The notes below the pieces were generated by a model. That model did no database searches. It was not told the DNA's origin and saw only the letters and a program-made list of their open reading frames with translations. A DNA stretch of 45,995 bases, taken from positions 1 to 45,995 of the forward strand of contig JAHITU010000002.1 in the NCBI GenBank assembly GCA_018817595.1, in the 5' to 3' direction. Positions 1 through 45,995 of this stretch are shown piece by piece (the stretch's first letter is position 1; the number at the start of each line of letters is the position of its first letter). Both the position numbers and the translations under genes were made by a program. The stretch is from Patescibacteria group bacterium (GTDB taxonomy: Bacteria > Patescibacteriota > Minisyncoccia > Phycocordibacterales > UBA12079).

Positions 1-325
1 ATTGAAAAGAATATTCAAGCAAATAGCCAAATGGAAAAAATTAAATATACTAGCGTGGCATGTAGGAGATGAACATATACATCTCTATCTCTCTATCCCT
101 CCTAAATATTCAGTTTCCTACACTATGAATATTATGAAAGGAAAATCATCAGCTTGGATAAAAAAGAAAACTAAAAAGTTCCCCAAAGGTACCCTTTGGA
201 ATAGAGGTTACTTTGTTACTACCACAGGTCTAAATGAATACGCAGTTAAACAATACATAGAAAATCAATCACACCATCAGGTAGAACTTATACAAAAATC
301 TCTTTTCCAACATATCGTGGGATAA
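1..325 (+). mobile_element. tnpA: IS200/IS605-family Y1 (HUH) transposase, 3' part, truncated by window start
   Basis: HUH motif DEHIHL, KGKSS, LWNRGYFVTT and catalytic-Tyr helix VKQYIENQ; bases 1-141 are identical to 45855-45995, where the 5' part of the gene lies. Confidence 0.95.
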
Positions 326-347
326 ATGCACGAAGTGCATAGGATAG

Positions 348-372
348 AAACCACCAGCGTAGCTGGTGGTTT
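348..372. repeat. IS200 right-end subterminal hairpin
   Basis: aaaccaccagc-gta-gctggtggttt just after the tnpA stop; resembles the left-end hairpin at 45628-45648. Confidence 0.75.
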
Positions 373-420
373 TCATTTAGGCTTAATAGTAAATTAATCA
401 GGCTGTTTTCGCAAAACTCT

Positions 421-620
421 CTCTGGATCGCTTTGTCGTTTCACTGCGCTTCACTCCCACGCCTGAGGCGGACAAGCTCGTGAAGACGGACAGTGGCTCT
501 GCCACTGTCTCTGCGACCCAGCACTTTGTTAAATTATATGATGAAGTATAAAAAAATATAAATAGTAATTTTATAAACAAAATTAGTATTTATATCAAAG
601 TGCTGGGGAAACAGTCTAGA
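421..620. repeat. Inverted pair of CGTC-type palindromic repeats with a nested MITE
   Basis: Minus copy 421-488 (revcomp cgtcttcacgag...gacaaagcgatccaga), spacer hairpin gacagtggc-tct-gccactgtc, then plus copy gtctctgcga[MITE]gaaacagtctaga. Confidence 0.8.
517..607. mobile_element. 91-bp MITE-like element, copy 1
   Basis: 12-bp terminal inverted repeats cccagcactttg / caaagtgctggg around an AT-rich core; further copies at 11532-11622 and 11819-11913. Confidence 0.75.
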
Positions 621-766
621 AATTTTTAAAACAATTAAATTCTTTATAATTTAAATATTTAAGTTTTTAATTAAAAACCATTTTAAATAATATTAAAACT
701 AGCAAGTAATTACTAGCTAATTTATCATTTTCAGCCTGATTAATTTACCATTAAGTAAGCCTAAAC

Positions 767-775
767 TTATCCACA
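767..775 (+). promoter_or_regulatory. Consensus DnaA box upstream of RAYT
   Basis: ttatccaca; function untested. Confidence 0.4.
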
Positions 776-817
776 GTAGATCTATTTATCATTAGAAGTT
801 ATTTAAATTATAATAAA

Positions 818-844
818 AAAAGTAGGGGTGCTACCCCTACTTTT
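818..844 (+). repeat. GTAG-type REP, copy 1
   Basis: aaaa-gtaggggtgctacccctac-tttt; core also at 1060-1082, 1635-1661 and inverted at 1723-1753. Confidence 0.9.
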
Positions 845-876
845 AAAAACCTTGTTAATTTTTATGAAAATAAATT

Positions 877-1635
877 ATGAGAAAGAAAATATCTTATTTT
901 AAAAATGAATATTATCACATTTATAATCGAGGGGTAGACAAAAGAATAATTTTTGAAGATCTTTTTGATTTGTTAAGATTTTATCAATCTATGCAAGAAT
1001 TTAATTCCATAGAACCCATAGGATCTATCTATATAAATCGAAATATTCACAAAAAATACAAAAGTAGGGGTGCTACCCCTACAGATGAAGAAGACGATCG
1101 TTTGGTGGAGATTATAGCTTTTTGCCTGAATCCAAATCATTATCATCTTATTTTAACCCCGCTAGTTGAAGGAGGAATTAGTGAATTTATGAGAAGATTA
1201 AATAGCGGTTATACTTCTTACTTCAATCAAAAATATAAAAGAGTTGGCGCTTTATTTCAAGGGACTTTTAAATCAGTCTATATTGATTCTGATTCATATT
1301 TAAAGTTTTTGAGCGTTTACATAAATCTAAATTTTGATGTCCATAGAAAATTTCAAAATATGAAAGACAAAAACGGAAAACCAAAAAAACTATTTTATCG
1401 TTCAAGCTGGGGTGAATACACAAAGGCTAAAATTATCAAAGGAAAATTAGGAGAAGAAAATCAAGTAATTAATAATGAAAATGATATTTGTGATAAATCA
1501 ATGATTTTAAGCCATTTTGATTCAGTAGGTGATTATAAAAAATTCGCTATGGAATCTCTAAAAAATATACAAGCTAAAAGATACAAAGACGAAGAAGTTA
1601 TTAAAAACAATTTTTCAATAGGAAAGAAGTTTTAA
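877..1635 (+). CDS. REP-associated tyrosine transposase (RAYT-like, Y1 HUH)
   Basis: YYHIYNRG, AFCLNPNHYHLIL (HUH), YFNQKY..GALFQGTFKS, YINLN and SSW motifs; flanked by GTAG palindromes. Confidence 0.9.
   Translation: MRKKISYFKNEYYHIYNRGVDKRIIFEDLFDLLRFYQSMQEFNSIEPIGSIYINRNIHKKYKSRGATPTDEEDDRLVEIIAFCLNPNHYHLILTPLVEGGISEFMRRLNSGYTSYFNQKYKRVGALFQGTFKSVYIDSDSYLKFLSVYINLNFDVHRKFQNMKDKNGKPKKLFYRSSWGEYTKAKIIKGKLGEENQVINNENDICDKSMILSHFDSVGDYKKFAMESLKNIQAKRYKDEEVIKNNFSIGKKF
1060..1082 (+). repeat. GTAG REP inside the RAYT coding sequence
   Basis: Core identical to the flanking REPs; translated as KSRGATPT. Confidence 0.9.
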
Positions 1636-1753
1636 AAAGTAGGGGTGCTACCCCTACTTTTCTAAAATTTATTCATGATACTTCTATTTATTGATTTATC
1701 ATTAATGGTTATTGAATCATAAAAAAAAGTAGGGGTAGCACCCCTACTTTTTT
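1635..1753. repeat. Inverted GTAG REP doublet (REPIN-like)
   Basis: gtaggggtgctacccctac within 1635-1661 and its reverse complement gtaggggtagcacccctac within 1723-1753. Confidence 0.9.
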
Positions 1754-1838
1754 AAAATTTGGGGAATATTTAGTTAAATTTCTCACTTCTTATTTTAATT
1801 CAAAATGTTTATTTAAAGCCCTAAAATATAACCTTTTT

Positions 1839-1847
1839 TTATCCACA
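1839..1847 (+). promoter_or_regulatory. Consensus DnaA box upstream of the giant protein gene
   Basis: ttatccaca, upstream of tataat at about 1878. Confidence 0.4.
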
Positions 1848-1978
1848 GTCTTGTTCAAAAATCCTTTTAAAATAAGGTATAATGTTGTCTAAGAAGGTAA
1901 AAAGAAATTCAAAAAGTTTAAGGACTTGATATCACCCTAAAACTCTTTATATTTCTTGCAAAAAGACCATTTTTTAAA

Positions 1979-4900
1979 ATGTTTAAAAGAACTTTTTTAG
2001 ATAAAAAAACAAAAGCATCAAAGCTATTCAAACCTTGTTTGGGTACTTTTGTTATTTCTATTTTTTTAATCACTCTAATCTCATCTCCTTTTAGATTCAC
2101 ATTAGCTGATGAAATCAACCCAGAAAACGAAAACAAAGTTTTAACAACCATAAACGAAACAGCTAATTTTGTTTATTCTTTCATTAATTCAATTTTCAAA
2201 AAACAAAAAACTACCGACGAAATAATAACAAAAGATTTAACTCCAATAATTCCTGCAGATAAAGGAGACAAAACAGAATTAAATTTAATCACAACACAAG
2301 AAACCCAAGAAACTCCAACCTCAACAATTCCTACAGAAACTGCAACTACTCCCACAGCAACCAATCTTCTTCAACCATTCATCGTTACCACTTCAGGAAT
2401 CACAGAAGCAGAATTCACTAGAAGAATAAATATTTTAGAAAATTCTTTAAAAGCAGAAATTTACAGAATGGCATCACAACTTGCTCCGACTGGTTCAATC
2501 ACACCAGAGAGCAATTTTCAAGCCATTGCTCTAAGTCAAATAATCGATAACTTAGATTTAGTAACTATTTCCAGAGCTACCATCACAGGTTCTACTTTCA
2601 CTGGCTCACAAGCTACAATCACAAACCTAGCCTCAACAGATTTAACCACTACAAATTTAACTGTTTCCGGTATAAATAATTTCAACGGAATTACAAATCT
2701 TTCAAATGCTTCCTCTACTCAATTAACAGTTTCCGATAAATTATGGTTAGGAAATCTATTAACTACAGGTAATACAATTTCAGCCACTAACGACAGTGGT
2801 CTAGCTCTTTATGATAATGCCAGCAACGGAATTTTTATAGAAGATGGAGGAAATATTGGTATAGGATCAACTTCACCAGCACAAAAACTTTCAGTAGATG
2901 GAAATACCTATATCACAGGAGGGTTAGGAGTTGGTGTTACTACAACCACAGCGGGAGCGATAGAAACAAGTGGAAATGTAATAGTTGGAGGAGATTTGCA
3001 GGTTTCAGGAGATTCAATGGTAATCGGAGATACTATTTCAGATACTTTAGTAATTAATTCTTCTATCAATTCAAATCTTATTCCAGATTTAAACGCAATG
3101 AGAGACATGGGATCTCCAGCTTATTATTGGGATGATATCTATACTGATGCCCTTTATGTAAATAATTTATCAGCTGCTTCTACTACTATCTCAGGAACTC
3201 AATCTTCTCTCTTTACTATCAATTCAGATAATTCAACTTTAGATACTGAAGACATGGATCTAGTATTTTTCAGAGGAACAGTGGTTCCGAATGCTTTAAT
3301 TTCTTGGAATTCAGGGTTAGAAAAATTTGATTTCAATCAACCAGTATTTTTCCAAAATGACTCATCCACAACCACTGTGCCGTCCTTAGAGGTTCGAGCC
3401 AAAGCAGGACAAACAGCTGATGTTTTAAAAATTTCTGATAGTACTGGTGCTAGTTATTTGAATATTGATTCTAATGGAAAAGTCGGTATAGGAACAACTA
3501 CTCTCACTAAACAATTAAATCTTTCAGGAGGCTTCTATGTTGGGGGAACAGGGACTTCTACCATTGAAAATAATCTACAAGTTAATGGACAAATTCAGAT
3601 TGGAACAGGTACAGCTTACCTTACTGCTAATGAATTAAGTACTACTGGAGATTTTACAATTTCTACTCAATCAGAAGATAGCCATTTAACTTTACAATCA
3701 ATGGGAAGAGTGGGAGTAGCTACTTCCACTCCTTGGGGAGTTTTATCAGTAGAACATAATGGATCAAATGCTGGTATGCCCGTGATGGTAATTTCTGATG
3801 AAGGAGCTTCCAATGCTAGTCTTATGGTTGATTGGTTAGGTAATACCGGAGTGGGAACAAACAACCCCAGCTCTCTATTCCATGTAGGTTCATCAACCCC
3901 AACCTATTTATCTGGTTATCGAGATGCCTTCTTTTCTGGAGATGTTGAAATAGATGGTAATACTTATTTTAATGGGGCAACAAATTTCTCAAGCGCCTCT
4001 TCTACACAATTAACAGTCTCAGACAAATCTTGGCTAGGTAATTTACTAACTACAAGCAACACAATTTCAGCCACCAACGACAGTGGCGTGGCTATTTATG
4101 ATAATGCCAGCAACGGAATCTTTGTCCAAGACGGTGGCAACATCGGAATTGGGACAACCTCACCCTTCGCTAAACTCTCAGTCAAAGGAGCAGGCACAAC
4201 CACCGGCATAAACTTTCAAACCACTAACTCAAGTGATACACCACTTGTGACTGTTTTGGATTCGGGAAATGTTGGGATTGGGACGACGGCACCGGGAGGA
4301 AAACTTCAAGTATATTCTGCTAACGATGTGGATGCTATTAGCGTTCGTTCTGGTTCAAGTGGTTCATACGCAGGTTATAGTATCGGTCGTACTTCAATCG
4401 AAGGTTATCTTGGTATAGTCGCTAATACGAATAATTTTCTTACTGGTGCAGAAACTGGCAATCTTGTTTTGAAGTCAGGATCGAGCAAATTATTATTAGG
4501 AACTGGTAACTCTATAGTTATGACGATAAATAGCTCAAGCAACGTCGGGATTGGAACGACGGCACCTTCCCAACAACTTGAAATCACCGGCGACTTCGAA
4601 ATGCCCAATACCACCTTTGCCGATCAATCAGGAATAATCTACAAAGGCTCAACTCCTTTTATACATAATTTTAATTATGGATTAAATAGTGGTGGAGTGA
4701 CAACTTTAGGAAAAAATCTTTTTATTGGAGAAGGTGCTGGAAATTTGACTATGGGTTCTATTGCAACAATAGAAAATCATAGTAGTGGTAATATCGGTAT
4801 GGGTTTTAACGTTTTGAGACTACTCACTAATGGATTTAATAATACAGTCATTGGTAATTCTGCTGGAATTAATACTACTACTGGAGCGAATAATGTTTTT

Positions 4901-7900
4901 ATTGGTGAACAATCAGGTCTCAATAATACTTCCGGTCAAAGTAATGTTTTTGTCGGAGGTCGTTCTGGTTTTAGTAATACAACTGGTTTTTCAAATACTG
5001 GTGTGGGTTATGATGCTGGTTATGGACTTACTACGGCAAGAGACAATACCTATTTAGGAAATGGGGCTGGTAAATCAAACAATACAGGAGGATACAACGT
5101 GGTTATAGGAAAGAATGCTGGGGGTAGTAGTTATGGAGGGAAAACTTATGATTCAAACACTTTAATTGGTTACAATTCAGGATATGTATTAGATGGTGGA
5201 AACAATAATACTTTCTTGGGTTATCAGACTGGGAATTCTGTAACCTCAGGAGATTCTAATATTTTAATCGGTTATGATATTGACACTCCTGCAGTTGATA
5301 CTTCTAATCACTTAAACATCGGAAATACAATTTATGGGGATTTAAGCTCAGGCAACGTCGGAATTGGAACAATATCTCCTTTTGAAAAATTACATGTTGA
5401 AGGGAATATTTCACTCGGGGATACTGTCGGGAAAGAAGTTATACTTTTTGATGGTGTGGGATCTGATAATTACGGAATAGGAACAGAACAATATAATGGT
5501 CTTTGGTATACCAATATTTATGGTGGAACTAATGCAGGTATTTCTTTTAGAACTGCGGGACCTTCTGGAACAGTTTTGGCTGTGATAAAAAATTCAGGCA
5601 ACGTCGGAATCGGAACAACCTCCCCTCAATCTCTCCTACACCTAGGAGGAACACCGGGGGCTTTGAGTAGTGGTTTGACTTTTGGTGATGGAGATACTGG
5701 GTTTTATGAGGCTGCTGACGATAATCTTTATGTTACCATTGCAGGAGCTAGAAGGGGTTATTTTGGAGTGAGTGGATTTTTTGGTAATAATAATGATGCC
5801 TTTGGTCTTATGGATGAAGCATCTAGTGGGACTAATCCTACTATTATACCTCAGAAGCTTGATTTCGATACTGGTATCGGCCGAGCCGATGCCGACCAAC
5901 TCTCCCTAATCGCAGGAGGAGTAGAAGGACACAGAATTTCAGAAGATGCTGGAGTTATTACACATAGCTTGTCTGGCAACGTCGGAATCGGAACAACCTC
6001 ACCCTTCGCCAAACTCTCAGTTAAAGGAGCAGGCACAACCACCGGCATAAACTTTCAAACCACTGACTCAGCTGATAGTCCTTTGGTGACTGTTTTGGAT
6101 TCGGGGAATGTGGGGATTGGGACGGCGAGTCCGGGGAGTAGTTTAGAAATTGCTAAAAATGGAGAACCAGAGATTCGCTTAGTAAGAACAACCGATCCAC
6201 CAGTCAATGGTCTAATTTCTGCAAGTATTGGCTCTTATGTTACAGGAGGTGGTATAAATCGCAATAATGGATATATTCGTTTTATAGAAAGAAGCGCTAG
6301 CACAATACCCATTACTGATTTAGCTTTTGGGTTGGCAACGTTTAATAATCAATTACCATATGAGGTAATGAGAATAGCAAACACCGGCAACGTTGGAATC
6401 GGAACTACCTCCCCTCAATCTCTCCTACACCTAGGAGGAACACCGGGGGCTTTGAGTAGTGGTTTGACTTTTGGTGATGGAGATACTGGGTTTTATGAGA
6501 GTGCGGATGATAGGATATATATATCGATCAATGGAGCATTAAGAGCCGGTTTTACCTCTAATGCAATTTTTGCTGGAACCAATATAGATGGAAATCCAGC
6601 GATGATGTCTGAAGTTTCTTCCCCAAGTAATCCTGTTTTTGTTTTTGCTGGAGATGTGGACACAGGTCTAGGCTCCGCAGCCGCAGACCAGCTCTCCCTA
6701 ATCGCAGGAGCGAAAGAAATCGCTAGACTGACAGAAAATACAACAGAACAATTTATTATTAATCCACAAGCAGATTTAACAGGAACAGCCGCTGCTCCGA
6801 GTCTGGCTTTTGGAGATGGGGATACTGGGTTTTATGAGAGTGCGGATGATATAATGTATGTAGGTGTAGGTGGCACTAATAAAATGTTTTGGAATAATGT
6901 TGTTTTTAGTGGGACAAGTTTAACTTCACCTCAAATATCATACACAGGAGCTAGTGCTACTGTCCCTGTATTTTCTTATGCTTTTGATGGGGATACAGGA
7001 ATAGGAAGAGCAGCCGCAGACCAACTCTCTCTAATCGCAGGAGGAGTAGAAGGACACAGAATTTCAGAAGATGCTGGAGTTATTACACATAGCTTGTCTG
7101 GCAACGTCGGAATTGGGACGACGAATCCAATTACACCCCTTCATGTTGGCTATAACGGAAGTGGAAGCATTGCTACTTTTGCAAGAACAGATGCAGCTCC
7201 TTCTTCTTTAGAACTAAGTAATGCAAGTGGTATTTTTAATTTTAATTACACCGGCGGTAGCGGTGGTCTTCGTTGGCAATTAGGGGGTGTAAGTAAATTA
7301 ACGTTAGATGCGAGTGGCAACATCGGAATTGGAACAACCTCACCCTTCGCCAAACTCTCCGTCAAAGGAGCAGGCACAACCACCGGCATAAACTTTCAAA
7401 CCACTAACTCAAGTGATACACCACTTGTGACTGTTTTGGATTCGGGAAATGTTGGGATTGGGACGGATAGCCCTAATAATAAGATACAAGTTCAAGATTT
7501 AATTAATTTTGATGATACCTTACAAAATACTTCTTTAGGTAAAAATGCCGGAAATTTAGGACAGTACAATTCATTCATTGGTTATGAAGCAGGGAAAAAT
7601 ATTACTTCTAGTTGGAATACTGGGGTTGGCTGGAAAGCTCTTATGTCAGCAACAAATGCGGAAAGAAATAGTGCTTTTGGTTATTATTCTTTATTCTCTA
7701 ATTCTTCTGGCTCAAGAAATGCTAGTTTTGGCTATGTTGCTTTATCTAGTAATACTACTGGGAATTACAATACAGCTTTTGGTTCAAATGCTTTAACTTA
7801 TAATCAGACTGGTTCTTCAAATGTTGCTATTGGTCAAGAGGCTGGAAGTGGTAGCACTGGAGCATCTAATATTTCAAATAATGTTTTTATTGGAAATGCC

Positions 7901-10039
7901 GCCGGTAAAGCTATACGAACAGGTGGTAATAATAACATATTGATAGGACATCAAGCCGGAGATAGTATTACAACTGGAGCTAGTAATATTCTAATCGGAT
8001 ATAATATAGACACTCCTGCAGTTGATACTTCTAATCATTTAAACATCGGAAATGCTATTTACGGGGATTTAAGTTCAGGCAACGTCGGAATCGGCACAAC
8101 CACCCCTCAATCTCTCTTACACTTAGGCGGAACACCGGGGATTTTGAGCAGTGGTTTAACTTTTGGAGATGGTGATACTGGGTTTTATGAGAGTTCAGAT
8201 GATGTTGTAGTAATTCATCAGGGTGGTACAGATAAATGGTCAATGACAAATGGGAAAGTATCTGCAACTGACTTTAAAACAACGAGTCCTAATACTGGCT
8301 TTTGGTTAAACAATAATGTTGGTACGTCAATTTTTAGTGGAGGAACTGGAATAGTTAATTATCACGCAACAGTTGCACATAATTTCAAGGATAACTATGC
8401 TGGAAACTCTGTTATGTACATTAATTCAACTTCTGGCAACGTTGGAATTGGGACGACTACTCCTCAAGGATTATTTGCTGTAGCCACCTCAACCAACGCC
8501 TCTTTCTTTGTTGTAGACGACCAAACAGGGAACATCGGAATGGGAATAGATAATCCATCCTACCAATTACAACTTTCAACAGACTCAGCCGCAAAACCAG
8601 GAACAGCTACATGGACAGTCGATTCCGATGAAAGACTAAAGAATGTTAATGGAGACTTTACTCGTGGTTTGTCAGCTTTAGAAGGGCTTTATCCATCTTA
8701 CTTTAATTACAAACCAGACAACGAAAGAGGAATTCCATCTAATAGGGAATATGTAGGATTAATCGCTCAAGATGTTCAAAAGGTAATTCCCGAAGCAGTC
8801 AAAGAAGGAAAAGACGGTTTCCTTTCAGTTGAATCTGATCCGATTTTCTGGACAATGTTGAATGCTATTAAAGAGTTAGCTTTGAAAGTTGGCTCTGATA
8901 ATATCTCTTATAGTAAAGATACTTTGCAGGTATTAAACGACACTGGAGAACCTCAAATGAAATTGGCCTATGATCAAGAAAACTTGGCTGAATTTAAAGT
9001 GTCTGCAGTAGGGGATTTGTCTATAAGTACTGCTGGAAAAGATATTCGTTTACCTGATGATAATATGCAAATCTGTTCAGGGGGAGCTTGCCCAACAATT
9101 TCAACTCCTCAATCAGTCGTCTCTGCGAGGAGTGGAGAGGTACGCAATGACAAAGCAGTCCAGAATTTCGAAAAATTAACTAGAGGAACAGGTAACTTAA
9201 TCGTAGAAAATGTTGCTTATATTAATGGAGCCTTAGGAGTGGGAACCCCTGCCCCAGGCAGAATAATGGATGTTTACGAATCTCAATCCGATCCACAAAT
9301 GAGGATTTCTTATGACGATGATTTGTATTCTGAATTTAATGTTTCGGCAACAGGGGACTTAACCATTTCTGCATCAGGAGGAGATGTTTCTGTTTTGAAT
9401 GAAAACTTGCGAGTTTGTTCTGATGATGGTTGTCCTTCTGTTGTCAGTCAAATCCAAGACAAGGGTAATTTAGTGGTAGAAAATTCATTGTTGGCATTAG
9501 GTAATGTAGGAATCGGAGGTACAGTTTCTCCTGATTACACCTTAGATGTTCAAGGAACTCTACGAGCCTACGGCATCACCGACGCCTCCGACATCCGCCT
9601 GAAAACAAATATCCGTAATTTGACAAGGGGTCGTTCCCCTTATAGTGAGGTTACGAACGGAGGGGTGCGACCCCTAAGTCAAACTTCAGCCACCCTTCAA
9701 AACATCCAAAAACTTCGTGGTGTAAAATTTGAATGGAAAGACTCCACTTTTGGCACAGGTGATCAAATTGGGTTCATTGCCCAAGAAGTAGAAAAAGTTT
9801 ACCCAGAATTAGTTTCCACAGATAATGACGGTCTTAAATCGGTTCAATACGGAAAATTCACTGCTGTGTTATTAGAAGCTGTAAAAGACTTAATCAATTG
9901 GGGAGAAACTATCGAATATCGTTCTGCTCGCCTAGAAGACAGAACAACTCAATTAGAAAAAGAAAACGCCTCATTAAAACAAAAAACCCAATCCCTAGAA
10001 TCCCGAATCGAAGCCCTAGAAAACATTCTGAGACAATAA
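1979..10039 (+). CDS. Giant (2686 aa) surface fibre/adhesin-like protein with GNVGIGT repeats and two peptidase S74-like intramolecular chaperone domains
   Basis: N-terminal hydrophobic segment, many GN(V/I)GIGT repeats, N-x-x-x-G beta-roll repeats, S74 motifs SDERLK..VGLIAQDVQKVIPEAV and SDIRLKTNI..GFIAQEVEKVYPELV, C-terminal coiled coil. Confidence 0.85.
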   Translation: MFKRTFLDKKTKASKLFKPCLGTFVISIFLITLISSPFRFTLADEINPENENKVLTTINETANFVYSFINSIFKKQKTTDEIITKDLTPIIPADKGDKTELNLITTQETQETPTSTIPTETATTPTATNLLQPFIVTTSGITEAEFTRRINILENSLKAEIYRMASQLAPTGSITPESNFQAIALSQIIDNLDLVTISRATITGSTFTGSQATITNLASTDLTTTNLTVSGINNFNGITNLSNASSTQLTVSDKLWLGNLLTTGNTISATNDSGLALYDNASNGIFIEDGGNIGIGSTSPAQKLSVDGNTYITGGLGVGVTTTTAGAIETSGNVIVGGDLQVSGDSMVIGDTISDTLVINSSINSNLIPDLNAMRDMGSPAYYWDDIYTDALYVNNLSAASTTISGTQSSLFTINSDNSTLDTEDMDLVFFRGTVVPNALISWNSGLEKFDFNQPVFFQNDSSTTTVPSLEVRAKAGQTADVLKISDSTGASYLNIDSNGKVGIGTTTLTKQLNLSGGFYVGGTGTSTIENNLQVNGQIQIGTGTAYLTANELSTTGDFTISTQSEDSHLTLQSMGRVGVATSTPWGVLSVEHNGSNAGMPVMVISDEGASNASLMVDWLGNTGVGTNNPSSLFHVGSSTPTYLSGYRDAFFSGDVEIDGNTYFNGATNFSSASSTQLTVSDKSWLGNLLTTSNTISATNDSGVAIYDNASNGIFVQDGGNIGIGTTSPFAKLSVKGAGTTTGINFQTTNSSDTPLVTVLDSGNVGIGTTAPGGKLQVYSANDVDAISVRSGSSGSYAGYSIGRTSIEGYLGIVANTNNFLTGAETGNLVLKSGSSKLLLGTGNSIVMTINSSSNVGIGTTAPSQQLEITGDFEMPNTTFADQSGIIYKGSTPFIHNFNYGLNSGGVTTLGKNLFIGEGAGNLTMGSIATIENHSSGNIGMGFNVLRLLTNGFNNTVIGNSAGINTTTGANNVFIGEQSGLNNTSGQSNVFVGGRSGFSNTTGFSNTGVGYDAGYGLTTARDNTYLGNGAGKSNNTGGYNVVIGKNAGGSSYGGKTYDSNTLIGYNSGYVLDGGNNNTFLGYQTGNSVTSGDSNILIGYDIDTPAVDTSNHLNIGNTIYGDLSSGNVGIGTISPFEKLHVEGNISLGDTVGKEVILFDGVGSDNYGIGTEQYNGLWYTNIYGGTNAGISFRTAGPSGTVLAVIKNSGNVGIGTTSPQSLLHLGGTPGALSSGLTFGDGDTGFYEAADDNLYVTIAGARRGYFGVSGFFGNNNDAFGLMDEASSGTNPTIIPQKLDFDTGIGRADADQLSLIAGGVEGHRISEDAGVITHSLSGNVGIGTTSPFAKLSVKGAGTTTGINFQTTDSADSPLVTVLDSGNVGIGTASPGSSLEIAKNGEPEIRLVRTTDPPVNGLISASIGSYVTGGGINRNNGYIRFIERSASTIPITDLAFGLATFNNQLPYEVMRIANTGNVGIGTTSPQSLLHLGGTPGALSSGLTFGDGDTGFYESADDRIYISINGALRAGFTSNAIFAGTNIDGNPAMMSEVSSPSNPVFVFAGDVDTGLGSAAADQLSLIAGAKEIARLTENTTEQFIINPQADLTGTAAAPSLAFGDGDTGFYESADDIMYVGVGGTNKMFWNNVVFSGTSLTSPQISYTGASATVPVFSYAFDGDTGIGRAAADQLSLIAGGVEGHRISEDAGVITHSLSGNVGIGTTNPITPLHVGYNGSGSIATFARTDAAPSSLELSNASGIFNFNYTGGSGGLRWQLGGVSKLTLDASGNIGIGTTSPFAKLSVKGAGTTTGINFQTTNSSDTPLVTVLDSGNVGIGTDSPNNKIQVQDLINFDDTLQNTSLGKNAGNLGQYNSFIGYEAGKNITSSWNTGVGWKALMSATNAERNSAFGYYSLFSNSSGSRNASFGYVALSSNTTGNYNTAFGSNALTYNQTGSSNVAIGQEAGSGSTGASNISNNVFIGNAAGKAIRTGGNNNILIGHQAGDSITTGASNILIGYNIDTPAVDTSNHLNIGNAIYGDLSSGNVGIGTTTPQSLLHLGGTPGILSSGLTFGDGDTGFYESSDDVVVIHQGGTDKWSMTNGKVSATDFKTTSPNTGFWLNNNVGTSIFSGGTGIVNYHATVAHNFKDNYAGNSVMYINSTSGNVGIGTTTPQGLFAVATSTNASFFVVDDQTGNIGMGIDNPSYQLQLSTDSAAKPGTATWTVDSDERLKNVNGDFTRGLSALEGLYPSYFNYKPDNERGIPSNREYVGLIAQDVQKVIPEAVKEGKDGFLSVESDPIFWTMLNAIKELALKVGSDNISYSKDTLQVLNDTGEPQMKLAYDQENLAEFKVSAVGDLSISTAGKDIRLPDDNMQICSGGACPTISTPQSVVSARSGEVRNDKAVQNFEKLTRGTGNLIVENVAYINGALGVGTPAPGRIMDVYESQSDPQMRISYDDDLYSEFNVSATGDLTISASGGDVSVLNENLRVCSDDGCPSVVSQIQDKGNLVVENSLLALGNVGIGGTVSPDYTLDVQGTLRAYGITDASDIRLKTNIRNLTRGRSPYSEVTNGGVRPLSQTSATLQNIQKLRGVKFEWKDSTFGTGDQIGFIAQEVEKVYPELVSTDNDGLKSVQYGKFTAVLLEAVKDLINWGETIEYRSARLEDRTTQLEKENASLKQKTQSLESRIEALENILRQ
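9118..9165 (+). repeat. CGTC repeat in frame inside the giant protein gene
   Basis: cgtctctgcgaggagtggagaggtacgcaatgacaaagcagtccagaa closely matches the intergenic copy at 10049-10096. Confidence 0.85.
9625..9676. repeat. REP-like doublet in frame inside the second S74 domain
   Basis: aggggtcgttcccct ... aggggtgcgacccct, similar to the RAYT REP core aggggtgctacccct. Confidence 0.7.
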
Positions 10040-10048
10040 AAATCTTCC

Positions 10049-10096
10049 CGTCTCTGCGAGGAATGGAGCGTAGCGAAATGACGAAGCAGTCCAGAA
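10049..10096 (+). repeat. CGTC repeat upstream of the GIY-YIG gene
   Basis: cgtctctgcgag...gacgaagcagtccagaa. Confidence 0.85.
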
Positions 10097-10123
10097 TTTT
10101 AAAAAAATAACCCCAAAACCAAA

Positions 10124-10423
10124 ATGAAATCTGAAAAAATTCCCTGTGTATATATTCTTGCAAACAAAAGGAATGGAACTTTGTACACAGGAGTAACCTC
10201 TAATTTACAAAAGAGGATTTTTGAACATAAAAATAATTTAATTGATGGTTTTACTAAAAAACACAATATTCATAAATTAGTATATTTTGAAACAGGAGAA
10301 TCGATGGAAGGTGCAATCCAAAGAGAAAAACAAATCAAAGGTGGTTCAAGAAAAAATAAACTGAAATTAATTGAAGACAAAAACCCACAATGGAATGATT
10401 TATTTGATAAATTATTTAATTAG
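10124..10423 (+). CDS. Small stand-alone GIY-YIG nuclease (YhbQ-like)
   Basis: VYILANKRNGTLYTGVTSNLQKRIFEH, FTKKHNIHKLVYFE, AIQREKQIK, NPQWNDL. Confidence 0.92.
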   Translation: MKSEKIPCVYILANKRNGTLYTGVTSNLQKRIFEHKNNLIDGFTKKHNIHKLVYFETGESMEGAIQREKQIKGGSRKNKLKLIEDKNPQWNDLFDKLFN

Positions 10424-10426
10424 ATT

Positions 10427-10668
10427 TCTGGATCGCCACGTCAAGAATTTAATTTCTCGGAAATTAAATTCTTTCCTCCCGAAGACGGTTTACCTTCGAC
10501 AAACCGTTACGAAAAACAAAACTTTTCGTCTTTGCGAGCGTAACGCAGTGAAGCGAAACAATCCAGAAATTTATCATCTCTGCAAGAGATACGACAGCTT
10601 GCCCGCCCCTGCCTACCCACGCCTGCTGGCGCGCAGGGGCAGGCAGGGATGAGGAGGGAAGCAATCTC
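10427..10668. repeat. Cluster of three CGTC-type repeats downstream of GIY-YIG
   Basis: Minus copy tctggatcgcc...cgaagacgg (10427-10488), plus copy cgtctttgcgag...aatccaga (about 10527-10567), degenerate copy catctctgcaag...gaagcaatctc with a nested GC-rich cctgcc hairpin. Confidence 0.8.
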
Positions 10669-10731
10669 TTCATAAACTATTTCTCAATATCCCCATATTT
10701 AGTATTAAATATTTTATGCTAAAATATATTT

Positions 10732-11046
10732 ATGGAAACAAAAATAATATTTTTTGATGAATCTATAAAAAAATTTATTTCTAAATTAGAAAAAAGCACC
10801 ATTGCCAAGGTTCTTAAAACAATAGATCTTTTAGAAAAATTTAATTTTAAATTAGGATTACCTCACTCAAAGAAAATTGATAAAAATTTGTTCGAATTAA
10901 GAATTTATGGACAGCAGAAGATTCGTATATTTTATGCTTTTTATAAAGAAGATATATTTTTATTGCATATTTTTGTTAAAAAGACGAACAAGATACCTTT
11001 AAATGAATTAAAATTAGCTAATTCAAAATTAAAACAATTGCAATGA
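10732..11046 (+). CDS. RelE/ParE-family (HigB/Gp49-like) toxin
   Basis: LGLPHSKKI..LFELRI, RIFY, LLHIFVKKT; lies upstream of an XRE HTH gene. Confidence 0.88.
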   Translation: METKIIFFDESIKKFISKLEKSTIAKVLKTIDLLEKFNFKLGLPHSKKIDKNLFELRIYGQQKIRIFYAFYKEDIFLLHIFVKKTNKIPLNELKLANSKLKQLQ

Positions 11047-11066
11047 TATCACATATATGTTATATT
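11038..11066 (+). promoter_or_regulatory. Internal sigma70 promoter and operator for the antitoxin
   Basis: ttgcaa-N17-tatatt overlapping the near-palindrome atatcacatatatgttatat; ATG at 11073 lies 6 nt after the -10. Confidence 0.55.
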
Positions 11067-11072
11067 AATATT

Positions 11073-11339
11073 ATGAATGAATATAAACAATTTAAAAAAG
11101 AAATATTGAAAGATAAGGAGGTTAAAAAAGAGTACGAAAAACTTGGTGTAGAGTTTACTTTGATTGAAAAGATTATTGAAGAAAGAATAAAAAAAGGTTT
11201 AACTCAAAAAGATTTAGCTAAAGCTATTGGTACAAAACAATCAGCTATTTCAAGATTTGAATCTGGAGATAGTAATCCTACTTTAGCTTTTATTGGAAAA
11301 GTTTCCAATATTTTAGGTCTAAAATTAAGTTTAGAATAG
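11073..11339 (+). CDS. XRE-family HTH antitoxin (HigA-like); start revised from 11043
   Basis: GLTQKDLAKAIGTKQSAISRFESG..NPTL. Confidence 0.88.
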   Translation: MNEYKQFKKEILKDKEVKKEYEKLGVEFTLIEKIIEERIKKGLTQKDLAKAIGTKQSAISRFESGDSNPTLAFIGKVSNILGLKLSLE

Positions 11340-11531
11340 ATAATAAAAAATCAAAACCCCGCCGAAGCGGAGTTTCTCGGAGCTTCCAAAGAAGCACTAA
11401 TAACTAAATAATAACAAAGCTCAAAAAAAAAGCAAGTTAATTTAATTTTAAACCAATGAAAAAAAATCCTAACCCTCCTACTCCTAATATTTATCCTCTC
11501 AACCACCACCTCTATTTTTCCGTCTTTGCGA

Positions 11532-11622
11532 CCCAGCACTTTGAATTAAGCTATTTACTTTAGTTTAAATTATTATTTATTTCTTTATAAACTTTATTTA
11601 TACTATATAACAAAGTGCTGGG
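11532..11622. mobile_element. 91-bp MITE-like element, copy 2, inside a CGTC repeat
   Basis: cgtctttgcga + cccagcactttg...caaagtgctggg; core is inverted relative to copy 3. Confidence 0.75.
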
Positions 11623-11649
11623 GAATCATTCCCTTTCCGTCTCAAATTC

Positions 11650-11683
11650 CGTCTTCGCGAGCGATAGCGCGGCGACCCAGAGT
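11650..11683 (+). repeat. Minimal CGTC repeat
   Basis: cgtcttcgcgagcgatagcgcggcgacccagag. Confidence 0.7.
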
Positions 11684-11818
11684 TTCATCGCGACCGTTTA
11701 AATAATTACCATAACTATTCCAATCGATTGGAATAGTTAAACAATATCGACACTTGGATCAAGAAGGTCCAAGTGATTTTGTTTTTTACGATTTATCTTT
11801 AATAATTCGTCTTTGCAA

Positions 11819-11913
11819 CCCAGCACTTTGTTTTAATGGTATAAATAATAACTTATAAGAAATAAATAACATTTTATAAAACAAAAATAAACACTTTAAT
11901 TCAAGGTGCTGGG
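11819..11913. mobile_element. 95-bp MITE-like element, copy 3, inside a CGTC repeat
   Basis: cgtctttgcaa + cccagcactttg...caaggtgctggg. Confidence 0.75.
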
Positions 11914-12164
11914 GGAACCCACACCTACAGGTGGTTTAAAAACAGTTTATTTTTAAACAAAAACCATTTAATTTCACTTAATTTAAAGATTTTAAAATAT
12001 AATAAAAAAATGTTATAATATAAGCGTTTTAGAGGGTTTAGTTATCCACTAAAATGTTTATTTTTATCTATATTTTTTGATATAATATTTATATTAAAGG
12101 AAGAGAATATCTCTGAGTATCACTTTATATTTAAAGAAAAATATACCTATAAATTAGGTTAATT

Positions 12165-14564
12165 ATGCTAAATAACTTTATAGAGATAATTAAAAATACT
12201 GTAATCACTACCGTTGGTTTGATAGTAGGGTTATTTGGTGTTGATAACACTGATTTTCTTAAAGCTACTGATGTCAATTTGCAGACAGCTCAAGAACAAG
12301 CAATTAATCTAAGTGATTTTTCACAAGCAAATATTTTAGAAGCTGTAAGTGGTGAAACTCCTGCCATAATTGACGAAACAATAACAACCACTTCAGAAGA
12401 ATCTCAAACAACTGAAACAGTTCCAGTTACAACAACTACTCAAGACGGAACAGAATATTTTGTCAAAGAAAATATTCCATCTGCTATTTTTGCTCGGCCA
12501 GAATCATTAATTACAAAAGCAGTAAAAGTAGAAGAAAAATTAATTACTTTAGGAGAAGGAGCCAGTGAAGACACACGAGCTATTAATCCTATTAAATCAA
12601 CTATTACCAAAAAAGAAATCGATGTTGCAAAAATACTAAATACAGATTTTGATAAATTTGATTCTAAATTACAAATTACCGAAATTACTGAGGATGAAAA
12701 TAATTTTTATGTGTCATATCAATATGTAACTCTTGCCATAGAAAACAGAGTTTGGGATGAATTTATAAGAGAAAAAAATATCAGTATTGCCAAAAATATT
12801 CTGAATGGAAAAGATCTAAGTGAATATTTATCTGAAGAATTAGCAGAAGTAATCGACACAGAAATTGTTTATTTAAAAGAAGTCCAAGAAATACAAAAAA
12901 TTAAAAAAGCCAAAGCAGACAAGCTTGCCCAAGCAGAAACAAAGAAAAGAACAGTGGCATCAGCTTATTCTTCTTTGATTGGAAAAGTTCTTCAAGTTGA
13001 AGAAAGTGAATTTGGTGATTTCGAACCTATTGTTAAACCACAGATTAAAGAAACAACTATTATCTCAGATATTGTGATTGGTGGAGAGACCACAACTACT
13101 ACAACTACTGCAACAACAACCGAAACAACTGCTACAACTACTCCTGTTGTAGAAACCACAGTTGAAGACAAAGTAACATCAAATGGAGTAGTAGATAATC
13201 AAGCCCCACTAATTGTAATTCAAGGAAATAATCCTGCTTTAATCCAAATCGGTTCAAGTTATGTTGATTTAGGTGCAAGGGTTAGTGATAACATAAGTGA
13301 AGGGTTAGGAGTTAATATTGGGGGTGATGTAGTTGATACAGAAACTAAGGGGTCCTACTTCGTAGTTTATTCAGCTACTGATGAAGCTGGAAATACAGCG
13401 ACAGCCACAAGAGAAGTAATCGTTTATGATTACGGACTTGTACCAGATGTAGAGCAAGTAGTTGACACAACACCTATTGGAACAGTAGAAACAACAACTT
13501 TAACCCCCGCAGAAGAGGAGGAAATAATCACAACTCCTACAGAAACAGAAGAAGCAACCATAACTCCAGAAGAAGTTGCTACAACTACCCTTAATGAAGA
13601 AATTGCAATCACAACTCCTCAGGTAGGAATTATTGAAAATATATTAGAGGTAGCAACTAATGTTATCGATACTTCAGCAGAAGCTGTTCAAGAAACAATT
13701 GATGTGGCTGTCGAAGTTACTGTTGATACTATTGATACTTCAGCAGAGGCTGTTCAAGAAACAGTTGATACTGCATTTGAGACCACTGCTGAAGTAATTG
13801 GGGACAGTGTTAATGCTGTGATTGAAACTACATCTGAAGTGGCCGAACAAGTAACTGCTATGATATTGTCTATAAATATAAGGGAGTTACTTGGAAATAT
13901 TGGAGCCGCAGGAGATGGACAAATTACTCAAGTTTTCACTAATAGCTTAGATAAATCTGGCGAGGTTGTTTACAGAAATATCAATAAAATAATAAACAAA
14001 ACCAAAGAATTTATATTTGACTTAATAGATTTATCACCTTTTGTTTTAGAAGAAACCTCTAGTCCTGTTACTGAAGGAGAAATCAATATAGCTCAAATAT
14101 TAAGTACAGGAATTTATGGAATAATTGGTAATATGGCAGATAGTTCTTATGGTGCTTTCAATTTTATTTGGAAAAGGATTAAAAACTTTTCAGGAGATAA
14201 TTCTTTAGAGACTGATGAAAATGTTGGAACAATTGTTGAAAGTGTTTCAGATATTTCCTTAAATGAAGATAGTGAAAAAAATACTTTTGTTAGATTTATT
14301 ATTTTTTCAGCAGGAGAAGCTAAGAGAATTGTTTTAAACACTTTCGAAAAAATATCAGGAGGTAACTCTTTAGCTTCTATAAAATACTCTAACAAGGAAT
14401 TTGTTTTGGAAGAAATGCAAGAAAATGATGCAAGTAAAATGGAAATATTAAAAAATAAAATATCTGATTTTTCAAATATTATGAAAGATGGTTTTTCAAA
14501 AACTAAAGAATTTTTTAAAGAAACAAGTCCCACTATTAGATTTAAAGAAATAGAAAATGAATAA
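12165..14564 (+). CDS. Acidic Thr/Glu-rich surface protein with a DUF5011-like Ig domain
   Basis: N-terminal hydrophobic helix, poly-Thr linkers, DNQAPLIVIQGNNP..GSSYVDLGA..VVYSATDEAGN.ATATREV, repeated IDTSAEAVQET. Confidence 0.75.
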   Translation: MLNNFIEIIKNTVITTVGLIVGLFGVDNTDFLKATDVNLQTAQEQAINLSDFSQANILEAVSGETPAIIDETITTTSEESQTTETVPVTTTTQDGTEYFVKENIPSAIFARPESLITKAVKVEEKLITLGEGASEDTRAINPIKSTITKKEIDVAKILNTDFDKFDSKLQITEITEDENNFYVSYQYVTLAIENRVWDEFIREKNISIAKNILNGKDLSEYLSEELAEVIDTEIVYLKEVQEIQKIKKAKADKLAQAETKKRTVASAYSSLIGKVLQVEESEFGDFEPIVKPQIKETTIISDIVIGGETTTTTTTATTTETTATTTPVVETTVEDKVTSNGVVDNQAPLIVIQGNNPALIQIGSSYVDLGARVSDNISEGLGVNIGGDVVDTETKGSYFVVYSATDEAGNTATATREVIVYDYGLVPDVEQVVDTTPIGTVETTTLTPAEEEEIITTPTETEEATITPEEVATTTLNEEIAITTPQVGIIENILEVATNVIDTSAEAVQETIDVAVEVTVDTIDTSAEAVQETVDTAFETTAEVIGDSVNAVIETTSEVAEQVTAMILSINIRELLGNIGAAGDGQITQVFTNSLDKSGEVVYRNINKIINKTKEFIFDLIDLSPFVLEETSSPVTEGEINIAQILSTGIYGIIGNMADSSYGAFNFIWKRIKNFSGDNSLETDENVGTIVESVSDISLNEDSEKNTFVRFIIFSAGEAKRIVLNTFEKISGGNSLASIKYSNKEFVLEEMQENDASKMEILKNKISDFSNIMKDGFSKTKEFFKETSPTIRFKEIENE

Positions 14565-15597
14565 TTTAAATAACAAAATAAGAGTGGCTATTAATGGTTT
14601 CGGTAGAATAGGAAGGGCTTTTTATCGCTTAGCTCAATCAGAACCTTTAATAGAGATTGTGGCAGTTAATGATTTGTCATCTATAGATAATCTAAATTAC
14701 CTACTAAAATACGATACGGCTTATGGAGTTTCTAATGATTTAATTCTAGATGAGTCTATTTTTTATAGTGAACCCGACCCACAATACTTACCTTGGGGTG
14801 ATTTAGGTGTTGATATAGTTGTTGAGTCAACTGGAGTTTTTAATACATATAAAAAAGCCAGTGCTCATATTAAAGCAGGAGCAAAAAAAATAGTTTTGAG
14901 TGCCCCAGCCAAAGATGATAAACCTCTATCCAGAGAGGATTCCACAATACCTAATTATGATTTAAATGGCAAGACTATTCTAATGGGAATCAATGACGAA
15001 GAATTAAAGACTTGTCAGATTAGTGCTAATGGTTCTTGTACAACCAATGCTGTCAGTCCTGTTTTGCAAATTTTGAATCAAAAAATAGGAGTAGAAAAGG
15101 CGATATTAAATACAATCCATTCCTACACTGCAACCCAAGGATTAGTAGATTCAACTAACAAAAAAGATTTCAGAAAAGGAAGAGCTGCTGCTCAGAATAT
15201 AATTCCAACCACTACCGGAGCAGCCATTGCCACAACCTTAGTTATTAAAGAACTAGAAGGTAAATTTGACGGAATGGCTATTCGAGTGCCTACTCTCGTA
15301 GGGTCTATAATTGATTTAACTTTTATTGCTAAAAAAAATGTAACAGTCGAAGAAATTAATTTAATTTTAAAAGAAGCTACAAAAGACAAAAGGTGGGAAG
15401 GTATTTATGGCGTTACAAAAGACCCAATTGTATCTTCTGATATCATAAATAATAAATACGCCTCCTTGGTAGATTTATCTTTGACAAAAGTAGTAGGAGG
15501 GAATCTTGTGAAAGTCTTGATATGGTATGATAACGAAATGGGTTATACTAACACTTTAATAAAACATGTTATAAAAGCAGGAGAAAATTTAAATTAA
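14557..15597 (+). CDS. gap: Type I glyceraldehyde-3-phosphate dehydrogenase
   Basis: INGFGRIGR, SCTTNA catalytic Cys, IIPTTTGAA, WYDNEMGY. Confidence 0.97.
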   Translation: MNNLNNKIRVAINGFGRIGRAFYRLAQSEPLIEIVAVNDLSSIDNLNYLLKYDTAYGVSNDLILDESIFYSEPDPQYLPWGDLGVDIVVESTGVFNTYKKASAHIKAGAKKIVLSAPAKDDKPLSREDSTIPNYDLNGKTILMGINDEELKTCQISANGSCTTNAVSPVLQILNQKIGVEKAILNTIHSYTATQGLVDSTNKKDFRKGRAAAQNIIPTTTGAAIATTLVIKELEGKFDGMAIRVPTLVGSIIDLTFIAKKNVTVEEINLILKEATKDKRWEGIYGVTKDPIVSSDIINNKYASLVDLSLTKVVGGNLVKVLIWYDNEMGYTNTLIKHVIKAGENLN

Positions 15598-15626
15598 AAA
15601 GGCAAAGACAAATCACTTTTGTGGTT

Positions 15627-15696
15627 CGTCTTTGCGAGGTGAGTGGGATTTTGGTTTTTGCAAAAACCAAAATCCCACTCAACGAAGCAATCCAGA
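15627..15696 (+). repeat. CGTC repeat carrying a perfect 42-bp palindrome
   Basis: cgtctttgcgagg-[tgagtgggattttggtttttg|caaaaaccaaaatcccactca]-acgaagcaatccaga. Confidence 0.85.
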
Positions 15697-15799
15697 AACG
15701 ACGATTGCTTTAGCAATCCCTTCCCGTCATATTAAAAAGTAGTGTATAATAAAAAGGAAAAATATTAATTTTATAATAAAAATAAAATAATAAAAAGAT

Positions 15800-16255
15800 A
15801 TGCAAAAACCAAAAAAAATATTATTAGCCACAGACCATGCCGGATTTGAATTAAAAGAATCCTTAAAGTTCTTTTTAAAAGAACTAGGTTACGAGATAGA
15901 AGATAAAGGAGCTTTTGAGTATAATTCAGAGGATGATTATCCTGATTTCATAAAGCCAGTCGCAAAAGAAGTTTCAGAAAACCCCGATGAATTCAAAGCT
16001 ATTATTTTAGGAGGGTCAGGACAAGGTGAGGCAATGACAGCTAATCGTTTTAAAAATGTAAGAGCAGCAGTCTATAACTTTTTAGATTTTGATATTATAA
16101 AACTATCCCGTGAGCATAATGATGCCAATATTTTATCGTTAGGAGCTAGGTTTTTGACTGAGGACCATGCAAAAGAAGCTGTTAAATTATGGCTAGAAAC
16201 ACCATTTTCAGAAGAAGAAAGACACATCCGAAGAATACAAAAAATAGAAAATTAG
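15800..16255 (+). CDS. rpiB: Ribose-5-phosphate isomerase B (RpiB/LacAB family)
   Basis: DHAGFELK, DDYPDF, GGSGQGE, SREHNDAN, RHIRR. Confidence 0.95.
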   Translation: MQKPKKILLATDHAGFELKESLKFFLKELGYEIEDKGAFEYNSEDDYPDFIKPVAKEVSENPDEFKAIILGGSGQGEAMTANRFKNVRAAVYNFLDFDIIKLSREHNDANILSLGARFLTEDHAKEAVKLWLETPFSEEERHIRRIQKIEN

Positions 16256-16288
16256 TAATTTTTTATTTTTTTTAATTAATTATTTACT

Positions 16289-16316
16289 AAAATAGTGCGA
16301 TTAATCGCACTATTTT
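16289..16316. terminator. Bidirectional terminator-like hairpin between convergent genes
   Basis: aaaatagtgcgatt|aatcgcactatttt. Confidence 0.6.
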
Positions 16317-17089
16317 CATTTTATATTTTTCTTTAATAATTGCCCAATCTTCCACCAAAATATTTTCTGTTGAGCTTTGATAGATTTTCGGCTTTCTTTA
16401 ACTTCGGACCAATATTGATAAATAGTGGACACAGGAATTCTCTTAAAAAATCCTAAATAAAAACTAAAAGAACCTTTACCTTTTTTAGCTGTTTCTCCAA
16501 AATATTCTCTTATTTCGGATACTAAATAATGCTTTTCCGAGTGAAGAGAGCTTTTCTTATTATTATTTTGAGAGATTAATAGATTTTCAATAGACTGGAT
16601 TCCTTTTTTATTTTCATTTTTTATAATTTTCTTTTTCAAAAAAGGTCTTAGTTTTTGACTAATAAAATCAGTATCAATTTTTTTAATATATTTTTCTATA
16701 TTAGATTTATCTGATGTCTCTGAAATTTTGTTTAGCTCTTTTTTTATATTTTGAGTGAATAGCTTTCCTAGAGAAAACTCCACAGGTTTTTTAATTTTAC
16801 TAGATTTAGTTTTAATATCTTCAATAATCTCCAAGAGAAGAAATTTAAATTCAAAATCATTAATCATTTTATTTATTGGAATATCATTTTTTCTTAAAAA
16901 TTGTTTTTGACTTTTCAAATCATCTATTTCTATAATCAGAGCAGGTTTTTCCTTTATATTTTTAGGGTTATCTGTTTTTGAATAGGGAACTAAGACAATA
17001 GACCCAACACTAAAATCCCTCTGACTAAAAAATATAGCCGGTTTCTGAAAATTATTTCTATAAATAGGAATGACAGTGATAATATTCAT
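16316..17089 (-). CDS. Hypothetical protein with PriA-N-terminus-like region
   Basis: ITVIPI..FFS..GSIVLVP..ALII resembles the PriA 3'-DNA-binding region; no helicase motifs. Confidence 0.5.
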   Translation of the reverse strand: MNIITVIPIYRNNFQKPAIFFSQRDFSVGSIVLVPYSKTDNPKNIKEKPALIIEIDDLKSQKQFLRKNDIPINKMINDFEFKFLLLEIIEDIKTKSSKIKKPVEFSLGKLFTQNIKKELNKISETSDKSNIEKYIKKIDTDFISQKLRPFLKKKIIKNENKKGIQSIENLLISQNNNKKSSLHSEKHYLVSEIREYFGETAKKGKGSFSFYLGFFKRIPVSTIYQYWSEVKESRKSIKAQQKIFWWKIGQLLKKNIK

Positions 17090-17169
17090 AATTTAATTAT
17101 ATAGTAATTGTTGAAATATTAAAATTTATTTTGTTTGACTTTATATTCCTAACTTATATAATTTAAGTA

Positions 17170-17400
17170 ATGAAAAATCAATTTTTTACAGTTTATATTG
17201 AGCAAGACGAAGACGGTGTTTTTATCGGGTCTATTCCTACTGTTCCAAGTTGCTATGCTGAAGGAAAAACCCAAGAAAAAATGTTAAAAAATCTACAAAA
17301 AGTTTTAAAACTTTGTCTTCGAAATACTAAAAAAGACATTAAAGATTTAAGAAAAAGCAGATTTATCGGCATTCAAAATTTAGAAATAGAATATGCCTAA
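17170..17400 (+). CDS. hicB: HicB-family antitoxin
   Basis: VYIEQDEDGVFIGSIPTVPSCYAEGKT; overlaps hicA; promoter ttgact-N16-tataat at 17135-17162. Confidence 0.88.
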   Translation: MKNQFFTVYIEQDEDGVFIGSIPTVPSCYAEGKTQEKMLKNLQKVLKLCLRNTKKDIKDLRKSRFIGIQNLEIEYA

Positions 17401-17614
17401 ACTTGTACCTATTAAACCCAAAAGGTTTATAAAAATTCTAATAAGTTTAGGTTTTAAAAAACGTGATGCAGAAGGTTCTCATTTATTTTTTGAACATATA
17501 GATGGAAGAACTACTGTGATTTCCATCCATAACAAAGAAATGAGTAAAGGTATATTGAGAAAAGTTTTAAATGATATTCATTTATCTGTTGATGAATATA
17601 ATAAATTAAGATAG
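17393..17614 (+). CDS. hicA: HicA-family toxin
   Basis: LISLGF..EGSH..HIDGRTTVI.H..KGILRKVL. Confidence 0.9.
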   Translation: MPKLVPIKPKRFIKILISLGFKKRDAEGSHLFFEHIDGRTTVISIHNKEMSKGILRKVLNDIHLSVDEYNKLR

Positions 17615-17707
17615 AAAAAATTGACAAATAAATAATCGTGTATTAGATTAAAGGCAGGTTTGGGGAAGTAGTTTTTAAAATACGTAATAAAAATCGGAGG
17701 AATATAA

Positions 17708-18127
17708 ATGGATTTGGATAAAATGAGTCGCGAAGAACTGAAAGACACTCTCTGTGGATTAAAGGTCTCAGGGAGGTCAAAAGTGAGAAACAAAAAAAAT
17801 ATGAAAATGCTTATTCAAAAGCATTGTCAGAACAAAAATATCATTGAAGGCACCGAAGAAATTAAGGTCATTTGGGAAGAAGTTAATAGTGAAAATCCAG
17901 ATGATAGGGGTATCGATATTATGAAAATGAATGGCTCTTATGGTGATCTTAAAATTGTTCTTAATCGAATGGTTGATTCTGTCGGCTGGAAAATGAGAAC
18001 AAATTTTGGTGTTTCTGTGAATTTTCACACACCATTGAAATATTCAATCGAGGAGGCAGAAAAACATATGAAAAAAGCCATAGGAACCTTTCGAAATATA
18101 TATCTTCAGTGTGTGGTCTCTATCTGA
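17708..18127 (+). CDS. Hypothetical protein (possible N-terminal SAP/HeH-like motif)
   Basis: 139-aa ORF with ttgaca at 17621, SD ggagg and a downstream hairpin. Confidence 0.6.
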   Translation: MDLDKMSREELKDTLCGLKVSGRSKVRNKKNMKMLIQKHCQNKNIIEGTEEIKVIWEEVNSENPDDRGIDIMKMNGSYGDLKIVLNRMVDSVGWKMRTNFGVSVNFHTPLKYSIEEAEKHMKKAIGTFRNIYLQCVVSI

Positions 18128-18172
18128 TTCTTTCTCCGTAAAAGACATAAAAACATGTCAAAAACACAAAAC

Positions 18173-18206
18173 AGGGCAACTCAACTGAGTTGCCCTATAT
18201 TTTTTT
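18173..18206 (+). terminator. Intrinsic terminator-like hairpin
   Basis: agggcaactca-ac-tgagttgccct followed by a T-run. Confidence 0.6.
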
Positions 18207-18289
18207 AAAAATTTAAAAATTGAGATTTATTTAAAAATTAAAAATTAAAAAATTAAAAATTTTAAATAATTTATTGTTTAATAAATTAT

Positions 18290-18934
18290 TTAATAACTAA
18301 CCTCCATTAAATTCCCGTTATCCATTATATAGATAGAATCATCGTTTTTCTTTACAAAAGTAGGATTTTTTCCTTTGTAAATTGGTTGTAGATTTTGTTC
18401 TGTTTGGTAATCAACCCCTAAAGCATAAACCCCATCAGCCAAAGACATCAAAACAACATCTGTTCTGTTTTTGTAAAAATCAACAGCTGTTATTTGGTCT
18501 TTGATTTCTATAGTAGAGATTGTACTCAAAGCATCCGCTGAAATTAAATCTTTTTGGAAAAGAGACCAGATATCCCAATACTCAGGATCAGTTTTTCCAA
18601 TCATAAAACCACTAGTATTTTGAGGGATAAAAAATGGATTTAATTCAAGAGTAGTTTCTCCAAGAATCTGAACTTCTTTAGTCCAAGGCCAATATCCTTC
18701 TTTATGTACTATTACACTGTGAATTCCTTTTTTAATTTTGAACTCTGGATTAATATTGTTTTTTGAATCTTCTTTTACATTATCTATATAGACAGTAAGA
18801 GTTTCGTCTAAACTATTAATTTGCAAAAAACCTTTTTGTTTTTTGTCGTAGTTAAAATAAAATAATCCTCCTAAAATTAATATTAATACACCTATAAGCA
18901 TCAATGAGCTTTTTTCTTTTTTTATTTTTTGCAT
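18290..18934 (-). CDS. PEGA-domain membrane-anchored protein
   Basis: N-terminal TM helix, G.L.INS..VYID..GIHSVIVHKEGYWPWTKEV. Confidence 0.75.
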   Translation of the reverse strand: MQKIKKEKSSLMLIGVLILILGGLFYFNYDKKQKGFLQINSLDETLTVYIDNVKEDSKNNINPEFKIKKGIHSVIVHKEGYWPWTKEVQILGETTLELNPFFIPQNTSGFMIGKTDPEYWDIWSLFQKDLISADALSTISTIEIKDQITAVDFYKNRTDVVLMSLADGVYALGVDYQTEQNLQPIYKGKNPTFVKKNDDSIYIMDNGNLMEVSY

Positions 18935-19007
18935 TTTTTAATTTTACCACTACTTAGATTAAAATCAATTGTAAATTGTTTTAAAAAATCGTATGATTAG
19001 TTTTAAT

Positions 19008-20297
19008 ATGAAAGATAAATTTATTATAGAAGGATTAGGAAATAAAAGAACTTTATCTGGAAAGATAAGGGTAAACGGAGCTAAAAACGCTGTTTTACCA
19101 GTGATGGCTTCTTCTGTTTTGTTCAAAGACGGTTTCCGTATCAAAAATGTTCCTTTTATAGAAGATTTAAATCGTTTAGATGAAATATTCAAAGGTCTAA
19201 AAATAGAAATGAATAAAGAGTCAGAAGGAGAATATTTTATTGATACTAAAAAAATTGAATCTAAAGAAATAGACGAAGAAGCTTCAAAAAGAATGAGAGC
19301 TTCAATTATTTTCAGTGGTCCTGTTTTGGCTCGTTTTGGTGAGTTGGTTTTTCCTCATCCTGGAGGTTGTGTTATAGGGGCTAGACCCATTGATTTATTT
19401 CTAGAGGGTTTTGAAAAAATGGGAGCCACTATTGACCACCACGATGAAAAATATTTTTTAAAAACTGAAAATGGAAAATTAAAAGGAGCCAATATATTCT
19501 TCAAAATACCATCTGTAACTGCTACAGAAACATTTATCATGGCGGGTGTTTTGGCAGAAGGAAAAACTATATTGAAAAATGTAGCTATGGAACCAGAAAT
19601 TGGTTCTCTAATAGAATGGCTAAATACATGTGGAGCAAAAATTAAAGGAATAGGCACACCAACCTTAGAGATTGAAGGAGGAGGTTTATTAGAAGCCAAA
19701 GATAAAGTTTACGAAACCATTCCTGACCGTTTAGAAACTGGCTCTTTTCTAATTTTAGGAGCCTTGTGTGCTTCTGACTTAGAAATTACGCACTGTAATC
19801 CTAATCATTTAGAAATTGTCATAGAAGCGTTAAAGGATTCTGGCGTAGATTTAGAAGTAGGTAAAGACTACATTAAAGTAAATAATAAAAATCTAAAAAA
19901 TTATAAAGCTTTCAATATTAAAACTCACGAATATCCAGGTTTTCCAACAGATTTGCAATCTCCTATGACAGTTTTTTTGACTCAAGCTCAGGGCGAATCT
20001 TTTATATTCGAAACAATTTTTGAAGGACGTTTGAATTATATTAGTGATTTAGTTAAGATGGGGGCAAATATAAAAATGTGGGATTCTCATCGAGTAACAG
20101 TAAAGGGACCCACTCAAATAAAAGGAAGAGAATTAGAGGGTCCTGACATTCGAACTGGTTTTGCTTTTGTGATTGCTGCTCTCGTGGCTGAAAAAGAATC
20201 AACTATATCAAATGTTTATTATATCGATAGGGGATACGAGAAAATAGAAAAAAGATTATCTAACATAGGGGCTGAAATTAAAAGAAAAAAAGAATAA
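19008..20297 (+). CDS. murA: UDP-N-acetylglucosamine 1-carboxyvinyltransferase (start probably 19008)
   Basis: GAKNA, MRAS, PGGCVIGARP, YPGFPTDLQ, IDRGYE. Confidence 0.97.
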   Translation: MKDKFIIEGLGNKRTLSGKIRVNGAKNAVLPVMASSVLFKDGFRIKNVPFIEDLNRLDEIFKGLKIEMNKESEGEYFIDTKKIESKEIDEEASKRMRASIIFSGPVLARFGELVFPHPGGCVIGARPIDLFLEGFEKMGATIDHHDEKYFLKTENGKLKGANIFFKIPSVTATETFIMAGVLAEGKTILKNVAMEPEIGSLIEWLNTCGAKIKGIGTPTLEIEGGGLLEAKDKVYETIPDRLETGSFLILGALCASDLEITHCNPNHLEIVIEALKDSGVDLEVGKDYIKVNNKNLKNYKAFNIKTHEYPGFPTDLQSPMTVFLTQAQGESFIFETIFEGRLNYISDLVKMGANIKMWDSHRVTVKGPTQIKGRELEGPDIRTGFAFVIAALVAEKESTISNVYYIDRGYEKIEKRLSNIGAEIKRKKE

Positions 20298-20313
20298 GTA
20301 AATAAACAAAAAT

Positions 20314-21330
20314 ATGTCATTTTTTATAAAAAAATTAGGAATAGATTTAGGAACAGCCAATACCCTAGTTTATCTTCCTGGAAAAGGAATAGTTTTAAGT
20401 GAGCCATCTGTAGTGGCGGTTTCTGAAATAGATAATAAAATCTTAGCAGTAGGGAGCGAAGCTAAAAAAATGATAGGAAGAACTCCTGAATCAATTATTA
20501 CATATCGACCAATGCGAAATGGAGTTATTGCTGATTATCGGGTAACCGAAGCTATGCTTCGTTATTTTATAAACAAAGCTTTAGGAAAGTTCAATTTCTT
20601 TAAACCCGAAGTTATTATCTCTGTTCCTGCTGGAATTACTTCAACAGAAAGAAGAGCTGTAGTTGAAGCTACGATTAAGGCCGGAGCAAAAAAGGCTTTT
20701 GTAGTTAAAGAACCTATTCTAGCAGCTATAGGAGCTGGGGTAGCAATTGAAGAGGCTGGAGGGCATATGATTGTTGATATTGGTGGAGGAACTATTGATG
20801 TGGCTGTTATTTCTCTAGGTGGTATTGTGGCTTCTACTTCAGTTAAATGTGCAGGTGATAAAATGAATTCAGCTCTTATTGAATTTGTTAAAAGAAAATA
20901 CAATCTATCAATTGGGGACAAAACCGCAGAAGATATAAAGATTCAAATCGGGTCAGCTTTACCTTTAGAAGAAGAGCTATCTATGGAAATAAGAGGAAGG
21001 GATTTTATTTCTGGATTGCCTCGAACAATTGAAATAAGTACTAATGAAGTATCCAAAGCTTTAAGTAAAGAATTAAGAGAAATGGTTCGTGCTATTAAAT
21101 CTGTTTTTCAAGAAACTCCACCAGAATTATCTGCTGATATTGTTCAAAGAGGAATAATTATGACAGGGGGTTCTTCTCAATTAAGAAATTTACCTGAATT
21201 AGTTTATAGAAGAACTGGAGTAAAAGCTTGCTTGGCAAAAGATCCTTTTTATTGTGTTTCTAAAGGAACAGGAGTTGCTTTAAAACATTTAGATGTTTAT
21301 CGAAGGTCAGTTATTTCAAAGAATTACTAG
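20314..21330 (+). CDS. mreB: Rod shape-determining protein MreB/Mbl
   Basis: GIDLGTAN, EPSVVA, GVIADY, DIGGGT, TPPEL. Confidence 0.96.
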   Translation: MSFFIKKLGIDLGTANTLVYLPGKGIVLSEPSVVAVSEIDNKILAVGSEAKKMIGRTPESIITYRPMRNGVIADYRVTEAMLRYFINKALGKFNFFKPEVIISVPAGITSTERRAVVEATIKAGAKKAFVVKEPILAAIGAGVAIEEAGGHMIVDIGGGTIDVAVISLGGIVASTSVKCAGDKMNSALIEFVKRKYNLSIGDKTAEDIKIQIGSALPLEEELSMEIRGRDFISGLPRTIEISTNEVSKALSKELREMVRAIKSVFQETPPELSADIVQRGIIMTGGSSQLRNLPELVYRRTGVKACLAKDPFYCVSKGTGVALKHLDVYRRSVISKNY

Positions 21331-21430
21331 TTTAGTAGGTTAGGTAAACTTAGCTTTTAGCTTTTAGGAAAAATTTACAAAGCAAATTTTTCTCCTAATA
21401 ACCTAAAAGCTAACCTACTAAAACCTAAAA
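21331..21430. repeat. Inverted arrays of 7-9-mer tandem repeats
   Basis: tagtaggttag/cttttag arms versus ctaaaagctaacctacta around aaaaatttacaaagcaaattttt; right-arm copies also near 27943-27982 and 39495-39550. Confidence 0.7.
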
Positions 21431-21433
21431 AAT

Positions 21434-22123
21434 ATGTTTTTAAACCCTCAGAATCTACATCATGCATATCTCCTAGAAGGAGAAAAAGAATCTGTTTTTA
21501 AAGAATTAATACTTTTTTTAGAAAATGATTTAAATTTTCAAACTTCCGCTAACCCAGATTTTTATCTAGGGGATTTTGATAGTTTTGGGATTAATGATGG
21601 GCGAGTTATAAAAGATTTTCAATCAAAAAAGACTTTGGCTGGAGATAAACAAATCATAATTATCCAAACAAATTTTATAACCAACGAAGCTCAAAATTCT
21701 TTACTAAAAATGTTTGAAGAACCAACTGAAAATACTCATATATTTTTAATAATTCATTCTTCTGAAAATCTTTTAACTACTCTTAAATCTCGTTTGCAAA
21801 TTGTTAAATTTCAGAGGGATAATTTAACTAATGATTTTGTAGATGATTTTTTAAAAGCAAGTATTTCAGAAAGGTTTGATTTAATTAAAGTTTTTTTACC
21901 TAAAACCACAAATGATAAAGCTGACAAGGCTGGAGCTATTCAATTTTTAAATAATTTAGAAAAAGATTTATATATTAAATTCAAGCAAAACAATGAAAAA
22001 GATTTAAAAAATATTTTTCAGGAAATTATTCAAAATCGTTCTTATTTATCTGATAGGTCACCTTCAGTTAAAATGATTTTAGAACATATTTCACAAATTA
22101 TTCCTAGAAGTCCGACCTCTTAA
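21434..22123 (+). CDS. holB: DNA polymerase III delta'-like clamp-loader subunit
   Basis: HHAYLLEG, NPDF, EAQNSLLKMFEEP, TLKSRLQ. Confidence 0.8.
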   Translation: MFLNPQNLHHAYLLEGEKESVFKELILFLENDLNFQTSANPDFYLGDFDSFGINDGRVIKDFQSKKTLAGDKQIIIIQTNFITNEAQNSLLKMFEEPTENTHIFLIIHSSENLLTTLKSRLQIVKFQRDNLTNDFVDDFLKASISERFDLIKVFLPKTTNDKADKAGAIQFLNNLEKDLYIKFKQNNEKDLKNIFQEIIQNRSYLSDRSPSVKMILEHISQIIPRSPTS

Positions 22124-22225
22124 CGTGTATACCTGTAACCTTTAGTAATTTGTATTGTGTTGTTAATACCGAGGTCGTACTTCTTAACATAATACTGAGA
22201 TTGTACTTCTAATTAAATAATTACC

Positions 22226-22651
22226 ATGAATCTAAAAATAATAAAAATGCACTCCGATATGACTTCGCCGAGTTATGCTCACAAAGGAGATGCTGGTTTA
22301 GACCTTAGGTCTGCTGAGGAATTAGTTATAAAAGTAGGGGAAATAAAAAGTATTAAAACTGGTATAAAAATAGAAATACCAGAAGGATTAGTTGGTTTGG
22401 TATGGGATAAGAGTGGTCGGGCAGTTAAAGATAATTTACATTGTCTTGCTGGAGTGATTGATGCTGGTTTTCGTGGCGAAATAACCCTTACTTTTAAGAA
22501 CTTGGGAGATAAAGATTTTGAAGTGAAAAGAGATATGAAAATAGCCCAAATACTTATTCAACCTATAGTTACTCCTAACATTATAGAGGTTGATTTTTTA
22601 AATGACAGTACAAGAGGGGATGGAATGTGGGGAAGCACAGGAGACTTTTAA
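22226..22651 (+). CDS. dut: dUTP diphosphatase
   Basis: GDAGLDL, KSG, AGVIDAGFRGE, KIAQ, RGDGMWGSTG. Confidence 0.95.
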   Translation: MNLKIIKMHSDMTSPSYAHKGDAGLDLRSAEELVIKVGEIKSIKTGIKIEIPEGLVGLVWDKSGRAVKDNLHCLAGVIDAGFRGEITLTFKNLGDKDFEVKRDMKIAQILIQPIVTPNIIEVDFLNDSTRGDGMWGSTGDF

Positions 22652-22741
22652 TTAAGAAATAAAATCAACCTTGTAAAAAAACCTAAAATATTAAGCAGCT
22701 AGTCCAATCGATTGGAATAGTTTAATTGTTTATATAAATAT

Positions 22742-23326
22742 ATGGATAAAATAAAAGAGATGGAGAAAATTGAAAGGAAGCTTCTAAAATTAAAAAAATC
22801 TCCTCTTTATAGTGAAAGAATTTTAAATAAAGCTTTTCCTGTCATTGGAGAGGGGAGCCTTGATTCTAAAATTATGTTTGTCGGAGAAGCTCCAGGAAAA
22901 AAGGAAGCTCAAACAGGTAAGCCTTTTTGTGGGGCCTCTGGTAAGGTTTTAGATGAATTATTGGCATCAATTAAATTAGATAGAAAAAAAGTTTATGTTA
23001 CAAATATAGTAAAAGATAGACCTACGGATAACCGTGACCCTTCCAAAGAAGAAATAGAGATTTATGGACCCTTTTTAGATAAACAAATTGAAATTATACA
23101 GCCTAAAATAATCGCAACACTAGGCAGGTATTCAGCGGAATACATAATGAAGAAATTTAGCCTAGAGGAAAAAATAGAACCAATAGGCAAAATGCACGGA
23201 AAAGTTTTTCAGAGTAAACTTGGAATAAAAATTATTCCCTTGCTTCATCCAGCTGTTGTACTATATAATTCATATAGTCGTGATGACCTTAAATTAGATT
23301 TTAAAATTTTAAATAAATTTAAGTAA
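22742..23326 (+). CDS. Uracil-DNA glycosylase, family 4-like
   Basis: FVGEAPG, GKPFCG, TNIVKDRP..NRDP, LHPA; the usual Fe-S Cys ligands are not evident. Confidence 0.9.
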   Translation: MDKIKEMEKIERKLLKLKKSPLYSERILNKAFPVIGEGSLDSKIMFVGEAPGKKEAQTGKPFCGASGKVLDELLASIKLDRKKVYVTNIVKDRPTDNRDPSKEEIEIYGPFLDKQIEIIQPKIIATLGRYSAEYIMKKFSLEEKIEPIGKMHGKVFQSKLGIKIIPLLHPAVVLYNSYSRDDLKLDFKILNKFK

Positions 23327-23338
23327 GGGAGGTGTTCT

Positions 23339-23596
23339 TTGAAGTTTTTGAAAATTTTTTTAAATGTAATTTTGTCACCTATGTTTTATTTTATTTACCC
23401 ATCATTGGGTAAAATAAAAACAAATTTAAAGTTTTGTTTTTGTTCGTTTATAGTCTCTGTTGTTTTTTATTATAGAGTTTTGGATAGTTTTTTGTGGTCT
23501 TTCTTGTTTTTTTATGTTTTTTGGGGAGTTTGTCTTTTTATAGGCTCCTATATGGAATATAAAGAAAAACCGCAAAATATAAACAAATTATATTAA
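23339..23596 (+). CDS. Small hypothetical membrane protein
   Basis: Hydrophobic Phe-rich ORF, TTG start with SD ggaggtg. Confidence 0.55.
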   Translation: MKFLKIFLNVILSPMFYFIYPSLGKIKTNLKFCFCSFIVSVVFYYRVLDSFLWSFLFFYVFWGVCLFIGSYMEYKEKPQNINKLY

Positions 23597-23609
23597 ACCT
23601 TTTGTTTCC

Positions 23610-23643
23610 GAACGGCTCAACTCGTTGAGCCGTTCTTTTTTTT
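23610..23643 (+). terminator. Intrinsic terminator
   Basis: gaacggctcaac-tc-gttgagccgttc + T8. Confidence 0.75.
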
Positions 23644-23665
23644 ATTGTATACTGTCTTTAATTAT

Positions 23666-23737
23666 ATGAAAATTTTAAACAAAAAATTCGCTATTGCCAT
23701 AAGGGTTGCTTCTGCAACCCTATTTCCAATGAATTAA
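23666..23737 (+). promoter_or_regulatory. Candidate Ala-rich leader peptide upstream of alaS
   Basis: MKILNKKFAIAIRVASATLFPMN; four Ala codons, two inside hairpin agggttgc-ttct-gcaaccct. Confidence 0.4.
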
Positions 23738-23749
23738 AAATTAATAAGT

Positions 23750-23876
23750 TCTGGATTGCCATGATTCAATTTTTTAACAAAAAATTGAATCTCGCAAAGA
23801 CGGATTTTGAGAAGCAAAATCCGTTACGAAAAGCAAAGCTTTTCGTCTCTGCGAGCGATAGCGAAGCAGTCCAGAA
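23750..23876. repeat. Inverted CGTC doublet with nested hairpins
   Basis: tctggattgcc..ctcgcaaagacg / cggattttg..caaaatccg / acgaaaagcaaagcttttcgt / cgtctctgcgagcgatagcgaagcagtccaga. Confidence 0.85.
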
Positions 23877-23891
23877 ATTAACAAAACTATT

Positions 23892-25652
23892 ATGAAAGCA
23901 AAAGAATTAAGACAAAAATATTTAGAATTTTTTGAATCAAAAGGGCATACTATTATTCCTAGTGCTTCTTTAATTCCAGAAAACGACCCTACTGTATTAT
24001 TCACCACAGCTGGAATGCATCCTTTAGTTCCATATCTGATGGGAGAAAAACACCCAGGAGGAACTCGTTTAGTAGATGCTCAAAAAGCTATACGAACTAC
24101 TGATATCGAAGAAGTGGGAGACACTACTCATCATACTTTTTTTGAAATGATGGGGAATTGGTCTCTCGGGGATTACTTTAAAAAAGAATCATTAGAATGG
24201 TCTTGGGAATTTTTAACTTCTCTTGAATGGTTAGGTTTAGATCCTAAGAGATTAGCCGTCTCTGTTTTCGAAGGAGATGAGGTAGCACCTTTTGATGAGG
24301 AAGCCTATAGAATCTGGAAAGAGATTTTTGAAAAACACGGAATTCCAGAAGCAAGAATCGCCAAGTTAGACAAAAAAGCTAATTGGTGGGGACCAGCTGG
24401 AGAAACCGGTCCTTGTGGTCCTGATTCAGAAATTTTTTATTGGGTTGGTCCAGAAGACGAAATCCCTCAGTCATTTAATGATGACAACGATTTGTGGGTA
24501 GAAGTTTGGAATAATGTTTTTATGGAATTTAATAAAACAGAAAATGGTTCTTTTGAAAAATTAACTCAGCAAAATGTAGATACTGGTTTAGGACTAGAGA
24601 GAGTAACTGCAGTGATGCAAGGATTAGACGATAATTACAAAACAGAACTTTGGATAAACTTGATTACTAAAATCGAAGAATTATCTGGGAAAAAATACGG
24701 TCAGTCAGAGGAAATAACCAAAGCTTTAAGAGTAGTTGCGGATCATATCAAAGCATCAACATTTATCATCGGAGATGACAAAGGAGTAACACCATCAAAC
24801 ACAGACCAAGGTTATATTGTTCGTCGTCTAATTCGTCGGGCTATTCGTTTTGGAAAACAATTAGGAATCACCAAAGATTTATGGTTAAAAGAAATTGCTT
24901 TAATTGTAATTGAAGATTACAAAGATGTTTATCCAGAATTAGAAAGAAATAAAGATTTTATTTTAGGACAATTAGATAAGGAAGAAATTCAATTTTCTAA
25001 GACTCTTGAAAAAGGATTGAAGGAATTAGAAAAAGGAACTGATCCCTTTGTTCTGTTTACAACTTATGGTTTCCCAATTGAAATGACTCAGGAATTAGCT
25101 GAAGAAAAAGGAATAAAGATTGATGCAGAAGATTTTAAAAACAAAATGAAAGAACATCAAGAAAAATCTAGAACTGCTGCAGCTGGAAAATTCGCTTCAG
25201 GTCTTGCTGATCACTCAGAAGAAACCACCAGATTACACACAGCCGCTCATTTACTTCTATCGGCTTTACAAAAAGTATTAGGACCAGAAGTAATTCAAAA
25301 AGGTTCAAATATTACAGCTGAAAGACTTCGATTTGACTTCGCTTGGGAAGAAAAATTGTCTGATGAACAAAAAGCAGAAGTAGAAAGATTAGTTAATGAA
25401 GCCATCGAGCAAAAGATCCCAGTAGATTGTAAAGAAATGCCGATTGAAGAAGCGAAGGCTCAAGGAGCCAGTGGAATTTTTGGGGATAAGTATGGAGATA
25501 GAGTAAAAGTTTACAAAATCGGTGATTTTTCTCACGAATTGTGTTCAGGCCCTCATGTTGAAAACACAGGTGACTTAGGAAGATTTAAAATCACCAAAGA
25601 ACAGAGTTCTAGTGCAGGGGTTAGACGAATCAAAGCCGTTTTGGAAAAATAG
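23892..25652 (+). CDS. alaS: Alanine--tRNA ligase, short form (586 aa, no C-Ala domain)
   Basis: DPTVLFTTAGM, HHTFFEMMGN, GPCGPDSE, VDTGLGLER, HTAAH, ELCSGPH, AGVRRI. Confidence 0.97.
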   Translation: MKAKELRQKYLEFFESKGHTIIPSASLIPENDPTVLFTTAGMHPLVPYLMGEKHPGGTRLVDAQKAIRTTDIEEVGDTTHHTFFEMMGNWSLGDYFKKESLEWSWEFLTSLEWLGLDPKRLAVSVFEGDEVAPFDEEAYRIWKEIFEKHGIPEARIAKLDKKANWWGPAGETGPCGPDSEIFYWVGPEDEIPQSFNDDNDLWVEVWNNVFMEFNKTENGSFEKLTQQNVDTGLGLERVTAVMQGLDDNYKTELWINLITKIEELSGKKYGQSEEITKALRVVADHIKASTFIIGDDKGVTPSNTDQGYIVRRLIRRAIRFGKQLGITKDLWLKEIALIVIEDYKDVYPELERNKDFILGQLDKEEIQFSKTLEKGLKELEKGTDPFVLFTTYGFPIEMTQELAEEKGIKIDAEDFKNKMKEHQEKSRTAAAGKFASGLADHSEETTRLHTAAHLLLSALQKVLGPEVIQKGSNITAERLRFDFAWEEKLSDEQKAEVERLVNEAIEQKIPVDCKEMPIEEAKAQGASGIFGDKYGDRVKVYKIGDFSHELCSGPHVENTGDLGRFKITKEQSSSAGVRRIKAVLEK

Positions 25653-25725
25653 TTTTCCAAAAAAGATTTAAGATTTAAGAATTAAGAAAATGAAAATCTT
25701 TGATTTTTAACAGTCGCTCCGCGAT

Positions 25726-25797
25726 CGTCTTTGCGAGGCGAGTGTTTTTTTATTTTTTTAAAAAAAATTAAAAAATCACTCAACGAAGCAATCCAGA
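25726..25797 (+). repeat. CGTC repeat with T/A-tract palindrome cargo
   Basis: cgtctttgcgaggcgagtg-tttt...aaaa-cactcaacgaagcaatccaga. Confidence 0.8.
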
Positions 25798-25824
25798 TAA
25801 ATTAAACCTATTACAAATATTTAG

Positions 25825-25862
25825 AAATGAACACCTCAACCCGTTGAGGTGTTCATTTTTTT
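25825..25862 (+). terminator. Intrinsic terminator after alaS
   Basis: aaatgaacacctcaac-cc-gttgaggtgttcattt + T-run. Confidence 0.7.
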
Positions 25863-25907
25863 ATTTTTCGTGCTAAAATATAGGGATAAAATAATTTATT
25901 AAAAATA

Positions 25908-25974
25908 AGTCAAAAGTCCATAAAGTCCATAAAGTCAAATGACTTTCGACTTTCGACTTTATAGACTTTTAACT
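25908..25974. repeat. aaagtccat / gactttc inverted tandem-repeat element, copy 1
   Basis: gtcaaaagtccataaagtccataaagtcaaa..gactttcgactttcgactttatagactttt; also 28376-28475 and 29746-29930. Confidence 0.85.
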
Positions 25975-25983
25975 AAACTCGCT

Positions 25984-27252
25984 ATGATACAAAAACTACA
26001 AGATGTGACCCCACCAAAAAGATCTATTCATGATATTCCAGTACCAAATGGAAAGCCAAGAAAATCAATAACTTCGCATGTGAGATCTGCAAACAAAAAA
26101 TCAACTTCTTTCATTAAAAAAGTTATTATTGCTTTAGTTTTAGCAGTGATTGCTTTTGTATTATTTATATCTCTGGCTGCTTCTAGTGTGGAGGTTTCTA
26201 TAGTGCCTAGACAACTAGAAAAAAGAACAGATGCTTCTTATATCGCTGTTTCGGACAATGAAACAGGAGGAATCCCTTTTGACATTATAATGTTGGACAA
26301 AACTTCAGTAAAAGCTGTAGCAGTCACAGGTGAAGAAAAAGTAACAGAAAAAGCTCGAGGAGAAATAATTATTTTCAATGATTTTGATTCTAGTAGTCAA
26401 AGATTGATAAAAAATACACGTTTTGAAACTCCGGAAGGGTTGATTTTTAGAATTCAAAATTCAGTTGTTGTTCCTGGACAAAAAGAGGACAGTACAGGAA
26501 AAATGATTCCGGGTTCTATCGAGGTGACTGTATATGCTGATCAGCCCGGAGAGGAATATAACATAGGATTAAAGGACTTTACTGTTCCGGGATTCAAGGG
26601 TTCTGACAGATATGATAAATTTTATGCTCGTTCCAAAACGGAAATGACAGGAGGATTTGAAGGAGTTAAAAAAGTTGCTTCAGATGAAGATATTATAAAT
26701 ATGCAAACTCAATTAGGAACAGAATTAATTTCTGGGCTAACTGAAGAGATAAAGACACAAATTCCTGATGGTTTTATCTTATACGATGACGCTATTTTTT
26801 CGGAAACAAAATTTTTAGGAACTAAGAATTTAGATGATGGTGTAGGTGTAGAAGAAAAAGGCTCTGTTTATGCAATTATTTTTAACAAATCTAATTTAAG
26901 TAAATACGTAGCCGAGAATGTTATTGATGACTATGATGGAGCTGATTTGATAATTTCTAATTTGGAAGAACTAGATTTTGAAATAAAAAATAAGAAAGAT
27001 GTGACTCCTTGGGTAGAGGGAAGATTTGTATTCTCTCTTAAGGGTCAATGTAACTTTGAATGGCTTTTTGATGAGGAAGCTTTAAAGAATGATTTTGTTG
27101 GTAAAGCAAAAGATACCACTAGTGAAATATTATCTCAATATCCTAGTATTGATTCTGCAGAAGTTGTAGTTAAACCTTTTTGGAAAAATTCTTTTCCTAG
27201 AAGTACTAGCAAAATAGAAATAATTAAGAATTTAGAAAAGGAAAATATCTAA
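25984..27252 (+). CDS. Membrane-anchored conserved protein, baseplate J/gp47-like region (start revised from 25939)
   Basis: One TM helix, KARGEIIIFN..TRFETPEGLIFR..PGSIEVTVYADQPGEEYN; the upstream ATG lies inside a repeat. Confidence 0.6.
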   Translation: MIQKLQDVTPPKRSIHDIPVPNGKPRKSITSHVRSANKKSTSFIKKVIIALVLAVIAFVLFISLAASSVEVSIVPRQLEKRTDASYIAVSDNETGGIPFDIIMLDKTSVKAVAVTGEEKVTEKARGEIIIFNDFDSSSQRLIKNTRFETPEGLIFRIQNSVVVPGQKEDSTGKMIPGSIEVTVYADQPGEEYNIGLKDFTVPGFKGSDRYDKFYARSKTEMTGGFEGVKKVASDEDIINMQTQLGTELISGLTEEIKTQIPDGFILYDDAIFSETKFLGTKNLDDGVGVEEKGSVYAIIFNKSNLSKYVAENVIDDYDGADLIISNLEELDFEIKNKKDVTPWVEGRFVFSLKGQCNFEWLFDEEALKNDFVGKAKDTTSEILSQYPSIDSAEVVVKPFWKNSFPRSTSKIEIIKNLEKENI

Positions 27253-27402
27253 CAAAATAAGGCTATTTGCATAAATTTAATTTCCATAAAATTGAATTTT
27301 TAATTTCACTTTGTCACTGATTTTTTATATATTTTATTTAAATTAAAAAACACTTGAAAAAAGAGAGGGTTTTTGTTAGAATAACTCTCGTTACTTTGAA
27401 GT

Positions 27403-27633
27403 ATGATAAATAAAGAAGAACAATTTGTAGAAGGGACTATTGTAGAGGCTCTGCCTAATACTCTTTTTAATGTTGAGATTGAAAACCCAGATACCAAAGA
27501 AATAGAAACTAAGTTAGTTTATTTATCTGGTAAAATGAGAATTCACAGAATTAAAGTTTTAGTGGGGGACAAGGTTAAAATAAAAGTAGATCCTTATGGA
27601 GGAAGAGGAAGAATTGTTCAAAGATTAAAATAA
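27403..27633 (+). CDS. infA: Translation initiation factor IF-1
   Basis: [24 protein letters not shown]. Confidence 0.96.
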
Positions 27634-27641
27634 TAAATAAC

Positions 27642-27755
27642 ATGAAAATAAAATCATCAGTTAAAAAAATATGTGTGAAATGTAAAACCGTTCGAAGAAA
27701 CGGTCGTGTTTGTGTTATTTGTGAAAATCCTAGACATAAACAAAGACAACGTTAA
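27642..27755 (+). CDS. rpmJ: 50S ribosomal protein L36 (not in ORF track)
   Basis: [37 protein letters not shown], between infA and rpsM. Confidence 0.96.
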
Positions 27756-27816
27756 GAAATAATTTTGGATTTAAATTATTTCAAATTAAAAATGATAAAT
27801 TATAAATTTTAAATTA

Positions 27817-27929
27817 TGGACTGCTTCGTCGCAGGCTCCTCGCAGAGACGAATTTTACAAAGTAAAATTCGTTACGAAAAGCTAAAGCTTTTCGTCTTTG
27901 CGAGGAGGTTACGACGAAGCAATCCAGAG
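27817..27929. repeat. Inverted CGTC doublet between rpmJ and rpsM
   Basis: tggactgcttcgtc..ctcgcagagacg / cgaattttacaaagtaaaattcg / acgaaaagctaaagcttttcgt / cgtctttgcgagg..gacgaagcaatccaga. Confidence 0.85.
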
Positions 27930-27990
27930 ATTAATAAGAAAAAAATTACTTTGCAATTTTTTCCTAAAAGCTAACCTACTAAATAAATAT

Positions 27991-28368
27991 ATGAGAATTT
28001 CAGGAATTACAATCCCAGATGAAAAAAGATTAGAAATAGGCCTAACGGTCTTGTTTGGTGTTGGAAGACCATTAGCTCATAAAATTTTAGATGAAGCAAA
28101 GGTTGAATATGGTAAAAAACCAAAGGATACAACTCCAGAAGAAGAGAACGCGATAAGAAAGATTGTTGAAGAATTAAAACTAGAAGGAAACTTAAAAAGA
28201 GAGATAAGTGGAAATGTTAAAAGATTGATTGATATTGGTTCATACAGAGGATCAAGACATTCTAGAGGTTTACCTAGTCGAGGTCAAAGAACTAGAACAA
28301 ATTCGAGAACATTGCGTGGTAAGAAGAAAACTATGGGTTCTGGTAGAAAAAAGGCAGATAAAAAATAA
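27991..28368 (+). CDS. rpsM: 30S ribosomal protein S13 (start revised from 27898)
   Basis: MRISGITIP..LFGVG..IGSYRGSRH..LPSRGQRTRTNSRT. Confidence 0.97.
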   Translation: MRISGITIPDEKRLEIGLTVLFGVGRPLAHKILDEAKVEYGKKPKDTTPEEENAIRKIVEELKLEGNLKREISGNVKRLIDIGSYRGSRHSRGLPSRGQRTRTNSRTLRGKKKTMGSGRKKADKK

Positions 28369-28375
28369 TAATAAC

Positions 28376-28475
28376 GAGTCAAAAGTCCATAAAGTCCATA
28401 AAGTCAAAAATTAAAAATCACAAAGTGATTTTTAAAAAAAGACTTTCGACTTTCGACTTTAAAGACTTTAGACTA
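28376..28475. repeat. aaagtccat / gactttc element, copy 2
   Basis: Same arms as 25908; loop holds aaaatcacaaagtgatttt. Confidence 0.85.
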
Positions 28476-28483
28476 ACATAATT

Positions 28484-28927
28484 ATGGGTAAAAAAAGAAT
28501 TATAAAAAAGACAGGAAAAACAGGAGGATCAAAAAACAGTGCTTTGAAATCACGTTTTTTAAGTCGTGGCTCAAAAAGGAAGTTAGACACTGGGATTTTG
28601 CATGTTCGTTCAACTTATAACAATACCCTTATTTCCCTAACTGATTTAAAAGGGGATTTAATTTGTAATTCTTCAAGTGGGGCATTAGGTTTCAGAGGGG
28701 CTAAAAAAGGAACACCTTTCGCAGCTGCTAAAATAGGTGAATTAATTGGAGATATGGCAAAATCATTAGGTATAAAGACTGTTGATATCGTTGTAAAAGG
28801 GGTAGGAGCAGGAAGGGAGGCTGGAATAAGAGGTTTTATTTCAAAAGGTATTCATATTGATTCAATTAAAGATATGACACCAATTCCTCATAACGGACCT
28901 AAACCTAAGAAACCTAGAAGAGTGTAA
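28484..28927 (+). CDS. rpsK: 30S ribosomal protein S11
   Basis: STYNNT, GAKKGTPFAA, TPIPHNG. Confidence 0.97.
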   Translation: MGKKRIIKKTGKTGGSKNSALKSRFLSRGSKRKLDTGILHVRSTYNNTLISLTDLKGDLICNSSSGALGFRGAKKGTPFAAAKIGELIGDMAKSLGIKTVDIVVKGVGAGREAGIRGFISKGIHIDSIKDMTPIPHNGPKPKKPRRV

Positions 28928-29059
28928 AAATTAAACAAAGTTTAATTTTAAGAGATAGGATTTAAGATTTAAGATTTAAGAAAAAAATTTGCAGAGCAAA
29001 TCCTTAAATCCTAAATCTTAAATCTTAAATCTTATTTTTAAATAATAATTTAAAAATTT
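28928..29059 (+). repeat. About 130-bp gatttaa-heptamer hairpin spacer, copy 1
   Basis: Near-identical to 31275-31404 and 31747-31876. Confidence 0.92.
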
Positions 29060-29671
29060 ATGATTATAAAAACAAAATATAAATTATGTCGAAGATTAGG
29101 TGCTAATCTTTTCGAGAAAACTCAGACACAAAAATATGCTTTAGCTGAAGCTCGAAAGAGTGGAAACAAAAGATTGAAAAGAAAGAAGATGCCTTCTCAA
29201 TATGGTTTACAATTGATTGAAAAGCAAAAATTACGTTTTTCTTATGGTATAAGAGAAAAGCAATTAGCTAAATATGTTAAGGAATCAATCCTTCAAGAGA
29301 ATTCAAATCCAGCAGATTCTTTAAATAAGAGACTGGAACTAAGATTAGATAACGTTGTTTATAGATTAGGAATAGCTCCTACAAGAGCAATGGCAAGACA
29401 ATTAGTTTCTCATGGACATATTATGGTAAATGGTAAAAGACTATCAATTGCTTCCCACAAAACAAAGGTAGGAGATATCATAAGTATAAGAGAACAAAGT
29501 CAAAGTAAAAAAGCGTTTGAAAATTTAGCAGAAGTTATAAAGAATGCTGTTAAAGTTGATTGGTTGAATTTTGATTTAAAAAAGAAAGAAGGAAAAATTA
29601 TTTCTGAACCCAAGTTAGAGAGTCAAGAAATCTTTGATTTCAAAACAATTCTAGAATTTTATGGTCGTTAA
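29060..29671 (+). CDS. rpsD: 30S ribosomal protein S4
   Basis: YGLQLIEKQKLR, LELRLDNVVYRLG, ARQLVSHGH. Confidence 0.97.
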   Translation: MIIKTKYKLCRRLGANLFEKTQTQKYALAEARKSGNKRLKRKKMPSQYGLQLIEKQKLRFSYGIREKQLAKYVKESILQENSNPADSLNKRLELRLDNVVYRLGIAPTRAMARQLVSHGHIMVNGKRLSIASHKTKVGDIISIREQSQSKKAFENLAEVIKNAVKVDWLNFDLKKKEGKIISEPKLESQEIFDFKTILEFYGR

Positions 29672-29745
29672 TATAGCCTTTTAATTTGCAAAAATGCTTA
29701 AAGTGATGTACTATTTATAAAACTTTTAATAATTAATTAAAAAGA

Positions 29746-29930
29746 GAGTCAAAAGTCCATAAAGTCCATAAAGTCAAAAAAGTCCATAAAGTTCATAAAG
29801 TCTATAAAGTCCATAAAGTCAAAAAATTTGGAAAGCAAATTTTTCACTTTCGACTTTCGACTTTCGACTTTCGACTACTGCTGACAAGCAGCTCTGACTT
29901 TCGACTTTCGACTTTATAGACTTTTAACTA
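29746..29930. repeat. aaagtccat / gactttc element, copy 3 (expanded)
   Basis: More repeat units, with nested aaaaatttggaaagcaaattttt and ctgctgacaagcag. Confidence 0.85.
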
Positions 29931-29938
29931 ATCAATCT

Positions 29939-30916
29939 ATGTCTGAATATAATATTTTATTACCATCAAAACCTATTATCGTTAAAGACGAGGGTTTTAA
30001 AGGTCTTTATCAAATAGATGGTTTATATCCAGGCTATGGACACACATTAGGTAATTCTTTAAGAAGAATAATTTTATCTTCTTTACCAGGAACAGCTGTT
30101 ACTTCAGTGGAAATTGAGGGAGTTGAACATGAATTTTCTACTATCAGTGGAATCAAGGAAGATGTGATTAGAATTCTTTTAAATATCAAAAAATTAAGAA
30201 TTAAGATGTTAACAGATGAGCCACAAGTTTTGACTTTGAAAGCAAAAGGAGTTAAAAATGTTACAGCTGCAGATATTGATGCTAATGGGCAAATAGAAAT
30301 AATGAATCCTGAGTTAGAGATAGCAACTTTAACAGATGTCAAGGCTTCCTTGGATATGAGAATCACAGTTAAAAAAGGATTAGGATACATAAGTAAAGAA
30401 GATCAAACAGAAGAAAGAACTAAAATTGGAATGATGATTTTAGATGCTTCATATACACCCATTAGAAGAGTTTCTTATGAAGTTGAAAATATGAGAGTTG
30501 GAGACAGAACAGATTTTAACAGACTTTCTATTTTCATAGAAACCGATGGAACAATTGAACCAAAGGAAGCATTAGAAAATTCAATAGAAATAATGATTAA
30601 GCAGTTGGCTGCTATTGTTGGTTTTGAAGAAGAGTCAATTGGAATTTCAGAAGAAGAAAAGAAACAAGTTGAAGAAAAAGAAGATGTAGGGAAAAAAGAT
30701 GAAATGGATAACGATTTTCTGAAAACAAGAGTCGATACCTTGAACTTATCTTTAAGAACAGCAAATGCTTTAGATGGTGCAAGTATTCGAACAGTTGGAG
30801 GTTTAGTTAAAAAGACAGAAGACGATTTATTGTCTTTGGAAGGATTAGGAGCTAAAGGAATTCAAGAAATCAAAAGAGCTTTAAGTGATTTTGGTGTAAT
30901 ATTGAAGCAAAAATAA
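29939..30916 (+). CDS. rpoA: RNA polymerase alpha subunit
   Basis: GYGHTLGNSLRRIILSSLPG, HEFSTISG, VENMRVG, CTD LSLRTANAL. Confidence 0.98.
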   Translation: MSEYNILLPSKPIIVKDEGFKGLYQIDGLYPGYGHTLGNSLRRIILSSLPGTAVTSVEIEGVEHEFSTISGIKEDVIRILLNIKKLRIKMLTDEPQVLTLKAKGVKNVTAADIDANGQIEIMNPELEIATLTDVKASLDMRITVKKGLGYISKEDQTEERTKIGMMILDASYTPIRRVSYEVENMRVGDRTDFNRLSIFIETDGTIEPKEALENSIEIMIKQLAAIVGFEEESIGISEEEKKQVEEKEDVGKKDEMDNDFLKTRVDTLNLSLRTANALDGASIRTVGGLVKKTEDDLLSLEGLGAKGIQEIKRALSDFGVILKQK

Positions 30917-30917
30917 T

Positions 30918-31274
30918 ATGAGACATCATAACAGTAACAAAAAATTCGGTAGATCAAAAAATCAAAGAAAGGCACTTTTACGTTCTTTGGCTATTTCTCT
31001 TGTAGAAAATGAATCAATAAAAACAACTGAGACCAAGGCTAAGTCTTTAAGACCTTTTGTTGAAAAATTAATTACACGAGGTAAAAAAGATTCCATTTTT
31101 ACAAAAAGATTATTAATGATGAAATTAGGAGGAGAAAATATGAAGATTGTTAATAAATTAACAAATGAATTAGCTGGTAAGTATAAAGAAAGAAACGGAG
31201 GATATACACGTATTACAAAATTAACACATAGACAGGGAGATGGAAGCCCTATGGCTCAAATAGAGTTAGTATAA
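30918..31274 (+). CDS. rplQ: 50S ribosomal protein L17
   Basis: MRHH..FGR, IKTTETKAK, RNGGYTRI. Confidence 0.97.
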   Translation: MRHHNSNKKFGRSKNQRKALLRSLAISLVENESIKTTETKAKSLRPFVEKLITRGKKDSIFTKRLLMMKLGGENMKIVNKLTNELAGKYKERNGGYTRITKLTHRQGDGSPMAQIELV

Positions 31275-31404
31275 AATTAAACAAAGTTTAATTTTAAGAG
31301 ATAGGATTTAAGATTTAAGATTTAAGAAAAAAATTTGCAGAGCAAATCCTTAAATCATAAATCTTAAATCTTAAATCTTATTTTTAAATAATAATTTAAA
31401 AATT
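31275..31404 (+). repeat. About 130-bp heptamer hairpin spacer, copy 2
   Basis: Fills the entire rplQ-rplM spacer. Confidence 0.92.
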
Positions 31405-31752
31405 ATGGAATATAATATAGATGCACGAGGAGAAAAATTAGGAAGATTAGCTAGTCAAATAGCAATTTTGTTAATGGGAAAAAACAAAACAGACTTTACA
31501 AAAAATGAATTAGCAGATGCTAAAGTTAATGTTATTAATGCTTCAAAATTAAATATTACTAGAAAGAAAATGAAGCAAACAGAATATCAAAAATATTCTG
31601 GGTTCCCAGGAGGAAGAAAAGTTGAAAATATGGAAAAAGTAATTTCAGATAAAGGATACACAGAAATATTAAGAAAAGCTGTATATGGAATGCTTCCTGG
31701 AAATAAATTACGACCATTAATGATGAAAAATTTGATAATAAAAGAAAATTAA
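31405..31752 (+). CDS. rplM: 50S ribosomal protein L13 (short form)
   Basis: IDARGEKLGRLAS, YSGFPGG, AVYGMLP. Confidence 0.96.
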   Translation: MEYNIDARGEKLGRLASQIAILLMGKNKTDFTKNELADAKVNVINASKLNITRKKMKQTEYQKYSGFPGGRKVENMEKVISDKGYTEILRKAVYGMLPGNKLRPLMMKNLIIKEN

Positions 31753-31876
31753 ACAAAGTTTAATTTTAAGAGATAGGATTTAAGATTTAAGATTTAAGAA
31801 AAAAATTTACAGAGTAAATTCTTAAATCCTAAATCTTAAATCTTAAATCTTATTTTTAAATTATTATTTAAAAATT
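31747..31876 (+). repeat. About 130-bp heptamer hairpin spacer, copy 3
   Basis: Fills the rplM-rpsI spacer; its 5' aattaa contains the rplM stop codon. Confidence 0.92.
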
Positions 31877-32287
31877 ATGACTACAACTAAAACAACAAAT
31901 AAATATATAGAAACAGTTGGAAGAAGAAAAACAGCTACAGCCAGAGTTAGATTAACTGAAGCTGCAAAAACTTCTTATATTGTTAACGGTGGAAAATTAT
32001 CTGAATATTTTAACACAGAAGAATTACAATCAATAGTAAAAGAAGCTTTTGATATAGCTAAATTTGAAGGTAAATATTCAGTCTCTGCCTTAGTAAACGG
32101 AGGAGGTATCCATGCGCAAGCAGAAGCCATTAGACATGGAATTTCTAGAGCTTTACTTAAAATCGACGAAGAATTTAAGAAGGATTTGAAAAAAGCTGGA
32201 TTCTTGAAGAGAGACCCAAGAATGAAAGAAAGAAAGAAATTCGGTTTGAAATCTGCTCGTAGAGCTCCACAATGGAATAAGAGATAA
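31877..32287 (+). CDS. rpsI: 30S ribosomal protein S9
   Basis: GRRKTATARV, GGGIHAQAEAIRHG, RDPRMKERKK. Confidence 0.97.
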   Translation: MTTTKTTNKYIETVGRRKTATARVRLTEAAKTSYIVNGGKLSEYFNTEELQSIVKEAFDIAKFEGKYSVSALVNGGGIHAQAEAIRHGISRALLKIDEEFKKDLKKAGFLKRDPRMKERKKFGLKSARRAPQWNKR

Positions 32288-32481
32288 AAAATACTCTATA
32301 TTTTTTATAATTTTTAATTTTTAAATTTTGTAATTTTTAAATAAATTAAAATTTTTAATGTTTTAAACTTTACAAAAATTTATGTAAAGTAGTTTTTAGT
32401 TTTATTTTGAAATTAAAAATTATATATTAGAAATTATTTATAAAATTAAAAATTCAAAATTATAAAATTTTTTAATATATT

Positions 32482-33090
32482 ATGTCAGAAGAAAACAAAA
32501 AAAACAAAAATACAGATGAAAATGATATTATCGAATCAGAAATTGACGATGTTATTATCGAATCAGAGGAAGAATCTCTAAACTCTTTTGGAGATAAAAC
32601 TTCTGATAAACTCAGAGAAAAATTAAATAAAGCTGTTGAAGAAAAGCAAGAATATTTAGCAGGGTGGCAAAGAGCCAAAGCAGATTTAATTAATGCTCGA
32701 AAAGATTTTGGAGAACAAAAAACAGATTTACTAAAATATGCCAATACAGATTTAATTTTACAACTTATTCCTGTTTTGGATTCTTTTGAAATGGCTTTAA
32801 AAAATGTTGATGAAAGTGATGAAAACCTGCCTGCCGGACAGGCAGGACTTAAGGTTTGGTCTCAAGGAGTCCGACATATTTATTCTCAATTAATGTCTAT
32901 TTTAGAATCCAATGGAGTTAAACAGATAAACCCATTAAACGAAGAATTTAATCATGAACTTCATACCTCCGTTGAAAATGTTAAAGTTGACGAAGCTACT
33001 AAGAAGAATATAATAGTAGAGGTGGTCCAAAAAGGATATGAATTAAATGGAAAAATTATTCGAGAAGCCAAAGTAAAAGTTTCCGAATAA
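32482..33090 (+). CDS. grpE: Nucleotide exchange factor GrpE
   Basis: WQRAKADLIN, LIPVLDSF, FNHELH, QKGYELNGKIIREAKV. Confidence 0.95.
   Translation: MSEENKKNKNTDENDIIESEIDDVIIESEEESLNSFGDKTSDKLREKLNKAVEEKQEYLAGWQRAKADLINARKDFGEQKTDLLKYANTDLILQLIPVLDSFEMALKNVDESDENLPAGQAGLKVWSQGVRHIYSQLMSILESNGVKQINPLNEEFNHELHTSVENVKVDEATKKNIIVEVVQKGYELNGKIIREAKVKVSE
32826..32846. repeat. 21-bp cctgcctgcc palindrome in frame in grpE
   Basis: cctgcctgccggacaggcagg (LPAGQAG); 20-bp intergenic relative at 35543-35562. Confidence 0.85.
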
Positions 33091-33108
33091 AAAATAAAAT
33101 ATTTTTTG

Positions 33109-33255
33109 AATTTTCAATTATCAATTATCAATTTTCAGTGAATTTTCAATGATTAAATGTTCAATGTTGACTAATTTTGGATTCGCCAAAATTCGTGTTT
33201 GAAAATTTATAAATTAACTCATTGATTGAAAATTGAAAATTGTAAATTGAAAATT
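33109..33255. repeat. Inverted heptamer arrays (caatttt / ttgaaaa) between grpE and dnaK
   Basis: aattttcaattatcaattatcaattttc ... gaaaattgaaaattgtaaattgaaaatt with nested aattttggattcgccaaaatt. Confidence 0.8.
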
Positions 33256-33336
33256 AATTTTACGAACATAATTTATAACTTTGATTTTTCACATTATTAA
33301 TAAAATTAAATTATTAGTTAACTAAAATAAAATACT

Positions 33337-35292
33337 ATGAGTAAAATACTAGGAATTGATTTAGGAACAACAAACTCAGCAATGTCTATTATCGAAGGAG
33401 GGGAAGCAAAGATTTTAGAAAATGCCGAAGGTTCAAGAACTACACCATCTGTAGTAGCTATTTCAAAAACAGGAGAAAGATTAGTTGGACAATTAGCCCG
33501 AAGACAAGCTGTAACTAACCCAAAGAATACAGTGTTTGGTATAAAGAGATTCATTGGACATAAGTTTGACGATAAAGAATTAGACAAGGATAAAGCCACA
33601 GCTCCTTTTGAAATTGTGAAATCAGCCACAGGAGGAACTGAAATAAAAATGGGAGACAAAAATTATAGACCTGAAGAAATTTCAGCCATGATTATTTCTA
33701 AATTAAAAGCTGATGCAGAAGCAAAGATTGGTGAACCTATCACAGAAGCAGTTATTACTGTTCCTGCTTATTTCAATGACTCACAAAGACAAGCTACAAA
33801 AGATGCAGGAAAGATAGCTGGATTGGAAGTAAAAAGAATAATCAATGAACCTACTGCTGCCGCTTTGTCTTATGGTTTTAATAAAAATAACGATCAACAA
33901 ATTGTAGTATTCGATTTCGGAGGTGGAACTTTTGATGTTTCTGTTTTGGAGGTTTCTGATGATACAGTGGAAGTTAAATCAACTGATGGAGATTCTCATA
34001 TGGGAGGAAGAGATATTGACCAAGAAATTATTCAATGGATTATTGCAGAATTTAAAAAAGATTCAGGAATAGATATTTCAAAGGATACTTTAGCTCTACA
34101 AAGACTAGACGAGTCAGCAGAAAAAGCAAAGTTAGAATTATCCACAGCTCAAGAGACAGAAATTAACATTCCGTTTATTACTTCTGGAGAAGATGGACCT
34201 AAACATCTTTTGATAAAAATGACTCGAGCTAAACTAGAAGAATTATCTGAAAAATATATTACAAAATCAATAGAAATTACCAAAAGAGCTGTTGAAGCTT
34301 CTCCTTTCGAAATTGCAGATATAGATGAAGTTATTTTAGTAGGAGGACAGACAAGAATGCCAGCGATTAAAAATGCCGTCAAAGAGTTATTTAATAAAGA
34401 ACCAAATCAATCCATTAACCCTGATGAAGTTGTAGCTGATGGAGCAGCTATTCAAGCTGGAATTTTACAAGGAGATGTTAAAGATGTGCTTTTACTAGAT
34501 GTTATTCCTTTGTCATTGGGTATTGAAACAATGGGGGGTGTGGCTACAAAATTAATCGAAAGAAACACCACTATTCCAACTTCAAAATCTCAAATTTTCT
34601 CTACCGCGGCTGATAATCAACCTTCCGTAGAAATTCACATTACTCAAGGGGAAAGGCCTTTAGCGAGCGATAATAAGAGCCTGGGACGCTTTATATTAGA
34701 AGGGATTACTCCAGCACCGAGAGGAATTCCTCAAGTTGAAGTAACCTTTGATATTGATGCTAATGGTATTTTAAATGTAAAAGCCACAGATAAAGCTAGT
34801 GGTAAAGTTCAATCAATAAGAATCGAAGCTTCTTCAGGATTAACTGATGAAGATGTTGAAAAAATGAAAAAAGATGCAGAAATTCATGCTGATGAAGATA
34901 AGAAGAAAAAAGAAGTCATTGAAATAAAAAATACTTCAGAACAATATATTCATACAGCTGAAAAAGCTTTGAAAGAAAATGAAGCAAAAATTTCAGAAGA
35001 AGTTAAATCAGATGTAAACGCAAAAATTGAAGAAGCAAAAAAAGTAAAAGATGGACAAGATATTGAAGCTATTAAAAAAGCCAACGAAGAACTGTCCGTT
35101 TCTATGCAAAAAATAGGGGAGGAAGTGATGAAGAAAATGCAAGAAGAACAAGCTAAGTCAGCTTCAGCCGGTGGGGAAGCCCCACAAGGAGAAAATGTTC
35201 GCGATGCTGAATATAAACCAGCGGATGAAGACGATAAAAAAGACGAAACCCAAGGAGAAGACTCCTCAGAAGAAAAACCTTCTGAGAATTAA
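33337..35292 (+). CDS. dnaK: Chaperone DnaK
   Basis: [40 protein letters not shown]. Confidence 0.98.
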
Positions 35293-35318
35293 AAATGATA
35301 AATTATAAATTTTAAATT

Positions 35319-35434
35319 ACGGATTTTGACTTAGTCAAAATCCGTCTCTGCGAGGAGGGAAATTTCTAAAAACAAAAAACTCCAGTTAACTGGAGTTTTT
35401 TGTTTTTAGAAATTTATTGACGCGGCAGTCTAGA
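35319..35434 (+). repeat. CGTC repeat carrying a perfect 56-bp palindrome
   Basis: acggattttgac-tta-gtcaaaatccgt overlapping cgtctctgcgagg, palindrome 35360-35415, then gacgcggcagtctaga. Confidence 0.85.
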
Positions 35435-35919
35435 AAAAACAAAAAAACGTAGGTACCCACATACGAAGAGAAGGAGATCATTGCTCTTAACTAGCATTAC
35501 TATGAACTTTAGTAGTTTCGTTTTTGTATTGTTGATGCCGAGCCTGCCTGCCGGCAGGCAGGCTGCGACCTCTAAATTAGAAACAGGATTGCCTTTCATA
35601 TAAAAACAAAAATGTACCCACCCATGTACCTATTTCTGTAGGTACGAAATCTAATTTATCAATTATACGATTATATATAATCGTATAATTGAAAATAAAA
35701 ATAAAAAAACCTTTTTTTAACACTAAATCTTAAATGACAACTTATTTCGCGGTCGCGAAATAAGTTGCCATTTATAAAAAATAAACAAGTTTAAAATTCA
35801 TAAAAATGTTTTCAATGAAAGTATTGAATTTCAGGAGGTGATTCAGCTATCATATTTACAAAACCCTTTTATAGGAGTATCATAATCTTACTTAAATTAA
35901 TTTTTAAAAATCTATGAAT

Positions 35920-36032
35920 CCCGTTAGAGATTTGGTGAAATATAATAATTATTATAATTAAAAATAAAACGGGAATATGTAATTAACAATTTAATTAAGA
36001 TCGTCTGTCAAAAACAGACTATCTCTAACGAG
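35920..36032 (+). mobile_element. 113-bp MITE-like element abutting the dnaJ start codon
   Basis: Termini cccgttagaga / tctctaacgag; same length as and similar to 38174-38286. Confidence 0.8.
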
Positions 36033-37088
36033 ATGAATAAAGACTACTATAAAATTTTAGGGGTTGATAAAAAGGCTTCAAAAACTGATATTAAGAAGGC
36101 TTTTCATAAATTAGCTCATAAATATCACCCTGATAAAAAAGATGGAGATGAGGCTAAATTCAAAGAAGCCAGTGAGGCTTACTCAGTTTTGTCTGATGAC
36201 CGCAAGAGGTCAGAATATGATACCTATGGACAGTCTTTTGGTGGAAACGGGGCCCCTCAAGGTGGTTTTGGTGGTTTTAGTGGTTTCGGACAAGGTGCCC
36301 AAGGATTTGATTTTGATTTAGGAGATATCTTTGGTGATATTTTCGGGGGAAGAGGTCAAAGGCAAAAAAGAGGATCTGATATCTCTGTTGATATTGAAAT
36401 ATCTTTTGCCGAGGCTGTTTTTGGTATAGAGAGAAAAATTGTTTTAACTAAAAATTCTACTTGTTCAGTTTGTAAAGGAACGGGTGCTAAGGAAGGCTCA
36501 GCAATGGAAACTTGTTCTACCTGTAATGGTCAAGGAAAAGTTCACGAGACAAAACAATCTTTCTTGGGATCATTTTCAACTGTGAGAACTTGTGAAAAAT
36601 GTCAAGGTAAAGGAAAAATACCTAAAGAAAAATGTAAAGAATGTCGTGGAGACGGGATTGCTAGAAAACAAGAAGAATTCAAAATAAAAATACCAGCTGG
36701 AATAAATAACGGAGAAATGATTCGTTTAACAGGAGCAGGGGAGGCAATTCCTGATGGAGTTCCTGGAGACTTATATATTAAAATTCATGTTACCCCACAT
36801 AAAATCTTTAAAAAACAAGGAGTAGATTTGACAATGGACTTAGGAGTTAAATTAACAGATGCATTGTTGGGGGCTGAATATAATGTTGAAACATTAGATG
36901 GGAAAATAGAAATTAAAATTCCAAAAGGAGTCACCCATGGAGAAATTTTAAGAGTAAAGGAAAAAGGGGTGCCAATAACAGATAGAAAGAGAGGAAATTT
37001 ACTGATAACCTTAAATATTAAATTACCAACTAAACTTTCACGCAAAGCTAAACAATTGGTGGAGGAACTAAAAAACGAAGGAGTCTAG
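36033..37088 (+). CDS. dnaJ: Chaperone DnaJ
   Basis: J domain HPD, G/F-rich region, four CxxCxGxG. Confidence 0.98.
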
Positions 37089-37235
37089 TAGAACGCGGAT
37101 TTATGCGGAATGGACGCGGACAAAATGCGGAATTAAAAAATCGGAGAAGTTCAACCTCTCCTATTTTTTATTTTTGTAATAGTTAAAATAAAAAAAGTCC
37201 TACCGGATAAAAATCCGGCAGGACAGGGGACAAAA

Positions 37236-37511
37236 TCATAAATGAAAAAGAACTCTGTTTGGTAAGAAGGGAATATCTGTTTCAGGAACAACAAGACTCA
37301 AATCAACTTTCATATTTATTCTTGAAAGAGCAATTTTTTCAATTTCGCTGGAATTCATTCCTTGAACATACATTTTTTCTTTTGTTTCAAGAGATAAAGA
37401 TCCATCTTTTTGTATTTCAAGAATACATTTCTGGACCCAATTTTCTTTTCTTATTGATTGGAAGTCTTTCCGAAGTTGTTTTTCCCAGTCAATCTTTTTT
37501 TTATTTCCCAT
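37236..37511 (-). CDS. Hypothetical protein
   Basis: 91-aa ORF with SD agagaggt; hairpin at 37198-37224 downstream. Confidence 0.55.
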   Translation of the reverse strand: MGNKKKIDWEKQLRKDFQSIRKENWVQKCILEIQKDGSLSLETKEKMYVQGMNSSEIEKIALSRINMKVDLSLVVPETDIPFLPNRVLFHL

Positions 37512-37529
37512 TTTTTAATACCTCTCTTT

Positions 37530-37661
37530 TTATGTTTTATAAACATTTCTTTTTTTGTCTCTTTTTATTTGATCAACTCTTCGAAAATACTCCTCATCAG
37601 AGATTTTCCCTTTTTGTTTTTTCAAAGGAACTGTTTTAATGACTTCTTTTTTGTCTGTCAT
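37530..37661 (-). CDS. Small basic hypothetical protein (43 aa, not in ORF track)
   Basis: MTDKKEVIKTVPLKKQKGKISDEEYFRRVDQIKRDKKRNVYKT with SD aaaggag. Confidence 0.45.
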   Translation of the reverse strand: MTDKKEVIKTVPLKKQKGKISDEEYFRRVDQIKRDKKRNVYKT

Positions 37662-37812
37662 AATTGAAACTCCTTTTTTAAAAAAAGATTATAGATACAT
37701 CTAACCTCAAGAATATAAGAAAATAGACTTAAAATCAAGTAATAGTGTAAATAAAAAAATAACCTCGTTAATTGAATAATAATATCCAATTAACGAGGTT
37801 TTTATAAATTTA

Positions 37813-37989
37813 TTATTTCACAAATGTGAGTTTAATATGCTGTTCGTTTAATGAAATTTCTCCTGATCTTAATTCATTTGCTTTTCTCAGGGCTTCATTA
37901 TGGGGTATTTCATTAATTTTGCTTTTTTCAAGGATTTTTACCAATACTTTTTCTCCAAAAGACATTTGGTGTTTTTGTTTAGTTTTCAT
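37813..37989 (-). CDS. Small hypothetical protein (58 aa, not in ORF track)
   Basis: MKTKQKHQMSFGEKVLVKILEK...KLTFVK with SD aaaggag; hairpin aacctcgttaattg..caattaacgaggtt downstream. Confidence 0.5.
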   Translation of the reverse strand: MKTKQKHQMSFGEKVLVKILEKSKINEIPHNEALRKANELRSGEISLNEQHIKLTFVK

Positions 37990-38068
37990 CTATATCTCCT
38001 TTAAATAAAAAATTTATTACTTCCTGTATTTAGAATACACAAAAAATTCTCCAAAATCAACACATCTA

Positions 38069-38112
38069 TACTATTTCGTACTCCGACTACGTAGTCGGAG
38101 TACGAAATAGTA
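38069..38112. repeat. Perfect 44-bp palindrome without spacer
   Basis: tactatttcgtactccgactac|gtagtcggagtacgaaatagta. Confidence 0.9.
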
Positions 38113-38173
38113 AAGCGTTCTAGTTTTGCCAGCTGGCGAATTGGTATTTTTATGCTAAAATATTTGTATGCAT

Positions 38174-38286
38174 CCCGTTAGAGATTAGGAGAGATATAAT
38201 AACGATTGTAATTAAAAATAAAACGGGATTAAGGAATTAGTAGCTTAATTAAGATTGTCTGTCAAAAACAGACTATTTCTAACGGG
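38174..38286 (+). mobile_element. 113-bp MITE-like element abutting the tyrS start codon
   Basis: (cat)cccgttaga ... tctaacggg(atg). Confidence 0.8.
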
Positions 38287-39492
38287 ATGAAAATAAACAC
38301 AGACGAAAAAGCAATAGATAATGTTTTAACTCGTGGAGTAGAACAAATCTTTTCAGATAAACTGGAACTAAAAAAACTTCTTATGTCCGGAAAGCAAATT
38401 AAATTATATTGTGGTTATGATCCAACCGCCCCTTCTTTGCATATTGGGAATGCTATTTCTATAAAAAAACTTTCAGAATTTCAAAAACTTGGGCATAAAG
38501 TAATATTTTTAGTGGGGGATTTTACTGCTTTGATTGGAGACCCAACAGATAAAACAGCTACTCGTCCTAAATTAACCAAAGAAGAAATCGAAGAAAACGC
38601 TAAATACTACAAGAAACAAGCATCAATTTTTCTAGATTTTGAAGGAGAAAATCCAGCCGAAATAAAATACAATTCAGAATGGAATGATAAATTAAATTTT
38701 AGAGATTTAATTGAGTTATCTTCTAATTTTACAGTACAACAGATGTTACATAGAGATATGTTTGAAAAAAGATTAGAAGAAGAAAAACCAATCTATCTTC
38801 ATGAATTTTTATATCCTTTAGCTCAGGCTTATGATTCAGTGGCTATGGATGTTGATTTAGAAATCGGAGGAAACGACCAAATGTTTAATATGATGCGAGG
38901 AAGAGATTTGCAAAAGGTAATAAACAATAAAGATAAATCTGTTCTGACTTTAAAGATTCTAGCCGATGACTCTGGTAAAAAAATGGGGAAATCAGAAGGG
39001 AATGCAGTTTTCTTGGATCAAAAACCAGAAGATGTTTACGGTTCTGTAATGTCTTGGGTAGATGGAATTATAGCCAATGCATATGAATTAATGACAGATA
39101 AACCATTAGAAGAAATAGCAGAAATGAGAAAACAAATGGCAGATGGTTCTGTTAACCCGCGAGACCTAAAAATGCAATTAGCCTTTGACTTAGTAGAAAT
39201 TTTCCACAACACAGAAGAAGCCCAAAAAGCCCAAGAAGCCTTCAAAACCCAATTCCAACAAGGCGGAGTGCCAGAAAATATTGAAGAGATAAATATTGAA
39301 GAAAATAAAAATATTTTAGACCTGTTAGTTGAAGTTGGATTTGTTCCTTCGAAATCAGAAGCCCGAAGAAAAATAAAAGAAGGGGCTGTCTACATTAATG
39401 ATGAAAAAGTTGTTGATGTTGACCTAATGAGTCATGGAGATGAAATGATTTTAAAACTTGGCCGTAAAATAATTAAAATAAAAAAGAAATAA
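38287..39492 (+). CDS. tyrS: Tyrosine--tRNA ligase
   Basis: YCGYDPTAPSLHIGN, YPLAQAYD, GGNDQ, KMGKS, C-terminal S4 domain. Confidence 0.97.
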   Translation: MKINTDEKAIDNVLTRGVEQIFSDKLELKKLLMSGKQIKLYCGYDPTAPSLHIGNAISIKKLSEFQKLGHKVIFLVGDFTALIGDPTDKTATRPKLTKEEIEENAKYYKKQASIFLDFEGENPAEIKYNSEWNDKLNFRDLIELSSNFTVQQMLHRDMFEKRLEEEKPIYLHEFLYPLAQAYDSVAMDVDLEIGGNDQMFNMMRGRDLQKVINNKDKSVLTLKILADDSGKKMGKSEGNAVFLDQKPEDVYGSVMSWVDGIIANAYELMTDKPLEEIAEMRKQMADGSVNPRDLKMQLAFDLVEIFHNTEEAQKAQEAFKTQFQQGGVPENIEEINIEENKNILDLLVEVGFVPSKSEARRKIKEGAVYINDEKVVDVDLMSHGDEMILKLGRKIIKIKKK

Positions 39493-39719
39493 AGAAATTT
39501 GCAAAGCAAATTTTTCCTAATTTCCTAAAGCCTATAAGCTAACCTACTAAAAAAAAATGCCCATCCAAGATCTTAAAAAAATAATACCCGCTTTTTTTGA
39601 AAATGTCTGGTACCTTAAACCAGAGTTTCTTTGGTCTTTGAAAAAAGATTTAGCCGAAAAACCACACCCAGAAGCCACCACAAGCTTAAGGGTTTATAAA
39701 CAATTTTATCGGTAGAGAA

Positions 39720-39747
39720 TTGACATGTATATACAAAAGTATATACT
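39720..39747 (+). promoter_or_regulatory. mazEF promoter with palindromic operators
   Basis: ttgaca-N16-tatact overlapping tgtatataca and agtatatact. Confidence 0.65.
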
Positions 39748-39754
39748 TATTTAC

Positions 39755-40003
39755 ATGATAACTGAAACTAAAATAAAAAAATGGGGGAATAGTTTAGCTG
39801 TGAGATTACCAAAAAAAACAGTTGATTTTTTGGGATTGAAAGAAGGTTCTGTTGTTGGTTTCAACTACGATAAAAACCAAATTGTTATAAAACCACAAAA
39901 GGAAAAAGAATATACTTTAGATGAATTACTTGCTAAAGTTACATCAGAAAATATTCATGAAGAAATAGATTTCGGTGGACCATTTGGAAAAGAAATATGG
40001 TAA
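39755..40003 (+). CDS. mazE: AbrB/MazE antitoxin (start revised from 39725)
   Basis: IKKWGNSLAVRLPK, YTLDELLAKVTSENIHEEIDFG..GKEIW. Confidence 0.92.
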   Translation: MITETKIKKWGNSLAVRLPKKTVDFLGLKEGSVVGFNYDKNQIVIKPQKEKEYTLDELLAKVTSENIHEEIDFGGPFGKEIW

Positions 40004-40335
40004 AGAATATATATATTCCAAAACAAGGAGATTTAGTTTGGTTAGATTTTGATCCTGCAAAAGGACACGAACAAAAAGGAAGAAGACCCGCTTTTGTTTT
40101 GTCTTCTGAGAAATATAACAAAAGAATTGGCTTAGTTTTGTTCTGTCCAATAACATCCGTCGCTAAAAATTATCCATTTGAGGTTCTTTTAACTGATGAT
40201 AAAATAAAAGGTGTAATTTTAGTAGATCAAATTAAAAGCTATGATTGGAATAAAAGAAAATTAGAATATATTACTAAAAGTAACCATAATATTACATTAG
40301 AAGTTATTAAAAAAATTAAGACAATAATAGATTAA
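39997..40335 (+). CDS. mazF: MazF/PemK endoribonuclease toxin
   Basis: YIPKQGDLVWLDFDPAKGHEQKGRRPA, CPITS, VDQIKS. Confidence 0.93.
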   Translation: MVKNIYIPKQGDLVWLDFDPAKGHEQKGRRPAFVLSSEKYNKRIGLVLFCPITSVAKNYPFEVLLTDDKIKGVILVDQIKSYDWNKRKLEYITKSNHNITLEVIKKIKTIID

Positions 40336-40417
40336 TTTATTGATTAAAAATAGAATTTTGTTATACTAATAATTAGCAGTACTTAAAATAAACTTATAAT
40401 AAGGAGAATAAAATATC

Positions 40418-41389
40418 ATGAAAAAAATATTACTATCAGGGATAAAACCAACAGGAAGACCACATATCGGTAATTATTTTGGAATGATGAAGCAAATGGT
40501 TGATACTCAAGATGAATATCAATCCTTTCCTTTTATTCCAGATTACCATGCTTTAACATCGGTTCATTCCGCGGAAGATATGCGCAGAGATACCATTAAT
40601 GTCGTTATGGATTTTTTGGCAATTGGACTAGACCCTAAAAAAGTTAATTTATTTAAGCAATCAGATGTCCCTCAAGTAACCGAATTAAATTGGATTTTTA
40701 ATTGTATTACTACCATGCCATATTTGATGAGAGCTCATGCTTTCAAAGATGCTGAAGCAAAAAACAGTGAAATAAATGTAGGAGTTTTTGATTACCCTAT
40801 TTTGATGGCGGCAGATATTTTGATTCAGGATACCGATGTGGTGCCTGTGGGAAAAGACCAAATTCAGCATGTTGAAATGGCTCGTGATATTGCTGAAAAA
40901 TTCAACAAAATCTTTGGAGAAACTTTTAAATTACCAGAATCAAAACTAGTTTCTGGAGTTGAAGTAGTTCCGGGAACAGATGGTCAAAAAATGTCTAAAA
41001 GTCACGGAAATACCATTGGACTTTTTGCCGAAGATGAAGAAATCCACAAAGCTGTGATGAGTATTCCTACAGATTCAAAAGGAATAAACGAATCAAAGGA
41101 CCCAGAAGAATGTAATGTATTTGCTTTGCATAAATTATTTTCTACCGAAGACGAATTAGGAGAATTAAGAAAAAGATATGTAGAAGGGGGAATGGGTTAT
41201 AAAGAAACAAAATATATCTTGATAAAAAATATTCAAAAATTTATCGAGCCTTTAAAGGAAAAAAGAAAAGAAATCGCTCAGTATCCCGAAATTGTCGATG
41301 AAATATTAAGAAAGGGTGGACTAGTAGCAAGAGAAAGAGCTGAAGCAAAAATGATGGATGTAAGAAAGAAAGTAGGCTTGAGTTCATAA
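40418..41389 (+). CDS. trpS: Tryptophan--tRNA ligase
   Basis: SGIKPTG.PHIGNY, YPILMAADIL, VPVGKDQ, KMSKS. Confidence 0.97.
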   Translation: MKKILLSGIKPTGRPHIGNYFGMMKQMVDTQDEYQSFPFIPDYHALTSVHSAEDMRRDTINVVMDFLAIGLDPKKVNLFKQSDVPQVTELNWIFNCITTMPYLMRAHAFKDAEAKNSEINVGVFDYPILMAADILIQDTDVVPVGKDQIQHVEMARDIAEKFNKIFGETFKLPESKLVSGVEVVPGTDGQKMSKSHGNTIGLFAEDEEIHKAVMSIPTDSKGINESKDPEECNVFALHKLFSTEDELGELRKRYVEGGMGYKETKYILIKNIQKFIEPLKEKRKEIAQYPEIVDEILRKGGLVARERAEAKMMDVRKKVGLSS

Positions 41390-41415
41390 TTTATTTACTT
41401 TATATAAACTTTATT

Positions 41416-41506
41416 AAAAATCACTTGGAAGTTCAACTTCCAAGTGATTTTTGTTATTTTTAAGCATTTTTTGAAGCCTCCTTACTTGGAAGTTGAACTT
41501 CCAAGT
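41416..41506. repeat. Inverted doublet of acttggaagt palindromes
   Basis: cacttggaagttcaacttccaagtg and acttggaagttgaacttccaagt. Confidence 0.8.
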
Positions 41507-41624
41507 CTACTTCTGAGTAGAATTTAAGTGCTTTTCTCTTCCAATTTATTAATATTTTGTTATTATCTATGTAGATAGTTCGGTATGATATAAAATACAA
41601 GTTAATTACATAAAGGAGTAAAAA

Positions 41625-42038
41625 ATGAAACTTTTAAATTTTATTGGTGAATTCATCAAAGCATTGTTTTTGATTGTTTTTTGGGTATTTTATCTTATTG
41701 TTGTATTTTTTCCGTATATTGATTATGTATTAAAAAATACAAAAAATGAAGTCTTAGATTCTTTGGCTTGTTTAACAAAAAACACCATTTTATTAACACT
41801 AGGAATAATGTCTTTACTTGCGCCTTTCTTGATAATATTTTGGGGTTTGGATACTTCCTATGTTTTTGAAATCTCTGCCTTGGTGTATTTAATTCTCGGG
41901 TATCTCTTTTTTAGAGATATTTATCCATTTGTGGATATTAATAAAGTGAATCAAAAAATAATTGAACTTTTGAGCCTAGGAACAGGCTTGATTAAAAAGG
42001 TCTTTAAGGCTACTCTCTTTGGTTTTTTTGTGGCTTAG
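41625..42038 (+). CDS. Hypothetical membrane protein (possibly 5' part of a frameshifted gene)
   Basis: Several TM helices, SD aaaggag. Confidence 0.6.
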   Translation: MKLLNFIGEFIKALFLIVFWVFYLIVVFFPYIDYVLKNTKNEVLDSLACLTKNTILLTLGIMSLLAPFLIIFWGLDTSYVFEISALVYLILGYLFFRDIYPFVDINKVNQKIIELLSLGTGLIKKVFKATLFGFFVA

Positions 42039-42267
42039 TTTTGTTTTTCCAGAAGTGTTAGTAGATAATGGATCTACCTACCAAGCTAAAATGGAGATGT
42101 ATTTTTGTTTTGGGATTGCTTCACTTTTAAGTTCTTTCATTTCCTTTATTATTTTAGATAATCTTATACTTTCAATATTGATTGGGATATTAATCTATCT
42201 TATTATCGGTTTGATATCAATTATTGATATCAGAACCGAATGGGGAGACTTTATGCCCCGAGTTTAA
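42019..42267 (+). CDS. Hydrophobic ORF, probably the continuation of the preceding gene
   Basis: Overlaps the upstream ORF at a T-run; resembles its TM unit. Confidence 0.45.
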   Translation: MVFLWLSFVFPEVLVDNGSTYQAKMEMYFCFGIASLLSSFISFIILDNLILSILIGILIYLIIGLISIIDIRTEWGDFMPRV

Positions 42268-42337
42268 ATTCTCAAGCACTTGGACACCCGATGTCCAAGT
42301 GCTTTACTTTTTTGTTTGAGTGCTTTAGAATTATTAC

Positions 42338-42540
42338 AAAGCTAAGATACTGATGACACAGTGGAGCTAAAGGAAGAAATCTCGAAAAGCGAGAGAGTAG
42401 AACTTTTCGGGTAAGCCCGTTATCGCTGTAAACGAAGTTGCAATTCTGCAAAAATTAGGGTGGCACCGCGAAATAATCAATTAAATCGCCCCTATAAATT
42501 TACCAAAGCATTGGTGAATTTATAGGGGTTATTTTAATTT
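42338..42540 (+). promoter_or_regulatory. T-box riboswitch (transcriptional) upstream of aspS
   Basis: T-box aattagggtggcaccgcg (42453-42470) pairing with cgcccc; terminator cccctataaatttacca..tggtgaatttatagggg + U-tract; gcccgttatc stem IIA/B motif; promoter tttact-N17-tagaat at 42303-42331. Confidence 0.85.
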
Positions 42541-42594
42541 AGAAAGTGGGGAGTGGAAGGTAGAAAGTTGTGAAATTTTACTTTGTAAAATTTA

Positions 42595-42686
42595 TTACGA
42601 AAAGCTAAAGCTTTTCGTCTTCGCGAGGAGTTCACTTTCCCAACTTTTGAAAAAGTTGGGAAAGTGAAAGACGACGCGATCCAGAG
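42595..42686 (+). repeat. CGTC repeat with a 38-bp palindrome cargo, between the T-box terminator and aspS
   Basis: acgaaaagctaaagcttttcgtcttcgcgagg-[ttcactttcccaactttt-ga-aaaagttgggaaagtgaa]-gacgacgcgatccagag. Confidence 0.85.
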
Positions 42687-42731
42687 ATATAAAAGTTACT
42701 AAAAGAATTATTAATTTAGTTAAATAAAAAC

Positions 42732-44060
42732 ATGCAGAGAATATATATAAAAGACCTAAAAGAATATATAGACCAAGAAATCACAATCGCTGGTTGGGTG
42801 AATGTGCGTCGTGATCATGGAAAATTAATTTTCATTGATTTAAGAGACCGAACTGGGTTGGTACAAATGGTAGCTTTACCGAATCATGCCGAGGCTAGTG
42901 AAATGGCTGGTCAACTTCGTTCAGAATGGGTAATCGAAGTAAAAGGAAAAGTAAACAAGAGACCAGAAAAAATGATTAACGCTGATGAGTTAAACGGAGA
43001 TTTAGAAATCGAGATTTTAGACATAAAAATAATTTCTGAAGCTCAAGAACTACCTTTTGATAGAGAAACAGAATTAAATTTGGATACATATTTTGATAAT
43101 ATGCCTTTGACTTTAAGAACTCCTGAGAAGAAAGCAGTTTTCATAGTTCAAGCCGTAATCGTTCAAGCCTTTAGAAAATTCTTAATTTCAGAAGAATTTA
43201 CCGAAGTTCAAGCTCCTAAAATTATTGGAGCTGATGCCGAAGGAGGAGCAGGAGTTTTTGAAGTAGATTATTTTGGAAATAAAGCTTACTTAGCTACTAG
43301 TCCTCAATTCTACAAACAAATAATGGTAGGAGTATTTGAAAGAGTCTTTATGACTGGGAATGTCTTTAGAGCAGAAAAACATAGTACTTCTAGACACATC
43401 AACGAATATACTTCATTAGATTTTGAAATGGGATTTATTGAAAGTCATTTGGATATAATGAAAATGGAAAATAAATTACTGAAATTTATGGTAGGGGAGT
43501 TGAAAGAGAAATGCTCAGTAGAGTTTGAATTGTTGGGTGCAGAGATACCAGAAGTGGTTGATGAAATCCCTCATATGAAGCTAAAAGAGGCTCAGGAAGT
43601 AATTAAAAAGGAATACGGAGAAGATTGCGTAGGGGAGCCAGACTTAGAACCGCAACATGAAAGATGGCTTTGCGAATATTCTAGAAGAGAATTTAATTCA
43701 GATTTTATTTTCATTACTCATTATCCAGTAGAAAAAAGACCAATGTATACTTACGAGGATGAAAACGATAAAGGCTTCACAAAATCATTTGATTTATTGT
43801 TTAGAGGAATTGAAATAACTACAGGGGGGCAAAGAATTCATAATTATGATTCTTTAATTAAAGGGATTGAAAAGAAAGGTTTAGATCCAGAAAAGTTTTC
43901 TTTTTATCTTCAAGCTTTCAAATACGGAATGCCAGCTCATGGAGGAATTGGAATGGGATTAGAAAGATTAACTGCAAAATTCCTAGGAATCAAAAACATC
44001 AAAGAAGCGACGCTTTTCCCAAGAGAAATAAATAGGATTGATAATTTACTTAATAAGTAA
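42732..44060 (+). CDS. aspS: Aspartate--tRNA(Asp/Asn) ligase, short non-discriminating type
   Basis: OB fold GWV..RRDHGKLIFIDLRD, AEGGA, LATSPQFYKQ, FRAE, GMPAHGG.GMGLER; 442 aa, no GAD insert. Confidence 0.92.
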   Translation: MQRIYIKDLKEYIDQEITIAGWVNVRRDHGKLIFIDLRDRTGLVQMVALPNHAEASEMAGQLRSEWVIEVKGKVNKRPEKMINADELNGDLEIEILDIKIISEAQELPFDRETELNLDTYFDNMPLTLRTPEKKAVFIVQAVIVQAFRKFLISEEFTEVQAPKIIGADAEGGAGVFEVDYFGNKAYLATSPQFYKQIMVGVFERVFMTGNVFRAEKHSTSRHINEYTSLDFEMGFIESHLDIMKMENKLLKFMVGELKEKCSVEFELLGAEIPEVVDEIPHMKLKEAQEVIKKEYGEDCVGEPDLEPQHERWLCEYSRREFNSDFIFITHYPVEKRPMYTYEDENDKGFTKSFDLLFRGIEITTGGQRIHNYDSLIKGIEKKGLDPEKFSFYLQAFKYGMPAHGGIGMGLERLTAKFLGIKNIKEATLFPREINRIDNLLNK

Positions 44061-44094
44061 ATTAGAATGAAGAATTAAGAATTAGGAATTAAGA

Positions 44095-44243
44095 ACGGAT
44101 TTTGGCTTCGTCAAAATCCGTAATGAAAAGAGATTGCTTCGTGCTTCGCAATGACGGTTCGCTGGAAGCGAACCGTTACGAAAAGCAAAGCTTTTCGTCT
44201 TTGCGAGGAACAGAGCGTAGCGGAGTGACGAAGCAATCCAGAA
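44095..44243. repeat. Inverted CGTC doublet after aspS
   Basis: gagattgcttcgtgcttcgcaatgacg / cggttcgctggaagcgaaccg / acgaaaagcaaagcttttcgt / cgtctttgcgagg..gacgaagcaatccaga. Confidence 0.85.
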
Positions 44244-44247
44244 ATTA

Positions 44248-44290
44248 AACAAAGACCACTTGGAAATAACATTTCCAAGTGGTCTTTGTT
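44248..44290. terminator. Long hairpin between convergent aspS and MFS genes
   Basis: aacaaagaccacttggaaat-aac-atttccaagtggtctttgtt; second hairpin aaaaggtcggtgc-ttt-gcaccgacctttt at 44304-44332. Confidence 0.6.
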
Positions 44291-44363
44291 AATAAATAAG
44301 GATAAAAGGTCGGTGCTTTGCACCGACCTTTTCCTAAAAAGCTAAATAGCTAATCCTTACAAG

Positions 44364-45515
44364 CTATCTAGTATCTTCAATTCTTAAAGAGTATCTCAAT
44401 CCCGTCAACATTATAATTCCCAGAACTAAGAAAATGAAACGAAAATCAATGACAAGAATTGTTAGGGAAGCCAAAGCCGGACCAAAAACATAGGCAATCG
44501 GGCGGGACATCCTAAAAAAAGATATTATATCAGCATCTTTTTCGCTAACTTTTTTAAAGAAATAGGTTTCCGTCATTATCTCGATGGAAGAGGCTCCCAC
44601 TCTAGTAATAAAAAGCAAAGCACCCCAAACCCAAATCGTATTTGAAGTTATAAAAGAAAGTGACATCGTAGTTATAGCAATTATTATAATAGCTATATTT
44701 AAAATTTCTTTTTCTCCATATAATCTATCAGCTATAATACCTAAAGGTAATTGGAAAAGAACAAAAGGAAGAAGCATTATAGTAAAGATTAAACCAATTG
44801 TTTTCCAATCTAAACCAATATATTTATGAAGATAAATTGGGGAGTAAATAACCATCCAAGAGTAAAAGAATTGCAACATTGTTCTCAAAGCAAATATCCT
44901 GTAAACATCTTTCATTCTGGTGAGTTTTTTAAGAGTTTTCCAAAATGGAGTATTAGTATAAAGAGGGTCTTTAAAATTTCTAAAATATGTAAATAAAATT
45001 AAAATAAAAGGGATTACCATTAAAGAAGCTAGTCCATAAATCTTCCAATAATCTCCGTTGGTCAATAGTAATCCAACAAGAAAAGGAGAAGTTAACCAGG
45101 CTAGATTAGATATAGTTAAATACAGACCACGAATATTTCCTGTTTCTAAATCATTAGATTGTTCTTCTAATAAAATGTCTAAATTCAGGAAGGCTATTAC
45201 ATGCATGGTTATGTAAATAACAAAAACAGGGATAATTATAATTGGATTTTGACTAAAAGCTAGAATAATTAAAGAAATGAAACTAGTTGTAAACAAAGCA
45301 ATAACCATCTTGTAGTTTCCTATTTTCCTTAATATTCTAGGGGCAAAAGTTAAACAGATAATAGCGAGAATAGAACTAATTGTATATAAGATACCAATAG
45401 CTTTTTCAGGAACAAATTGCTCCATAAAACTGGAATTAATATACCCTGGAAGGGAAATTGTTAAAGCTCCTAATAATCCTAAAATATAAATAACTGATCT
45501 TAATTTCTTTTTCAT
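44364..45515 (-). CDS. MFS transporter
   Basis: About 12 TM helices, PLGIIADRLYGEK motif-A-like sequence. Confidence 0.88.
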   Translation of the reverse strand: MKKKLRSVIYILGLLGALTISLPGYINSSFMEQFVPEKAIGILYTISSILAIICLTFAPRILRKIGNYKMVIALFTTSFISLIILAFSQNPIIIIPVFVIYITMHVIAFLNLDILLEEQSNDLETGNIRGLYLTISNLAWLTSPFLVGLLLTNGDYWKIYGLASLMVIPFILILFTYFRNFKDPLYTNTPFWKTLKKLTRMKDVYRIFALRTMLQFFYSWMVIYSPIYLHKYIGLDWKTIGLIFTIMLLPFVLFQLPLGIIADRLYGEKEILNIAIIIIAITTMSLSFITSNTIWVWGALLFITRVGASSIEIMTETYFFKKVSEKDADIISFFRMSRPIAYVFGPALASLTILVIDFRFIFLVLGIIMLTGLRYSLRIEDTR

Positions 45516-45627
45516 AATTCATATTATATCATTTCTTTTTATTTAGCACATTTTCCAGATCAAATAAACTATATATAATTAAAAAGAGCGAGGCTTTAGC
45601 CTCGCTCTTTCTCTAACTAATCTCATA

Positions 45628-45648
45628 AACCACCGGCTTCAGCCGGTG
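45628..45648. repeat. IS200 left-end subterminal hairpin
   Basis: aac-caccggc-ttca-gccggtg upstream of tnpA. Confidence 0.7.
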
Positions 45649-45735
45649 TGTGCGTTTGAAGCGTAGCGTTTAGTAAACCTAATAAAGTAAAATTACCTTG
45701 GTCGATATATATTATCAACTAAGGTAATTTTAGCT

Positions 45736-45995
45736 ATGGCAAATTCAAGAATTTACAAAACTTTGAGTCATTCCACATGGCGTTGTGAATATCATGTAGT
45801 TTGGACACCAAAGTATCGAGGTAAAGTACTTGCCGATAGGTATATTAAAGCTGAATTGAAAAGAATATTCAAGCAAATAGCCAAATGGAAAAAATTAAAT
45901 ATACTAGCGTGGCATGTAGGAGATGAACATATACATCTCTATCTCTCTATCCCTCCTAAATATTCAGTTTCCTACACTATGAATATTATGAAAGG
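45736..45995 (+). mobile_element. tnpA: IS200/IS605-family transposase, 5' part, truncated by window end (not in ORF track)
   Basis: MANSRIYKTLSHSTWRCEYHVVWTPKYRGKVL..DEHIHL; last 141 nt equal the first 141 nt of the window. Confidence 0.95.

Follow-up and report, generated by a model that had tools for sequence, protein, structure and literature searches.

Stand-alone GIY-YIG nucleases whose genes sit among short genomic repeats are known from the Ssn family (Chenal et al., Nat Commun 2025, PMC11893778). That paper describes single-domain GIY-YIG proteins, of 94 aa in N. meningitidis (CDD cd10448), the genes of which are flanked by NTS or by 'Ssn-related motif' (SRM) repeats with CGTC at the start and ATCYRG at the end. 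Both the binding of these repeats and their site-specific cleavage, on the tagged strand and 5' of the repeat, require single-stranded DNA (ssDNA), double-stranded DNA and RNA not being acted upon. The assayed enzymes, as far as could be seen, are of the Neisseria (W) type defined below, their role shown in Neisseria is to modulate natural transformation, and the discussion of the paper raises an analogy with IS. In the portion of the earlier literature consulted, CGTC-tagged REPs were described as repeats that 'lack a dedicated transposase' (Di Nocera, De Gregorio and Rocco 2013, PMC3733652), and the question of their partner enzyme, left there, is answered by the Ssn paper. Finally, RAYT/REP (REPIN) systems offer a parallel since in them too a nuclease gene present once per genome has, on either side, inverted copies of the short tagged palindromes that are scattered genome-wide, hairpins are recognized as ssDNA and doublets are the common unit. 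Unlike a GIY-YIG hydrolase, however, RAYTs belong to the HUH Y1 transposases and work through covalent intermediates, and their REPs carry a GTAG tag.

The DNA analysed here, hereafter the window, is a stretch of 45,995 nucleotides forming one contig of a 0.8-Mb, 31% G+C genome from the Patescibacteria (Candidate Phyla Radiation, CPR), which is assembled in 34 contigs. The host is an ultra-small bacterium from groundwater. The initial annotation had placed a 99-aa GIY-YIG gene of this window between inverted CGTC repeats and proposed that this nuclease and the CGTC family are cognate, a proposal that homology to Neisseria-genus proteins (56% identity), flank enrichment and co-variation now support. 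On the evidence of sequence comparisons, it is very probable that the gene encodes an Ssn-family nuclease and that the CGTC family is its cognate SRM, a conclusion sustained by Neisseria-type homology, the intact catalytic core, the unique bracketing of the gene, the enrichment of repeats in the flanks of its relatives, co-variation and joint presence. As far as sequence can tell, the pair in the window is a lineage-specific version of Ssn/SRM in Patescibacteria. The nuclease/repeat pairing as such was already published in 2025 (PMC11893778), of which the window is a further example and a rediscovery; set against the literature searched, including the main text of that paper and 12 of its 14 supplementary files, nothing but the co-variation in two classes and the duplicated blocks with their sharp bounds, both described below, goes beyond what was found in print. 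Literature searches gave no earlier description of the TTGCGAG class of repeats or of Ssn in Patescibacteria, a group, represented here by a metagenome-assembled genome, that is named neither in that main text nor in those supplementary files. A probable enzyme partner of the genome's CGTC family is thus now located and the Ssn/SRM pairing extended into the CPR, where a strong homologue is encoded by about a quarter of 400 sampled genomes, often in multiple copies.

The ssn-type gene (10124..10423, + strand) encodes a single-domain GIY-YIG nuclease of what is called below the 'GSR' subtype (GGSRKNK after REKQIK). Residues 8-80 of the 99-aa protein match Pfam GIY-YIG PF01541 (E 2.9e-15), with no other family in the Pfam search and no specific family in the NCBIfam search. 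In an alignment of the window protein with CPR, Sphingopyxis and Neisseria-genus proteins, Y10, Y21, R31, H35, E68 and N87 are invariant; these include both tyrosines, the Arg and the metal-binding Glu that serve as catalytic residues in GIY-YIG nucleases, and the protein thus keeps an intact GIY-YIG catalytic core. In BLASTP, a Neisseria-genus protein of 94 aa with NTS flanks was matched at 56% identity (E 1e-38), to be compared with the E < 1e-10 used as criterion for Ssn homology in the consulted parts of PMC11893778. Homologues at E <= 2.3e-25 are present in 19 of 61 Neisseria-genus genomes, a sample chosen around an N. lactamica locus found with the NTS pattern, while none was found with the window protein as query in N. 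lactamica NS19 or in N. mucosa. The 94-aa Neisseria-genus homologues are directly followed by an exact NTS and, from this length and these flanks, we infer that they correspond to the N. meningitidis protein that was assayed. The homologues collected are mostly 95-100 aa long.

The likeness to Ssn/NTS, as represented by SsnA of N. meningitidis in the consulted parts of PMC11893778, covers the protein (a single GIY-YIG domain of about 94-100 aa, 56% identical to Neisseria-genus proteins), the gene, either side of which has an oriented repeat composed of a CGTC tag, a paired core and a TCCAG tail, and the genome, in which the repeat occurs about 100 times and ComEC is encoded. The differences are that the window protein has GGSRKNK in place of the W..R.W motif of Neisseria Ssn and so lacks its two tryptophans, that its repeats are tagged CGTCT and not CGTCA, and that their core consists of a 4-bp stem, an internal loop and a variable inner hairpin rather than the 8-9-bp perfect hairpin of NTS. 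A stand-alone GIY-YIG domain of similar size (about 90-107 aa) is also found in UPF0213/YhbQ-type proteins (PDB 1zg2, 1ywl), but similarity to these is weak (E 1.9e-4 to 1zg2, 22% identity to the N. lactamica member) and the gene of the N. lactamica UPF0213-type protein, unlike that of the window, has no NTS or other repeat flanks. Other candidates were discarded. GIY-YIG homing endonucleases combine the nuclease domain with a C-terminal DNA-binding domain and usually lie inside an intron or intein, whereas the window protein has 99 aa and no second domain, and scores 23.2 bits against TIGR01453, the cut-off of which is 56. A RAYT identity was rejected because the protein has a GIY-YIG match only and the Y1_Tnp genes of the genome are elsewhere. 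As to the cognate enzyme of the repeats, a second small GIY-YIG protein of the same genome (C2:27072-27284) is of another subtype, 36% identical over 67 aa, and its gene has no CGTC flanks.

The CGTC family, which the initial annotation had estimated at about 20 copies in the window, is indeed dispersed: its 5' motif has 16 matches there with no more than one mismatch (a mean of 0.06 in 100 shuffles), and its 3' motif 16 matches with up to two mismatches (1.82 in shuffles). The whole genome holds 116 copies, 84 of which have a recognizable 3' frame. Each repeat consists, in this order, of a CGTCT tag, a 4-bp closing stem, an internal loop, a variable inner part and a TCCAGA tail. The internal loop is conserved and asymmetric, with GAG on its 5' side and CGAA on its 3' side, while the inner part ranges from nothing to a 40-nt perfect hairpin; because it varies so freely, copy lengths cluster at about 30, 47, 70, 95 and 118 nt. 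The closing stem is perfect in 71 of the 84 full copies, in compensated versions (TTGC/GCAA in 34, CTGC/GCAG in 26 and TCGC/GCGA in 10). Copies with a long inner hairpin have fold z-scores of -3.5 to -7.7, whereas for short copies no stable ssDNA fold is predicted (z about 0), unlike for NTS hairpins, and recognition may therefore differ. All frames in this genome are of the CGTCT/GCGA class, with no NTS-like hairpin family and no W-type ssn.

Features of the CGTC-tagged REP superfamily are found in these repeats (CGTC tag, tail, copy number and head-to-head dimers), with a stem of only 4 bp. With CGTC-1 to -4, as described in the consulted part of PMC3733652, they have in common a CGTC/TGTC terminal tag, A:T pairs first in the stem, a CCA-type tail, a predominance of head-to-head dimers and occasional in-frame copies inside genes; they differ from these families, which have 8-9-bp stems and 4-5-nt loops, and the string TTGCGAG is absent from the main text of that paper. 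The degenerate SRM string of PMC11893778, as implemented here from the consulted parts of that paper, has no match at the window's own locus and matched the flanks of 5 of 29 relatives. It is too narrow for these repeats, which agree with NTS in tag, first paired bases and tail but not in core.

Around the gene, the layout put forward initially, with a CGTC repeat on its 5' side and an inverted copy on its 3' side, proved correct. The upstream SRM-type repeat (10049..10097, +) has a CGTCT tag, a CTGC/GCAG closing stem and a TCCAGA tail, and ends 26 bp before the ATG. The downstream inverted repeat (10426..10487, -) starts 3 bp past the TAG with its tag outward, has a 28-nt AT-rich perfect hairpin as its core (fold z -3.5) and is the left half of a head-to-head doublet. 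The doublet spacer (10488..10526) holds two small hairpins around a CGTTACG centre, a layout kept in most of the 15 doublets of the genome, and the right half (10527..10569, +) has one mismatch in its closing stem (TTGC/ACAA). A degenerate copy (CATCTCTGCAAG ... GAAGCAATCTCT; 10575..10668, +) follows, in which the tag is CATC and a GC-rich palindrome is inserted at about 10595-10640.

Elsewhere in the window, the doublets reported near 421, 23750, 27817 and 44130 were all recovered, and all are head-to-head, tags facing, about 40 nt apart. The copy at 421..488 (-) adjoins a long-armed variant (506-620), while gene-less head-to-head doublets occupy 23753..23875 (copies 23753-23802, -, and 23844-23875, +), 27815..27928, directly upstream of rpsM, and 44131..44242, in which the tag of the left copy is CGTCA. 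Solo copies, all on the + strand, are found at 15627..15696, where the long inner hairpin is perfect (fold z -7.7), at 25726..25797, with another long AT-rich inner hairpin, and at 42616..42685, with the compensated closing stem TCGC/GCGA. Finally, one copy (9118..9164, +) lies in frame within a giant ORF of 2686 aa (1979..10039), where it is translated as about 16 extra residues that are missing in a paralogous segment of the same protein.

The bracketing of the gene is more than an effect of repeat density. Of 796 crude ORFs, the 99-aa gene alone has a copy facing inward at each end (within 80-150 bp), and when copies in any orientation are counted, just two ORFs have one on either flank within 100 bp. 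Moreover, of the 25 pairs of adjacent copies in the genome (no more than 400 bp apart), 15 are head-to-head doublets, in which the copies are separated by a structured spacer, mostly of about 40 nt, and 10 are pairs in the same direction. None has the tags-outward geometry of the gene-flanking pair (438 bp). This bears on the idea that the CGTC repeats are mobilized by the RAYT-like Y1 transposases of the genome, the GIY-YIG gene merely happening to lie among them. Such enzymes are at hand, with three RAYT-like genes and IS200-like fragments, and the copy at 421..488 is about 390 bp upstream of one of these genes. However, that gene belongs to a separate RAYT/GTAG module (822-1747), the counterpart to which the nuclease and its repeats had initially been likened: its ORF (877-1635) matches Y1_Tnp (E 2.4e-8) and has GTAG hairpins of its own (822, 1639 and 1729), from a family of 18 matches. 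The other two RAYT-like genes have no CGTC copy within about 700 bp, and the bracketing of the GIY-YIG gene, which no other ORF of the genome shows, is a feature kept in different phyla, so that mobilization of the CGTC repeats by RAYT-like proteins seems extremely improbable.

It could also be envisaged that the repeats act in RNA, as terminators, stabilizers or leaders, and that their adjacency to the nuclease gene reflects gene regulation rather than a DNA substrate. Most copies are intergenic, with 31 downstream of ORFs vs 17 upstream within 100 bp, and a distance of 2-30 bp separates the upstream copy from the start codon in relatives from the CPR, so that this copy is probably part of the transcript. 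This scenario is nevertheless difficult to reconcile with the orientation of the copies found between co-directional genes (36 in the same sense, 30 in the opposite one), which is independent of transcription, no consistent rule linking repeat orientation to gene direction or GC skew either. The repeats are not followed by a T-run, an Rfam scan of the window returned no family at gathering score, and SsnA showed no RNA binding in the consulted parts of the Ssn study (PMC11893778). A role at the RNA level is therefore very unlikely.

Relatives of the gene provide further loci in which the association can be judged, by means of a detector of the structural frame (a tag, 4 nt and their reverse complement, followed by TC[CT]) with a false-hit rate of about 0.07-0.1 per kb. 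For the best homologues in 29 different CPR genomes, a tagged frame was detected no more than 150 bp from the gene in 27, on both sides in 15, and the density of frames was 5.75/kb in the flanks vs 0.58/kb elsewhere in the locus. The figures are similar for metagenome loci with enough flank: 66 of 71 have a tagged frame within 150 bp, 49 on both sides, with densities of 6.97/kb vs 0.70/kb. Both samples thus show an enrichment for tagged repeats, about 10-fold, of the kind that had been proposed as a check on the pairing. The complete layout of a + repeat, the gene and a - repeat, with the tags outermost, was found by the strict detector in 12 of the 29 genome loci and 38 of the 71 metagenome loci. 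Between genomes the hairpin core varies, while tag and tail are constant. A Smith-Waterman search for inverted flanks overlooks loci, that of the window among them, in which the two copies have inner hairpins that differ.

Co-variation of protein and repeat, the other check proposed at the outset, was seen with no exceptions in the sample when subtypes were defined at the segment that follows REKxxK, as W (xWxRxWK) or GSR (x[GSA]SRxxK). Neisseria-genus proteins are of the W type, while that of the window is GSR. Among 114 distinct proteins, those of the W subtype are encoded next to perfect-hairpin repeats in 70 cases and next to GCGA-class repeats in none (9 with no frame detected), whereas the GSR subtype is associated with GCGA-class repeats in 25 cases and with perfect hairpins in none (one with no frame detected). 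The nine proteins with other motifs divide into five with perfect-hairpin and four with GCGA-class repeats, a frame being detected in each case. In a quick ML tree, a 31-row clade (25 GSR) is separated from an 83-row clade (78 W) with an SH-aLRT of 96, and the pairing is therefore essentially one deep split rather than many independent events. It holds across phyla since a GSR protein from Sphingopyxis has GCGA-class repeats in its flanks. As for the CGTCT tag, it is found within the GSR clade almost only beside the nearest relatives of the window protein (66-81% identity). So clean a split between subtypes and repeat classes points to a protein segment that may read the repeat core, and could be of use in the selection of Ssn enzymes that have novel specificities for ssDNA.

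Gene and repeats also tend to be present together. The pattern GTCWYTGCGAR has 73 matches in the window's genome (none for the control) and 0-2 in each of seven genomes of the same order, in which there is no strong ssn match. Across the phylum, 21 of the 25 genomes with at least 20 matches, the window's own excluded, encode ssn at E <= 1e-20, against a background of about 110 in 400 genomes (a hand count); as related genomes are not independent, these counts overstate the evidence and are descriptive figures only. The four repeat-rich genomes with no strong ssn match imply that the repeats can outlast the gene or that the assemblies miss it. For the pattern GTCWYN{14,44}ATCCAR, background equalled signal over 81 genomes of the class (10-60 matches in controls).

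These findings suggest how the pair might work. The enzyme would recognize the oriented, tagged repeat only in ssDNA and nick it just 5' of the tag. In the cell, it could thus act on roughly 116 genomic sites whenever these are exposed as ssDNA, which might occur during replication or, as ComEC is encoded, upon uptake of DNA. The gene and its two outward-tagged repeats would form a semi-selfish unit that may be copied en bloc. As the hydrolysis of DNA by GIY-YIG nucleases involves no covalent intermediate, the repeats, if they spread at all, would depend on repair or replication by the host rather than on strand transfer of the transposase type.

A more radical possibility is that the repeat-gene-repeat block is an autonomous IS-like element, nicked by the nuclease at its outward tags and copied to new sites, with the gene-less repeats as non-autonomous passengers, which would be the initially proposed mobilization system in its literal sense. 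Several copies, up to 11, are present in many CPR genomes, and in two CPR genomes near-identical blocks have sharp boundaries: genome G356 has two, 4.4 kb apart and 99.8% identical over 410 bp, and G190 two on different contigs, 96.8% identical over 379 bp, similarity ending in both cases 0-7 nt from the outer tags (TGTCAT... / ...ATGACA). In addition, two metagenome contigs have in common a 352-bp unit that starts exactly at GTCATT, and further pairs break at or inside the repeats. Such block-wise duplicated units in other genomes are only indirect signs of mobility. Also compatible with an IS-like element, an analogy made in the discussion of the Ssn paper itself (PMC11893778, consulted in part), are the copy found in frame inside the 2686-aa ORF and the five closest relatives, all metagenomic, which have only the gene and its repeats in common with the window and not the neighbouring genes, although, with proteins that are 66-81% identical, the lack of synteny beyond the gene says little in either direction. 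However, the genome of the window holds one copy only of the block (10049-10487, 439 bp), and neither a target-site duplication nor an empty site was seen. The gene-less doublets are head-to-head, the opposite of the gene-flanking pair, and are therefore not simple deletion derivatives of the block. Breakpoints at repeats are equally explicable by recombination between repeats and, to our knowledge, no GIY-YIG enzyme joins DNA. An autonomous IS-like element is thus conceivable but seems rather unlikely.

Returning to the Ssn/SRM reading, a tentative extension of it, somewhat doubtful at present, is that at least two Ssn specificity classes co-evolve with different repeat architectures, W with NTS-like perfect hairpins and GSR with a frame and internal loop that accommodate any inner hairpin, and that a block delimited by outward tags is still being copied in CPR genomes. 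If this were true, a hydrolytic GIY-YIG nuclease would seed a family of REP-like repeats with no transposase involved. The duplicated blocks, with their sharp bounds, offer concrete loci at which to ask whether Ssn spreads its repeats. Contigs of low depth from public runs touch on the window's own block. In an RNA run, no exact piece falls on the 99-aa gene, and no joint that skips the block is listed in the public-run contigs, the cover of which is far too thin to judge excision. Exact pieces bridge positions 9951-10191 (X4) and 10365-10645 (X2), and the same block junctions therefore exist in two other groundwater samples.

Where two CGTC repeats stand head to head, inverted and with their tags facing each other about 40 nt apart, the spacer between them is conserved (10488-10526, 23803-23843 and 27851-27892 in the window) and has the layout of a CGTTACG centre between two small hairpins, so that each doublet as a whole forms a nested palindrome, 110-200 nt long, that recalls REPINs. 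A long-armed variant of the repeat (506-620, 11521 and 11808) has a tag frame that runs on into long arms (CCCAGCACTTTG ... CAAAGTGCTGGG) enclosing an AT-rich stretch of ~70 nt. There is also a family of GC-rich palindromes distinct from the CGTC repeats (arm type CCTGCC...GGCAGG), one of which, at 10595-10640, is nested in a degenerate CGTC copy. Directly 3' of this repeat cluster lies a toxin-antitoxin-like pair (10732-11339); its two genes, one for a Gp49/HigB-like toxin (PF05973, E 1.5e-20) and one resembling an HTH_3 antitoxin, overlap by 4 bp.

On contig C2 of the same genome, palindromes of this GC-rich family are found at ~26730-26790 and 27320-27345, both next to and inside a tRNA 5' end that is partially duplicated. 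The second small GIY-YIG gene of this genome, which encodes 88 aa and is of another subtype, is found on this contig (27072-27284, minus strand), immediately upstream of a tRNA gene and with a partial copy of that tRNA's 5' end on its opposite side.

In another CPR genome (G356), six genes for single-domain GIY-YIG nucleases of the Ssn type lie within 45 kb of one contig (C21, 7-52 kb; L182-L184), two of them in blocks that are 99.8% identical. Two unrelated records, L244 (at ~2490) and L160/L162 (Sphingopyxis witflariensis), carry other sequence in place of the 5' half of the gene-proximal repeat; this sequence is similar in both, ends in ...GTTGCACTT.GT.TGTGAA... and appears to be the terminal repeat of an IS inserting into the repeat loop. 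The exact 28-nt consensus of NTS, the cognate Neisseria repeat, was found in at least 129 stretches, from genomes labelled as many phyla (loci L031-L110); the labels among the matches listed include Proteobacteria, Dehalococcoidia, Planctomycetes, Nitrospirae, Verrucomicrobia and Peribacteria.

GTAG hairpins at 822, 1639 and 1729 border the RAYT-like ORF of the window (877-1635; with its hairpins 822-1747), and a fourth hairpin of identical sequence sits inside the ORF at 1064. Since the ORF's Y1_Tnp match begins only at profile position 38 and this hairpin is internal, the gene may be interrupted or its true start may be later than the ORF implies. IS200-like Y1 transposase fragments occupy both contig ends (2-268, E 4.6e-24, and 45775-45993, E 3.5e-20) and probably belong to an IS present in several copies, which caused the assembly to break there.
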